Source: Chloroflexota bacterium (GTDB lineage Bacteria > Chloroflexota > Dehalococcoidia > UBA2979). Taken from it: a stretch of DNA of 56,101 bases. Below, piece by piece: positions 1-56,101 of this stretch; within the stretch, counting starts at the first letter, position 1; every line of letters starts with the position of its first letter. The translations under genes and the position numbers were made by a program. The notes under the pieces were generated by a model. It saw nothing but the letters and a program-made list of their open reading frames with translations, had not been told where the DNA came from and ran no database searches. The stretch spans positions 1-56,101 of the forward strand of contig CANIRU010000004.1 of the NCBI GenBank assembly GCA_947470025.1. The letters run 5' to 3'.

Positions 1-30
1 CGACCTGCTCACCGGCACCACAGGAGCCTG

Positions 31-1689
<1,659 letters not shown>

Positions 1690-1820
1690 TCGAGCAGTCC
1701 ACGAAGCCCGCAGGTCGGGCGCGGGGCGGGCCGGGTATTCCCGGCATGAGCTCCAAGAAGAAACTCGGTACGTCGATCGTTCCTGCTGGCGGGGAGGTGC
1801 GGTCGAAGGAGTAGAGAGCC

Positions 1821-4301
1821 ATGGCTCGAACCAGGTCCCGCCGTCCCCGCGCCAGCGCACGAGGCTCCACGCCCGCCATTCCCGACATCGTCTCGCTGGG
1901 ACGCGCCGTCGCGCGACCGGAGATCATCGGCACGGCACTCGTGGTGCTCGCCGCGGCGGCGATCCCCTACCTCCTCCCGCTGACCGGCGTCTTCGGCGCG
2001 GCGCGCGATGCCCTTGTGGCGCTGTTCGGCCTGCACGTGTTCACCGTCATCGGCCTGCTCGCCGGCCTCGGCGTCCTGCTCGCGCTGCACCGGGAGTATC
2101 TGATCAAGCGGCATCGACGCCACGTGCTGGGCTTCGCTGTATTCCTCGTGTTCCTCGCCGGACTGTTCGGCCTCTGGCACCCCGCGACGCACGTTGGTGA
2201 CGTCGACCTCGCACAGACCTCCGCGGGCGGCTACCTCGGCGCGCTGATCACCTCGACGTGGTGGAGCACAGTGCTCTGGGCGGTGCTGCTGCCCGCGAGC
2301 TACGCCCTGCTCTGGCCGCGCACCGCGCAGCGCGTCGCCCGTGCGACCCCCCCCGCCGCGTGGCAGGCGATGGTTTGGACGTGGGACCTCGGTCTGCACC
2401 GCGCCGCGGGGCGCGGCGTCGTCGCGCTCCTGAACCGCGCGCGCGGACGCACCGTCGAGGCCCTCGACGCAACGGATGTCGCGGAGGAGCCCGTCCCGAT
2501 CGAGTCCGCGCGAAAGCGCAAGGCGCGTGAGGCCGAGCTGGCTGCCGCCGTCGAGGCGCTCGCCCCGCTGCCGCCCGCGCCCCCGATCACCGGCCCGACC
2601 GACCTCGAGGGTCGTCCCGTGTCGCAGCTCGGCATGGACATGGACACGCCGGTCGGCGAATGGCGCACGGCCGCCGACGGCTGGCAACTCCCGCCGCTCA
2701 AGCTGCTGAAGAAGGTCGAAACCCGCGTGAAGCACGGGCCGGACAACCAGCGCCGCGCCAACCTGATCACGCAGACGCTCGCCTCCTTCGGCGTGGACTC
2801 GGCGGTGGTCGAGATCAACGAGGGCCCGACCGTCACGCAGTTCGGCGTCGAGCCCGGCTGGGATGTGAAGACGCGCATGGTCACCGAGCGCGATGCCACC
2901 GGCCGCGCGATCCTCGACCCCACGGGCAACGCGCGCCAGAACGAGGTCGAGGTCGCCCGCACCCGCATCCGCGTGAACCGCATCACCGCGCTGCAGAACG
3001 ACCTGGCGCTCGCGCTCGCCGCGCCCGCACTGCGCATCGAGGCCCCGGTCCCCGGCAAACCGATGGTAGGCATCGAGGTGCCCAACGGGAGCACGTCGAT
3101 CGTGTCGTTGCGCGAGATCATGGAGTCGGGGCCGTACCAGACGTTCGCCGCGAAGGCTGCGCTGCCGCTGGCCCTCGGCGCAGGCGTCTCCGGCGAGCCG
3201 ATCACGGCCGACCTCGCGCGCATGCCGCACCTGCTCATCGCCGGCGCGACCGGCTCGGGCAAGTCGGTCTGCCTCAACACGATCATCACCAGCCTGCTGA
3301 TGAACTACTCGCCGGAGCAGCTGCGCTTCGTGATGGTCGACCCGAAGCGCGTCGAGTTGACGGCGTTCGGCTCGATCCCCCACCTCGCATTCTCCGAGAT
3401 CGTCGTCGAGATGGACCGCGTCGTCGGAACGTTGCAGGCGGTGATCAACGAGATGGAGAACCGCTACCGGCGCTTCGCGCAGGTGGGCGTCCGCAACATC
3501 GAGAAGTACAACGAGAAGCCCGCCAACGGCCGCGCGCTGCCCTACTGGGTCGTGGTCATCGATGAGCTCGCCGACTTGATGATCGCCGCGCCGTTCCAGG
3601 TGGAGCAGCAACTGGTGCGCCTCGCGCAGCTCGCTCGCGCGACGGGCATCCACCTCGTCGTCGCGACGCAGCGCCCGAGCGTCGATGTCATCACCGGGCT
3701 GATCAAAGCGAACTTCCCGACCCGCATCGCGTTCGCCGTGTCGTCCTCGATCGACTCGCGCACGATCCTCGACCAGGGTGGCGCGGAGAAGCTGCTCGGC
3801 AAGGGCGACATGCTGTACGTCCCGCCCGACGCGCAGAAGCCCAAGCGCGTGCAGGGCGTCTACGTCTCCGACGAGGAGATCGAGGCGGTCGTGAACTTCT
3901 GGACCGCCGACCGCTTCAAGAAGCTGCGCCCCGAGAAGTACGACACCGAGCTCGAACGAGCCCTCGAACAGGCCGACATCCTGGCGCCCGACGGCGCGGG
4001 CGGCGACGACCCGATGCTGGAAAAGGCGATCGACGTCGCACGAGGCGCGCGCACGCTGTCCACCTCGATGCTGCAGCGGAAGCTCGGCATCGGCTACCCG
4101 CGCGCCGCGCGCGTGATGGACCTGCTCGAGGAGCGCGGGGTCGTCGGCCCCGGCGAGTCAGGCGGCAAGCCACGCAACGTGCTGATCGACGAGGACGGTG
4201 CCGTGGGCGGCATCGACGCCGCGGAATCGAGCCTGGCAGCGCACGCCGCTGCCTTCGTCCCGCGCAAGGACCCACCGAAGCCCTTCGACGCCGACGAGTA
4301 G
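1821..4301 (+). CDS. ftsK: DNA translocase FtsK/SpoIIIE
   Basis: N-terminal TM helices; MPHLLIAGATGSGKS Walker A; VVIDELADLM Walker B; ATQRPSVDVITGLIKAN; gamma domain STSMLQRKLGIGYPRAAR. Confidence 0.97.
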   Translation: MARTRSRRPRASARGSTPAIPDIVSLGRAVARPEIIGTALVVLAAAAIPYLLPLTGVFGAARDALVALFGLHVFTVIGLLAGLGVLLALHREYLIKRHRRHVLGFAVFLVFLAGLFGLWHPATHVGDVDLAQTSAGGYLGALITSTWWSTVLWAVLLPASYALLWPRTAQRVARATPPAAWQAMVWTWDLGLHRAAGRGVVALLNRARGRTVEALDATDVAEEPVPIESARKRKAREAELAAAVEALAPLPPAPPITGPTDLEGRPVSQLGMDMDTPVGEWRTAADGWQLPPLKLLKKVETRVKHGPDNQRRANLITQTLASFGVDSAVVEINEGPTVTQFGVEPGWDVKTRMVTERDATGRAILDPTGNARQNEVEVARTRIRVNRITALQNDLALALAAPALRIEAPVPGKPMVGIEVPNGSTSIVSLREIMESGPYQTFAAKAALPLALGAGVSGEPITADLARMPHLLIAGATGSGKSVCLNTIITSLLMNYSPEQLRFVMVDPKRVELTAFGSIPHLAFSEIVVEMDRVVGTLQAVINEMENRYRRFAQVGVRNIEKYNEKPANGRALPYWVVVIDELADLMIAAPFQVEQQLVRLAQLARATGIHLVVATQRPSVDVITGLIKANFPTRIAFAVSSSIDSRTILDQGGAEKLLGKGDMLYVPPDAQKPKRVQGVYVSDEEIEAVVNFWTADRFKKLRPEKYDTELERALEQADILAPDGAGGDDPMLEKAIDVARGARTLSTSMLQRKLGIGYPRAARVMDLLEERGVVGPGESGGKPRNVLIDEDGAVGGIDAAESSLAAHAAAFVPRKDPPKPFDADE

Positions 4302-4331
4302 CGGCAGCTACCAAACGCCGCCCGCGCCTGC

Positions 4332-5351
4332 CTACGTCTGCAGGCACCAGTTGCGGTCGTCGACGAGCGCGTTGTACGTCGGCACCAGCGCGTTGTAGCG
4401 CGCGGGCTGCGACGACCGCAGCGACGCCAGCGTCGAGGCCAGCGAGCCGACCTGCTGCTCGAGCGGGGCGCAGGCGGCCTTGATGCGCGCGGCGTCCTCC
4501 TCGTGGAAGCGGTCCTGCGCGCGGCGCTCGGCGTTGGTCATCTGCTGCACGGCGCCGTTGATCGTCTTCTTCAGCGCATCGCAGGTCGGCTCCGGCGGCA
4601 ACGCCTTCAACGTGCTCGCGAGATCCTCGAGGTGCTCACGCCGGATCTGCACGTGCCGTTCCTCGTGGACGCGAACGGCCTCGGTGAAGCGAGCGACCTT
4701 CGCTTCGAGATCCGCCGATCGGGCTGCCGGCGCGGGCTTCGGCAGCGTGATGACGATGGTGTTCTCGAAGCTCATGACGTCGAGCGCGCACCCGCCGTCG
4801 ATCTGCACCGTGCGCACGTCCTGCTTCCGCGTCCCGAAGGTCGTCAGTCCCGAGACCGGCGTGCTCGACTCGCCGTCGGTGAGCCCGTTGCGGCGGACCG
4901 AGGCGAACAGGGCGCGCGAGTCGGCCCCCTCGAGCGCATACGAGTCGCGTGACTCCGGCATGTCGATGACGACCGATGGGCCCACCTTGATCTCGGAGGA
5001 GACAGCGGCGCGGCTCGTGCGCTCCGCGGCTATGGCGGTGACGCGGACGGCGATCGCGTCGCCTCGGTCGCCCCGCCCCACCTGGCGCAGCTCGAGCGTC
5101 TGGTCTGAGGCACCCGGGATGTCCTTGCCGTTGCGCGTCCACTGGTAGGCGTAGGTCAGCTCCGCGTTGCGCGGGTCATGCGCGACGACGCGGGCGGTCG
5201 CCCGGCTGGTCGAGTCGAGCACGGCAGGCTCGATGCTCACCGAGTCGACGGCGGGCGGCGGCTCGAAGTACCCGCACGCGGCGCCGGCCAGCACGACCCC
5301 GGCGAGGAACGCCGCCCCGCCGATCCTCGATCGGACGAGGCGTGACAGCAC
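4332..5351 (-). CDS. Exported (possibly lipo-)protein with Ig-like N-domain and DUF922-like HEXXH zinc-peptidase domain
   Basis: Signal-like N-terminus ending LAGAAC; beta-rich LTYAYQWTRNGKDIPGA segment; VRVHEERHVQI motif followed by PTCDAL. Confidence 0.6.
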   Translation of the reverse strand: MLSRLVRSRIGGAAFLAGVVLAGAACGYFEPPPAVDSVSIEPAVLDSTSRATARVVAHDPRNAELTYAYQWTRNGKDIPGASDQTLELRQVGRGDRGDAIAVRVTAIAAERTSRAAVSSEIKVGPSVVIDMPESRDSYALEGADSRALFASVRRNGLTDGESSTPVSGLTTFGTRKQDVRTVQIDGGCALDVMSFENTIVITLPKPAPAARSADLEAKVARFTEAVRVHEERHVQIRREHLEDLASTLKALPPEPTCDALKKTINGAVQQMTNAERRAQDRFHEEDAARIKAACAPLEQQVGSLASTLASLRSSQPARYNALVPTYNALVDDRNWCLQT

Positions 5352-7481
5352 CTAGTTGTGACCGCGGTGGGTGCGGCCACCTCGGGCGGCACGCTTGTCG
5401 GGGCGGCGGGTCTGCGTGGAGAGCGACTGGAGCGCGGGGGACGCCTCGACGCCCTGCTGCTCGCGGCGCAACTCGACGACCTGGTCGCGGAGCAACGCGG
5501 CGCGCTCGAAGTCGAGCTCCTTCGCCGCCGTCTTCATCTGGCGCTCGAGCTCCATGATCATCCGCACGAGCTCGTCCTTTGGCAGATCGGCAGCGGTCGT
5601 ATAGGTCGCGGGCTCCTCGGCGACCTGTCGCAGCCGGTCACCGATGTCGCGGATCGTCTTCTGGATGCCGAGCGGCGTGATCCCGTGCTCCTCGTTGTAC
5701 GCGCGCTGGATCGTGCGGCGGCGCTCCGTCTCGTCCAGCGCGTATCGCATCGAGTCGGTAATGCGGTCGGCGTACATGATGACGCGGCCGAGCGGGTGCC
5801 GTGCGGCGCGCCCCATCGTCTGGATCAACGAGCCACCCGACCGGAGGTAGCCCTCCTTGTCGGCGTCGAGGATGCAGACCAACGACACCTCCGGCAGGTC
5901 GAGACCCTCGCGCAGCAGATTGATGCCGACGATCACGTCGTACACGCCGAGCCGCAGGTCGCGCAGGATGTCGATGCGCTCCAGCGTGTCGATCTCGGAG
6001 TGCAGGTACATGGACTTCACGCCCATCTCTTGCAGGTAGTCGTTCAGGTCCTCGGACATCTTCTTGGTCAGCGTCGTGAGCAGCGTGCGCTCGTTGCGCT
6101 TGACCCGCTCCTGGATCTCCGCGAGCAGGTCGTCGATCTGCCCCTTCGTCGGCCGCACCTCGACCTCGGGATCGAGGATGCCCGTGGGGCGGATGACCTG
6201 CTGCACGATCTGCGTCGAGACGTTCAGCTCGTAGGGGCCGGGCGTCGCCGAGAAGAAGATCACCTGGTTGATGTGGTTCTCGATCTCGTCGAAGCGCAGC
6301 GGGCGGTTGTCCATCGCGCTCGGGAGGCGGAAGCCGTACTCGACCAGCGTGGTCTTGCGGGCGCGGTCGCCCTCGAACATGCCGCGTGCCTGCGGCATCG
6401 CGATGTGCGACTCGTCGACGAACAGCAGCCAGTCGTCGGAGAAGTAGTCGAGCAGCGTCCACGGCGTCGACCCCGGCTCGCGCCCGGCGAGGTGCCTCGA
6501 ATAGTTCTCGATGCCGGAGCAGTACCCCACCTCGCGCAGCGTCTCGAGGTCGTACTTCGTACGCTCCTCGAGCCGTGCGGCCTCGATGATCTTGCCCTGG
6601 CTGCGGAACTCCGCGAGGCGTGCGTCCAGCTCGTCCTGGATCGAGACGATCGCTCGCTCCATGTGGTCCTCGGACGTCACGAAGTGCTTTGCCGGGTAGA
6701 TCGCCGTCTGGTCCGTCTCGCCGAGGATCTCGCCGGTCAGCGGGTCGAGCGTCGCGATGCGCTCGATCTCGTCACCGAAGAAGTCGACGCGGATCGCCAG
6801 GTCCTCGTACGCCGGGTGGATCGTGATCGAGTCGCCGCGCACACGGAAGGTGCCACGGATCAGGTTCATGTCGTTGCGGCCGTACTGCATCGCGACCAGC
6901 TGCCGCACCAGCGAGTTGCGGTTCACGTGCCGCCCTTTGAACAGGTACGCCACGAACGACTGGTACTCGCCCGGCTCGCCAAGGCCGTAGATGCAGGAGA
7001 TCGAGGCGACGATGATCGTGTCGCGCCGCTCGAAGAGCGCCTTCGTCGCGGCGTGGCGGAGCTTGTCGATCTCCTCGTTGATGTCCGCGTCCTTGGCGAT
7101 GTAGGTGTCGCTGCGCGGGATGTACGCCTCGGGCTGGTAGTAGTCGTAGTACGAGACGAAGTACTCGACCTCGTTGCGCGGGAAGAACTCGCGGAACTCC
7201 TGCGCCAGCTGCGCCGCCAGCGTGCGGTTCGGCGCGAGCACCAGCGTCGGCCGCTGGTACTGTTGGATGATGTTCGCCATCGCGAACGTCTTGCCGGTAC
7301 CCGTCGCGCCGAGGAGCGTCTGCGCCCGCTCGCCGCGTCGCAACCCCTCGACGAGGCCGGCGACCGCCGTCGGCTGGTCGCCCGTCATCTGGAAGTCGGA
7401 CACCAGCTCGAATGGCTTGGCGATGAGCGGCGGGCGCTCAGATGGCGTCGGCTGGCCAGGCGCTTGGTCGATCGTGGTCAC
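5352..7481 (-). CDS. uvrB: Excinuclease ABC subunit B
   Basis: [51 protein letters not shown]-terminal UVR domain [15 protein letters not shown]. Confidence 0.98.
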
Positions 7482-7503
7482 GGGGCGCTCCTGCTGCCCT
7501 CCC

Positions 7504-7542
7504 AGTGTACCTCGATCGCCGGTCAGTTAGCACACCCGTTCT
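7504..7542 (-). promoter_or_regulatory. uvrB promoter: -10 TACACT with LexA (SOS) box over the -35 region
   Basis: Minus strand reads AGAAC-GGGT-GTGCT (7529-7542), one mismatch to AGAAC-N4-GTTCT; TACACT at 7504-7509. Confidence 0.7.
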
Positions 7543-7558
7543 GTGACGACGGAGCGTG

Positions 7559-8353
7559 CTACGCCGAGGGTTGAGTGACCTCGACCGAGCCGGTGGGCGT
7601 CCAGCGGTGCACGCGGTTCTTGCCGGCGGACTTGGCGGCGTAGAGCGCGCGGTCGGCGCGCTTCACCAGCTCCGTTTCGTTCTGCGTCTCCTCGACGGGC
7701 CCGGAGGCGGTGCCGACGGAGATCGTGACGCGATAGGCGGGCTGACCGGCAGGCGGGAACTCGCCGGAGCGGTACTCGAGGCCCTCGATCGCCCGGCGGA
7801 GCTTCTCGGCGACGGCTGCCGCGCCATCCTCGTTCGTCTCGGGGAGCATGATCACGAACTCCTCGCCGCCGTAGCGGGCGACGACGTCCGAGTCGCGCGT
7901 CTGATCCGCGAGCGTGCGCGCCGTCGCGGTCAGCACGTAGTCGCCGAAGACGTGGCCGCCCTCGTCGTTCACGCGCTTGAAGTCGTCGATGTCGATCATC
8001 ACCACGGAGAGATCACGCCCGTAGCGCTGCGCGCGGCGGAACTCCGCGCTCAACACCGCGAAGAACGCTCGACGGTTCCGTAGGCCGGTCAGCGGGTCGA
8101 TGGTCGCGAGGCGCTCGAGCTCTGCCGTCACGACGCGCAGGTCGGTCGTAATCGAGATCAGCCGCCGCTCGCGCACGATGCCGTCTCGGTTGACGAGCAC
8201 GAGCTGGGACGCCAGCCCCGCGATCAACGCGAGCCCGGTGAGGGTGATCCCGCGGTCGCGCGGAATCGCATCGGTGAACGCGAGGACGAGGATCAGCGTC
8301 GCGGCGACTACGCCGGAGATCAGCGGCCACGACTGGCGCAGGCGGTAGTTCAC
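7559..8353 (-). CDS. Membrane-anchored diguanylate cyclase (GGDEF)
   Basis: Two TM helices; DPLTGLRNRR; DIDDFKRVND; I-site RDSD then ARYGGEEF; ALYAAKSAGKNRV. GTG start at 8353 chosen because the longer ORF overlaps ruvA. Confidence 0.92.
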   Translation of the reverse strand: MNYRLRQSWPLISGVVAATLILVLAFTDAIPRDRGITLTGLALIAGLASQLVLVNRDGIVRERRLISITTDLRVVTAELERLATIDPLTGLRNRRAFFAVLSAEFRRAQRYGRDLSVVMIDIDDFKRVNDEGGHVFGDYVLTATARTLADQTRDSDVVARYGGEEFVIMLPETNEDGAAAVAEKLRRAIEGLEYRSGEFPPAGQPAYRVTISVGTASGPVEETQNETELVKRADRALYAAKSAGKNRVHRWTPTGSVEVTQPSA

Positions 8354-8375
8354 GCCTCGACTGCCCCCTCGTGCA

Positions 8376-9011
8376 TCAGCGAGGCGCCGGCGACTGCTGT
8401 TCGAGGACGACGCGGATGAGGTCCTCGAGCGCGTCGAGGCCGGGGTTGGCGCGCATCGCCTCCATGACGGCGCGCTCCGCCTCGCGGCGGGTGTACTGGA
8501 GCGCGACGAGCGCCTCGATGGCGTCTTCGCGGACGCCCGACCGGTCGCCGCCGCCCGAGGATGCGCGGCCCGCGGTCGCGGCGGGGAGTGCATCGAGCAT
8601 CAGCTTGCCGGCGAGCTGCGCGACGATCGTCTGCGAGAGGCGCTGGCCGATGCCGGGCAGTTGCTGAATCGCCTTCACGTCCTCCGCCTCGATCCAGCCG
8701 GCGATCTCGGCGACCGGAAACGTCAGCGCGCGCACCGCCTTCACCGGGCCGACGTCCGGCACCTCGATGAACTTGCGGAAGAAGTCGCGCGCAGCGAGGT
8801 CCGGGAAGCCGATGATCAATGGCTGCGGCGTGCGCTCCGAGACGTGGTAGTAGGTGTAGATCAGCGTGTCGGGTACGTCGCGCACGGAGTCGATCCACTC
8901 CGCGGCGAAGGCGGGGATGCGCACCTCGTACGTGACGCCCTGCACCTCGATCCAGGCGATTGAGGTGGTGTCATCCCAGTGCGTGACGGTGCCGCGCAGC
9001 GCGGCGATCAT
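8376..9011 (-). CDS. ruvA: Holliday junction DNA-binding protein RuvA
   Basis: MIAALRGTV; HhH motifs VPDVGPVKA and LPGIGQRLS; C-terminal DAIEALVALQYTRREAERAV. Confidence 0.93.
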   Translation of the reverse strand: MIAALRGTVTHWDDTTSIAWIEVQGVTYEVRIPAFAAEWIDSVRDVPDTLIYTYYHVSERTPQPLIIGFPDLAARDFFRKFIEVPDVGPVKAVRALTFPVAEIAGWIEAEDVKAIQQLPGIGQRLSQTIVAQLAGKLMLDALPAATAGRASSGGGDRSGVREDAIEALVALQYTRREAERAVMEAMRANPGLDALEDLIRVVLEQQSPAPR

Positions 9012-9018
9012 GCGCGCA

Positions 9019-9573
9019 TCATCGGCGCGCCATCGCGATCTCCATGCGGGCGTCGGCGATCCGCGCGAGGGCGATCGCGATCGCGTCGGTGACGTCGGTG
9101 GGCCCGTCCACCTCGGTCAGCCCGAGGGCGATGAGCACCATCTGCGCGACTTGCTGCTTCGGCGCGCCGCCCCAGCCGGTGACGGACTCTTTCACGGATG
9201 CCGGCGGGAACTCAAACACGGGGAGCCCGGAGATCGAGGCGGCGACCATGACGGCCGCGCGCGCCTCGCCGACGACCATTGCGCTGCGCACGTTGTCGCC
9301 GACGTACTGCTGCTCGATGGCGACCTCGTGCGGCTGGTACTCGGCGATGAGGGCGCGCGTCGCGTCGAAGATGCGGCCGAGGCGGTCGGCGCGCGGCATC
9401 TTCGTCGTGGACTTCACCGTGCCGCTGGTGACCAGCCCGCCGCCCTGCCCGCGCTCGTCGACGATCGCGTAGCCGGTCACGGCGAGGCCGGGGTCGACTC
9501 CGAGGACCCGGAGGGGGAGTCCAGATGGTCGAGGCGCGGCTAGGCTAGGCGTCGGAGGGCGGGGTTCAGACAC
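9019..9573 (-). CDS. ruvC: Holliday junction resolvase RuvC
   Basis: VLGVDPGLAVTGY, VAIEQ, VKESVTGWGGAPKQQV, DVTDAIAIAL. Confidence 0.95.
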   Translation of the reverse strand: MSEPRPPTPSLAAPRPSGLPLRVLGVDPGLAVTGYAIVDERGQGGGLVTSGTVKSTTKMPRADRLGRIFDATRALIAEYQPHEVAIEQQYVGDNVRSAMVVGEARAAVMVAASISGLPVFEFPPASVKESVTGWGGAPKQQVAQMVLIALGLTEVDGPTDVTDAIAIALARIADARMEIAMARR

Positions 9574-9595
9574 TCGCGCCTCCCTGCGCGGCAGG

Positions 9596-10345
9596 CTAGC
9601 CTGCCAGCGCCTCCATGACTTCGTCGTCGATCTCGGCGTTCGAATACACGCGCGACACGTCGTCGAGGTCCTCGAGCCAGTCGAAGAGCTTGAGCGCGGT
9701 CGCGGCCTGCTTCTCCTCGAGGTGCACCTTGTTCTGCGGCACCTTCGCCAACTCCGCGCTGTCGATGACGAACTTCGCCTCTTCGAGGGCGGCGCGCACC
9801 ACGTGCAGGTCGCCCGGCTCGGTGTAGACCTCGACGAGGCCGTCCGAGACGTCGACGTCGAGCGCGCCGGCCTCGATGGCCGCGAGCTGCACCTCGTCGG
9901 GATCGGCTTTCGTGGTGTCGACGGCGATCACGCCGCGGTTGTCGAACTGCCACGACACGGCGCCGTTGTCGGCCAGCGTCCCGCCATTGCGGGAGAACGC
10001 CATGCGGAGGTCGGCGACGGTGCGGTTCTTGTTGTCCGTGACGACCTGCACGATGACGGCCGTGCCGCCCGGGCCGTAGCCCTCGTACTGGACTTCCTGG
10101 AGCAGGTCAGCGTCGCCGCCGCCAGTGGCGCGATCGATCGCGCGCTTCACGTTGTCATTCGGCATGTTCGCCTGCTTCGCCTTCTGGATGGCGAGGCGGA
10201 GCGAGGGGTTCATCTCGGGGTTGGGGTCGCCGTTACGAGCCGCCATCGTGATGTCACGGGCGATCTTCGTGAAGGCCTGCCCCTTCTTGGCGTCGGTGGC
10301 AGCCTTCTTGTGCTTGATGGACGACCATTTGGAGTGACCGGACAC
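9596..10345 (-). CDS. yebC: YebC/PmpR family protein
   Basis: (M)SGHSKWSSIKHKK, YEGYGPGG, TDNKNRT, LEDLDDVSRVYSN; GTG start at 10345. Confidence 0.96.
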   Translation of the reverse strand: MSGHSKWSSIKHKKAATDAKKGQAFTKIARDITMAARNGDPNPEMNPSLRLAIQKAKQANMPNDNVKRAIDRATGGGDADLLQEVQYEGYGPGGTAVIVQVVTDNKNRTVADLRMAFSRNGGTLADNGAVSWQFDNRGVIAVDTTKADPDEVQLAAIEAGALDVDVSDGLVEVYTEPGDLHVVRAALEEAKFVIDSAELAKVPQNKVHLEEKQAATALKLFDWLEDLDDVSRVYSNAEIDDEVMEALAG

Positions 10346-10473
10346 GCGCTGTCTCCCCTGCTCACGCACTCAACCGCGTCGCGCCTCGACGGCTGCGCCA
10401 CGGATTCACGGCCCTCATGCTACCAGCGTTCAGCCGCACCCGGAACGGGCACCCTGTTGCACGCCACCACGTG

Positions 10474-11340
10474 CTAGGGCGTCAGCAAAATGTTGTCGAT
10501 GAGGCGAGTCGCGCCGAAGCGCACCGCCAGCGACAGCAGTGCGGGCGCGCCGACCGCGCCCCGCAGCTCGTCGAGGGTGCCTTGGTTTGCCAGCGAGACG
10601 TAGTCGACGTTCGCCAGCGGCTGCGCCTCGATCTCGTCGAGAACGCGGCGGCGGAGCGAGTCTGCGTCGCGCACGCCGTCCTGCCACGCCGCCTCGGCGG
10701 CGCGCAGGCCACGCGAGAGCGAGAGCGCCTGCTCGCGCTCCTCCGGCGAGAGGTAGACGTTGCGCGACGACAGCGCGAGGCCGTCCGGCTCGCGGATGAT
10801 CGGGCAGCCAACGACCTCGGTCGGGATGCGGAGGTCCTCGGCGAGTCGGCGGATCACCATCAGTTGCTGCGCGTCCTTCTGCCCGAAGTAGCCGCGGTCG
10901 GCCTGCGCGATCGAGAAGAGCTTGGTGACGACCGTGGCGACGCCGTCGAAGTGCCCCGGCCGCGCGGCGCCCTCGAGGACGGTCGAGAGGCGACCGACGC
11001 TCACCGTCGTCTCGGCACCCGCGGGGTACATCTCCTCGACCCTGGGGGCGAAGACGATGTCCACGCCCTCCGCCTCGCAGATGGCGAAGTCACGCGCCTC
11101 GTCGCGGGGATATCGCGTGAAGTCCTCGTTCGGGCCGAACTGCGTCGGATTCACGAAGATCGTCGTCGCGACGATTGCGCAGTCAGCGCGCGCGCAACGC
11201 ATCAGGGAGCGATGTCCCTCGTGGAGGTAGCCCATCGTCGGCACGACGCCAACGAGGCCCGGCCGACCCTCGACAGCACGGGCAGCAAGCAGCGCGGCAC
11301 GGTGCGCGCGGTACTCGGCGATGGTGCGTGCAATCTGCAT
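10474..11340 (-). CDS. panC: Pantoate--beta-alanine ligase
   Basis: VPTMGYLHEGH, IFVNPTQF, RPGHFDGVATVV, FGQKDAQQ, REPDGLALSSRN, TRLIDN. Confidence 0.97.
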   Translation of the reverse strand: MQIARTIAEYRAHRAALLAARAVEGRPGLVGVVPTMGYLHEGHRSLMRCARADCAIVATTIFVNPTQFGPNEDFTRYPRDEARDFAICEAEGVDIVFAPRVEEMYPAGAETTVSVGRLSTVLEGAARPGHFDGVATVVTKLFSIAQADRGYFGQKDAQQLMVIRRLAEDLRIPTEVVGCPIIREPDGLALSSRNVYLSPEEREQALSLSRGLRAAEAAWQDGVRDADSLRRRVLDEIEAQPLANVDYVSLANQGTLDELRGAVGAPALLSLAVRFGATRLIDNILLTP

Positions 11341-11383
11341 GGGCGGGTCGACGCCTCCGGATCGGCAGTGAAGCAGTGCGCGA

Positions 11384-12313
11384 CTACTCGCTGCGCGTCG
11401 GCGCGTCCTCCAGGTCACGAAGCACGCGCTCGGCCTCGCTCATGTCCTGCTCCGCCGACGGCGTCATGGAGCGGATGAGCTCCAGCGCGTGCTCGTCCAT
11501 GTAGAACGACTCGGCTGCGGTCGGGAAGGCCGCCGTCTCGACCGCCTCGCGGTACTCAATCATCGCCTGCTGTGTCGCCTGCCCGATCTCGGCGAAGCGG
11601 CGCGCGTGCTTCGGCTGGCCCTCGTAGATGCCGAGGAGGTCGTGGACGACCTGCACCTGCCCGGAGCAGAACGGCCCCGCGCCGATACCGATGGTCGGGA
11701 CGCTGACGCGCTGCGTGATCATGTGGGCGAGGGCAGTCGGCACCAGCTCGAGGACGATCGCGTACGCGCCGGCCTCGGCGAGCGCCTTCGCGTCCTGGAT
11801 CAGGTGGACGGCCTCGCGCGGGGTCTTGCCCTGCACGCGGAAGCCACCGAAGGCGTTCACGGACTGCGGCGTGAGGCCGATGTGCCCCATCACCGGGATG
11901 CCGGCCTCGACGAGGTGACGCACGGTCTCGGCCGAGCGCTCGCCGCCCTCGAGCTTCACGGAGCCGCATCCGGTCTCCTGCATGATGCGAGTCGCGTTGC
12001 GGAGCGCCTCCTGCCAGCCGCCCTGGTAGGAGCCGAACGGCATGTCGACGACGACGTGCGCATGCCCCGCGCCTCGGACGACCGCCTTGCCGTGGTGAAT
12101 CATGTCATCGACGGTCACCGGCACCGTGGAGTCGTACCCGAGCACGACCATGCCGAGGGAGTCGCCGACCAGCAGGATCGGAATCCCGGCCTGGTCCGCG
12201 AGTTTCGCGGTCGGGTAGTCGTAGGCGGTCAGCATCGTGATCGGCTTCCCCTGCTCGCGCATGCGCTGCAGGTCGACCACGGTGACTGGTTTCTTCGTCG
12301 GGGTGGCGGACAA
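11384..12313 (-). CDS. panB: 3-methyl-2-oxobutanoate hydroxymethyltransferase
   Basis: MLTAYDY, LVGDSLGM, VDMPFGSY, VKLEGG, MGHIGLTPQ, IGIGAG; TTG start with GGAGG SD. Confidence 0.97.
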   Translation of the reverse strand: MSATPTKKPVTVVDLQRMREQGKPITMLTAYDYPTAKLADQAGIPILLVGDSLGMVVLGYDSTVPVTVDDMIHHGKAVVRGAGHAHVVVDMPFGSYQGGWQEALRNATRIMQETGCGSVKLEGGERSAETVRHLVEAGIPVMGHIGLTPQSVNAFGGFRVQGKTPREAVHLIQDAKALAEAGAYAIVLELVPTALAHMITQRVSVPTIGIGAGPFCSGQVQVVHDLLGIYEGQPKHARRFAEIGQATQQAMIEYREAVETAAFPTAAESFYMDEHALELIRSMTPSAEQDMSEAERVLRDLEDAPTRSE

Positions 12314-12321
12314 GGTGGCCT

Positions 12322-12397
12322 CCGTCTCGGTCGCGCAATGGATCCAAGCGGTTCGAATAGCCTCGTGCTGTCGGTCTTGTCTCCGAATCGACTGGCT
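12322..12397 (-). ncRNA. pan-motif cis-regulatory RNA (tandem bulged hairpins) in the panB leader
   Basis: Minus strand CCGCUUGGAUC-cauugcgc-GACCGAGACGG (12322-12351) forms a stem with two bulged A residues, its 3' end overlapping the GGAGG SD; a second, looser hairpin upstream also contains GACCGA. Confidence 0.72.
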
Positions 12398-12447
12398 GCC
12401 CGCACGGGTCAGCGGTCGCCCTCAGTATAGGACAGCCACTACGCAAA

Positions 12448-13497
12448 TCAACGATTCCCAGCCCCCCGCCGGGCGCCTCGACGGCGCGCGCTCGCGGCCC
12501 ACTCAGCCGCCGAGGGCACCCCGGCCAGCCCGGTGGCCGCCCGGACGCCGGCCAGCACGGCACGTTCGATGACGAGCGCGCACATCGCCTCGATCGCCGG
12601 ATACTCATCTGCCTCGACGGGCTGCTCGCCCGTGGCCAGAGCGAAGATCACGTCGCCGTCGGCGCGGGTGTGGACGGGCCAAATGGCGCGCGCGAAGCCG
12701 TCGTGCGCGACGGTGGCGATGCGGTTGACCTGCGTCTTCGTCAGTGCGGCGTTGGTCGCGACGACGGCGATGGTCGTGTTCTCTGCCTGCTCGACCGGCT
12801 TGGCGTCGGCGCGGCGGCGTCCCCGCCCCGTCGCGAGGAGCTCGTCGATGTCGAGAAAGCCTGACTGGTCACCTCGAGGGCCCGCGACCACCTGGCCGGT
12901 ACGGCCGTCGCGGATGCCGCCGACGGCGTTCACCGCAGCGATGGCAGCGACCACGATGCCTGTTCCGAGCAGCTCGCTTGCGGTGCCGAGGCCGCCCTTG
13001 AGTGCGCGGTCCGGCCCGGCGAGCTTGGCGACGGTCGCGCCCGTGCCCGCGCCGACCGATCCCTGCTCAACGCGCCCGCCCGAGGCACGCGCGACGGCCT
13101 TGCGGCCCGCCTCGGCGTCCGGCCACTTCAGATTGCCGATGCCCAGGTCGAAGAGGATCGCGCTCGGCACGATCGGGATCCGCGCCCGACCGACCTCGAA
13201 GCCGACGCCCCGCTCCGCGAGCGCGTGCATCACGCCGGTTGCCGCCTCGAGGCCGAAGGCCGAGCCGCCCGCGAGGACGACCGCGTGGACTTCCTCGATC
13301 AGGTTGCCAGGGCGCAGCAGGTCGGTCTCGCGCGTGCCGGGGGCAGCGCCGCGCACGTCAACGCCGCCGACGGTGCCGGGAGGACAGAGGATCACGGTGC
13401 AGCCGGTGGCGGCGCGGCGGTCCGTCCAGTGACCGACGCGGATACCTCGGACGTCAGTGATCGCGTCGCGCCAGCCGGGCGGGCGGGCGGAGGACAC
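12448..13497 (-). CDS. P1/S58 (DmpA-like) peptidase
   Basis: ITDVRGIRVGH, GVDVRGAAPGTRETDLL, LAGGSAFGL, GSVGAGTGA, ENTTIAVVATNA, HTRADGD. Confidence 0.92.
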   Translation of the reverse strand: MSSARPPGWRDAITDVRGIRVGHWTDRRAATGCTVILCPPGTVGGVDVRGAAPGTRETDLLRPGNLIEEVHAVVLAGGSAFGLEAATGVMHALAERGVGFEVGRARIPIVPSAILFDLGIGNLKWPDAEAGRKAVARASGGRVEQGSVGAGTGATVAKLAGPDRALKGGLGTASELLGTGIVVAAIAAVNAVGGIRDGRTGQVVAGPRGDQSGFLDIDELLATGRGRRRADAKPVEQAENTTIAVVATNAALTKTQVNRIATVAHDGFARAIWPVHTRADGDVIFALATGEQPVEADEYPAIEAMCALVIERAVLAGVRAATGLAGVPSAAEWAASARRRGARRGAGNR

Positions 13498-13511
13498 CCG
13501 TCTGAGCCGGG

Positions 13512-14414
13512 CTAACCGGCCTGCGCGACGAGGACGCGCGATGGCGCGACCTGCTCGACGACCTCGAGCACGCGGCGCATGTACGCGTCCGGGGCGTCGA
13601 GGTACGCGGTCGCGTGACCGCCGCGGTCGGCGATTACCCACACCTGGTCGCGCCCGTCGAGCGAGGCGGCCGCGAGGTTGAGCGAGTGCGCGACCGGGAC
13701 GCGCTCGTCGCCCTCGTTGTGGATCAGCAACACGGGCGCGGTGACCTGTGCGATGGACTTCACCGGCTGGAGCGCCTCGACGTCCGCGTGGAAGATGCGG
13801 TGAGCGAACACGGTGGCGAGCGCGAACAGCGGCGCGGGGACGTTGCGCCAACGGCTGCGCAGGTACTGGCGCATCGTGAGGAACGAGGAGTCCGCAATCA
13901 CGGCGGTAACATCGGTGTTGCGCGCCGCGGCGGCGATGCCGAGGGCGGCACCGAAGCCGAAGCCGTGGAGCAAGACCGGCTGCGCGCCCGACCGACGACG
14001 TACGAACGCGACCGCGGCGAGGACATCGAGGCGCTCATTGGTACCGAAGGAGTCGCGACGGCCGGCCGACTCGCCGTGGCCACGCAGGTCGAACGTGAAG
14101 ACGGAGATGCCGCGGCGCACGTAGTCGCGCGTGAGGTTGAGCAGACCGTGCGCGGGGTCGGCGCGGGTCGCCTCGAGGTCGTGGACAAGCACCACCGTGG
14201 CGCGCGCGCCGGGGGACTCGAGGAACCAGCCGCGGAGGGTGAGGCGGTCGGCGGTGAGGAACTGCACCTCTTCGTAGCGGAGGCCGAGGTCACCGGGCGT
14301 GCCCTGCACGCGGTTGCGCTTGGAGCGCGTCATCCCGTCCGCGAGGTAGAAGGCCGCGAACAGCACACCGACGGTGAGCGTCGCCGCAGCGACGAGGAGG
14401 AATCCGATAAACAT
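13512..14414 (-). CDS. Membrane-anchored alpha/beta-hydrolase-fold protein with non-canonical nucleophile elbow
   Basis: N-terminal TM; TPGDLGLRYEEV..LRGWF; FDLRGHGES; HGFGFG where GxSxG is expected; IADSSF; IHNEGDERVP; GGHA. Confidence 0.85.
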   Translation of the reverse strand: MFIGFLLVAAATLTVGVLFAAFYLADGMTRSKRNRVQGTPGDLGLRYEEVQFLTADRLTLRGWFLESPGARATVVLVHDLEATRADPAHGLLNLTRDYVRRGISVFTFDLRGHGESAGRRDSFGTNERLDVLAAVAFVRRRSGAQPVLLHGFGFGAALGIAAAARNTDVTAVIADSSFLTMRQYLRSRWRNVPAPLFALATVFAHRIFHADVEALQPVKSIAQVTAPVLLIHNEGDERVPVAHSLNLAAASLDGRDQVWVIADRGGHATAYLDAPDAYMRRVLEVVEQVAPSRVLVAQAG

Positions 14415-14577
14415 GAGTGCCCCGTTTCGATCGCGCTGGCAGTTCGAATGACTTCGTAACGCCTGCGGCACCGTCCAACCCTAGCAAGCCCCGTCGCCGG
14501 GAGGCAAGGTGAAATCCTGCACAAAGACCGATTATCTCCATCGGTGTGTCGATTAGGTACCGGCCAGATCGAGGCGA

Positions 14578-15399
14578 TTACCTCCGCTGACAGCCGGGAC
14601 AGAAATGCGTGCCGCGCCCTGCCACCCGGGTCTTCTCAATGACGCTGCCGCACCGCTCACAGGTCTGCCCCTCGCGGCGGAAGACGTGGACGCGGACGTG
14701 GTGGAGGCCCTCCCCTCCGAGGCCGTCCCGGTAGTCGCTGAACGAGGATCCTCGGTCGTCCAGGGAGTCGTGGAGCGTCTGAAGCACCGCAGCGTGGAGG
14801 CGCTTCGCGCGCGTCGGCCCGATGCGACTCGCAGGCGTCCGCGGGTCGATTGCGGCGATCCAGCAGGCCTCGTCGGCGTAGATGTTGCCCACCCCCGCCG
14901 CGACCGCCTGGTCGAGGAGCACGGCCTTCACGGCCACGCTGCGGCGCTTCAGGCACGCGAGGAGCCACACGGGCGTGAACTCCTCGGACAGCGCGTCCGG
15001 GCCGCTGTTCGGCATCGCCTCGAGCGGGTCCTCGACGAGGTGCCACGTACCGAACTTGCGGAGGTCGTTGAACCGGACGGTCGTGCCGTCGTCGAGGTCG
15101 ATGCGGGCGCGCTCGAAACGGTGCGCCGGAGCATCGGCGGGCGCGTGGACGAGCGATCCGGTCATGCGCAGGTGCATCACCCACGTGCGCCCGTCATCGA
15201 GCCGGAGCAGCAGGTACTTCCCCTGCCGCCCGACCGCCTCGACCCGCCGCCCCTTGAGTGCCCGTTCGAGGTCACGCGGGGCATCCGTCACGGCGAGGCG
15301 CTCCGCGCCGGGATGGATGCGCACGCGCGTCACCGTGCGCCCGACGATCAGCGGCGTCAGGTCGCGCCGGATCGTCTCGACTTCCGGAAGTTCTGGCAC
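14578..15399 (-). CDS. mutM: Formamidopyrimidine-DNA glycosylase
   Basis: MPELPEVET, HLRMTG, DLRKFG, AGVGNIYADE, zinc finger CERC..CPGCQ. Confidence 0.98.
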   Translation of the reverse strand: MPELPEVETIRRDLTPLIVGRTVTRVRIHPGAERLAVTDAPRDLERALKGRRVEAVGRQGKYLLLRLDDGRTWVMHLRMTGSLVHAPADAPAHRFERARIDLDDGTTVRFNDLRKFGTWHLVEDPLEAMPNSGPDALSEEFTPVWLLACLKRRSVAVKAVLLDQAVAAGVGNIYADEACWIAAIDPRTPASRIGPTRAKRLHAAVLQTLHDSLDDRGSSFSDYRDGLGGEGLHHVRVHVFRREGQTCERCGSVIEKTRVAGRGTHFCPGCQRR

Positions 15400-15488
15400 G
15401 GTTCCGCTCTCAGGTGGCCAAGACGTCTCGACGAACTTCTTGCGGCCGACGCGCGGGATACCCGCGCCGGGCCTCCGGGGCGGGTCGG

Positions 15489-18380
15489 CTAGTCCTGCTC
15501 CAGCTCGCCCCAGTTACGGCCCACCTTCATGCCGATGTCGAGCGGCACCTCGAGGTCGAGCGTGGGCATGAGGCGTGTGGCCATCCCGCGCACCTCGTCC
15601 AGTTCGGCGCGGGGGAGCTCGAAGATCAGCTCGTCGTGAACCTGGAGGATCATCCGCGCCTTCCGGCCCGCGGCGCGCTTCTCGATCAGCTCGGCGTCGA
15701 TGTGGTTCATCGCGATCTTGATGATGTCGGAGGCCGTGCCCTGGATCGGCATGTTCATGGCGATGCGCTCGGCCGCCTGTCGCAGGTTGCGGTTCCCGGC
15801 GCGCAGGTCCGGAATGTAGCGACGACGCCCGGTCAGCGTCTCCGCGTAGCCACGCTCGCGAGACTCGACGATTGTGCGCTCCCGCCACTCCGCGACCTGG
15901 GGGTACGCCTCGAAGTAGGCGGTGATGAATGCCTCCGCCTCGTCGCGCGGGATGCGCTCGCGGGTCGAGAGGCCGAAGGCGGTCAGGCCGTACAGGACGC
16001 CGAAGTTGAACACCTTCGCCCGGTTGCGGTCATCGCGGGTGACCTCGGACTCCGGTTTCTTGAACACGCGCGAGGCCGTCGCCGTGTGGATGTCCTTCTT
16101 CTCCGCGAACGCGCGCCGCAGCTCGGTGTCGCCCGAGATGTGCGCGAGGACGCGCAGCTCGATCTGCGAGTAGTCGGCGGACAGCAGCACCGGATCCTCG
16201 CCACAGTCGCGTGCGACGAAGGCGCGGCGCACGAGGTTGCCGATCTCCGTGCGCACCGGGATGTTCTGGAGGTTCGGGTCGTTCGAGGACAGCCGCCCCG
16301 TCGCCGCCGTCACCTGCGAGAACACCGAGTGAACGCGGCCTGTCCGCGGGTTCACCTGGTGCGGCAGCGTGTCCACGTACGTCGACTTGATCTTCGTCAG
16401 CTCGCGCCATTCGAGGATTGCGTTGACGACCGGGTGCACCTCCCGCAGCGGCTCGAGGGCGTCCGCATCGGTGGTGTAGCCGGTCTTTGTCTTGCGCGTC
16501 TTCGGCAGGTGGAGCTCCTCGAACAGCACGTTCGAGAGCTCCAGCGGGGAACCGATCTTGATCTGGTGCCCGACCGCCTCGTACACCGCGCGCTCGGCTT
16601 CGGCGATGCGCTCCGTCAGTCGGTTGTCGAGGTCGGACAGCACGCTGCTGTCCAGCGCGATGCCGAACTGCTCCATGCGCGCCAGCACGGGCACATGCGG
16701 CAGGTCGATCTCTTGGAACACGCGGTCGAGGGCGTTCGCCTCGAGCTCCTCCCGGAGCTTGTCCGAGGCGCGCAGGATCACGTCCGCGTCGATGGCGGCG
16801 TAGCGCCCAACGTCCTCGATGCTCGCCTGCGCGAAGGTGATCGCCTTGCTCGCGCTACCGAGGAACGACTTCGGGTCGATCGTCGCCACGCCGAGCCGGT
16901 CGAAGGCGAGCCGCTGCAGCGACATACTGGAATCGCCGAGGAGATACGCCGCGATCTGGGTGTCGAAGTCGATCGAGGCGGGCCAGACGTGCTCCGGCGA
17001 CTCCGCGAGCGCCAGCGTGACGTACTTGGCCTCGTGAGCCACGCGCTTGACCGCGGGGTCGAGGAGCACCGGCCGGAGCGCCTCGAACACCTCGCCGCGC
17101 GGCAGCTGCCGCGGGCCGTCGCCCGGCGCGTCGTCCATGAGCAGCATGCCCTGCCCGTGGGCGATGTGGCCGAACGGGATGTACGAGGCTTGGCCCAACT
17201 CCGCGCTGATCGCGAGGCCGACGAGGCCGTCGCCCGCCCGCATCGGATGACCGTCAGTCGCGACGACCTCGATCGCGAAGCGCCCACTGGCGCGGATCGC
17301 GGCGACGAGGGCGTTGAGGTGCGCACGGTCGGTGATCACCTCGTACCGGCCGTCGGCGGCGACAGCGGGCTGGAGCTCGGGCGTCGCGACCTGGCTCGAC
17401 TCGGGGAGCCGGTTGATCAGCGACCGGAACTCGAGCTCCTGGAACAGGTCGACGACCGCCTGGCGGTCGTAGTCGTCCAGCTGCGCCGCGTCGAGGTCCA
17501 ACGTGACGTCCGGCACGTCGCAGATGATCGTGGCCAGCTCGTGGGAGAGCTGCGCCTCAAGCACACCCTCGGACAGCGCGGTGCGCGTGCGCTTCGGCTC
17601 GATCTCCTCGATGTGCGCGATCATCTCGTCGAGGGTGCCGTACTGCTCGATGAGCGCCTTCGCACCCTTCTCACCGATGCCCTTGACGCCCGGGATGTTG
17701 TCGGAGGTGTCGCCGACCAGCGCCTTGTACTCAATCATCTGGCGCGGCTCGAAGCCGAAGCGCTCACGCACCGCGGCGTTGTCGTACATCACGTAGTCGC
17801 GCTGGTACGGGCGATACATATACACGCGCACACCCGGCTGCACGAGCTGGATGATGTCGTTGTCCAGCGTCACGATCACCACGTCGAGGCCCGCCTCGAC
17901 CGCCTGCGTCGCGAGCGTGCCGAGCACGTCGTCCGCCTCGTATCCCATCTTCTCGACGAGCGGGATGCCGAACGCGTCGAGGAGCTGGCGCACGCGGTCG
18001 AACTGCGGGATGAGGTCGCTCGGCGTCTCGGCACGGGTCGCCTTGTATCGCTCGTCCATGTCCTTGCGGAAGGTCTGCTCTGAGGCGTCCCAGGCGGCGA
18101 TGACGTAGGTGGGCTTCAGCTCGTTGAAGACGGTCAGGACGCTGTTCGCGTAGCCAAAGACGGCCGCCACTGGCTCGCCGGTCCGCCGCACGGTCAGCAC
18201 GTCCCGCAGCGCGAAGTACGACCGGAAGATGATCCCGTGCGAGTCGAGGACGACGAGCAGCGGCTTCCCGCTGGCGCTCTCGCCGGGCACCTCGGCCACC
18301 CCGGAAAGCTCGAGGTCGGCTGGCGGCGCCACCTTCGAGGCGCGCGATCGGGGCTGGGTGGCGGCGGGTTCGGTGGTCAC
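15489..18380 (-). CDS. polA: DNA polymerase I
   Basis: 5'-3' exonuclease (GYEADDVLGTLA, ALVGDTSDNIPGVKGIGEK); polymerase TGRLSSNDPNLQNIP, ADYSQIELRVLAH, QGTASDIIK, LQVHDELIFE; start at 18380 inferred from TACACT 7 nt upstream. Confidence 0.97.
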   Translation of the reverse strand: MTTEPAATQPRSRASKVAPPADLELSGVAEVPGESASGKPLLVVLDSHGIIFRSYFALRDVLTVRRTGEPVAAVFGYANSVLTVFNELKPTYVIAAWDASEQTFRKDMDERYKATRAETPSDLIPQFDRVRQLLDAFGIPLVEKMGYEADDVLGTLATQAVEAGLDVVIVTLDNDIIQLVQPGVRVYMYRPYQRDYVMYDNAAVRERFGFEPRQMIEYKALVGDTSDNIPGVKGIGEKGAKALIEQYGTLDEMIAHIEEIEPKRTRTALSEGVLEAQLSHELATIICDVPDVTLDLDAAQLDDYDRQAVVDLFQELEFRSLINRLPESSQVATPELQPAVAADGRYEVITDRAHLNALVAAIRASGRFAIEVVATDGHPMRAGDGLVGLAISAELGQASYIPFGHIAHGQGMLLMDDAPGDGPRQLPRGEVFEALRPVLLDPAVKRVAHEAKYVTLALAESPEHVWPASIDFDTQIAAYLLGDSSMSLQRLAFDRLGVATIDPKSFLGSASKAITFAQASIEDVGRYAAIDADVILRASDKLREELEANALDRVFQEIDLPHVPVLARMEQFGIALDSSVLSDLDNRLTERIAEAERAVYEAVGHQIKIGSPLELSNVLFEELHLPKTRKTKTGYTTDADALEPLREVHPVVNAILEWRELTKIKSTYVDTLPHQVNPRTGRVHSVFSQVTAATGRLSSNDPNLQNIPVRTEIGNLVRRAFVARDCGEDPVLLSADYSQIELRVLAHISGDTELRRAFAEKKDIHTATASRVFKKPESEVTRDDRNRAKVFNFGVLYGLTAFGLSTRERIPRDEAEAFITAYFEAYPQVAEWRERTIVESRERGYAETLTGRRRYIPDLRAGNRNLRQAAERIAMNMPIQGTASDIIKIAMNHIDAELIEKRAAGRKARMILQVHDELIFELPRAELDEVRGMATRLMPTLDLEVPLDIGMKVGRNWGELEQD

Positions 18381-18442
18381 GAGGGCCAGTGTACCGCCCT
18401 CGGTCGGCACGCTCCGCCCGGTATCCGTAGAATGCGGCCCCA

Positions 18443-21400
18443 ATGACCTCTTACCGCGCGCTGCCTGTGCTCGCCATCCGCCGCATGCTCGGTAACTGGC
18501 GGCTGCTCTCCAGCGTGGTCGTGGGCACCCTGGTCGCCGCGGCCATCCTCTCCGCCACCGCCATCTACGCCGACGCCATCCGCGACCTCGGCCTCCAGTA
18601 CGCGCTCCGGCAGCAGTCGCCCGCCGCACTCGACGTCAGCATTCTGACCTCGAACGTGAACGTCTCGACGACCGCATACCCGCGCTCCATCGCACGACAG
18701 GACACCGCTGCCTCAAACGCGCTGCGCGGGAGTGTCGGCGGCGTGGTACGGGTCGCCACCAGCGCGACCTTCTACCCGGCGGCTCCCGGGCAGAAGCCGG
18801 ATCCGGCCAACCAGGCGCGACCGCGTGCAAACCTCATCGTGCGGAGCCAGCTCCAGGACGAGGTCGCCGTCGTGCAGGGCGCGTTGCCCTCGGCGTTCAC
18901 GCGCGGGGCGACCGGGCCGGTCCCCGTCGCCATCGGCGAGGAGACGGCGCAGAGTCAGAACCTGCGCATCGGCTCCACGATCGACCTGTTCCCTTTCTGG
19001 GACGACAAGACCGAGCCGCTCCAGGTGCAGATCGTTGGCACCCTCCGCGCGAAGGACCCGGGCGACCGTGCGTGGGGCACCAGCGGTGTCGGCGTGGATG
19101 CCTCGACGCGCGGTTGGCCGACCTACTTCCTCTACGTCCCGGACGCCACGCTCTTCGGCGCGTTACTCGAGCGCCTCCCGACGCTCTCCGCCGACTACGA
19201 GAACCGCTACTCCGTGCGGCCGGACGCGCTCAACGCGCGGATCGCGATCCCGGTCGCGGACGGCCTCAGCCACCTCCCGACGGCGCTCGCCGCGACCGAG
19301 ACACGCCCGAACGTACGCAGCGCACTGGAGCCGGTGCTGCGCTCGTTCGACCAGAAGTTGTTCTTCACGCGCGTCCCGCTACTCGTGCTGCTCCTCCAGA
19401 TCGGCGGCATCGTCGCGTACTACCTCGTGATGGTGTCCACCATGCTGATCGAGCGGCAGGCCGCCGAGATCGCGACGCTGCGCAGCCGAGGTGCCACGAC
19501 CTCCCAGCTCCTCGCGCAGTACGGCGTGGAGGGCGCGATCCTCGCGGCGCTCGCGGCGCTGGCGGGGCCGCCGATCGCCGCGCTCGTCGTGTCGTCGCTC
19601 GGGCCCACACCGTCCTTCGCCGCGCTGTCCGGGGGCGGGCCGCTGCCGGTACACGTCGGCAGCGGCGCCTACCTCCTCGCAGGGGCGGGCGCGCTGCTCG
19701 CGTTCGCCTCGCTAATGTTCCCCGCGTGGCGCGCGACGCGCGTCACGGTGCTCGAGTTCAAGCGCAGCGCAGCGCGCCCCCGCCCCACGCCCGTCCTGCT
19801 CCGCTACTACGTCGATGTCCTCGCGGTCGCGGTCGTCGCGCTGGCGTTCTGGCGGCTGTCGCGCGAGAACTCGCTGGTCTCGCCGTCGCTCTTCGGTACG
19901 GCCAAAGTCGACCCGTTCCTGCTCGCGACACCGGCGGTGTTCATGGTGACAGTCGGCGTCGTGTTCCTGCGTCTGTTCCCGCTCGTGATGCGTGGCATCG
20001 GCTGGATCGTCGGCAAGACGAAGAGTGTCGCCGTGCTCATCGGCGTGCGGTCGCTCGTCCGCAACCCCACGCACTACGCGCGACTCATCCTGCTGCTGAT
20101 GTTCGCCACCGGCGTCGGCATGTTCGGGGCGACCTTCTCCGCCACCCTCGACCGCTCGTACGAGGACCGCGCGAGCTATGCGGTGGGCGCCGATGTGCGC
20201 GCCGGCGGGATTCCGAACGGCGGCTTCGCCGGCGACGCCGAGTTCCTCGCGCGCATCGAGCGCGTCCCCGCCGATGCCCGCAGCGCGCTCACGCGCCTCG
20301 ACGGCTCGGTCACCAAGGACAAGCGGCAGGCGAACGTCGAGGTGCTCGGCATCGATCCCAAGACGTTCGAGCGCGTCGCATTCTTCCGAAGCGATTTCGC
20401 CGACGCGCGCCTCCATACGATGCTCGACGTCCTCGACCAGAACGCCGCAGCTCCCGCGCGGGGACCGATGCTGCCGGCGAACGCGCGGCAACTCGGCGTG
20501 TGGGTGCGCATGACCGACATCCGAGGTCGTGTGGTCCTCGGCGTGAGCCTGCGCGATGCCGCGGGCCGCGTGACGAATCGCCAGCTGGGCGAGGCACGCC
20601 CTGGCGACCCGGTGACCAGTGAGTGGACGTTCTTCAGCGCCGACCTCACGCAGCCGCGCTCGCTGTCCGGCGGTCAGATCCGCGAGACACAGCCCGCGAC
20701 CGGCCCGTTCGAGGTCCGCGGGGTCTTCGTCGTGCCGACCGGCGCGATCGCCAACCAGCGCGGTGTGGTGCAGTTCGGGCCCGCGCTCGCCACCGCATCC
20801 GCCCCTACCAGCGTCGTGAATCCCTCTCTCGCGATCAGCGGCATCGACGTCGCAACCACGGCGTGGCACGACGCCGTCCTCGTGCAAGACTTCACGCAGG
20901 CGGGCTTCGAGGCGATCCAGGGCACGCGCCCGGCACTGCTGCCCGACGTCGCCCGCGCGGCCACCGACGCCCCACCGCCCGGCTTTGCCTCGGCGATGCG
21001 TTACGAGTGGCAGGACACCGGCATCTCGCCCCCCCTGCGCGGCCTCCGCCCCGTCGTCGACGCGACCCCGGCGCGCGTGTACCTCGCCGCCGAGACGGCG
21101 AAGCGGCTCGAGGTCGATACAGGTGACACGGTCACCATCGGCGTCGGGTCGCGCAGCGTGGCTGCGGTCGTGGCGGGCGTATTCGAGTACTTCCCCACCT
21201 ATAAGCCCGGCGAGAGCAACGGACTCGCCGTGCTCAACGGCAGCCGTCTCTCGACCGCGATCAACAGCGCGATGCCCGACTCGCCCCTCGGTCCGAATGA
21301 GGCATGGTTCGCGACGAGACAGAGCGGCGCGACACGCGACGCCCTCAAGCCCTTTGCCCCGCTCACGGTGGAGACACGTGATGCGGTGCGCGCGGTGCAG

Positions 21401-21850
21401 CAGGACGACCCACTGATCGCCGCTGGCTGGGCGGGCATCCTCGCCATCGCGTTCGGCGCGGTGCTGCTGCTCTCCGCGATCGGCTTCATCGTCTACTCGT
21501 ACCTCACGGCACAGCAGCGGGCGCTGGAGTTCGCGATCCTCCGCACGCTCGGCTTCTCGAGGCCACAGATTTTCTCCGTCGTCCTGTTCGAGCATCTCTT
21601 CGTGATCGTCGCCGGGATGGGCCTCGGCACGGCCGTCGGACTGCGCGTGGGGCGACTGATGCTCGCGTTCCTCGGCGTGGACGAACGAGGCGGGCAGGTG
21701 GTGCCGCCATTCATCCAGCGCATCTCGTGGACCGAAGTCTTCGTGGTGTGGGGGATTCTCGGTACAGTGTTCGTCGCGACGATCGCCGCGGTCGTCGCGC
21801 TCTACTTCCGGCTCGCGGTGAGCCGCGCGCTCAGGATCGGCGACGTCTAG
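18443..21850 (+). CDS. Large FtsX/MacB-like ABC transporter permease (two permease modules)
   Basis: RQAAEIATLRSRGA and RALEFAILRTLG FtsX motifs; multiple TM helices and large extracytoplasmic domains. Confidence 0.88.
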   Translation: MTSYRALPVLAIRRMLGNWRLLSSVVVGTLVAAAILSATAIYADAIRDLGLQYALRQQSPAALDVSILTSNVNVSTTAYPRSIARQDTAASNALRGSVGGVVRVATSATFYPAAPGQKPDPANQARPRANLIVRSQLQDEVAVVQGALPSAFTRGATGPVPVAIGEETAQSQNLRIGSTIDLFPFWDDKTEPLQVQIVGTLRAKDPGDRAWGTSGVGVDASTRGWPTYFLYVPDATLFGALLERLPTLSADYENRYSVRPDALNARIAIPVADGLSHLPTALAATETRPNVRSALEPVLRSFDQKLFFTRVPLLVLLLQIGGIVAYYLVMVSTMLIERQAAEIATLRSRGATTSQLLAQYGVEGAILAALAALAGPPIAALVVSSLGPTPSFAALSGGGPLPVHVGSGAYLLAGAGALLAFASLMFPAWRATRVTVLEFKRSAARPRPTPVLLRYYVDVLAVAVVALAFWRLSRENSLVSPSLFGTAKVDPFLLATPAVFMVTVGVVFLRLFPLVMRGIGWIVGKTKSVAVLIGVRSLVRNPTHYARLILLLMFATGVGMFGATFSATLDRSYEDRASYAVGADVRAGGIPNGGFAGDAEFLARIERVPADARSALTRLDGSVTKDKRQANVEVLGIDPKTFERVAFFRSDFADARLHTMLDVLDQNAAAPARGPMLPANARQLGVWVRMTDIRGRVVLGVSLRDAAGRVTNRQLGEARPGDPVTSEWTFFSADLTQPRSLSGGQIRETQPATGPFEVRGVFVVPTGAIANQRGVVQFGPALATASAPTSVVNPSLAISGIDVATTAWHDAVLVQDFTQAGFEAIQGTRPALLPDVARAATDAPPPGFASAMRYEWQDTGISPPLRGLRPVVDATPARVYLAAETAKRLEVDTGDTVTIGVGSRSVAAVVAGVFEYFPTYKPGESNGLAVLNGSRLSTAINSAMPDSPLGPNEAWFATRQSGATRDALKPFAPLTVETRDAVRAVQQDDPLIAAGWAGILAIAFGAVLLLSAIGFIVYSYLTAQQRALEFAILRTLGFSRPQIFSVVLFEHLFVIVAGMGLGTAVGLRVGRLMLAFLGVDERGGQVVPPFIQRISWTEVFVVWGILGTVFVATIAAVVALYFRLAVSRALRIGDV

Positions 21851-22815
21851 TGCAGTACCGCCCCCCGACTACGCAGGCACCGAGCACGCAGGCGATGCGC
21901 ACCCAGAGCGGGCGCATCGACCGGCCCGAGGCTGCCGAACCGCCGTACATCCACTGCGAAGACCTGTTCAAGATCTACAAGACCGATGACCTCGAGGTCG
22001 TCGCCCTGCGCGGCCTCGACCTGCGCGTGGCGCGCGGCGAGATGATGGCGATCGTCGGCGCGTCCGGCTCCGGCAAGTCGACGCTGCTCAACATCCTCGC
22101 GGGCCTCGACCAGCCCTCCGCGGGGCGCGTCACCGTCGGCGAGCGTGACCTGCTCACCACCGACGAGGCGGACCTGGTGCGCTACCGCCGCGTCGAGGTC
22201 GGGTTCGTCTGGCAGCAGACCGGCCGCAACCTCATCCCCTATCTCACCGCCGAGCAGAACGTCGAAGTGCCGATGATCCTCGAGGGCCGTCCGCGCGGCG
22301 AGACGCGCGAGCGGGCGCGGATGCTCCTCGATCAGGTCGGGCTCGGCGAGAAGCTGGCCAACAAGCCGCAGGAGATGTCCGGTGGGGAGCAGCAGCGCAC
22401 CGCGATCGCCGTCGCGCTCGCGAACGACCCACCGCTCCTCCTCGCGGACGAGCCGACCGGCGAGCTGGACAGCACGACTGCCGACGAGGTCTTCGCCGTG
22501 CTGCGCAGGTTGAACCGCGACCTCGGCGTGACGATCGTGATCGTGACGCACGACCGCCAGATCACCCAGCGGGTCGACCGCGTCGTCGCCATGCGCGACG
22601 GCCGCACGAGCACGGAGCTCGTCCGCCACGTGCAGTTCGCGCGCGGGACCGAGGCGAGCATCGACGAGTTCGCAGTCGTCGACCGCAGCGGCCGGCTGCA
22701 GATCCCGCGCGACTACCTCGACCAGCTCGACATCGGTGCACGCGCACGCATCGAACTCGCGGGCGACCACGTCGAGGTGCGTCCCGAGAGGCCCGGCGAC
22801 GGACGGCGCGCATGA
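21850..22815 (+). CDS. ABC ATPase (LolD/FtsE-like) with C-terminal AbrB-like extension
   Basis: GASGSGKST, MSGGEQQR, LADEPTGELD; tail VVDRSGRLQIPRDYL; GTG start overlaps the permease stop. Confidence 0.92.
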   Translation: MQYRPPTTQAPSTQAMRTQSGRIDRPEAAEPPYIHCEDLFKIYKTDDLEVVALRGLDLRVARGEMMAIVGASGSGKSTLLNILAGLDQPSAGRVTVGERDLLTTDEADLVRYRRVEVGFVWQQTGRNLIPYLTAEQNVEVPMILEGRPRGETRERARMLLDQVGLGEKLANKPQEMSGGEQQRTAIAVALANDPPLLLADEPTGELDSTTADEVFAVLRRLNRDLGVTIVIVTHDRQITQRVDRVVAMRDGRTSTELVRHVQFARGTEASIDEFAVVDRSGRLQIPRDYLDQLDIGARARIELAGDHVEVRPERPGDGRRA

Positions 22816-23609
22816 CCACTGCCTCGCAATCCGGACCGATGGTCGTCGCGGACCACCTCGTGCGCGTCTTCAGCGGCGGCGGCGGCGAGGTCACCGCGGT
22901 CAGCGACGTCTCACTGACCGTGCCGCGCGGCGAGTTCCTCGCGGTGATCGGGCGCTCCGGCTCCGGCAAGACGACACTGCTCAACCTGATCGCGGGCCTC
23001 GACACCCCGAGCAGTGGCACCGTCATGGTCGACGACCGCGAGGTGTCGAGCTTCAACGACGCGGAGATGACAGAGTTCCGCCGTCACACGGTCGGGTTCG
23101 TCTTCCAGTCGTTCGGCCTGCTGCCGCTGCTGTCCGCCGCGGAGAACGTCGAGCTGGCGTTACGCATCGCGGGTGCGGGCATCCGCGAGCGCGGCGAACG
23201 CACGCGAGAGCTGCTGCGCCTCGTCGGGATTGCCGAGCGGTCGAGTCACCGCCCGTACGAGATGTCCGGCGGCGAGCAGCAACGAGTCGCGGTCGCGCGC
23301 GCGCTGGCGAACTCACCTCGACTGATCATCGCCGACGAGCCGACGGGCGAGCTGGACAGCACGACCGGCGCGCAGATCTTCGAGCTGCTGCGCGGCGTGG
23401 CCCGCGAGGGCGTGACGGTGATCGCCGCGACGCACGACCCGTTCGTCATGGAGCACGCCGATCGCGTCCTCGAGATGTCGGACGGTCACCTGCTGCCGGA
23501 GGGTCAGGGCTCGCTCGTCGCGCAACACCGCAGTCCGCGCACGCACGAGACGCCGCCCGCGCCGCTGCCGAGCCTACACGTGCCGCCCGCACACCCGCCG
23601 CGTCGGTAG
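22812..23609 (+). CDS. ABC ATPase (LolD/FtsE-like)
   Basis: GRSGSGKTT, MSGGEQQRVA, IADEPTGELD, ATHD; ATGA overlap with the previous gene. Confidence 0.93.
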   Translation: MTTASQSGPMVVADHLVRVFSGGGGEVTAVSDVSLTVPRGEFLAVIGRSGSGKTTLLNLIAGLDTPSSGTVMVDDREVSSFNDAEMTEFRRHTVGFVFQSFGLLPLLSAAENVELALRIAGAGIRERGERTRELLRLVGIAERSSHRPYEMSGGEQQRVAVARALANSPRLIIADEPTGELDSTTGAQIFELLRGVAREGVTVIAATHDPFVMEHADRVLEMSDGHLLPEGQGSLVAQHRSPRTHETPPAPLPSLHVPPAHPPRR

Positions 23610-23634
23610 CGTCCGACACCCCTAAACTCCCCAC

Positions 23635-24243
23635 ATGCCGATCGTCCACATCATCTGCGCGACGCTGAAGGAAGACGCCTCCGAGGAGGCCGTCGCGCAC
23701 GCGCTGGCCCTCGGGCGCGCGCTGCCGAGCGCCGAAGGCGTGTGGCACACGACCCTGGGACGGTCGGTGAATCACCTCGTCGCCGCAACGTGGCTCGATG
23801 GGCGCGATGCGCTGGAGCCGTTCGCCGCGTCGCCCGTGCACATGGCCTTCATCATGCGCGGCCTCGCGCCCTGCATCCGCGGCATGTGGAGTGCCGCCGT
23901 CGAGAGCGAGGCGGCGCCACCCGCCACCGCCGAGTCGATGTGGGTCTTCGCGCTGCAGTCGCAGGAGACGCTCTTCGAGTGGCAGGTGCGCGACCTGTTG
24001 ACCGCCGTCGACACGCTCCCCGGTCTCGCCGCAGTCGGCGTGACCGTCGAGGAGCGCGAGCGCTACCGCGCCGGTGGCGTCGTGTGCCTCGTGCCCGGCG
24101 AGGCCGCGCCGTTCGACGACGCACTCGCCGCGGCGCGTGCGCAGTGGGGAGAGCTCGCCGAATCGATCGTCGAGTGCAAAGTCGAGGTGATTCCCCTACG
24201 TCCGACCACGGACAGGGACTCCAGCACCGCGCACGATCGGTAG
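23635..24243 (+). CDS. Dabb (stress-responsive A/B barrel)-like protein
   Basis: N-terminal IVHII..LKEDAS...ALEPFAASPVHMAF pattern; TAAACT 6 nt before ATG. Confidence 0.55.
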   Translation: MPIVHIICATLKEDASEEAVAHALALGRALPSAEGVWHTTLGRSVNHLVAATWLDGRDALEPFAASPVHMAFIMRGLAPCIRGMWSAAVESEAAPPATAESMWVFALQSQETLFEWQVRDLLTAVDTLPGLAAVGVTVEERERYRAGGVVCLVPGEAAPFDDALAAARAQWGELAESIVECKVEVIPLRPTTDRDSSTAHDR

Positions 24244-24858
24244 ATGATCTCGATGCAGGAGACGCCCCCGCCGTTCCACTCGCGCAGCCGGTCGCGCACA
24301 CGCCCTGCTCGACGTCGTCCGGAGCCGGACCTCGCGCCTGACCTGCAACGCATTCAGCGCCGCTTATCACGCTCCTCGATCGGGATCGCCGCTCTGATCG
24401 CCATCCTCAGCCTGACCAGCGCCGGACTGCTGCGCGCACGACAGTCGAACGACGTCATCCCACCGACTGCACCGGGCGAGGCGACCCCGGTCGAAGTCTC
24501 CCGCATCATCGATGGCGACACCCTCGACGTCCGCGCCGCCGAGACGACCATTCGCGTGCGCCTCTACGGCGTGAACGCGACCGAGCGCGGCCAGGCCTGC
24601 TATCGCGAGGCCACTGAGCGCCTGACCACCCTGGCAGGCAACCGGGTGCTGCTGCTACCCGACGCGCGCCAGACCGACCAGTACGGCCGCGAATTGCGTT
24701 ATGTCTTTACGGCCGACGGCCAGTCGATCGACGCTGCGCTCGTCCGCGATGGCCTGGCGAAGGCATGGCGCGAGGACGGCAGCCGCAAGGCGGCCCTTGT
24801 CGCCCTGGAGGATGCCGCGCGCACTTCGAAGACGGGCTGCCTCTGGAGCGGCAACTAG
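24244..24858 (+). CDS. Membrane-anchored thermonuclease (SNase family)
   Basis: TM helix then RIIDGDT, VRLYGVNATE, DQYGRELRYV, LVRDGLA, GCLW. Confidence 0.9.
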   Translation: MISMQETPPPFHSRSRSRTRPARRRPEPDLAPDLQRIQRRLSRSSIGIAALIAILSLTSAGLLRARQSNDVIPPTAPGEATPVEVSRIIDGDTLDVRAAETTIRVRLYGVNATERGQACYREATERLTTLAGNRVLLLPDARQTDQYGRELRYVFTADGQSIDAALVRDGLAKAWREDGSRKAALVALEDAARTSKTGCLWSGN

Positions 24859-24896
24859 CGACTCGATCCGTGCCTAATCGACACGGCGGAGATTCG

Positions 24897-25691
24897 CTAC
24901 TCGGACTTCGTCAGCTCGAAGATCAGGTCGCCGTTGTCCCAACGCACGATCTGGTACGGCGGAGTGCTGCTAATCCACGCGGTGCGGACTGCGCGACCGT
25001 TACGCAGCAGGATCCGCCACGTGTCGAACTTGCCCGCGGGCACCTCGACCTGCTCGCGCTGGGGGATGCGGATCGCGACGTTCTGCTGCGTGCGGTCAAG
25101 GGCGTTCGCGGAGACGTAAGCCTGCTCGTACTGCTCGGCGAAGGTGATGCCGCGCCAGAGCCACAGCGACGATTCGTTGTCGTAGAAGTGCGGCCGGAGC
25201 GTCAGCTCGCTCACTGATGGCTTGCCACCGTCGCGCTCCGAGCTGGTCGCGAGACGCGTCTTGTCACCCTCGGCGGTGTAGGTCCAGGTCGTGCGGGTGT
25301 GCTGCGCCTTGCCGCCCTCCATGCGGGCGTCCGTCGTGCGCGCACCCTGCAACGGCTTCAGCGTCTTCGCGTCCACCGTGACCGTGATCTCGTCGCGTAC
25401 AGGCGGCGCCCCGACGGGGGTCGTCGCCTCGGTGTACGACTGGCCGAGGACGAGGCGGTCGCCATCGATCTTCGTGGTGAGCACCCCGGTGCCGACGGCC
25501 TGGCCGTCGCTATTGCGCAGCCGGTACTCGAGGCGCTCGTTCGCTTTCCACGGCGCGGCAGTGAAGACGTCGCTGGTCTTCACGTTCGGCGTGGCGCCCT
25601 GGCACCCAGCCAGCAACATTGCCGCGGTGAGCACAGTGAACATCGAGGCAGCGCGGAGCGGCTGCCCTCGATTCACGCGTGGAGCGATCAC
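24897..25691 (-). CDS. Lipoprotein, DUF3108-like beta-rich
   Basis: Lipobox LLAGC; ERLEY; EQVEVPAGKFDTWRI motif; GTG start overlaps the ltaE stop. Confidence 0.65.
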   Translation of the reverse strand: MIAPRVNRGQPLRAASMFTVLTAAMLLAGCQGATPNVKTSDVFTAAPWKANERLEYRLRNSDGQAVGTGVLTTKIDGDRLVLGQSYTEATTPVGAPPVRDEITVTVDAKTLKPLQGARTTDARMEGGKAQHTRTTWTYTAEGDKTRLATSSERDGGKPSVSELTLRPHFYDNESSLWLWRGITFAEQYEQAYVSANALDRTQQNVAIRIPQREQVEVPAGKFDTWRILLRNGRAVRTAWISSTPPYQIVRWDNGDLIFELTKSE

Positions 25692-26728
25692 GAAGCGGCC
25701 GGGAGCGACTGCAGCACCGATGCGACGATCGGGATCGCGGCGTCGATATCCTCGCGCGAAACGTCGAGGTGACACACCATCCGTACGCGCTGCGGCGACG
25801 TGCCGGTGCACAGCACGCCCTGCGCCGCGCACCTCGCACGGAACTCGTTGCCATCGACCCCGTCGAGCTCGAAGAACACGAGGTTCGTGTCCACGCCTGC
25901 GGGGTCCATGATCACGTGCGGCATCTCGGCGATCGCCGCGAACAGCCGCTTGGCGTTGGCGTGATCATCGGCGAGCCGCTCGATGTTGTGCTCGAGGGCG
26001 TACAGCGCGCCCGCGGCGACGATGCCAGACTGACGCATCGACCCGCCGAGAAGCCGGCGGTTCGCCCGCGCGCGCTCGATGAACTCGGTCGGTCCTGTGA
26101 CCACCGAGCCAACCGGCGCGCCGAGACCCTTCGAAAAGCAGAAGTCCACGGTATCCGCGCTCGCGACCAGCGATTTCGCGTCCGTCTCCAGCGCGACCGC
26201 GGCGTTGAAGATCCGTGCACCGTCCACGTGCACCTGCACGCCCGCCGCGTGCGCGACGTCCGCCACTGCGTTCATGTCGCTGACGCTGATCGCCGCGCCA
26301 CCTCGACGGTTGTGCGTGTTCTCGAGGCACACGACGTTCGTGCGCGGCCACGCCGCCCGGATCGTCGAAGCGACCTGCGCCGGGTCGATGTGCCCGCGCT
26401 CGTCGTTGTGCACCGCGCGGATCGAGATGCCGCCGAGCGCGGCGGAGCCCATGCCCTCGTGGTTCAGGATGTGCGACTCATTGCCGGCGATCGCCTCGTC
26501 GCCACGCCCGCAGTACGTCAGCAGCGTGACGAGGTTGCCCATCGTCCCGCTCGGCACGAACAGCGCGGCGGCCTTGCCAACGACCTCGGCCGACAGCTCT
26601 TCGAGGCGCTTCACGGTCGGATCGTCGCCGAGCAGATCGTCGCCGACCTCGGCGCGTGCCATCGCCTGCCGCATCCCCTCGGAGGGGCGGGTCACGGTGT
26701 CCGAACGGAGATCGATGACGCGGGCCAT
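25688..26728 (-). CDS. ltaE: Low-specificity L-threonine aldolase
   Basis: IDLRSDTVTRP, VPSGTMGN, LENTHN, HVDGARIFNA, FCFSKGLGAPVGS, GGSMRQSG. Confidence 0.95.
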   Translation of the reverse strand: MARVIDLRSDTVTRPSEGMRQAMARAEVGDDLLGDDPTVKRLEELSAEVVGKAAALFVPSGTMGNLVTLLTYCGRGDEAIAGNESHILNHEGMGSAALGGISIRAVHNDERGHIDPAQVASTIRAAWPRTNVVCLENTHNRRGGAAISVSDMNAVADVAHAAGVQVHVDGARIFNAAVALETDAKSLVASADTVDFCFSKGLGAPVGSVVTGPTEFIERARANRRLLGGSMRQSGIVAAGALYALEHNIERLADDHANAKRLFAAIAEMPHVIMDPAGVDTNLVFFELDGVDGNEFRARCAAQGVLCTGTSPQRVRMVCHLDVSREDIDAAIPIVASVLQSLPAAS

Positions 26729-26830
26729 ACGTCGCTCCCTCGCGCGCTACGGCGCGTCAGCAGTCGAGGCGGTCGAATGAGCGAAGCGTAGCAGAGGGTC
26801 CGGTCAGGTTCCCGCGGAGCGTAAGGAGGG

Positions 26831-27265
26831 CTACTTCTTCTCTCGCTCCCAGAGCGTCTCGTAGCCCTCGCCGCCGCGGATCGCCGCGAGGATGTCGGCA
26901 CGCTCGAGGCGCTGGCCGTCGCGGAACGCAGAGTCGGCGGCGCGCCTCGACGGTTCGCCGCCGATGTCGGCGACGCGGTCTTCGATGAACGACCACACGC
27001 CCAGCTCGCGCATCACCGCGATCGGGCGCGGCCACTGGAAGACGGTGATCTGCTCCGGCGGCGGCACGTCGGGGCGCTCTTTGCGAAGGAAGCGATAGCG
27101 CTCCTCGGCGGAGGTGACCGGCGGGACCATGCTGATGTACGGACGCCCGTCCGCATCGGGACGCGTGTCGACGAGCAGACGCTGCTCGATCATCGCGAAG
27201 CGGACGACGAAGACGTCCGCTTCCGCGATCACGCGCCGCATGGCCTCGATGTCGATGTCCACCAT
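26831..27265 (-). CDS. Hypothetical protein (144 aa)
   Basis: Normal amino-acid composition; fills the gap between ccdA and ltaE; TAGACT 7 nt before ATG. Confidence 0.75.
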   Translation of the reverse strand: MVDIDIEAMRRVIAEADVFVVRFAMIEQRLLVDTRPDADGRPYISMVPPVTSAEERYRFLRKERPDVPPPEQITVFQWPRPIAVMRELGVWSFIEDRVADIGGEPSRRAADSAFRDGQRLERADILAAIRGGEGYETLWEREKK

Positions 27266-27308
27266 GCCGGACAGTCTAGCGCAGCACGACCCCCGGGCGG
27301 TCGGGGCG

Positions 27309-28097
27309 CTAGCCCACCTGATACGTGCGATCGAGGTAGGGAATGTGGATGAGCCCGGCCATCTGCATCCCGAGCACCATCAGCACGATGCCTCCGGCGC
27401 GCGTCAGCACGTCCCCTTGCCCTGCCAGCAGCTCACCGAGCAGTCCCGCCGAGGCACCCGCGATCGCGAACACGAGGGTGAACCCGACGACGAACGCGAC
27501 CGCGTGGCCCATCACGTGGATCCGACTGCGCCGCGCATCGCCGGTCTGTCCGAGCACCGCCTCGCCAGCGATGTTCACGAGGTAGGCCGGCACCAGCGGC
27601 AACACGCACGGCGAGAGGAACGACACCACGCCGCCGAAGAACGCGACTCCCGGTCCGAACCAGCCGCTGACGCTGCCGCTCAGTTGCTCCTCGGCGGTCG
27701 CCGTGCTCGAAAAGATGAAGCCAAGGCCCTGGAAGTACGCGTTGAGTCGAGTGAACTCGCCGAGGAACATGAGCGCGCCGACGAGGATGAAGAACGCGCC
27801 GCTCGCGATCATCAGCGCGGGGAGGTACGGGTTCAGCCGTCTCATCCTCGGCGAGAGCCAGCCGAAGGCGGCACCAAACGCGAGGAACCAGACGCCGAGG
27901 CCGAGCGAGTAGCACGTGAGCAGGAGCGCACCCTGCAGCGCCTGCCCGGACGCCGCCGCCAGCGTCAGCACGACACCGAGGATCGGCCCGATGCACGGCG
28001 ACCACGCGAGCGAGAACGCCGCGCCAATCACGAACGACCGAGGAAGCCCCTCCGCCACGAGGCGACGTAACCCCCGCGCGGGCGTGGCGCCAGTCAT
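27309..28097 (-). CDS. ccdA: Cytochrome c biogenesis/thiol-disulfide transporter CcdA, halves in reversed order
   Basis: AFSLAWSPCIGPIL occurs first and GVVSFLSPCVLPLVPAY second; ~6 TM helices. Confidence 0.88.
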   Translation of the reverse strand: MTGATPARGLRRLVAEGLPRSFVIGAAFSLAWSPCIGPILGVVLTLAAASGQALQGALLLTCYSLGLGVWFLAFGAAFGWLSPRMRRLNPYLPALMIASGAFFILVGALMFLGEFTRLNAYFQGLGFIFSSTATAEEQLSGSVSGWFGPGVAFFGGVVSFLSPCVLPLVPAYLVNIAGEAVLGQTGDARRSRIHVMGHAVAFVVGFTLVFAIAGASAGLLGELLAGQGDVLTRAGGIVLMVLGMQMAGLIHIPYLDRTYQVG

Positions 28098-28114
28098 CGA
28101 GTGGTCGTCATCGA

Positions 28115-28342
28115 CTACCCGTCGATCCCGAGGAGACGACGGCGGGCGGCGTCGTACTGCTCCTTGGCGCGAGCCTCTCGGTTCAACAGGCCCTTGATCT
28201 GCTCGGGCGGCAGTCGGTTGCCCTCGAGCAGCAGCGAGTGCACGCCGGCCAGGTGCTTCTGCCACTGGTCGTAGGCGTCGCGATACGCCCGCTTCGGATC
28301 GGCGCTCGCGGGAACCTCGGTCGGTTCGGGTTCGTCCACCAT
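28115..28342 (-). CDS. Small helical hypothetical protein (75 aa)
   Basis: Helical-looking composition; TACACT 6 nt before ATG; directly upstream of ccdA. Confidence 0.7.
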   Translation of the reverse strand: MVDEPEPTEVPASADPKRAYRDAYDQWQKHLAGVHSLLLEGNRLPPEQIKGLLNREARAKEQYDAARRRLLGIDG

Positions 28343-28383
28343 GCGGTCAGTGTAAACCGGACGACTGCCCTCGTGACGAGCGG

Positions 28384-29322
28384 CTAGTCCTCGAGCACAT
28401 ATCCGTGGTGGTAGCGCAGCACGGCTTCCCGATCGCCCGCGATGAGCGGGCCGCGCTGGTGCGCCGAGGTGATCGGGACGTCGAGGACGGACTGCCTGCC
28501 GTCCATGGCGTCACCGCCGGCGGCCTGCAGGATGAAGCCGATCGGGCAGATCTCGTAGAGCATCCGCAACTTGCCAGCGGGCACGCTCGCGTCCTCCGGG
28601 TAGAGGAACACGCCGCCCGACATCAGCACGCGCAGAATGTCCTCGACCATCGAGCCGCTGTAGCGGCCACGGAGGCCGTCGGACGCGAGGTCCACGCCGC
28701 GCACGACGCGCGCCGGCCAGCGGTCGCGGTACATCCAGTTGATCGACGCGTACTGCGCCCGCGGCATCCGGATGCCAGGCGACACCAGCCGCCACGATCG
28801 GTCCTCGGGGTCGAACGCGAAGCCATCGACACGGTCATTCGACGCGACGATGAGCATCGTCGGCAGGCCGTAGACGGTGAACGCGGCAGCGACGAGCCCC
28901 CGTCCGGTGACGTTGAACTCCGGATAGAACCCGCCCGACTCGTTCGCGTACACGCCGAGAATCGAACCGACGCTCGCGACGCCGATGTTCGACGATCCGT
29001 CGAGGGGGTCGAAGCAGCAGGTGTATGCCCCCTCGCCCAGCTCTGCCGGCTCGGGCTCTTCCTCGGAGATCAGTCGGGCGACCTCCGGGAGACGCAGGGC
29101 GTCCATGAAGATCGAGTTCGCGCGCTGATCGAGCTTCGCCGTCGCCTCATCCTGGACGTTCGTCTCGCCCGTCGCGCCCAGCAGGTCACGCAGCGGCGCG
29201 ACCGCGAGGAGATCGCGCAGGGACGCGCTGGCGCCCGCAAACCCCTGCAGGATCGCGCTGACGGGAGCGGGGAACCGGTCGCTCAGCGCGCTCGCGAGGT
29301 CCGGGAAGTTCGATTCGGGCAC
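28384..29322 (-). CDS. fbp: Fructose-1,6-bisphosphatase class I
   Basis: GETNVQDE..KLD, SEEE, FDPLDGSSNI, RYSGSMV, GGVFLYP, GKLRMLYE. Confidence 0.93.
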   Translation of the reverse strand: MPESNFPDLASALSDRFPAPVSAILQGFAGASASLRDLLAVAPLRDLLGATGETNVQDEATAKLDQRANSIFMDALRLPEVARLISEEEPEPAELGEGAYTCCFDPLDGSSNIGVASVGSILGVYANESGGFYPEFNVTGRGLVAAAFTVYGLPTMLIVASNDRVDGFAFDPEDRSWRLVSPGIRMPRAQYASINWMYRDRWPARVVRGVDLASDGLRGRYSGSMVEDILRVLMSGGVFLYPEDASVPAGKLRMLYEICPIGFILQAAGGDAMDGRQSVLDVPITSAHQRGPLIAGDREAVLRYHHGYVLED

Positions 29323-29360
29323 TAAGCAATCCCGTCAGCGTGAACAGTCTTGAAAAGGGA

Positions 29361-30308
29361 CTAGATGGAGAAGTCGCGCGTGCCCTCGTAGACCGCGAGC
29401 GCGTCCTGCACCGAGGAGCCGCCGTAGGTGATCGAGCTGATCGCCTTGGTCATGCGCACCGCCTCGGCGAGCGGCTTCTGGTGGATGTTGCGACCGGTCG
29501 CACTGCCCGCAGCGCCGCTGATGAAGATCTGGTCGTGCAGCGTCTGGAGGAACGACTCGACGTCCGTGCCTTCGCCGCCGGCGGTGATCAGGCGCGTGCG
29601 GCCCGCGGCCTTGGCGGCCTCGCGGAACGCCTCGGCGACGCTGCCCTCGCTGACCTTCGGGTAGTTCACCTTGCAGAAGTCCGCCCCGAGCGTGGCGGCA
29701 AGGCCCGCACACCCGGCGATCAGGTGCGGGTTGCGCTCGTCCGGCACGGCCTTGCCGCGCGGGTAGACCCACAGCACCGTCAGCAGACCCTCGCGGTGCG
29801 CCTCGTAGCAGAGCTGGGCCGCCCCGGCCATCTGCTCCGCCTCGTACTGGCTACCCGGGTACACGGTGTACCCCACGCCGACGATGTTGAGACCGGCCTC
29901 GCGCAGCGAGACGACCTGATCCACGGTCACCCAGTCGCGGCTGCGCGGGTCACCGATCGAGGTGCCGATGAGGTGCGTCTTGCTGTTCACCTTCACGAGG
30001 TAGGGAACGTCGCTGTAGTTCGGCCCGTAGCGCGCCACCAGGCCGAGCTGGCTCGCGAAGCAGCCGACCACGCCCTGCTGTGCGATGCGGAACAGGTGTT
30101 CCGGGTCGTTGTCGTCCTCGGCGATCGGCCCCTGCTTGGTGGTGCCGAAGAAGTCGTCGTTGAGGTGTTCGACCTTTTGGTCGCCCGCGAAGAGCGCCAG
30201 ATTGCCCGTGCCCTTGGTGATCAGTTGGAAGTTGGCCTCGTAGAGGCTCCGCTTATTGGCGGGAACATCGGCGGGAACGCTGAACTGGACGGCATTGGTC
30301 AGGGTCAT
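29361..30308 (-). CDS. Class I (DhnA/FbaB-type) fructose-bisphosphate aldolase
   Basis: AGDQKVEHLNDDF, YLVKVNSKT, VGYTVYPGS, LWVYPRG, LGADFCKVNYP, AGG, GRNIHQ; adjacent to fbp. Confidence 0.9.
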   Translation of the reverse strand: MTLTNAVQFSVPADVPANKRSLYEANFQLITKGTGNLALFAGDQKVEHLNDDFFGTTKQGPIAEDDNDPEHLFRIAQQGVVGCFASQLGLVARYGPNYSDVPYLVKVNSKTHLIGTSIGDPRSRDWVTVDQVVSLREAGLNIVGVGYTVYPGSQYEAEQMAGAAQLCYEAHREGLLTVLWVYPRGKAVPDERNPHLIAGCAGLAATLGADFCKVNYPKVSEGSVAEAFREAAKAAGRTRLITAGGEGTDVESFLQTLHDQIFISGAAGSATGRNIHQKPLAEAVRMTKAISSITYGGSSVQDALAVYEGTRDFSI

Positions 30309-30404
30309 AGTCACCCTCCCCGGGTGCAATGATTTGTTCGCCGCAGTGTAACAAAGGCGGCGAGGGCCGAGCGCCAACGCGCGCAGCCGCCTGCCTTTCG
30401 CAGC

Positions 30405-30428
30405 AAAACGGCCCTCCGAGGAGGGCCG
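30405..30428 (-). terminator. Intrinsic terminator-like hairpin
   Basis: Minus strand CGGCCCTC-ctcg-GAGGGCCG-TTTT. Confidence 0.65.
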
Positions 30429-30465
30429 CGTCACCATCACGATCGTGGGAGGGGAGGTGCGTGCT

Positions 30466-30492
30466 TGGTGACCCGCAGCGGGTTCGAACCCG
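30466..30492 (-). repeat. Degenerate tRNA-Glu-like 3' end (att-like remnant)
   Basis: Minus strand CGGGTTCGAACCCGCTGCGGGTCACCA versus tRNA-Glu(CTC) 3' end CCGGTTCGAATCCGGTATGGGTCACCA. Confidence 0.6.
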
Positions 30493-30629
30493 GCTGGGGT
30501 GCCTCCGCACCCTCGGGGACTGTCGCGCCCGACGTTCCTGCGCCTACAGATCGAACCAGGCCCGGACGTTCCACTCTGCGCGGACCCTGCGCCGCGAGTT
30601 CTTCTATCCAAACCATCGACGGCCCGTGT

Positions 30630-31676
30630 CTACGGTGCCGCTGCACCGCGAGTGACAGTGACCGCGATAGCGGTAGCGAAGCCCGACGGGAACGTCTTCC
30701 GGAAGCTGTCGTTCACGAACGCCGGCGCGCCGAGTATTAGCAACACGTACTGGCCTCCCGCGCTCTGCGCCCAGACCCCGGTGGCACCCGCTTGCTTCGC
30801 CGCGACCTCGAGGTCGTCCACCGAACCGCCGTTGAAGACCACGAGGGCCAGGCCTCCCGCGCCGAACGTGGGCGGCGACGCGAAGGAGCCGCGGGCGCTG
30901 CTGCCGGGCGTCACGGGCGTCGGCGTGGGCGACGCGGGTGGGGTGGAGGTGTTCCGCATCTCGATCGCCGTCGCCGCGACGGGGCCCGATGCGGCGACTC
31001 CCGCAATTCCCGCCAGCATGTCCGTCAGCGACGCGATCTGGGACGCACCGTCGTCTGCCAGGTTCGCGACTCGAGAGATGGGAGAGCGAGCGCCGCTCGG
31101 CACCTGCGGCACACTGATGGAGCCGGAACCGCCGTAGGAACCGGTCACGGCGAACGGGCCGCGTGGACTGCTTGCGACGGTCCCGTCGTACTGGCCGTTG
31201 GCGATAGCGGTGAGCGCCCCGAGGTTATACGTGCCCTGGCCGCGATGGGTGCCAGACGCGCTCCCTCCGGTGGTCACGCCCCACTGACCGGAGCTCGTGA
31301 ACGTTCCTGAGGCGAAGGTGCCCGATGCGGTGTATGTCCCCTCGACGACGAACGCAGGGACACCGGTCGCGGTCACGGTGGCCGTGAACGGGCCGCTCGC
31401 CTGGTAACTGCCGCTGAAGCTCGCCGGGTCGAAGCCGGTGATTGCCACCGCGGCGGTAAAGGTGACCCGGGCATCGTACGTTCCGGCTCCCTGGAAGAAT
31501 CCCGCTGGAGTGTTCACGCGAGCGTCGTACGTGCCGGCCGACTTCACCGTCCCTGCGACCTGCGAGCTGCTGGGAGGGGATGCGGGCACCTGGGCATGGG
31601 CAGGTTGGCTCCCTCCCAGGGCGACTGAGGACATCGCGAAAACCAGCAGGCACAGTCTGGGCAAGCGGAATGACAT
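30630..31676 (-). CDS. Secreted G/T/S-rich protein with conserved ~81-aa C-terminal domain
   Basis: Signal peptide MSFRLPRLCLLVFAMSSVALGGSQPAHA; AGTYDARV occurs twice; P/T linker; C-domain shared with the ORFs ending at 52565 and 55680. Confidence 0.85.
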   Translation of the reverse strand: MSFRLPRLCLLVFAMSSVALGGSQPAHAQVPASPPSSSQVAGTVKSAGTYDARVNTPAGFFQGAGTYDARVTFTAAVAITGFDPASFSGSYQASGPFTATVTATGVPAFVVEGTYTASGTFASGTFTSSGQWGVTTGGSASGTHRGQGTYNLGALTAIANGQYDGTVASSPRGPFAVTGSYGGSGSISVPQVPSGARSPISRVANLADDGASQIASLTDMLAGIAGVAASGPVAATAIEMRNTSTPPASPTPTPVTPGSSARGSFASPPTFGAGGLALVVFNGGSVDDLEVAAKQAGATGVWAQSAGGQYVLLILGAPAFVNDSFRKTFPSGFATAIAVTVTRGAAAP

Positions 31677-32131
31677 GGAGGGATCCTCCGGGTGGCACGC
31701 CGAACCACGTCGAGTTGTTCGCCGCATCGGGGTTCGTAAGACGCGCGATCGAACAAGCGGATCATGACCGCTCGGTGCGGGCAGTGGACCTGCCGGAAGC
31801 CATCGGTGATGGGGGCCTTTAGTCCGTATGGCGCGAGTCCAACCGGGCCGCCGCCCGCTCGATGTCGTGACCGTGCTTGGGCACGCAAACGCCTCACCGT
31901 TCACGAGGACATCACTCGGGTCGGCGGCGGAGCCTAGCGCTTTCCGACGCCCGAGCATGCGTGCTGACCTCACTCGAGAGTTCCGCTACGCAGCCGACGC
32001 AATGCCGAGCGGTGCACAGCGCCAAACCCGCGACGAGGCTCGGGAGCGCCAGGTCGACTACGCCATCCTGATCAAGCGGATCCGCAATCCACCCACCGAC
32101 GCTCTCGTCTCGGGCCAGATCTCTTCGGAAG

Positions 32132-32674
32132 TCAGCCCGCCGAAGCGCTTCGTGCGAGCACGGTCTGCAACATGGCATCACCGACGGTCAAGTAGATCTC
32201 GCCCCCGGAACGCGCCAGTGAGAACCGCATGCGTCGCTCCAATCGCGCGACGAACTGCGCGATCCACGCGCGGTCCAGCGCGAAGACTTCGAGCTTCTCG
32301 GCGCGATAGATCTTCGCAGACGCAAGCTTGACGGCCCATTGCTCAGGATCCCTGTGCGTGTACACGGCAACGCGCGGAGCAGCCTTGCTCGCGCGATGTA
32401 ATCGCTCGGGCTCGGGCAATCCGATGTCGATCCACACCTGCAGCGCGCCCGTGAGATCGCGAACGGCGATCGCGGGATCGCCGGGATCCGACAAGCCCTT
32501 GGAGAAGGCGATGCCTTCGGTGCACTCGAGGCAATACGCAATCACACGAGTGACCAGATAGTCCGCCGTCTCGCTGGGATGCTGCGCAACGCGCAGGTTC
32601 AGCGTCTCGTACACCGCGCGATCGGAATCGGCGAGCTCGATGTCGAAGGTGTAGATCGTCGCGCCGAGCGCCAT
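32132..32674 (-). CDS. yaeQ: YaeQ family protein
   Basis: MALGATIY..IELADSDR..LRVAQHPSET..RVIAYCL..FSKGLSDPGDPAI..DLTG..WIDIGLP..RLHRASK. Confidence 0.9.
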   Translation of the reverse strand: MALGATIYTFDIELADSDRAVYETLNLRVAQHPSETADYLVTRVIAYCLECTEGIAFSKGLSDPGDPAIAVRDLTGALQVWIDIGLPEPERLHRASKAAPRVAVYTHRDPEQWAVKLASAKIYRAEKLEVFALDRAWIAQFVARLERRMRFSLARSGGEIYLTVGDAMLQTVLARSASAG

Positions 32675-32734
32675 GGGGTGCCAAATCTCGGAAAGGCCCG
32701 CGTCAGGCGGGCTTCGTGCTCTATCCGGGGATAC

Positions 32735-32777
32735 AGCGGGAGACCGGATTCGAACCGGCGACCCCCTGCTTGGGAAG
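32735..32777 (-). pseudogene. 3' half of a tRNA-Gly(CCC) (anticodon loop to acceptor strand, no CCA)
   Basis: Minus strand CTTCCCAA-GCAGG-GGGTC-GCCGG-TTCGAAT-CCGGT-CTCCCGC-T; the 5' anticodon stem and D arm do not pair. Confidence 0.75.
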
Positions 32778-32921
32778 TGCATGTTCCAAATCGCAGCCCA
32801 CGCGCACGGTACCAGCCGACAATCACACGGTTCGGAGGAGTGACCTCCAACACGTGATCCTAGGATCATCCCAAATACGAAGGCCCCTGATCATCTCAGA
32901 GGCCTTCGTTGAGTGCGTGGT

Positions 32922-32998
32922 TGGTGACCCATACCGGATTCGAACCGGTGGTCTCCACCGTGAGAGGGTGGCGTCCTGGGCCGCTAGACGAATGGGCC
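32922..32998 (-). tRNA. tRNA-Glu(CTC)
   Basis: GGCCCAT/ATGGGTC acceptor; CCACC-CTCTCAC-GGTGG anticodon arm; GGTTCGAATCC; CCA end. Confidence 0.96.
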
Positions 32999-33060
32999 AC
33001 GCGTCCGGTGAAGGACGGGGCATAGCGTACCGAATCCTCGGCACACGCGCCAATACCCCG

Positions 33061-33822
33061 CTACTCCCCCGGGTACTCCAGCGAGACGCGGGCGGCGCTC
33101 CCGAAGAACGGCGCGAAGGCGACGCCGGCCCGGGCGAACACCCCCGGCGGGATGCCGAGGTCCGCGACCCAGAGCTCGCCCGCGCTGGTGCGAGTCAGCC
33201 CGCGTTTCGGCAGGCCGAGGGTCAGCGTCCGCGTCGGGAGCACCGCCGCGCCGGGGTTGACTCCTCCGTCGGCGTCGAGGCCCGACGGCACGTCAATGGA
33301 CAGCACCGGTACGCCCGCCTCGGCGGCGGCGCGAGCGGCGAGGATGAGCCCGCGCTGCACGGGCTGGGGCTCCCCGACGAGGCGGCAGCCGAGGATCGCG
33401 TCGATCACGATATCGGCGGCACTGACGTCGAATGCCTCGTCCCAGCGCGTGACGCGGGCGGGGGCCTCAGCGAGCGCCAGGAACGCCTCGCCCAGCGCGC
33501 CGTCCGCGCGCTGCGACGGGACGATCGTGATCACCTCGACGGCAACGCCGCGATTGGCGAGGTGACGCGCAGTGACGACGCCGGTCGCACCGTTGCGGCC
33601 CGACCCGCACAGCACAATGGCGCGCGCACCGCCCCAGCGATCACCGAGCAACTCGATAGCGGCGAGCGCGGTCTGCTGTCCGGCGACCTCGATCATCTGG
33701 AGCAGAGAGGGACCGGTCGCCTCTGTGGCGATGCGGTCAACCTCGCGCATCTCGGCCACGGTGACGGAGGGGACGCGCGCGCCGGCGAGAGTGGCGAAAT
33801 GCACGCGCTGCGTCGTGGTCAT
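33061..33822 (-). CDS. nnrE: Stand-alone NAD(P)HX epimerase-like (YjeF_N/NnrE) protein
   Basis: EMREVDRIA..LQMIEVAG; LCGSGRNGATG; IDAILG; LSIDVPSG; TLTLGLPKRGL; VADLGIP. Confidence 0.8.
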   Translation of the reverse strand: MTTTQRVHFATLAGARVPSVTVAEMREVDRIATEATGPSLLQMIEVAGQQTALAAIELLGDRWGGARAIVLCGSGRNGATGVVTARHLANRGVAVEVITIVPSQRADGALGEAFLALAEAPARVTRWDEAFDVSAADIVIDAILGCRLVGEPQPVQRGLILAARAAAEAGVPVLSIDVPSGLDADGGVNPGAAVLPTRTLTLGLPKRGLTRTSAGELWVADLGIPPGVFARAGVAFAPFFGSAARVSLEYPGE

Positions 33823-33930
33823 ACGCCGGTCGCTCGACGATGGTGAGGGGCGACTCCGCGCACGTGGCCGAGACGCCTCGCGACCTCCCGGAGGGCGGGC
33901 CGGTTCTGCCCGGCATGAGCCCGCATCGCG

Positions 33931-34005
33931 TGGTGCCCCCAAGGGGAGTCGAACCCCTGTCTGGACCTTGAAAGGGTCCCGTCCTGACCGCTAGACGATG
34001 AGGGC
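33931..34005 (-). tRNA. tRNA-Glu(TTC)
   Basis: GCCCTCA/TGGGGGC acceptor; GGACC-CTTTCAA-GGTCC; GGTTCGACTCC; CCA end. Confidence 0.96.
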
Positions 34006-34083
34006 GCGCGCGGCCCTGCGAGGATACCAGCGCACTCCCGCGAGGTCATTGACCCGCGTCCGTCCGCCTCGATCGTCCGAGGA

Positions 34084-34782
34084 TTAGCGCGGCAGCCACG
34101 ATCGTCGCGGGTTGCCCGGCAGCTGCACCGGCGACGTCGCGAAGGGCACACGTGCCGCGCCGGGCGGACGGGTGCTCTCGATCGGCCGCTCGTCGCGCGG
34201 GCCGAGCCCGAACGTCGCGTGCGACGTGCCCGCAAACTCGCGCGCGGGCGACACGGCGTCCTGCGCCGCAACTATCGGCGTCTCGCGCGTCGGCTCGTCG
34301 TCGCTCGGCGCAGGGTCGGAGGGGCCGGCGGAGGGCGCGGACGGCGGCATCGACACCGGCTTGATGTCGGGATCGTCCGGCGTGTGCATGAGGTACGCGG
34401 GCTGCTCGTCACGGCGCTGCCACAGCAGATACGCGACGATGCCGGCGACCGCGATCACCGCGGCGACGGCGAACGGCAGCTTGGAGCGCGCACGACGCTT
34501 CTTGCGGCCCGTGGCGCGCTCGACGGCCTGCTCGATCATCGGCATCGCGCGCTCGACCATCGGGGCCGCCTCGTGGCGCAGGCCCTCGATCAGCGCGTTC
34601 ATGTTGTCCTGCGTCAGCTCGTGCGAGATCGAGTCGGCGATCGACTCCATGCGCTCACGACCGCGTTCCACGGCGCGTTCGATCTGGCGTGTGTCGATGG
34701 ACGACATCGATGGCATGGAGGCGAACGACGAGGGAAGCGACGAGCGGAGGGAACGTCGGCGCGAGAAGCGGAGTAGTGGCAT
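34084..34782 (-). CDS. Hypothetical single-pass membrane protein
   Basis: Helical N-region, basic RKKRRARSK, TM LPFAVAAVIAVAGIVAYLLW, Pro-rich tail; start uncertain. Confidence 0.65.
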   Translation of the reverse strand: MPLLRFSRRRSLRSSLPSSFASMPSMSSIDTRQIERAVERGRERMESIADSISHELTQDNMNALIEGLRHEAAPMVERAMPMIEQAVERATGRKKRRARSKLPFAVAAVIAVAGIVAYLLWQRRDEQPAYLMHTPDDPDIKPVSMPPSAPSAGPSDPAPSDDEPTRETPIVAAQDAVSPAREFAGTSHATFGLGPRDERPIESTRPPGAARVPFATSPVQLPGNPRRSWLPR

Positions 34783-35026
34783 AGAAGACCGCCCTAGGGC
34801 GGATCCGCGTCGGCGACCGGCCAGCGCGAACCCTGTGGATAACGTGGGCTCCCCCGGCTGGGAGGCGAAGTCTAGCAGGTTCGCGGAACGCGAGGGCGGA
34901 AATGACGCAGCGGAAACCTCGGAAAAGCCGCCACCCGCCCGGCGAATGCCCGCCGCGCGGGTCACTGTTCCCTGCGAACACGAGGGGTATAGTTGGCGGA
35001 TTCCGCAGCCCAGTTCAGGGGACGAT

Positions 35027-36490
<1,464 letters not shown>

Positions 36491-36516
36491 ACCAGCGGCC
36501 CGTTCGAGCAGATCGG

Positions 36517-36545
36517 GAAGCCCGGCCGTGAGGCCGGGCTTCTTC
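36517..36545 (+). terminator. Intrinsic terminator after malic enzyme
   Basis: GAAGCCCGGCC-gtga-GGCCGGGCTTC-TTC. Confidence 0.7.
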
Positions 36546-36700
36546 GTGCGTGCGACGCCGCATTTTCACACCGATCGCTGGTAAATGGCCGTCGAGGCCC
36601 TCATTGCATTGCCTGTACATCGCAAGGTGCTATGCCAGACACACTGGGCCCATCAAGGGCCTCAGGACTCCTCGCCACGCGCGGCAGTACGGAGTGTTCG

Positions 36701-38389
36701 GTGACCCACCGAGCAGCGGATCGATGGTTTGGGCTGCCGACGTCGCGCGACGAGCTGTTGCGCAACATGCTGGCGGGCGTCCTCGTCGGGGTCATCGCAT
36801 TTCCGCTGGCGATCGCGCTCGCCGTCGCCGTGGGCGTGAGCCCCGTGGCCGGGCTCTACACCGCGGCGTTCGCTGGAGCGGTCGCGAGCATCTTCGGCGG
36901 CTCGCGGTTCAACATCACAGGCCCCACCGCCGCCCTCGTCCCACTGCTGCTGCACGTCACGGTCAACCACGGCGTCGAGGCGCTCGCACTCGTCGGCTTC
37001 CTCGCGGGATTGATGCTGGTCGCGATGGGGCTGCTGAAGTTCGGCCGCCTCGTGCGGTTCATGCCCGGCCTCGTCGTCGTCGGCTTCACCGGCGGCATCG
37101 CGATCTCGATCGCGTTCGGGCAGTTGAACACGCTCCTCGGCCTGCGCGGCACGGACGGACGGCTCGAGTACTTCCACGAGAAGCTGGCCGACACGATTGC
37201 GCACCTTGGCACCGTCGAGCCTGCGTCGGCGATCATCGGCATCGCGGCGATCGTGTTCCTGTTCGCGTGGCAGTCGAGGCCGCAGCGCATCCCCGGCGCG
37301 CTGATCGTCGTGGTGGTCGCGACGGCGGTAGCGAAATTCTTCGACCTCGACGTGGCGACCGTGTCGACGAAGTACGGTGCGCTGCCGCGTTCCCTGCCCA
37401 TGCCGACATTCGCCTGGGTCGACCTCTCGCTCGCGATGGCGCTCCTGCCATCGGCGGCGGCGATCGCCGTCCTCGCGGCGGTGGAATCGCTGCTCTCCGC
37501 CGTCGTCGCGGACGGCATGTCGGGCCAGTCCGAGCGCCACGACTCCGACCGCGAGTTGATCGGCCAGGGACTCGCGAACCTGGTGTCCCCCGTGTTCCAC
37601 GGCATCCCGGCCACCGCCGCGATCGCGCGCACCGCCGCCGGCATCCGCAACGGCGCGACGTCGAGGCTGTCGGGCGTCGTCCATGCGGTGACGGTGCTCG
37701 CGCTGGCGATCGTGTTCGCGGGCGTCGCGGGCGACATCCCGCTCGCCGCGCTCGCCGCGATCCTCATCGTCGTTGCCTACGGCATCGCGGACGTGCCGGA
37801 GCTCGCGCGTCTGCTGCGCCGCGCGCCACGCGAGGACCTCGTCGTCCTGGTGGGTACGCTCGTCGTGACGGTGGTGCTCGACCTGACGTTCGCGATTGCG
37901 CTCGGCGTGATCGCCTCGACGGTGCTCTTGCTGCGGCGGCTGATCAGCGTCCCCGTCGCCAACGACATGCTCGCCGATGAGCCGTCGAGGACGCAGACAA
38001 TCCCGGAGTCGCTCCGCGAGCTCGTGAGGTCGAGACCTGACCTGCTGTTCTTCCACGCGCAGGGAGCGATCTCGTTCCACAGCGCCGCGACATTCGAGTC
38101 GATGCTCTCCGGCCACGACGAGCGCCCGCTGCTGCTGCGGATGCGCGACGTCCATCACATCGATTCGTCTGGTCTGATCACGCTGGCCGGGATCATCGAG
38201 CACCGCGAGCGCGCAGGCGGGCGCCTCGTGCTGACCGATGTGCAGCCCGACCTCGCCCCGGCGCTGCGGCGCTTTGGGATCTTCGAGCTGCTCGGGGCGG
38301 ACGGCGTGTTCGCAACGACCGAGGAGGCTATCGCGGCAATCCCCGCGCGGCCGTGGAGCTCGATGCCCACGGCCGGCGAGATCGACTAG
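36701..38389 (+). CDS. SulP/SLC26 anion transporter with STAS domain
   Basis: LAGVLVGVIAFPLAIA, ITGPTAA, GFTGGIAI, ESLLSAVVADGM, ELIGQGLAN, ATAAIART, HIDSSGL; GTG start with GGAG SD. Confidence 0.93.
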   Translation: MTHRAADRWFGLPTSRDELLRNMLAGVLVGVIAFPLAIALAVAVGVSPVAGLYTAAFAGAVASIFGGSRFNITGPTAALVPLLLHVTVNHGVEALALVGFLAGLMLVAMGLLKFGRLVRFMPGLVVVGFTGGIAISIAFGQLNTLLGLRGTDGRLEYFHEKLADTIAHLGTVEPASAIIGIAAIVFLFAWQSRPQRIPGALIVVVVATAVAKFFDLDVATVSTKYGALPRSLPMPTFAWVDLSLAMALLPSAAAIAVLAAVESLLSAVVADGMSGQSERHDSDRELIGQGLANLVSPVFHGIPATAAIARTAAGIRNGATSRLSGVVHAVTVLALAIVFAGVAGDIPLAALAAILIVVAYGIADVPELARLLRRAPREDLVVLVGTLVVTVVLDLTFAIALGVIASTVLLLRRLISVPVANDMLADEPSRTQTIPESLRELVRSRPDLLFFHAQGAISFHSAATFESMLSGHDERPLLLRMRDVHHIDSSGLITLAGIIEHRERAGGRLVLTDVQPDLAPALRRFGIFELLGADGVFATTEEAIAAIPARPWSSMPTAGEID

Positions 38390-38412
38390 CGGTCGAGGGC
38401 CATGACTACGGA

Positions 38413-39015
38413 CTAGCCGTAGCGCTCCTCGGTCCACGGGTCGCCGTGCATGTGGTAGCCGTACATCTCCCAGAAGCCGGGACGATCGCTCGACACGAAC
38501 TCGATACCGCGGATCCACTTCGCGCTCTTCCAGAAGTAGAGCGCCGGGACGAGGCCTCGCAACGGCCCTCCGTGCTCGCCGGTCAGCGGCTGACCGTTGT
38601 GCGTGTGCACGACCATGTTCTCCGCGCCGTGGAGCTCCGCCAGCGGCACGTTGGTAGTGTAGCCACCGTACGAGTGGAAGATGACGTGCTGCGCCTCCGG
38701 CTTCGGCTTCGCCAGCGCCGCAAGGTCATCGAAGGGCACGCCGACCCAGTCGTTGTCGTACTTGCTCCACGTGGTGACGCAGTGGATGTCGGAGCGGCTC
38801 TCCTGCTGCGGGAGCGCCATGAACTGCTCCCACGAGAGCGTCACTTCCTGCTCCACCAGCCCGAAGATCTTGAGCTCGAACGTCGTGAGGTCCACGTCCG
38901 GGATCGAGCCGTAGTGGAGCACCGGCCACCCATCGGTGAGGCGCTGGCCCGGGGGCAGGCGGGGTCGCCCGTCCGGCCTCGTCTCGCGCGTCTGCGAACC
39001 ACCGAACAGGGACAT
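38413..39015 (-). CDS. Sulfite-oxidase-like molybdopterin oxidoreductase
   Basis: RLPPGQ..WPVLHYG, DIHCVTTWSK, YTTNVPL, EHGGPLR, YFWKSAKW, GFWE..GYH..GDPW.EERY. Confidence 0.9.
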   Translation of the reverse strand: MSLFGGSQTRETRPDGRPRLPPGQRLTDGWPVLHYGSIPDVDLTTFELKIFGLVEQEVTLSWEQFMALPQQESRSDIHCVTTWSKYDNDWVGVPFDDLAALAKPKPEAQHVIFHSYGGYTTNVPLAELHGAENMVVHTHNGQPLTGEHGGPLRGLVPALYFWKSAKWIRGIEFVSSDRPGFWEMYGYHMHGDPWTEERYG

Positions 39016-39144
39016 AGCCGGACTCCTCACATCGCGGTTGTGGGAGGCGAATCATAGCATCGAAGCCGTGGGGCCCCGAGCCGATCGAGGCCGTCGGGCG
39101 CCGATGCGGATCGTGCCGCGTGGGGCGTTTAGGATGGAAGGACG

Positions 39145-39702
39145 ATGACGTCACCCCCCCCCGCACCCCCTGCCTCGCCCGCGGGCACCGACACGCTCGC
39201 GCAGCGGACGATGCGCCGGCTGGCGGCGTTCCTCTCGGTGGCCGCTGTGGTCCTCGCCGCTGACCAGTGGACGAAGGCACTCGTGCGCGCGCGCCTCGAC
39301 TACGGCGACACGTGGCCGGACGGCTGGACGCTGATCCGGATCACCCACGTCGAGAACACCGGCGCGGCGTTCGGCATCTTCCAGGGCGCGGGGGGCGCGC
39401 TGACCGTGGTCGCCCTCGGGCTGGTCGCAGCGATCACGTTCGTCCTGCTGACGCTTCCCGTGACCAGCCGCTTCTACACCATCGCGCTGAGCGCGATCCT
39501 CGGCGGCGCGCTGGGCAACCTCATCGACCGGCTGCGCCTGGGTGCAGTGACCGATTTCATCGACCCGGCGTACTACCCGGCGTTCAACATCGCCGACTCC
39601 GCGATCGTGTGCGGCGTGATCGCGCTGCTCGCCCTGACGTGGTTCGAGAAACCGGCGCCTCCCCCCACCTCGTCGGCCGAGCCGTCCGAGGTGTCCCCGT
39701 GA
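39145..39702 (+). CDS. lspA: Lipoprotein signal peptidase II
   Basis: ADQWTK, NTGAAFG, GGALGNLIDRL, VTDFI, FNIADSAI. Confidence 0.96.
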   Translation: MTSPPPAPPASPAGTDTLAQRTMRRLAAFLSVAAVVLAADQWTKALVRARLDYGDTWPDGWTLIRITHVENTGAAFGIFQGAGGALTVVALGLVAAITFVLLTLPVTSRFYTIALSAILGGALGNLIDRLRLGAVTDFIDPAYYPAFNIADSAIVCGVIALLALTWFEKPAPPPTSSAEPSEVSP

Positions 39703-40640
39703 GCGCCGATGTCGCTTTCGTCGCGGACGCCGAGGACCGCCTCGACCGCGTTGTGACGGCCGCGATCCCCGCGCTGTCGCGCTCGCAGGTGCGTCGGCTG
39801 ATCGAGGACGGCCATGTGACCATCGGCGGCGTCGTCGCGGAGCGCGCGAGCACCACCGTGCATCCGGGCGCGCAGATTGAGGTCGACCAGCCTGTGACGC
39901 GTGACCTCGACCTCGCGTCAGAGGACGTGCCGCTCGACATCCTGTACGAAGACGAAGAGACGCTGGTGCTGAACAAGCAGCCCGGCGTGATCGTGCATCC
40001 CCGGCCCGGCGTGGACGAGGTGACGCTGATCAACGCCGTGCGCGCGCACTATCCCGAGGTGCGGGACATCAACGAGACCGACCGCGGCGGTGTCGTGCAT
40101 CGCCTCGACCGCGACACCTCCGGCGTGATCGTGTTCGCCAAGTCTGAGGGGGCGCAGTTCGCGCTCAAGGAGCAGTGGAAGCAGCGAGAGACCACGAAGC
40201 AGTACATCGCGATCGTGGAGGGCCACCCCGACTCGCGCGAAAGCATCATCGACGCGCCGCTCGGTGCCGACCCCGCCGATCCTCGACGCCGCGCGGTGGT
40301 CGAGCACGGACAGTCCGCACGCTCCGAGTACCGCGTCCTGGAGCAGTACGGCGACGAGGCCGCGCTGCTGTCCGTGCGCATCTACACCGGTCGAACGCAC
40401 CAGATCCGTGTTCACATGACGGCGATCGGCCACCCGGTGCTCTCTGACCGCCTGTACGGCCACCCGTCGGAACACATCGGCCGCCAGGCGCTGCACGCGC
40501 AACGACTCGGGTTCACGCTCCCCTCGAACGGTGCGTGGCGCGAGTTCGTCGCCCCGATCCCCGAGGACCTGCGCGACGCGATCAACGCCCTGCGCGCCAA
40601 GCACGACGTCACCCCCACCGAGATCGGACCGACCGCATGA
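39699..40640 (+). CDS. rluD: RluA/RluD-family pseudouridine synthase
   Basis: S4 domain RLDR..SRSQVRRLI; NKQPG; VHRLDRDTSG; TGRTHQIRVH; RQALHA; GTGA overlap with lspA. Confidence 0.92.
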   Translation: MSADVAFVADAEDRLDRVVTAAIPALSRSQVRRLIEDGHVTIGGVVAERASTTVHPGAQIEVDQPVTRDLDLASEDVPLDILYEDEETLVLNKQPGVIVHPRPGVDEVTLINAVRAHYPEVRDINETDRGGVVHRLDRDTSGVIVFAKSEGAQFALKEQWKQRETTKQYIAIVEGHPDSRESIIDAPLGADPADPRRRAVVEHGQSARSEYRVLEQYGDEAALLSVRIYTGRTHQIRVHMTAIGHPVLSDRLYGHPSEHIGRQALHAQRLGFTLPSNGAWREFVAPIPEDLRDAINALRAKHDVTPTEIGPTA

Positions 40641-42118
40641 CTTCAATCACCCCGGCCCGCGTGCGCTATGCGCCGAGCCCAACCGGCGACCCGCACATCG
40701 GCAACATCCGCACCGCCATCTGGACGTGGCTCTACGCCCGCCACACCGGTGGCCAGTTCATAGTGCGCCTCGAAGACACCGACCAGACGCGCGAGGTGCC
40801 CGGTTCGCTGGAGCGCATCCTCGGCTCGCTGGAGTGGCTCGGCCTGACGTGGGACGAGGGCCCCGACATCGGCGGGCCGTACGCGCCGTACGTGCAGTCG
40901 CAGCGCCTCGACCTCTACCACGCGGCGACCGACCGGTTGCTCGCCGAGGGCAACGCGTACCGCTGCTTCTGCACCCCCGAAGAGCTCGATGAGATGCGCA
41001 AACGCCAGCAGGCGGAGAAGCGCGCCCCGGGCTACGAAGGCCGCTGCCGCGACATCCCGAGCGAGATCGCCGAGGCACGCGCCCTCGACGAGCACTTCGT
41101 CGTGCGCTTCAAGGTGCCACGCGAGGGCTCGACCACCGTCGAAGACCTACTGCGTGGGCCGGTGACCGTGGAGAACCGCACGCTGGACGACTTCGTGATC
41201 CTGAAGTCGGACCGCTTCCCCACGTACCACCTCGCACACGTCGTGGACGACACGGCGATGAAGATCACGCACGTCACGCGCGGCGACGAGTGGCTGCCGT
41301 CCGCGCCTCGACACGCGTTACTGTTCGACGCCCTCAGGTACCCGCGCCCGATGTACGTGCACAACCCGGTGATCCTCGCGCCCGGCGGCGGCAAGCTCTC
41401 CAAGCGCCACGGCGCGAAGTCCGCGCTCGAATACGCCGAGGACGGCTACCTGCCCGACGCGCTGCTGAACTTCCTGTGCATCACCGGCTGGGGCCACGGC
41501 GACGAGACGGTGATGAGCCGCCAGCGCCTGATCGAGGTGTTCGACATCGGCAACATCAGCCTCGCCCCGGCGACGTTCGATGCCGAGCGGCTCAACTGGA
41601 TGAATGGCATGTACCTGCGCCAGATGCCGGAGCGCGAGCTGGCGGAGCTGTTCGCGCGCCGCCTCGAGATCGACCTGCCGGCCGACGTCCCGCGCCCCCT
41701 CGACCGCTCGTTCGTCGAGGAGTTCACGCCGCTCATCCGCGAGCGCATCGAACTGCTGACCGACGTGCTACCGCTCGTGGACTTCTACTACCAGTCCGAG
41801 GTGCCGACACCGCCCGTCGAGCAGTTCCTCACCAAGCGCTGGAAGGACCAGGCCACCGCCGCCGCGCACGCCCTCGGCGCTGCCGCGAGCGACCTCGACG
41901 CGATTGGCGAGTGGGACGCCGAAACGCTCGAGGCGACCCTGCGCGCAACCGCGACGCGGATCGATGCGAAGGCGGGTGACCTGTTCAGCCTCGTGCGGCT
42001 CGCGGTCACCGGGAAGTCCGTCACCCCGCCGCTGTTCGAGTCGATGGTGATCGTCGGCGTCGGCCCGTGCGTCGACCGTCTGCGTGCTGCCGAGGCGGCG
42101 ATCCGGGCGGTCGCCTAG
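40637..42118 (+). CDS. gltX: Glutamate--tRNA ligase
   Basis: RYAPSPTGDPHIG, RLEDTD, YVQSQR, THVTRGDEW, KLSKRHG. Confidence 0.96.
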   Translation: MTSITPARVRYAPSPTGDPHIGNIRTAIWTWLYARHTGGQFIVRLEDTDQTREVPGSLERILGSLEWLGLTWDEGPDIGGPYAPYVQSQRLDLYHAATDRLLAEGNAYRCFCTPEELDEMRKRQQAEKRAPGYEGRCRDIPSEIAEARALDEHFVVRFKVPREGSTTVEDLLRGPVTVENRTLDDFVILKSDRFPTYHLAHVVDDTAMKITHVTRGDEWLPSAPRHALLFDALRYPRPMYVHNPVILAPGGGKLSKRHGAKSALEYAEDGYLPDALLNFLCITGWGHGDETVMSRQRLIEVFDIGNISLAPATFDAERLNWMNGMYLRQMPERELAELFARRLEIDLPADVPRPLDRSFVEEFTPLIRERIELLTDVLPLVDFYYQSEVPTPPVEQFLTKRWKDQATAAAHALGAAASDLDAIGEWDAETLEATLRATATRIDAKAGDLFSLVRLAVTGKSVTPPLFESMVIVGVGPCVDRLRAAEAAIRAVA

Positions 42119-42191
42119 CGCCCCTGCCGAGGCACCTCTACGCGTCTCGTTCGACGCAAAACGAGGGGGCTTGGTACAATCGGAGCCTCGC

Positions 42192-42265
42192 TGGGGATTC
42201 GTCTAATGGTAGGACAGCGGACTCTGAATCCGTCAGTCGGGGTTCGAATCCCTGATCCCCAGCCA
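42192..42265 (+). tRNA. tRNA-Gln(CTG)
   Basis: TGGGGAT/ATCCCCA acceptor; GCGGA-CTCTGAA-TCCGT; CCA end; extended -10 TGGTACAAT at 42172-42180. Confidence 0.96.
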
Positions 42266-42277
42266 ATCTGATTCACC

Positions 42278-42303
42278 AAGCCCCTCACCCTGAGGGGCTT
42301 TCT
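42278..42303 (+). terminator. Intrinsic terminator after tRNA-Gln
   Basis: AAGCCCCTCA-ccc-TGAGGGGCTT-TCT. Confidence 0.75.
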
Positions 42304-42410
42304 GTTGTCAGACGTCGCCATCGTTATGTCGTTGGCTGTCCCCCCCGACGCGCCTACATTCCGCTTCCGACGCGCTACGCTGATACTCGACCGCACGAGG
42401 AGCACACGGC

Positions 42411-43316
42411 ATGCACGAGGCGCTACAGCTGTCCGGCGAGATCCCGTCGCTCCGGAACCCCGTGCTGCTCGCCGCCTTCAACGGCTTCACGGACGCCAAC
42501 GGCGGCGCAGTCGCGGCCGTCCGCTACCTCGCCGAGCAGTGGCATGCGACGCCTCTCGCCACGATCGACCCGGAGCGCTTCTACGACTTCACCGTGCAGC
42601 GCCCGCGCGTGCGCCTCGACCGTGGCGAGCGCGTGACGGACTGGCCGATGAACGCCTTCGCCGTCGCGAGCCCACCCGGCGCCGACCGTGACTTCGTGCT
42701 GTTCACGGGCATCGAGCCGCACCTGCGCTGGAAGACCTTCGTCGCGGCGATGGAGGACCTCCTGCGCGCGCTGCACTGCACCACCAGCGTGACGCTGGCC
42801 GCGCAGCCCGCGGCCGTGCCCCACACGCGCCCGCTCCCCGTCACCCTTTCCGCCTCGCATCCGGAGTTCGAGGACACGTTCGGCCTGAAGGCGCCCGCCT
42901 CGAGGTACCAGGGGCCGACCGGCATCGTCGGGGTGCTGAACCTGCACCTGCGCGCGCTGGGCTGGAAGAACGCCAGCCTCTGGGCGATGACGCCGCACTA
43001 CCTGACTGTCGGCCCCAACCCGAACGTCGGTGTGTCCCTGGTCGACCGCATCGACCACGCTTTCGGTACGACCACCTCCCGCGTGGGCCTCGACGAGCAG
43101 AGCGTGCTGTTCGAGGATCAGGTACGCGAAGCCCTCGAGGATTCCGCGGACGCCGGCACCTACGTCCGCCAGCTCGAAGAGCAGTACGACACCGAACGCC
43201 CCGCCCGGGCTGCTTCGACGCAGCCCGCCGACGACGCCGACGACCTCCCGTCCCCGGGCGACCTCCTCGATGACCTCGAACGGTTCCTGCGCGACCAGCA
43301 GAAGCCGAACCAGTAG
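42411..43316 (+). CDS. PAC2 (proteasome assembly chaperone-like) family protein
   Basis: AAFNGFTDA, IDPERFYDFTVQRP, GIEPHLRW, VPHTRP, YQGPTGIVGVL, LWAMTPHY, YVRQLEEQYD, LERFLR. Confidence 0.9.
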   Translation: MHEALQLSGEIPSLRNPVLLAAFNGFTDANGGAVAAVRYLAEQWHATPLATIDPERFYDFTVQRPRVRLDRGERVTDWPMNAFAVASPPGADRDFVLFTGIEPHLRWKTFVAAMEDLLRALHCTTSVTLAAQPAAVPHTRPLPVTLSASHPEFEDTFGLKAPASRYQGPTGIVGVLNLHLRALGWKNASLWAMTPHYLTVGPNPNVGVSLVDRIDHAFGTTTSRVGLDEQSVLFEDQVREALEDSADAGTYVRQLEEQYDTERPARAASTQPADDADDLPSPGDLLDDLERFLRDQQKPNQ

Positions 43317-43351
43317 CGCCTCCGCCTCTCCCGGTCCGTTCTGTCTTCCGG

Positions 43352-43388
43352 CCCCCTCCCCCGTTGCGGGGGAGGGCTGGGGTGGGGG
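43352..43388. repeat. REP-like palindromic element between convergent genes
   Basis: CCCTCCCCCG-ttg-CGGGGGAGGG followed by CTGGGGTGGGGG; only one copy seen in the window. Confidence 0.5.
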
Positions 43389-43400
43389 CCTCCGGCTCCC

Positions 43401-44306
43401 CTACCTCGCCACCGTCAGCACCACAAACGCCACGACCGCGAAGATCACCACTGTCAGCAGCAACACCGGGTCGCGCGCGATCAACTCGTCGGCGTTGCGT
43501 GACGGCGCACGCATCGCGGCGACGCGGTAGCGCACGAGGCCGAACGCGACCAGCGGCACGGTGACCAGCATCGCGTGGTTCGCCGGCAGGTTCGGCGCTG
43601 TCCACGTGTACATCGCGTAGGCGACCACCGTGACCAGCGCGACCACGCGCGACGCGCGCGCAGCCCCCGACTCGCCGTAGACGCGCTGCGCCGCACGATG
43701 CTCGTCCGCCTCGTCGTGCAGCAGCTGCCGCTCCTGGGCGCGCTTCACCAGCACCACGTACGCCGCGCCAAGCGCCGTGCACACGAGGATCCACGAGGAC
43801 ACCGACATGTTGATGGCCTCGGCGCCCGCGACCACGCGCAGGACGAACCCCGTCGCTACGGCCACGACATCGAGGCCCGCGAAGCGCCGCAGCACGAGCG
43901 TGTACGCCATCGTGACGAGCGCGTACGCGCCGATCGTGGTGAACAGGGGCGTGCTGACGTACACCGCGACTACGAGCGCCGCGAAGATCAGCCCAAGACC
44001 TGCCGCAATGGCGCCGTCGATCGGCAGCAGGCCGGCGGCGATCGGGCGGTCCTGCTTCGTCGGGTGCAGGCGGTCCGCGCCGGCATCGCGCGCGTCGTTG
44101 AGCAGGTACCCACCCGAGGCCGCGAGGCACAGCAGCGCGAACGCGAGCGACGCCCCACCGAACAGCCGCACCGCCAGCGCGCCGTCCGAGGGATCCCAGC
44201 CGCTGCCGGCCGAGAACAGCAAGGGCGCGAACGCGATGAGGTTCTTTTGCCACTGGCCGGGGCGCATGGAGCGCCACAGGGCGGCCCACACGTTCTGCGA
44301 CGTCAT
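43401..44306 (-). CDS. UbiA-family prenyltransferase, decaprenyl-phosphate phosphoribosyltransferase-like
   Basis: MRPGQWQKNL, YLLNDARDAGADRLHPTKQDRPIAAG, GFVLRVVAG, KRAQE; divergent from DprE1/DprE2-like genes. Confidence 0.88.
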   Translation of the reverse strand: MTSQNVWAALWRSMRPGQWQKNLIAFAPLLFSAGSGWDPSDGALAVRLFGGASLAFALLCLAASGGYLLNDARDAGADRLHPTKQDRPIAAGLLPIDGAIAAGLGLIFAALVVAVYVSTPLFTTIGAYALVTMAYTLVLRRFAGLDVVAVATGFVLRVVAGAEAINMSVSSWILVCTALGAAYVVLVKRAQERQLLHDEADEHRAAQRVYGESGAARASRVVALVTVVAYAMYTWTAPNLPANHAMLVTVPLVAFGLVRYRVAAMRAPSRNADELIARDPVLLLTVVIFAVVAFVVLTVAR

Positions 44307-44411
44307 CGGCTCTCCCGGGATCTTCGCCACGCCACGTCCCAGCGGCACGCCGAGCGTACCCCGTGACGCGACCACGCGCCGCGACCTACCGTGGAGGCAC
44401 AGGAGCACTCG

Positions 44412-45809
44412 ATGTCCACCGGCGATCCCTCGAACGGCACGCGACGCCGCCTCACCGGCTGGGGCGGCACCGCGCCATCCGTCGCCACGGTCGTCCATCC
44501 CGCGACGCGCGGCGATGCACGCGCGGCGTTCGAGGCAGCCGGGCCGCGTGGCCTGATCGCACGCGGCCTTGGGCGCGCCTACGGGGACGCCGCGCAGAAC
44601 GGGGGGGGCATGGTCCTCGCGACGGCTGGCCTCAATGGCACCGCCCTCACCGCCATCGGCCCGATCGACGGCCCCCGCGCCACGATCACCGTGGGTGGGG
44701 GCGCGAGCCTCGAGGCGATCCAGCGCGCGGTACTACGCACGGGGTGGAGCCTGCCGGTGCTCCCCGGCACCCGCCACGTCACCATCGGCGGCGCGATCGC
44801 CTCGGATGTCCACGGCAAGAACCACCACGTCGACGGCTCGTTCGGCGCGCACGTCGAGGCGTTCACGCTCCAGCCGCCAGCGGGCGATCCCATCGTCGTC
44901 ACGCGTGCGTCGGACGCCGCCCTGTTCGAGGCGACGACCGGCGGCATGGGGCTCACCGGCGTCGTGCTGGCCGCCACCTTGCGGCTGATGAAGGTGGAGA
45001 CGCGCCTGATGCGCGTCCACAACCAGCGCACCGCCGACCTCGACGCGACGATGCGCGCGCTCGTCGAGGCGGACGCCACGCACCGCTACTCCGTCGCGTG
45101 GCTCGACCTCGCATCGACACGCGCCCGCGGTCGAGGCATCGTCACCGCCGCCGACCACGCCCGCGCCGCCGAGGCACCTGCCGTCGGACTGCTCGACGAG
45201 CCGTCGTTGTGGCGGGCCACGGTGCCACCCGTCGTGCCGATGAACCTTGTGCGGCGTGCAGGCGTGTCACTGTTCAACGCGGCGTGGTTCCGCCGCCCCC
45301 TGCCGTCCGAGGCCCTCGCACCGATCGAGTCGTACATGGCGCCCCTGGACGCCCTCGGCGCATGGAACCGGCTGTACGGCCCGCGCGGCCTCGTGCAGTA
45401 CCAGTGCGCGCTGCCAGCGGGCGAGGAGGCCGTGCTGCGCGCGATCGTCGAGGCGATCACGCACGCGCCGGCGGTGCCTGCGCTCTCCGTCCTCAAGCGA
45501 TTCGGGCCGGGCAACGGCGCGCCGCTGTCCTTCCCGATCGAGGGCTGGACGCTCGCCGTCGACTTTCCGGCGGGCGACCCCGCGCTCGGCGCCTCCCTCG
45601 ATACGCTGGACGAGCACGTCGCTGCCGCGGGGGGCCGCGTGTACTTCGCAAAGGACGCGCGGATGCGGGCGGAGATGGTGCCGCTGATGTACCCGCGAAT
45701 TGACGAGTGGCGCGCGACGCAGGCGCGGATCGACCCGGCCGGCGTGCTCACGTCCGACCTCGACCGGCGCCTGCACCTGACCGCCGCCAGCACGAGGAGC
45801 GCACGATGA
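44412..45809 (+). CDS. dprE1: DprE1-like FAD oxidase (decaprenylphosphoryl-ribose 2'-oxidase)
   Basis: LTGWG, ARGLGRAYGDAAQN, PGTRHVTIGGAIASDVHGKNHH, YSVAWLD, WNRLYGPRG..QYQ, GWTLAVDFP, GGRVYFAKD. Confidence 0.88.
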   Translation: MSTGDPSNGTRRRLTGWGGTAPSVATVVHPATRGDARAAFEAAGPRGLIARGLGRAYGDAAQNGGGMVLATAGLNGTALTAIGPIDGPRATITVGGGASLEAIQRAVLRTGWSLPVLPGTRHVTIGGAIASDVHGKNHHVDGSFGAHVEAFTLQPPAGDPIVVTRASDAALFEATTGGMGLTGVVLAATLRLMKVETRLMRVHNQRTADLDATMRALVEADATHRYSVAWLDLASTRARGRGIVTAADHARAAEAPAVGLLDEPSLWRATVPPVVPMNLVRRAGVSLFNAAWFRRPLPSEALAPIESYMAPLDALGAWNRLYGPRGLVQYQCALPAGEEAVLRAIVEAITHAPAVPALSVLKRFGPGNGAPLSFPIEGWTLAVDFPAGDPALGASLDTLDEHVAAAGGRVYFAKDARMRAEMVPLMYPRIDEWRATQARIDPAGVLTSDLDRRLHLTAASTRSAR

Positions 45810-46582
45810 CCGACGCGACGGGCCGCCCTCGTACCGTGCTCGTGCTCGGCGGCGGCTCCGACATCGGCCTCGCGATCACGCACGCGCTGGTTGGCCGAGG
45901 CGCGCGGGGCGTCGTCCTCGCCGCACGCGACACGGCCCGCCTCGACGCCCCTGCCGCCGCCCTCCGCGCCGCGGGGGCCGCTGTCGAGACGATCGAGTTC
46001 GACGCAGAGCAGGTGGACACGCACGAGGATGTCGTCGCGCAGGCGTTCGAGCGCGCACGCGCGCTGACCGGCGACGTGGACATCGCGATCCTCGCCTTCG
46101 GTCTGCTCGACCAGGCGACGGTCCTCGAGGAGCCCCCGGCGACCGCCGGGCACGTGGCGATGGTGAACTTCGCCGGCGTCGTCTCCAGCGGCCTCGCCGT
46201 CGCGCAGCAGATGGCGGCGCAGGGGCATGGCACGATCGTCGTGCTGTCGTCGCTCGCCGGGCAGCGCGCGCGGCCATCGCTGCTGCCGTACGCAGCGGCG
46301 AAGGCCGGCGTGGACGCCTTCGGGGACGGCCTCGACGAGGCGCTCCTGGGCACGGGCGTCCGGGTGATGACAGTGCGGCCCGGCTGGGTGCGCAGCAAGA
46401 TGACGGCGGACCGGCGCTCGGCCCCCTTCGCCACCTCGACGGAGCGGGTCGCGAGCGATGTGCTGCGGGGGCTGGACCGAGGCTCGCGCGTAGTGTGGTC
46501 GCCGGGCGTGATCCGCCTCGTCGGCGCGATCATCCACTACCTGCCGCGCCCCCTCTTCCGCCTGCTGCTCGGATCGAGGTAG
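45806..46582 (+). CDS. dprE2: DprE2-like short-chain reductase
   Basis: DATGRPRTVLVLGGGSDIG, DVDIAILAFG, LSSLAG.RAR, YAAAKAG, VRPGWVRSKMT; ATGA-coupled to dprE1. Confidence 0.85.
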   Translation: MTDATGRPRTVLVLGGGSDIGLAITHALVGRGARGVVLAARDTARLDAPAAALRAAGAAVETIEFDAEQVDTHEDVVAQAFERARALTGDVDIAILAFGLLDQATVLEEPPATAGHVAMVNFAGVVSSGLAVAQQMAAQGHGTIVVLSSLAGQRARPSLLPYAAAKAGVDAFGDGLDEALLGTGVRVMTVRPGWVRSKMTADRRSAPFATSTERVASDVLRGLDRGSRVVWSPGVIRLVGAIIHYLPRPLFRLLLGSR

Positions 46583-46673
46583 TCTAGGAACCGGCACGAC
46601 AGGGACGTCCGAAAGACGTCACGGCCGGGGTTCCGCAACACGCGATCCATTGCTAGACTCTGTCGCAGGCCGC

Positions 46674-46749
46674 AGGAGTGTAGCTCAGTTGGCAGAGCGG
46701 CGGTCTCCAAAACCGTAGGTCGGGGGTTCGAGACCCTCCACTCCTGCCA
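46674..46749 (+). tRNA. tRNA-Trp(CCA)
   Basis: AGGAGTG/CACTCCT; GCGGT-CTCCAAA-ACCGT; CCA end. Confidence 0.96.
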
Positions 46750-46766
46750 GCCAGTTTGAAGTCGGC

Positions 46767-46853
46767 GCCCAGGTGGTGAAATCGGCAGACACGCTGTCTT
46801 GAGGGGGCAGTGCCCTTACGGGCGTATGAGTTCAAATCTCATTCTGGGCACCA
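46767..46853 (+). tRNA. tRNA-Leu(GAG)
   Basis: GCCCAGG/TCTGGGC; CTGTC-TTGAGGG-GGCAG; long variable arm; CCA end. Confidence 0.95.
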
Positions 46854-46896
46854 ACCTCCGCACACCATGCGGTGTGCGATATGAGGGGGTCGTCGG

Positions 46897-46971
46897 GCGG
46901 AAGTAGCTCAGTGGTAGAGCACGTCCTTGCCAAGGACGGGGTCGCGAGTTCGAGCCTCGTCTTCCGCTCCA
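46897..46971 (+). tRNA. tRNA-Gly(GCC)
   Basis: GCGGAAG/CTTCCGC; CGTCC-TTGCCAA-GGACG; CCA end. Confidence 0.96.
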
Positions 46972-47038
46972 TTCTCCTCTCCCCTCACCCCCACGAGGCC
47001 CCCGAGCCACCGGCCTCGGATCGGCACTCGGACGTCGG

Positions 47039-47112
<74 letters not shown>

Positions 47113-47141
47113 ACAACTGACCTAAGTCGTTCCCGCGCCCG

Positions 47142-47261
47142 CTCCACCGCGAGCTCGACGCCGCGGTGTTCGCCGCCTACGGCTGGCCGGAGCCGCCCGA
47201 CGCGCTGGACGACGACACCATGCTCGCGCGCCTGTTGGCGCTGAACCTCGAACGTGCGGGA
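47142..47261 (+). pseudogene. C-terminal remnant of an MmeI-like (Type IIL/IIG) restriction-modification protein
   Basis: Translates as LHRELDAAVFAAYGWPEPPDALDDDTMLARLLALNLERAG; in-frame TGA at 47118, so no N-terminus. Confidence 0.75.
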
Positions 47262-47332
47262 AGTAGCACGCCTCCGGGCGCCAGCCCGCATCGCGTGCCG
47301 CACAAGGTTCGCCGTACGATGACCTCGACCGA

Positions 47333-47418
47333 GCCGGGGTGGCGAAATGGCAGACGCAGCGGGCTTAAACCCCGCGGCTCGAAAGAGCGTGAGGGTTCGA
47401 CCCCCTCTCCCGGCACCA
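47333..47418 (+). tRNA. tRNA-Leu(TAA)
   Basis: GCCGGGG/TCCCGGC; GCGGG-CTTAAAC-CCCGC; long variable arm; CCA end. Confidence 0.95.
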
Positions 47419-47572
47419 TCGCAACGACGGGGGACTGCGGCCACTCTGCCGAGCGCCGGGTTCGTGAGGAACCCGATCGTCCCCATCGGCCACGGCTCGC
47501 CCGAAAGACTTACTATCCACCCGGGCCGCCGATGTCATCGCCCTCGGCCCTCGAGAGATTGGGGACTCCGTC

Positions 47573-48733
47573 TTGCCCAACCCCACCCGCATGAAGTTTG
47601 GCATCTTCCTCGCCCCGTTCCACAGCCTGGGCGAGAACCCGACGCTGGCGATCCATCGTGACCTCGAGCTGATCGAGTGGCTCGACCAGCTGGGATACGA
47701 CGAGGCGTGGGTGGGCGAGCACCACAGCGCCGGCTGGGAACTGATCGCCTCGCCCGAGGTCTTCATCGCGGCCGCCGCCGAACGCACGAAGCACATCAGG
47801 CTCGGCACGGGCGTCTCCTCGCTCCCGTACCACCACCCGCTCATCCTCGCGGACCGCATCATCCTGCTTGACCACCTCACGCGTGGGCGCGTCATGTTCG
47901 GAGTCGGTCCCGGTGCGCTGTCCTCGGACGCCGCGATGCTCGGCATCGAGGCGGTGACGCAGCGCCCGCGCATGGCGGAGGCGTTGGACGTGATCCTGCG
48001 CCTGTTCACCGAGGTCGATCCAATCTCGGTGGAGACGGACTGGTTCGTGATGCGCAACGCGCGGCTCCAGCTCCGCCCGTACAGCGATCCGCACCCCCTC
48101 GTCGCCGTCGCCGCCGTGCAGTCGCCCGCGGGGATGCAACTCGCCGGCAAGCACGGCGCGGCCGTCCTGACGCTCGCCCTGCCTCGAGGTGAGAAGCGGG
48201 AGTCCGCGCTCAAGGAGTACTGGGCGATCGCGGAGGAATCCGCCGCGCTGCACGGCCAGACCATGGACCGCAGCCAGTGGCGCATCGTGATCCACTGCCA
48301 CCTCGCGGAGACCCGCGAGGAGGCGTTCGCCCAGACGCGAGTGAAGGCCGGTCAGTACCAGCGCGGCTACTTCACCGAGACGCTGGCGCACGACGACCCC
48401 GCGCCGGACCTGGCGCCCGAGGACATCCTGCCGGAGCTGGTGAACCGCGGCTCGTGGTGCGTCGGCACGCCTGACGATCTCATCGAGTTCATCGAGATGC
48501 TGCAAGAGCGCAGCGGCGGCTTCGGCGGCCTGATGATCCAGGCGGTCGAATGGGCCGACCGCGACGCCGTCCGCAAGAGTTACGAACTGCTCGCGCGCTA
48601 CGTCATGCCGAGGTTCCAGGGCGCGCTCGTGGGGCTTGAGGCGTCTCAGCGCGACGCCAGCGCGGACGCAAAGGTGCTGCGCGCGAAGTTCAACGAGGCG
48701 ATCGAGCGCGCCCGGCAGGAACCTGCCCGTTAG
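47573..48733 (+). CDS. LLM-class (luciferase-like) flavin-dependent monooxygenase
   Basis: MKFGIFLAPFH, GYDEAWVGEHHS, IRLGTGVSSLPYHHP, LDHLTRGR..GVGPG, VGTPDD, SYELLARYVMP; start may be ATG 47591. Confidence 0.92.
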   Translation: MPNPTRMKFGIFLAPFHSLGENPTLAIHRDLELIEWLDQLGYDEAWVGEHHSAGWELIASPEVFIAAAAERTKHIRLGTGVSSLPYHHPLILADRIILLDHLTRGRVMFGVGPGALSSDAAMLGIEAVTQRPRMAEALDVILRLFTEVDPISVETDWFVMRNARLQLRPYSDPHPLVAVAAVQSPAGMQLAGKHGAAVLTLALPRGEKRESALKEYWAIAEESAALHGQTMDRSQWRIVIHCHLAETREEAFAQTRVKAGQYQRGYFTETLAHDDPAPDLAPEDILPELVNRGSWCVGTPDDLIEFIEMLQERSGGFGGLMIQAVEWADRDAVRKSYELLARYVMPRFQGALVGLEASQRDASADAKVLRAKFNEAIERARQEPAR

Positions 48734-48793
48734 CGACCAACAACAACCGGAAAACGGCGCCGTCGGGGACGGTGTGGGATGGGGGGCTCTCAC

Positions 48794-49705
48794 ATGAAGA
48801 TCGAAGACAACCGCGGCATCTCGGACCTCCTCGTCGGCGAGGCGCAGCAGCTCTGCACCGGGTTCGGGTTCCTCGAAGGCCCCGTGTGGGTGGCCTCGGA
48901 CAACGCGCTGCTGTTTAGCGACATCCCCAACGACCGTTCCTACCGCTGGCGTCCCGGCACGACGGTCGCCGAGGTGTTCCGCGAGCCCAGCGGCATGTCG
49001 AACGCGAACACCCTCGACGCCGAGGGCAACGTGGTGATCTGCGAGCACGCCGGACGGCGCGTCTCGCGCGCCTCGTACGACGCGCCGAACGAGGCGGTCA
49101 CACTCGCCGGGGAGTGGGAGGGCCAGCGACTCAACAGCCCGAACGACCTCGTCGTCCACTCGTCGGGGTCGATCTTCTTCACGGACCCGAACTTCGGATG
49201 CAACCAGGCGCGCGTGCCCCTCCTCGGGTACAAGGGACAGACGCAGGAGCTGACCTACCAGGGCGTGTACCGCATCGACCCGGACGGCTCGTTGCACCGC
49301 CTGGTGATGCAGGGCTTCTACCAGCCGAACGGCCTCGTCTTCACGCCCGACGAATCGGCGCTGTACATCAACGACTCCGCGAACCGGATCATCTGGCGCT
49401 TCGAGATGAACTCTGATCTCACGCTCGGCAAGCGCACCTTGTTTGTCGACCAGCACGGCGACCCACGTCCGGGCAACCCGGACGGCATGAAGGTCGACAC
49501 CGAGGGTCGCCTCTGGACGACGGGCGCCGGCGGCGTCTCGGCACACACGGCCAAGGGCGAGTACCTCGGCGTGTTCGAGACCGACACGCACGCCGCGAAC
49601 CTCGCGTTCGGGGGCGACGCGTTCTCGACGCTCTTCCTGACCGCGGGCACCACCGTCTGGAGCGTGGAGACCGCCGTCACGGGAATCGGGCCGGGGTCGC
49701 GCTAG
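48794..49705 (+). CDS. SMP-30/gluconolactonase family protein
   Basis: GFGFLEGPVW, FSDIP, LNSPNDL, FTDP, QPNGLVF, PDGMKVDTEG, ANLAFGG. Confidence 0.92.
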   Translation: MKIEDNRGISDLLVGEAQQLCTGFGFLEGPVWVASDNALLFSDIPNDRSYRWRPGTTVAEVFREPSGMSNANTLDAEGNVVICEHAGRRVSRASYDAPNEAVTLAGEWEGQRLNSPNDLVVHSSGSIFFTDPNFGCNQARVPLLGYKGQTQELTYQGVYRIDPDGSLHRLVMQGFYQPNGLVFTPDESALYINDSANRIIWRFEMNSDLTLGKRTLFVDQHGDPRPGNPDGMKVDTEGRLWTTGAGGVSAHTAKGEYLGVFETDTHAANLAFGGDAFSTLFLTAGTTVWSVETAVTGIGPGSR

Positions 49706-49761
49706 CATGCCCGCAGCGGGAAGAGGGGTTGTCCCCTTCCCCGACGCGAGCAGCATCGCCG

Positions 49762-52386
49762 CTAGATCACACCGTCCCGTTCGAGGTCGCTCATCTGGCT
49801 GCTGCTGAGGCCGAGCAGGTCGCCGTAGACGTACTCCGTGTGCTCGCGCAGCTGCGGGGCGCGGCGAGCCGGGACGGCGGGCGTCCTCGACAGTCGAGGC
49901 ACGAAGCGCTCAATGCCGACCTCGCCGATCTCGGGCGTGGCGATCACCGGGTACATCTCCCGGTGACGGAGCTGGGCGTCGTACTCCACGCGATCCTCGG
50001 CGCCCTGCACCGCAACGGCGATCACGCCCACCTGCTGGAGCACCGACTGGATCTCATAGCGACGTCGAGGTGCGGTCCACGTCGAGATGATCTCGTCGAG
50101 CGTGTCCTGGTGGGCGACGCGTGCCTCGTTCGTCGCGAAGCGCGGGTCGGCGAGCAACTCAGGCTTGCCGATCGCGGTGCAGAGCGCCTCGAACTGCGGC
50201 TGCGTCTCGGCGGCGATGAATACCCACCAGTCCTGCCCCTGCCGGTCGATGCCGGCGCAGCGGTAGGTGTTGTGCGGCGCGACCGCGGGCCACTCGCTGT
50301 GGTTGCCCGGCGGGAAGCCGGGGCGGCGCGTCGGCCGTCCATTGACCTGGTAGTCGAGGAAGTACGGGCCCAGCAGCGCCATGCCCGCCTCGGTGACCGC
50401 GTAGTCGACGCGCAGGCCCTCGCCGGTGCGCTTCGCCTGCATCAGGCCCATCAGCAGGCCCAGGCCGCTGCACCAGCCGCCCGTGACGTCCATGTATGAG
50501 TAGCCCCACCCGGCAGGCATCTTCCCCGGCAGGCCCGAGGTGAACGTCAGCCCGCTCGCGCCCTGCGCGATCTGTCCGTACGAACGGAAGCCCCCCCACT
50601 CGCCCTGGTGCCCGAAGCCCGAGGTGCTGTGGTAGACGAGCTTCGGGTTGAGCGCGTGCAGCTGATCCCAGCCGAGGTCCCAACTGGACAGCACGCCGCC
50701 GCTGAAGTTCTCGGTCAACGCGTCGCTCCGCTGGAGCAGGCGCTCGAAGAGCTTCTTGCCCTCCGGGTGCCTCGTGTTGAGGTTCACCGCGAGCTTGCCG
50801 CTGTGCAGCTGGTTCCAGTACGGGTGCGAGTAGTACGGCGTCGTGTTGGAGTCGCTCCGCCACGGACGGCCCGTCCACTCCTGCTGCTCCGCGCCGTTCG
50901 AGGGGTGCGCATCGAAGCGGTGGTCATCCGGTCGCAACGGCGGCTCGATGTGAATCACCTCGGCGCCGTACGGGGTGAGCATGCGCCCCGCGACCGGGCC
51001 GACCGTCTTCCACGAGAGGTCGATGATCCTCGTGCCGTTGAGGAAGCCCGGCGCGATCTCCGGCGCGTGCGCGGTGCGCTGCGACTCGCGAGGCGGCGTC
51101 GAGGTGACGTGCGCAGCGATGCGCGGCGCGGCCACGGGAGCGGAGTCAGCGGCCGCATGCACGACGCCGGTCCGGATCAGCGCGTTCGTGGCGGCCTCGT
51201 CGACATCGATCTCGGCGAGGATCGTGCGCGTGTGCTCACCGAGGTGCGGCGCACGCCGCGCGGGCCGCGAGCCGAGCGCGTCGGCGGAGAAGAGCGCGCG
51301 CGGGAAGGCCACCGACTTGCCGATCTCCGGCTGCTCCACGTCCACCCAGTAGCCGCGCTGCTTGAAGTGCTCGAACGCGAGGTTCTCCTCGGGCGCGCGG
51401 ATCACCGTCCACGGGATGCCGACCGTCTGGCCTCGGACGAACGCCTCGTCAGCAGGCACCTTCGCGCAGAGCGCCTCGAGCACCGGGTCGATGACAGCGC
51501 GGAGATTCCCGTTGCGGTAGGTCGCGTCGTTCCACTGCTCGTCCCACAGATCCTCGCCGACGCCGACCTCTTTGATCCACGCGACGAACTGCGGCCAGTT
51601 GCGGTCGTTGAACTGCGCGTTGGAGCCCTGGATGAACTTGCCGTCCGCCGTGGGCATCGCGGCAGGGCGTCCCTGCGTCGGCCGCGCGTGCTGCCCGGTC
51701 TGGCGCAGCAGGCCCTGGTTGTACCAGAGCCACTGCGGCACCGCCGCCTCGGTGCTGACCGCGACGCAGTCATGGATCGACAGGTCGACGTACTGACCGA
51801 GGCCGCTCGACAGCCGCTCGAAGAGCGCAGCGGTGATCGTGTGCGTGGCGATCACGCTCGACATGCTGAACGAGTGGTTGCGCTGCCCGCCGATCGGCGT
51901 CTCGCGTGGGTCGGAGTAGCCGCTGCTGCCCATCACCCCGCCCGACGCAAGGTGCGCGTGGTCGTTCATCGCGTGGTCGACCCACGGCCCGTCCTGGCCG
52001 AAGTCGGTGAGCGAGAGGTACACGAGGCCAGCGTTGCTCGGCGCGATCGAGGCGTAGTCGAGGCCGAGCGCGGCCAGCGTCCTCGGCTGCGTGCTCTCGA
52101 TGAAGACGTCCGCCGTCGCGAGCAAGCGGCGCAGCAGGTCCTGCCCCGGCGCACGCTCGATGTCAATGCAGATGCTGTCCTTGCCGGTGTTGAAGAACCA
52201 GTAGTCGAGGCAGCGGTCGGGGTCGGGCTGGTCCTGCACGAACGGGCCGGTCCACCTGGACGGGCTGCCGGCAATCGGCTCGACCTGGATCACGCGCGCG
52301 CCGGACTCCGCGAGCAATTTGCCCGCGAACTGGTTCCGGCGATCAGCCAGCTCGACGACGGTGAATCCCTCGAACACTCCGGGCAT
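49762..52386 (-). CDS. Tandem two-domain family III (CaiB/BaiF) CoA-transferase
   Basis: Two units: GKLLAESGARVIQVEP..NTGKDS..APHLGEHT and GPVAGRMLTPYGAEVIHIE..ENFS..GYSYMD..APQLREHT. Confidence 0.92.
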   Translation of the reverse strand: MPGVFEGFTVVELADRRNQFAGKLLAESGARVIQVEPIAGSPSRWTGPFVQDQPDPDRCLDYWFFNTGKDSICIDIERAPGQDLLRRLLATADVFIESTQPRTLAALGLDYASIAPSNAGLVYLSLTDFGQDGPWVDHAMNDHAHLASGGVMGSSGYSDPRETPIGGQRNHSFSMSSVIATHTITAALFERLSSGLGQYVDLSIHDCVAVSTEAAVPQWLWYNQGLLRQTGQHARPTQGRPAAMPTADGKFIQGSNAQFNDRNWPQFVAWIKEVGVGEDLWDEQWNDATYRNGNLRAVIDPVLEALCAKVPADEAFVRGQTVGIPWTVIRAPEENLAFEHFKQRGYWVDVEQPEIGKSVAFPRALFSADALGSRPARRAPHLGEHTRTILAEIDVDEAATNALIRTGVVHAAADSAPVAAPRIAAHVTSTPPRESQRTAHAPEIAPGFLNGTRIIDLSWKTVGPVAGRMLTPYGAEVIHIEPPLRPDDHRFDAHPSNGAEQQEWTGRPWRSDSNTTPYYSHPYWNQLHSGKLAVNLNTRHPEGKKLFERLLQRSDALTENFSGGVLSSWDLGWDQLHALNPKLVYHSTSGFGHQGEWGGFRSYGQIAQGASGLTFTSGLPGKMPAGWGYSYMDVTGGWCSGLGLLMGLMQAKRTGEGLRVDYAVTEAGMALLGPYFLDYQVNGRPTRRPGFPPGNHSEWPAVAPHNTYRCAGIDRQGQDWWVFIAAETQPQFEALCTAIGKPELLADPRFATNEARVAHQDTLDEIISTWTAPRRRYEIQSVLQQVGVIAVAVQGAEDRVEYDAQLRHREMYPVIATPEIGEVGIERFVPRLSRTPAVPARRAPQLREHTEYVYGDLLGLSSSQMSDLERDGVI

Positions 52387-52564
52387 GGCTGCACTCCCCG
52401 CGCTACGCGCTCGACGTTCGGCGCGTCTCCTCGTGACACGCGGGATGGTAGCGCACGAATCACGCGCGTTGTCCAACCGCCGGGAGTTCGCTGCATGAGC
52501 GCCGGACATGTAGACGGGCGCCCCTCTCGGAGCGCCCGTCCTCGAATGTCGCTCAGCCGCGAGG

Positions 52565-54082
52565 CTAACTGCGCGTCACCGTGACACCGGTCACCGTCGT
52601 GAACCCGACGGGGAACGCTGCCTCGAACGCCGACCGCAGGAAGGCGGGGGCGCCCACGATCAGCAGACGGAACGCACCGGTGCTGTCCTGCACCCACGCG
52701 CCCGTGCCGCCGGCGGCGCTGGTCGCCGCGTCGAGCTGAGCGACCGTGCCGCCGGTGAAGACGACCTGCGCCATCTTGCCGCTGCCGAAGTTCGGCGGCG
52801 ACGAGAAGGTGCCGGTGCCCGTGCCAGCGGTCAGTGCGAGGCCCGGCGGCAGGACGAATCCGCCCGGCTCGAACGTCACGGTCTGAGACGTCATCGCCCC
52901 GTTCACCGAGAACGAGATGACGTCGCCGGTCGCAGCTGTGAGCGCCGGGATGTCGAGGACCCAGTTGCCGCCGCTGTCGGCCATTGCCGTGGCGACCGTC
53001 ATTCCATGGTTGAGCGCGAGCACCGTTTCCCCCGCAGTCAGGCCTGAGCCGTACGCCTGGTACGGCAGCAGGTCAGTCCCCGTCGTCGGGCCCGTGCCCA
53101 CGACCAGCGAGTAGGTGCCATTGCCGCCCGACTGCCACGTCGCGGCGGGCGTCGCGACGGCGGTGTTGCCGCCAACCGTGAACCCGACTGTCGCCCCCGC
53201 AGTGGGAGCGCACGAGGCCGTCGAAACGATCGAGAGCGACCACATGCCCGCGTTGCTGACCGTCGCGGAGGCGCAGACGGTCCCATTGATGTACGCGGCG
53301 ACCAGGCTACCGCTGGTCAGTCCGCCGCCGGAGAAGGACGCCGTACCATTCGTGGACGTCGTCCCGGTGATCGGCGTCAGCGTGTATCCGTACGTGTCCA
53401 GCGGCAGCCCTCGCGGACGCCACTCCGCCGTGGGCGATGCCGTCGCCGGCACACCGTTGAGCGTGAACGCCACGGGCGAGCCCGGCTGCGGACGGCAGCG
53501 CGCGTCGGCGCGAATCAGGATCGACCACTGCCCGGACCGGCTCGCGATCGTCGTGCCGCACAGCAGGCCGTTGATGTACGCGCTGACTCGATCGCCGCGG
53601 TTCAAGGACTGACCGTAGAAGTAGTCCTGGAACGAACGGTGGTCGTTGTCGTACTTGCGCCGGTTGTCGTCCCACCGATCGTCCTTCGGCTTCGGAGTCG
53701 GAGTCGGCGTGGCGGTGGGGGCCGGAGTCGGGGCCGGGGTCGGCGTCACGACGACGTTGGTCACGTTGATCGACAGCGACTTCATCGCCACGTGGTAACC
53801 GCCGTCAGACAGCAGCACCACGAAATTGTACGTACCGGTCGCGCTCGGTGTGCCTTCGATGAGGCCCGTCGAGGTGTTCAGCGAGAGGTCCGGCGGCAGT
53901 ACGCCTGAAGAGATCGACCAGCTGTACGGGGCGACGCCGCCGATCACGCCCAGCGTCTGGGAGTACGCAACCGTCTTCACGCCACCGGGCAGCGAGTTCG
54001 TCGAGACGACCAGCGTCGCGGCAGCGGTGATGTTCAGCGGGTAGGTCGCCGTCGCCGTGTGCGACGCGGAGTCCGCCACCAA
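52565..54082 (-). pseudogene. 5'-truncated cell-surface protein: putative Ig (He_PIG-like) domain, P/T linker, three beta-modules, conserved C-terminal domain
   Basis: Begins mid-Ig with no signal peptide or RBS; GGVAPYSWSISSGVLPPDLSLN..GLIEGTP; PTPAPTPAPTATPTPTP; shared C-domain. Confidence 0.8.
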
Positions 54083-54833
54083 CCCGCACCGCCTGGCCGA
54101 TGCCGCTCAGCACGCCGTGGTACGCGAAGAGCTCCGACTTCCGGAACGGCTGGGCCTGCCGCAGATCCTCGAACTGGATCGGGTGGTTGCTCGCGATCGC
54201 GAGATCCGCGAACGACCCGGTGCGCGGTCCGATCTTCCAAAGCGCGAGGAACTCCTCGTCCCACCCACGCCCGGTGACCTGGCCGAGGTAACTCGACCCC
54301 ACCTCGATACGCATGCTGCGAGTCAGCGGCACGTCCAGGAGCCGTTCCAGCGCCGCCAGCGCCTCCTCGAACAACTCGTCGATGGGCGAGTCGGTCAGCG
54401 CTCGGTTGGCGATGCGGCGCAGCGCCTGCTGGCGCTCGGCCAGCTCCTGCGCGCGGGTCTCGCTGGCACGCAGGGCTTTGACGTCGATCACTGTCGCCGA
54501 CACGCCGATGACCGTGTCCTGGACGCGGACCGGGAACCAGTACACGTGGAACCCGCGAAGCCGTCCACCATCCTCCGGGTCAGGCAGCGACATGTCGAAG
54601 TCCGACGCCTCGCCGGCGAGGACCTCGGCGAACCGTTCCGCGACCAGCGGCCACACCTGGGGCCAGAGGTCGGCAACGGTGCGCCCGAGCTGCTCCTGCA
54701 TGGAGTGCTTGTTCATCGCCACGAAGCCGTCGCTGGCGAACATGAGACGCGCGCTCGTGTCGAGCAGCGCAAGGCCGACCCCTTGCGCAGGGTCAGGCAA
54801 CGAACGATCGGCCGCAGGCAACTGGCCGGTCAT
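54083..54833 (-). pseudogene. 3'-truncated PAS-GAF sensor protein
   Basis: PAS (GLALLD..LGRTVADLWP..YWFPVR..VIGVSATVIDV), coiled coil ELAERQQAL, GAF (HPIQFEDL..YHGVLSGIGQAVRVGG); frame then degrades with no output domain. Confidence 0.75.
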
Positions 54834-55053
54834 AGACGCTCCGGGGATCGGTGGTCGGTCTCCGTGTGCCGGCATCATGCTCGACGGCGGCACCGCATAT
54901 CTATTGCATGATGCAGGACGCCGCAACGTTTTCGTGATCTGCGCGTTCGCGCCGGCCCATCGGTATTCCCGCATACCATGGGCGGGCCAGACGCCACCCC
55001 GAGGCCACCACCCGAGCGGACGCGGTGGTCGCGAGGAGCGCCGGGGCGGGACG

Positions 55054-55659
55054 CTACGTCTCGACGGGTGCCTCGGTCGTGACCTCGAGGCCGACGAAGG
55101 CGCGGCCGCGCGGACTGAGCCGGTAGCCGACGTCAAGGCTCTCCGTCAGGCCCAGCGCCTTGAGTCGCCGCACGTCCGCCTTGAACCGCACCAGTTCGCG
55201 GTCGAAGCGCTCCGCGAGGTCGGCGGCGCGGGTGCCCTCGTGCTCCGCGATCGTGCGCAGCAGTTCCATCGTCCATGCACCGCGTCCGCCGCCGTCCATC
55301 CGCGCCAGGCCGGACGCGATCGTCGCGCGGTCCTCGTCGCTCAGCGCGCCGTCCGCGGCCAGCAGCGCACGCTCGTCCCGCACGTCGCCGCGGTAGCGGA
55401 ACCCGATACGGTAGAGGTCACCCTCGAACCCGTCGAGGTCTTCCAGCAGCTCGTTCGCGGAGTCGTAGCCCGCGGCGATCGCGTCCGCATCGTCGAGCTG
55501 GGACGGCGCGATCACCTCAACCTCGGTCGCTTCGACGAAGCCTCCCGTGTACAGACGGTAGATGCCGCCCGTGCGCGCCTGCGGGCGCTTCCACCGACGG
55601 ACGGTGAGCGTGATCAGGCCGCGGCGGATCGGCTCGTGGAACTGTTCGGCAAAGAGCAT
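55054..55659 (-). CDS. ASCH-like domain plus C-terminal winged-helix protein
   Basis: IRRGLITLTVRRWKRP, LDDADAIAAGY, LYRIGF; then RAADLA..FKADVRRLKALGLTESLDVGYRLSPRG; TACACT 6 nt before ATG. Confidence 0.75.
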   Translation of the reverse strand: MLFAEQFHEPIRRGLITLTVRRWKRPQARTGGIYRLYTGGFVEATEVEVIAPSQLDDADAIAAGYDSANELLEDLDGFEGDLYRIGFRYRGDVRDERALLAADGALSDEDRATIASGLARMDGGGRGAWTMELLRTIAEHEGTRAADLAERFDRELVRFKADVRRLKALGLTESLDVGYRLSPRGRAFVGLEVTTEAPVET

Positions 55660-55679
55660 GCAGTCAGTGTACGCGGAGG

Positions 55680-56101
55680 CTACCGGACCAGCGTCACGGC
55701 GGTGTTCGCGGCGATGCCCGCCGCGAACTTCGTGCGGAACGGCTCGTTCACGAACGTCGGGCCGTTCACCACGAACAGCAGGAACGCGCCCGATGAATCC
55801 TGGGCCCACACGCCCTTCGCCTCGCCGGCCTGCGCTGCGGCCTCGAGCTGCGCGACGGAGCCGCCGCCGTACACGACGAGCGCCATGCTGCCGGTGCCGA
55901 ACCGGGGCGACGTCACGAACGCGCCCGTCCCAGTCGCCGGCACTGGCGCCAGGGATGTCGAGGTGGGTGTGGCGGAGAACATCCCGACGAGGGTCCCGCA
56001 GGCGCTGTCGTTCCCCTGCGCGACGAACGACCCGCCCACGGCGGTCGGCGCGCTGACGACGGCCACGCTCCCGGTTGCGATCGACTTCGCGAGGTACGTC
56101 C
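55680..56101 (-). CDS. C-terminal part of a protein with the conserved ~81-aa C-terminal domain (runs off the window)
   Basis: Frame stays open to the window end (..TYLAKSIATGSVAVV..); ends GAFVTSPRFG..GVWAQD..AVTLVR. Confidence 0.8.
   Translation of the reverse strand, partial: TYLAKSIATGSVAVVSAPTAVGGSFVAQGNDSACGTLVGMFSATPTSTSLAPVPATGTGAFVTSPRFGTGSMALVVYGGGSVAQLEAAAQAGEAKGVWAQDSSGAFLLFVVNGPTFVNEPFRTKFAAGIAANTAVTLVR

Follow-up and report, generated by a model that had tools for sequence, protein, structure and literature searches.

The closest described relatives of the protein studied here are the canonical CcdA proteins, known from Thermus thermophilus (PDB 5VKV) and also from B. subtilis and R. 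capsulatus, in which six helices form two three-helix repeats in the order 1-2-3-4-5-6, the first helix of each repeat carries a Pro-Cys motif, and both termini face outward. Canonical CcdA is associated with cytochrome c maturation and with thioredoxin-like proteins outside the cytoplasm; Ccm system I depends on a reductant on the outer side of the membrane, which known systems obtain from DsbD or CcdA. Among soluble proteins, natural circular permutations recognizable from the sequence are common; for polytopic helical membrane proteins they have, to our knowledge, very rarely been documented.

E. coli-type DsbD and ScsB have a membrane core homologous to that of CcdA, likewise with two redox cysteines, but comprise eight membrane segments plus periplasmic alpha and gamma domains, as set out in the ScsB class-defining paper (PMC3322552), from which the stem “permut” is absent. 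For the VKOR and DsbB families, PMC4555120 proposes a circular permutation, explained by gene duplication and deletion; the proposal links two distant families by structure alone.

Here we describe a gene, P0001, from the window (the whole 56,101-nucleotide stretch of DNA that was analyzed) of a Dehalococcoidia genome. Its product shares with canonical CcdA the six helices in two three-helix repeats, a similar size, a Pro-Cys motif in the leading helix of either repeat and, judging from gene context, a link to cytochrome c maturation and to thioredoxin-like proteins outside the cytoplasm. It differs in the order of its helices (TM4-5-6-1-2-3 vs. the canonical 1-2-3-4-5-6), in a new outside linker between TM6 and TM1, in the loss of the TM3-TM4 loop, and in termini predicted to be cytoplasmic rather than outside. 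Although its membrane core is homologous to that of DsbD and ScsB, P0001 is unlike them in being only 262 aa long and in having no thioredoxin or DsbD-alpha Pfam match, and the NCBIfam DsbD subfamily model scores it at 34 bits, far under the cut-off of 330. As in the VKOR/DsbB proposal (PMC4555120), we are dealing with a permuted helical membrane thiol oxidoreductase for which duplication and deletion offer an explanation. Here, however, permuted and canonical forms share 35–49% sequence identity within one family, so that the permutation event is readable directly from sequence. In the full-text literature covered (subscription journals lay outside it), we found no description of this half-swap form or of a second permuted CcdA form presented below, and on sequence grounds the half-swap CcdA is a new architecture within a known family.

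Gene structure and chain order

The features of the locus are as follows (positions refer to the window).

27309..28097, minus strand: permuted CcdA gene P0001, 262 aa plus a TAG stop, first in-frame ATG at 28097
27729..28037, minus strand: N-terminal half, residues 21-123, matching canonical CcdA TM4-TM5-TM6 (phmmer, DsbD_2)
27984..28004, minus strand: WSPCIGP, residues 32-38, whose Cys35 (nt 27993-27995) is the redox cysteine of TM4 type, read from the sequence
27648..27728, minus strand: linker between TM6 and TM1, residues 124-150, by comparison with canonical tails and heads
27351..27647, minus strand: C-terminal half, residues 151-249, matching canonical CcdA TM1-TM2-TM3 (phmmer, DsbD_TM)
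27597..27614, minus strand: SPCVLP, residues 162-167, whose Cys164 (nt 27606-27608) is the redox cysteine of TM1 type, read from the sequence
28115..28342, minus strand: upstream ORF of 75 aa, no Pfam family, conserved neighbor within the source organism's family
26831..27265, minus strand: downstream ORF of 144 aa, no Pfam family, conserved neighbor within the same family

The minus-strand open frame spans 28265 to 27309, its longer start being a GTG. Since the GTG reading overlaps the conserved upstream ORF, and since homologues of P0001 are 250–290 aa long, the gene was taken as 27309-28097.

When compared with all PDB chains by phmmer, P0001 matched a single protein, the Thermus CcdA (5vkv_A, E-value 3.2e-24), in two non-collinear pieces: residues 21-123 align to chain positions 113-211 (52.3 bits) and residues 151-249 to chain positions 7-93 (42.6 bits). 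Pfam gives a corresponding picture, with DsbD_TM (PF02683; 58.4 bits, cut-off 27.1) matching residues 151-252 to profile positions 6-103 of 219, and DsbD_2 (31.3 bits, cut-off 24.9) matching residues 14-101 to positions 112-198 of 199, i.e., the end of the profile. These two were the only Pfam models hit at E ≤ 1; no TauE model was among them. The original prediction, which had described this gene as a circularly permuted CcdA and anticipated non-collinear half-matches to canonical CcdA or the DsbD Pfam model, is thus borne out, as is its reading of the motifs: the TM4-type motif (residues 32-38) does lie ahead of the TM1-type motif (residues 162-167), and both cysteines, Cys35 and Cys164, are kept in a single ORF. 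Across 13 permuted sequences the two cysteines are invariant.

We then searched a canonical CcdA profile (87 representatives, 240 positions) with doubled sequences. The doubled P0001 aligned collinearly over positions 9-235 of 240 (246 bits), the alignment path running through residues 150-262 and then 1-125. All six core helices are accounted for by this profile coverage, with which AlphaFold2 (AF2) helices and hydropathy peaks agree. A full-length collinear best alignment to canonical CcdA, the outcome that would speak against a permutation, was absent: only the doubled sequence aligns collinearly, which formally identifies a circular permutation, here with the break between TM3 and TM4. P0001 does not show the standard collinear TM1-to-TM6 order with outside termini; being non-collinear, and with its termini predicted to be cytoplasmic, it was filed as a permuted variant rather than as a standard DsbD_TM member. 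At the level of sequence, P0001 is therefore confirmed as a real, conserved CcdA whose two three-helix halves stand in swapped order.

Distribution among Dehalococcoidia and assembly support

Homologues with the same order, whose existence had been left to a search by the original prediction, proved plentiful. In a 5.8-billion-protein collection, 119 of the 120 best matches to P0001 (64–100% identity, 91–100% coverage) have its motif order, the remaining one carrying a variant motif, and the named records of relatives come from Dehalococcoidia/Chloroflexota. Among the best 150 of 8025 matches (representatives at 50% identity), motif order distinguished 6 full-length half-swap proteins and 10 of the second permuted type from 100 canonical proteins and 34 fragments or motif variants. 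A survey of contigs, which gave at least 601 stretches and covered 80 loci among the matches listed, contained at least one half-swap and at least seven genes of the second type, a sample unfit for frequencies.

To survey the class, P0001 served as query against 301 sampled Dehalococcoidia genomes, and the half-swap form was called from a single collinear match over the full length (query about 3-20 to 257-262). This form was present in 24 genomes: 17 out of 17 in the family of the source organism (f1, its own genome counted among the 17), and seven in three other Dehalococcoidia families (3/3 in f2, 3/3 in f20, and one in f74). The permuted motif order was confirmed in all 18 loci fetched (L088-L105, 19 genes). 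G244, a sampled genome flagged as unpublished, supports none of the claims made here. Within f1, 16 genomes had one match and the remaining one (G069) three, all permuted, while the two-piece pattern of a canonical CcdA was found in 0/17 (P0001 query, E ≤ 1e-5), including the 16 genomes other than that of the source organism, which are 88–97% complete. In one f20 genome (G296), a permuted gene occurs together with a canonical one. The half-swap form appears, from these searches, to have replaced canonical CcdA in f1, a lake-dwelling Dehalococcoidia family, and could serve as a marker trait for several families of the class. In the source genome (2.17 Mb, 80% complete), P0001 is the sole DsbD_TM or DsbD_2 match and is probably the organism's only CcdA, although a canonical copy could sit in the missing 20%.

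Two of the f1 loci are unusual. One genome (L103, G069:C1:559819-570627) holds three permuted CcdA paralogues, two of them ~1.3 kb apart and adjoining a Crp-type regulator and a 323-aa redoxin, an arrangement that resembles a small redox island. Another locus filed in the same family (L105, G224:C29:18768-27481) has 38% G+C vs. 65–70% at the other loci, in a genome of 1.2 Mb, and keeps the permuted gene and its lyase neighbor; it may belong to a streamlined lineage.

The source assembly is fragmented and of metagenome type (152 contigs), so a chimeric or mis-joined contig that placed the second half of a ccdA gene before the first had to be considered. The stretch is contained in 20 public lake or freshwater metagenome runs, 12 of which contain half or more of the sampled words; none is an RNA run, and their content says nothing about expression. 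Four runs were compared as Logan contigs and amount to three independent data sets, X3 being apparently the same data as X2. In each of the three, the linker (27648-27728) and both halves are bridged by a contig (X2, 27200-27837; X10, 27550-28192; X6, 27616-27816) that shows 0 differences and is free of joints and indels, which answers the call of the original prediction for a check against misassembly. Together with the recurrence of the same order in 24 genomes, including the single-contig G092, G069 and G251, and in 119 of the 120 best database matches, this leaves the artefact with virtually no probability: as the source of the permuted order, it is already refuted by the genome survey and the bridging contigs.

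Conservation, topology and probable function

Evolutionarily, an alignment of 13 permuted sequences, down to 34% identity, retains W32, P34, C35, G37 and P38 of the first motif and S162, P163, C164 and P167 of the second as invariant residues, and of the linker residues G148 is invariant and E136 conserved to at least 90%. Between P0001 and its nearest homologue, from the same genus, dN is 0.071 and dS 0.757, a ratio of 0.094; the ratios to more distant relatives (0.32–0.39) are unreliable, since dS no longer rises with distance. By this measure of sequence change, P0001 is under purifying selection.

By hydropathy scan and residue count, lysines and arginines number 4 at the N-terminus and 1 at the C-terminus, and the TM5-TM6 and TM1-TM2 loops have 3 each, as opposed to 0 in the TM4-TM5 loop, 1 in the linker (which also has 2 D/E) and 1 in the TM2-TM3 loop, or 11 vs. 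2 in total. This positive-inside count fits a topology in which both termini are cytoplasmic and the linker lies outside the cell, and agrees with the shift of the chain termini to the opposite side of the membrane that had been predicted along with the permutation.

The AF2 model built on the same 13-sequence alignment is helical throughout, has one helix within the linker (residues 130-141), and scores a pTM of 0.72 at a mean pLDDT of 75.5. A Foldseek search of this model against the PDB gave no match at E ≤ 0.001, a null result that was expected and is uninformative either way when a permuted helical bundle is set against an NMR structure. With VIA-align, 5vkv ranked fourth among 48,161 chains (Z 7.7, rmsd 4.5, 199/224 residues), a Z common for helical bundles; chains ranking above it included RnfA (8ahx_A, Z 8.4) and NqrE (7xk3_E, Z 8.3), whose scores may reflect a shared 3+3 inverted-repeat arrangement, or noise. 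The modeled structure is compatible with the permuted-CcdA reading but does not prove it.

Within the window, the neighbors of P0001 are an FBPase, a DeoC-type aldolase, a beta-eliminating lyase and the two small ORFs without a Pfam family, and no thioredoxin-like gene lies near it. By tblastn, the 75-aa ORF adjoins the permuted gene in 11/11 and the 144-aa ORF is present in 10/11 same-family loci (L088-L098), where they are followed by the beta-eliminating lyase; both are absent from L007. These flanking ORFs are kept within the close family only and contribute no hint on mechanism. Elsewhere in the source genome, contig 21 carries a Ccm system I operon beside COX1, with a CcmG-like redoxin (P0391; membrane anchor and WCIPC), CcmE, CcmF, CcmH, an ABC ATPase and a CcmC-like gene, with CtaA and CtaB next in line; no ResB (system II) turned up in the genome at its 80% completeness. 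The CcmC-like protein (L006 10858-12195, G000 contig 21) is 445 aa long and matches Cytochrom_C_asm over residues 227-382 only, and might have CcmB or some other membrane part fused to it.

Among eight more distant loci examined, a TlpA/ResA-like redoxin gene adjoins the permuted gene in three. It overlaps the 3′ end of the permuted gene in L102 (anchor and WCGPC, P0392) and in L104, where a Thioredoxin_3 gene lies upstream as well, and in L103 one permuted paralogue is divergent to the redoxin gene, near a Crp regulator. The five others (L007, L099, L100, L101, L105) have no thioredoxin-like neighbor.

We consider it highly likely that P0001 is a functional six-helix CcdA-type thiol-disulfide electron transporter, permuted at the boundary of its inverted repeats. 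The chain would run TM4-TM5-TM6, then through an outside linker of ~27 residues into TM1-TM2-TM3, with the fold and the Cys35/Cys164 redox pair kept. Such a rewiring would amount to cutting the cytoplasmic TM3-TM4 loop and joining the old outward termini, so that both new termini come to be cytoplasmic. By analogy with canonical CcdA, a cytoplasmic thioredoxin would reduce the Cys35-Cys164 disulfide, and P0001 would in turn reduce thioredoxin-like proteins anchored on the outer side of the membrane; the likely acceptor in the source organism would be the CcmG-like protein with WCxxC encoded in the Ccm system I operon. The biochemical role is, on the same analogy, most likely the ordinary one of a CcdA, which limits the surprise.

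Two other readings of the gene deserve consideration, the one being that it is a decaying remnant of a tandem ccdA duplication, an ORF still open but non-working while another protein exports the reductant. The source genome is only 80% complete, and P0001 has no redox partner gene beside it in the window; against this stand the dN/dS of 0.094, Cys and Pro motifs invariant down to 34% identity, the fixation of the form in 17/17 f1 genomes with no canonical copy detected, and the presence of a Ccm system I with a CcmG-like protein that needs reductant in a genome with no other DsbD-family gene. Decay is very improbable on this evidence, and P0001 is very probably functional, as far as its sequence conservation tells. 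The other reading, that P0001 is a different transporter of the superfamily, e.g., a TauE/SafE-type anion exporter rather than a thiol-disulfide carrier, could draw on the NCBI names of three relatives (P0074, P0079 and P0096, each a “sulfite exporter TauE/SafE family protein”) and on the RnfA and NqrE chains placed slightly over 5vkv by VIA-align. Both CcdA redox motifs are invariant, however, the only Pfam models at E ≤ 1 are DsbD_TM and DsbD_2, redoxin genes of TlpA/ResA type adjoin the permuted gene in 3/8 distant loci, and the doubled P0001 aligns to almost all of the canonical CcdA profile (246 bits), so that an exporter of this kind is extremely unlikely. The names do call for caution in annotation: domain models split a permuted CcdA in two, and some of its records say TauE/SafE.

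If P0001 is indeed the CcdA-type transporter that we favor, its repeats are reversed, its termini lie (by prediction) across the membrane and its inter-repeat loop has moved from inside to outside, and yet the protein is under purifying selection. It would thus be a naturally available case for asking whether insertion into the membrane, and the alternating-access movement of CcdA, depend on the order of the repeats and on the way loops connect them.

Origin of the half-swap form and a second break point

Compared with canonical proteins (P0125, P0129, P0130), the linker of P0001 consists of a canonical C-terminal tail (LN-YF-Q-FG type), ~15 extra residues, and a canonical N-terminal head (FGP-VAF-GG type) before SFLSPC. 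Because the linker reads as a canonical C-tail followed by a canonical N-head, we infer that the half-swap form most likely arose by duplication, fusion and truncation: a tandem duplication of ccdA would have been followed by an in-frame head-to-tail fusion and by loss of the outer halves.

The alternative would be that ccdA split by fission into two genes of three helices each, which rejoined later in the opposite order. In its favor, the break lies exactly at the repeat boundary, and no 12-helix intermediate was seen among longer proteins (460–2000 aa, best 120 of 228). In those best 120 (460–881 aa), the order was canonical throughout, with both motifs in 119 and the TM1 motif only in one, and most of these listed proteins were fused to redoxin domains. 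Against the fission scenario, among shorter proteins (best 120 of 432) no convincing split or half-size gene family appeared, let alone a populated one, the listed proteins being mostly clusters of 1–2 members on short contigs, typical of fragments. The tail and head standing in series within the linker are what a fusion of two copies is expected to leave, although re-fusion also gives such a series. Fission with re-fusion is in our view unlikely, and duplication followed by fusion and truncation is the origin we retain.

Five proteins with three matched stretches or extra length (P0140, P0141, P0143, P0219 and P0262) had been candidate intermediates and were rejected as canonical, with long loops or N-terminal extensions.

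In trees of re-threaded sequences (92 rows, 237 columns, quick ML search), 10 of the 13 half-swap rows, including P0001, form a main clade (SH-aLRT 80–86), the remaining ones being a P0127 and L007 group, and P0136; this split is weakly supported. A single clade of all 13 was not rejected (delta lnL 42.4, p-AU 0.078), and a single origin of the half-swap form is possible from these trees.

The second permuted type has the order TM2-3-4-5-6, linker, TM1 (“TM1-to-end”), and was found in ten representatives (P0128, P0166, P0170, P0187, P0189, P0195, P0210, P0211, P0247, P0271) and seven genome loci, the loci recorded for it being L008-L011, L044, L045, L086 and L107-L109. By match range (query about 5-180), it occurs in 17/17 genomes of family f23 and 12/12 of family f21 in the class sample. 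Motif order confirmed it in three of the four loci fetched; in the fourth (L106, G245), no ORF with both motifs was found under the patterns used. Like the half-swap, it belongs to the CcdA family and the same class, has the same kind of TM6-to-TM1 linker and, by the same topology reasoning, is predicted to have cytoplasmic termini; unlike the half-swap, it is broken after TM1 rather than between the repeats, and occurs in other families of the class. Its 17 rows are scattered over the tree, and a single clade of them was rejected (delta lnL 184, p-AU 2e-102). Two of them, P0271 and L045, fall within a starred clade of canonical proteins, with which they have a “TNSFLR” tail in common.

It is tempting to speculate that CcdA in Chloroflexota has been circularly permuted repeatedly, with two break points fixed in whole families, the TM1-to-end form having arisen more than once, the half-swap having fully replaced the canonical form in at least one family, and the conserved outside linker (E136, predicted helix 130-141) possibly docking an extracytoplasmic partner. 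Taken jointly, these propositions are tentative and we would sooner doubt than assert them; were they true, the family would offer a natural series for testing the insertion and folding of inverted-repeat membrane proteins with reversed repeats.

On a smaller scale, the P0127/L007 (half-swap) and P0128/L008 (TM1-to-end) groups may, by their sequences, derive from one fused duplicate truncated in two ways. Their linkers are similar (‘..GAEG..TG..FGF.VAF’), and in the tree the two groups are close neighbors.

Follow-up and report, generated by a model that had tools for sequence, protein, structure and literature searches.

Three open reading frames (ORFs) in a 56,101-nucleotide stretch of DNA from a Chloroflexota bacterium (GTDB lineage Bacteria; Chloroflexota; Dehalococcoidia; UBA2979; assembly GCA_947470025.1, contig CANIRU010000004.1, positions 1 to 56,101) end in what looks like the same short domain, and we asked what this domain is, which organisms and proteins use it, and what it might do for the proteins that carry it. 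The whole stretch is referred to here as the window. According to the original prediction, made from the letters of the window, the ORFs ending at 30630, 52565 and 55680 share a gap-free C-terminal domain of ~81 amino acids. All three are present in the ORF list, on the minus strand, and their 81-86 terminal residues align without internal gaps. The features concerned are:

Domain copy 1, 30633..30890, minus strand: 86 aa, the last four a GAAAP-type tail; C-terminus of ORF A.
ORF A in its likely expressed form, 30630..31676, minus strand: 348 aa (the open frame itself spans 30630-31973), in which a putative signal peptide (~31590-31676) is followed by a G/T/S-rich passenger without annotation, then by a P/T linker and the domain.
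Domain copy 2, 52568..52813, minus strand: 82 aa; C-terminus of ORF B.
ORF B, 52565..54106, minus strand: listed as 52565-54082, with the frame open to 54106; one He_PIG Ig-like domain (Pfam E 9.2e-10), three copies of a second, unannotated repeat, and the domain.
Domain copy 3, 55683..55925, minus strand: 81 aa; C-terminus of ORF C.
ORF C, 55680..56099, minus strand: the last 139 aa only; contig and window both stop before the start of the gene is reached.

The predicted domain starts at 30890, 52813 and 55925 proved exact, each being set by the motif G.F...P.F. Across the three-copy alignment 27 columns are invariant, and the other two copies share 49% and 45% identity with copy 1 over the aligned stretches; by BLASTP, copy 1 matches copy 2 at E 4e-24 (35/68 identical residues in the reported segment) and copy 3 at E 2e-26 (39/81). 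The N-terminal content differs as proposed, the passengers of ORF A and ORF B being unrelated (best BLASTP E 0.19). The P/T/G-rich linker expected ahead of each domain can be seen by eye in TSTPPASPTPTPVTPGSSAR, PPGLALTAGTGT and SATPTSTSLAPVPATGT, and the Sec signal peptide assigned to the one complete copy has its counterpart in the signal-peptide-like N-terminus of ORF A (MSFRLPRLCLLVFAMSSVALGGSQPAHAQ). The ATG at 31676 is likely the true start of ORF A; GGAGGA precedes it by 8 nt, and over its first 60 residues the product is identical to P0153, a called protein of 348 aa. No significant Pfam match was found for ORF A. ORF B aligns to residues 191-685 of the full-length 685-aa homologue P0083 (58% identity, E 1e-172), lacks the ~190 N-terminal residues of that protein, signal peptide among them, and is overlapped at its 5' end by a PAS-domain ORF in another frame. 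Judged from these alignments, ORF B appears to be a 5'-truncated gene or an assembly join.

We then sought to determine how large and how widespread the family is. The genome containing the window spans 2.17 Mb in 152 contigs and is 80% complete; a profile built from the three copies (A1) matched 20 places in it (E 1e-47 to 8e-9), and a broader profile of 19 own and 151 foreign copies recovered the identical 20. The window copies themselves score E 1e-44 to 1e-47 with the three-copy profile (2.2e-44 for copy 1) and, with a profile made mostly of copies from other organisms, E 1e-33 to 1e-35. HMMER, run exhaustively over 1.84 billion cluster representatives, returned 733 at E<=1e-3, 368 at E<=1e-10 and 6 at E<=1e-30; together with the 20 copies at home, these bear out the larger family that had been anticipated from three copies. 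The 19 own-genome copies have five invariant and five near-invariant columns, and the window copies fit the family core, ..VVF.GG(S/T)V..L..A... / ..G.(F/Y)..(L/Y)(I/V).G(A/G)P.F(V/L)N..F...F..G... The family is real and under conservation.

Its distribution is narrow. In the host order, 82/99 genomes carry the domain (the window's own included), as do 45 of the 48 high-quality genomes and 19 of the 21 genera; the domain-free genomes come almost all from four small-genome genera (carriers 0/4, 0/3, 1/8 and 1/4). The highest copy number in any one relative is at least 54 matches, with 54 of 104 candidates scored. Across a sample of the class, 33/401 genomes are carriers, all within three families (24/25, 6/25 and 2/25), which takes the domain to two families besides the host order, and none of 400 other genomes sampled across the phylum has the domain. 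Among the genomes searched, then, it is confined to peptidoglycan-bearing Dehalococcoidia (Chloroflexota). Copy 1 used alone as a query found no relative in a collection of genome contigs. Twenty DNA sequencing runs hold the window stretch or part of it, all labelled as freshwater or lake water metagenomes; no RNA run holding it is among the 21 runs listed.

In the three window proteins the domain is covered by no Pfam (E<=1) or NCBIfam family. When 19 isolated copies were compared with Pfam at E<=10, only two single-member matches at chance level appeared (E 0.06-0.07), and no Dockerin, CWB2, PG_binding_1, PPC or other Pfam-A profile matched these copies; a scan of 149 of the best 150 representatives at E<=1e-5 (one was dropped for size) likewise placed no family on the domain. 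The best hmmsearch match among PDB sequences covers 34 residues of a designed protein (E 0.0054). Public sources name the carriers 'hypothetical protein' or by their passenger alone, and a full-text literature search surfaced no description of the domain, which is no proof of its being unpublished. The check for novelty suggested at the outset, run through Pfam, NCBIfam, PDB and Foldseek, thus gave no significant match to any described domain. The family is undescribed, and its members are autonomous α/β domains of ~65-85 aa, small and extracellular.

AlphaFold2, run on a 19-row alignment, modelled the domain with a pLDDT of 94.7 (the value for window copy 1) and a pTM of 0.85, in the order β-α-β-β-α-β; the short N-terminal segment with the G.F...P.F motif was also modelled at high confidence. 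An independent model of a tandem subfamily described below, from 18 sequences of other genera, reached a pLDDT of 95.2 and again predicted β-α-β-β-α-β. With both models, Foldseek returned no solved structure at E<=1e-3, and the best Z values from a VIA-align comparison with 48,161 chains were 4.1 and 4.3. A re-check of the Foldseek top 1000 gave a best Z of 3.3; because models without a clear match typically reach Z 7-8, the predicted domain appears unusually isolated. A weak match of predicted models does not prove a new fold. Likenesses to the RCK/TrkA C-terminal subdomain (Z ~4, rmsd 2.7, 57-58 residues) and to the little finger of Y-family polymerases were set aside as lying within the tool's stated noise. 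Look-alikes in the ESM Atlas scored at best 0.83-0.86 and are hypothetical clusters with no usable named match. The best 50 of the 48,161 chains, for either model, include no SPOR, CWB2 or other wall-binding structure, an absence that excludes nothing, and a two-copy homodimer prediction scored 0.01, which says nothing either way.

Where the domain sits in its carriers bears on the proposal that it is a C-terminal tag read by a dedicated sorting machine. The best 150 representatives hold 160 copies, of which 95 are C-terminal, 37 are N-terminal behind a signal peptide, 17 stand alone and 11 are internal, with tandem arrays of up to 5 copies. In the window's own genome, 14 of the 20 copies stop no more than 10 residues short of the end of the stop-to-stop frame. 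The six that do not comprise two placed right after a signal peptide, ahead of a PQQ sugar dehydrogenase (GSDH) or an alginate lyase; two internal copies followed by LysM (C17 and C1:48708); one with just a 34-aa Pro-rich tail behind it; and one weak copy between SH3_3 and an S11 carboxypeptidase. The forecast of many lineage-restricted, signal-peptide-bearing, C-terminal copies therefore stands as regards number, restriction and a mostly C-terminal and secreted occurrence, and falls as regards strict C-terminal placement, which applies to 95/160 copies.

The type IX secretion C-terminal domain, LPXTG and PEP-CTERM signals occur at the C-terminus alone and undergo removal or processing. Like them, the new domain recurs within one lineage at the C-terminus of numerous, otherwise unrelated secreted proteins: most copies are C-terminal, the protein usually ends at the last residue of the domain (exactly so in 73/112 C-terminal or stand-alone representatives), that residue is R or K in 86/112, and the window's own genome encodes three sortases. 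It differs from the type IX domain in that 48/160 copies have an N-terminal or internal position, with 17 more standing alone, besides those in tandem, and from LPXTG and PEP-CTERM in having no hydrophobic anchor helix, with 73 of the 112 carriers lacking any tail. An LPXTG-like motif is absent from the last 60 residues of every stored protein, and a rough LPXTG regular expression run over all own-genome frames gave 7 matches, all membrane-protein-like, with no convincing substrate among them. The predicted absence of a TM anchor, LPXTG, PEP-CTERM or SLH signature is upheld by carriers that end at the last β-strand and by the lack of any SLH match. The domain is confidently predicted to fold as a globular unit and has no transmembrane helix; cultured relatives of its host are monoderm in the excerpted account of PMC10284905, so that no outer-membrane translocation step would be needed. 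Because of this positional freedom, the confident globular fold and the missing hydrophobic tail, a cleavable C-terminal sorting signal is excluded, and the claim of a tag for a dedicated machine, whether in the style of LPXTG/sortase, PEP-CTERM/exosortase or type IX secretion, is left highly improbable; in the own genome 6/20 copies, and elsewhere the tandem pairs, depart from it.

The proteins to which the domain is attached point outside the cell. A signal-peptide-like N-terminus is visible by eye in 17 of the 20 own-genome carriers, the others being one 5'-open, one truncated and one with none. A crude hydrophobic-stretch test was passed by 89/140 M-starting representatives, compared with 4/20 control housekeeping frames from the window; most representatives that fail it look like gene fragments starting inside an extracellular domain. 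The passengers include enzymes (Matrixin M10, Trypsin/Trypsin_2 with or without Kelch, M23 with PKD, S11 DD-carboxypeptidase, SNase, GH10, alginate lyase, GSDH) and CAP, chagasin inhibitor, Excalibur, TIG, Big_1, He_PIG and Calx-beta domains, along with many regions without a Pfam family. The idea of a modular domain common to unrelated secreted proteins is thereby supported: the domain is joined via P/T/A-rich linkers to many unrelated exported passengers, and these extracellular passenger types, taken with the signal peptides, suggest export. One apparent non-extracellular passenger, in the 168-aa DEAD-box fragment P0141, is probably a chimeric or partial call. In a comparison of homologous passengers, made to see whether a known anchor takes the place of the domain in them, the Trypsin+Kelch architecture was limited to the closest 13 matches, and the remaining 107 matches listed were generic Kelch proteins with varied ends, among them one SLH and one MYXO-CTERM named by the source; this comparison is too loose to be informative.

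A domain so widely attached might have no binding role of its own and serve as a structural spacer or stalk, or as a folding or pro-domain. Its place between passenger and LysM in some proteins, its repetition within giant proteins and the abundance of proteases among its carriers, which often have accessory pro- or C-terminal domains, would suit such a role. It is, however, attached at either end to many unrelated enzyme classes as well as non-enzymes, its conservation over 80 residues exceeds what a spacer needs, and stand-alone copies exist, and we regard a spacer or pro-domain as very unlikely.

Outside the window's genus, most genome matches span only profile positions ~19-86. At five loci that we fetched, the copies occur as tandem pairs, or as four plus two copies, ~30 residues apart, typically behind a β-propeller and a Cadherin-like (PF12733) domain. 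The frames holding them reach 3,467 aa in the fetched DNA, with open frames of up to 8,473 aa; the proteins are rich in fn3, cadherin and SWM repeats, and some end in LysM. Neither the G.F...P.F segment nor the strand 2 W.Q is present in the tandem copies, which have two nearly invariant cysteines (CLRG ... ACA) that are likely to form an extracellular disulfide. A comparison of the profiles of the terminal (A2) and tandem (A3) subfamilies joins them with a probability of 98.8% (E 1.1e-16, 70 columns). Of 100 confirmed relatives of the tandem subfamily in a collection of genome contigs, the best 80 belong to metagenome-assembled genomes (MAGs) titled Dehalococcoidia, Tepidiformaceae or Chloroflexi, apart from one contig of a MAG titled Gammaproteobacteria.

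Such architectures fit adhesion or spacing as well as anchoring, and they bear on a second alternative, that of a substrate- or particle-binding module that would bring exoenzymes and adhesins into contact with polymers, detritus or other cells in the surroundings and not with the cell's own wall. We judge this unlikely. Nutrient-scavenging passengers (GH10, alginate lyase, SNase, proteases), tandem copies in giant fn3/cadherin/SWM-repeat proteins of a kind typical of adhesins, and the existence of stand-alone secreted copies would all agree with it. Yet glycoside hydrolases are a minority of the passengers, proteins that remodel the cell's own wall (M23, S11, SH3b-bearing) carry the domain too, no aromatic platform or CBM family was detected in it, and the Ig-repeat carriers would be left without any link to the cell.

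The stand-alone copies raise a further alternative. Conserved proteins of ~155 aa, in the own genome (C3:10927-11397) and in relatives, consist of a signal peptide, the domain and a Pro-rich tail only; the ORFs that surround the C3 copy, on inspection, include none that is obviously an envelope gene. If the domain were a protein-protein module, dockerin-like or self-associating, carriers could dock on a partner or lattice, such as an S-layer or the stand-alone protein itself, and so form a surface assembly. The conserved stand-alone copies could be that lattice or partner, tandem pairs occur, and the composition of the domain is hydrophobic and low in charge; the S-layer of Tepidiforma, moreover, bears unexplained protein complexes in the excerpted description of these cultured relatives (PMC10284905). 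No partner has been identified, on the other hand, and no dockerin, cohesin or SLH signature is present, which makes docking of this kind quite unlikely in our estimation.

A further question is how the carriers would stay with the cell. [quoted passage not shown] The window's own genome encodes three transpeptidase penicillin-binding proteins (PBPs) and three sortases, a Gram-positive-type toolkit. Its frames include 20 with the new domain, 6 with LysM and 5 with SH3_3, and none with SLH or PG_binding_1 in this 80% complete assembly; the new domain is also present in 2/6 of the LysM frames and 3/5 of the SH3_3 frames. A long tail behind the domain holds LysM in the own-genome proteins C17 and C1:48708, in P0080 and, by eye, in P0112. 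The carrier with five TIG repeats and others of the Ig-repeat type have no other recognisable retention device. PBPs occur in 99/99 genomes of the order, including the 17 that are domain-free. Peptidoglycan alone is therefore no predictor of the domain, cells manage without it, and the PBP test cannot separate carriers from non-carriers.

Known wall-binding modules provide the closest parallels. SLH (PF00395), a module without catalytic activity, occurs at one end or the other of a wide range of unrelated exported proteins within a single organism and tethers them non-covalently to the wall; it is helical and usually comes in threes. The new domain is likewise present in multiple copies per genome and at either end of unrelated exported proteins; it differs in being α/β in its predicted structure (β-α-β-β-α-β) and usually single in the window's genus, and no SLH profile matches it in the three window proteins (E<=1) or in the 19 isolated copies (E<=10). 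In Clostridioides, ~20-30 surface proteins per genome carry the CWB2 module as a terminal element, N- or C-terminal to varied passengers, and CWB2 acts as a triplet. The genome-wide use of the new domain on varied passengers gives the same pattern, whereas single copies dominate and no Pfam family matches it. LysM (PF01476) is similar as a small wall-binding module of hydrolases and surface proteins and is found in proteins bearing the new domain; it is always detected apart from the domain, however, and differs in length and in the order of its secondary structure. The peptidoglycan-binding SPOR module (PF05036, ~70 aa) has the very element order of the new domain, β-α-β-β-α-β, but 0/19 isolated copies match the SPOR profile at E<=10. 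The lack of a SPOR structure among the 50 chains ranked best by VIA-align with each model, noted above with the Z values, carries no weight either way.

Envelope anchoring is, we infer, the most plausible function. We tentatively propose that the domain may well be a non-covalent cell-envelope tethering module, working as SLH, CWB2 and LysM do though unrelated to them. The carrier would be exported by Sec; the domain would fold outside the membrane as a non-catalytic binding module and, alone or jointly with LysM or SH3b, would hold its passenger (a protease, wall hydrolase, nuclease or Ig-repeat adhesin) non-covalently on the cell envelope. The likely target would be the peptidoglycan layer, a wall-associated polymer or the S-layer. 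We favour tethering because the domain is the only common non-passenger element on Ig-repeat and enzyme carriers otherwise without a means of retention, because it is placed at either end behind flexible linkers as are SLH and CWB2, because it is repeatedly joined to LysM and SH3b, because it outnumbers each recognised wall-binding module of its own genome, and because its narrow lineage range fits a lineage-specific ligand.

Several observations count against tethering. Neither predicted model matches a solved fold, so the models give no hint of a ligand, and the net charge of the domain is close to zero (-0.16 ± 1.7 over 170 copies). Proteins made of a signal peptide, the domain and a Pro-rich tail carry no passenger, and a passenger-free anchor needs another explanation. 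The fusions to LysM and SH3b could be equally compatible with a role of the domain other than wall binding. Searches of phage collections, in which lysins with wall-binding modules might be expected, also turned up no copy: a viral contig collection gave no relatives with the tandem-subfamily alignment (A3) or with a further narrow alignment (A4), and tblastn over 50,697 phage records found no copies. These negatives weigh weakly, few phages of these hosts being known.

Leaving aside the organohalide respirers, Dehalococcoidia are abundant members of lake, soil and sediment communities and almost entirely uncultured, and we know of little work on how the non-organohalide-respiring members organise their cell surface. 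One undescribed module marks a large share of the exported proteins in the Dehalococcoidia studied here; defining it improves the annotation of hundreds of hypothetical proteins, and fusing it to a reporter offers a concrete reagent with which to probe the envelope of the organisms that carry it. Should it be merely a spacer or adhesive repeat, it would be an ordinary new domain of unknown function. We see in it, possibly, a new fold doing what is most likely a familiar job, in which case it may add to the repertoire of folds used in surface tethering. A broader claim, possible though in our view doubtful, is that the domain is both a new fold and the principal non-covalent surface-display anchor of peptidoglycan-bearing Dehalococcoidia, recognising a lineage-specific wall polymer or S-layer. 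If that were true, the domain would serve as a transferable tag for display and as a means of labelling or capturing carrier cells, and the entire exoproteome of these bacteria, abundant in fresh water and soil and uncultured, from proteases, wall hydrolases and nucleases to giant adhesins, would be organised by a single ligand.

The conserved protein of ~155 aa encoded at G000:C3:10927-11397, in the window's own genome, consists of a signal peptide, the new domain and a Pro-rich tail, and nothing else. It holds the top-scoring copy of the new domain, and relatives also have frames of this length. If the domain is a mere anchor, the role of this protein is left without explanation.

A second repeat of ~85-95 aa, with no annotation, is found in carriers of the new domain. 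ORF B has three copies, at window 52814-53701 (-), and two small secreted proteins (G000:C145:215-952 and 1027-2091) have one apiece; both of these also have the new domain at their end. The repeat follows the pattern ..YG.G...G..V.A..NG....T....G.W...I......GD.I.F.VNG..; BLASTP of the repeat gives E 4e-14, and a Pfam search gave no match. Compared with its full-length homologue P0083, ORF B is missing the signal peptide and roughly the N-terminal 190 residues. A PAS-domain ORF in a different frame overlaps the 5' end of ORF B with its tail, and the final ~100 residues of this PAS-domain ORF resemble out-of-frame R-rich sequence:

52565-54106 (-), ORF B
53805-55136 (-), PAS-domain ORF

This arrangement could reflect a deletion, a pseudogene or a mis-join.

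In other genera of the class (loci L148-L152), a cassette of a β-propeller, a Cadherin-like domain (PF12733) and two copies of the Cys-bearing subfamily recurs, repeating inside giant fn3/cadherin proteins; one genome gave at least 54 matches. Two matches are outliers. In the first, P0141 from the representative library, the new-domain match lies at the end of a DEAD-box helicase fragment of 168 aa, which is likely a chimeric gene call. The second, L210 from genome_contigs, is a single copy of the tandem subfamily; its contig belongs to a MAG titled Gammaproteobacteria, probably through a binning error.

The new domain is also carried by enzymes. An M23+PKD protein bearing it (G000:C1:54426-56598) directly adjoins a large PBP transpeptidase frame, and in P0145, from a relative, an SNase is fused behind it. 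The window has an SNase frame of its own, in which profile searches found no new-domain copy:

24244-24855 (+), SNase-domain ORF, 204 aa

Two further window frames run in opposite directions and share ~370 nt:

43404-44732 (-), UbiA-family prenyltransferase
44367-45806 (+), FAD_binding_4 oxidase

We take this pair to resemble the genes for the wall sugars decaprenyl-phosphoribose/arabinose; if they are indeed wall-sugar genes, they could be relevant to a wall polymer.
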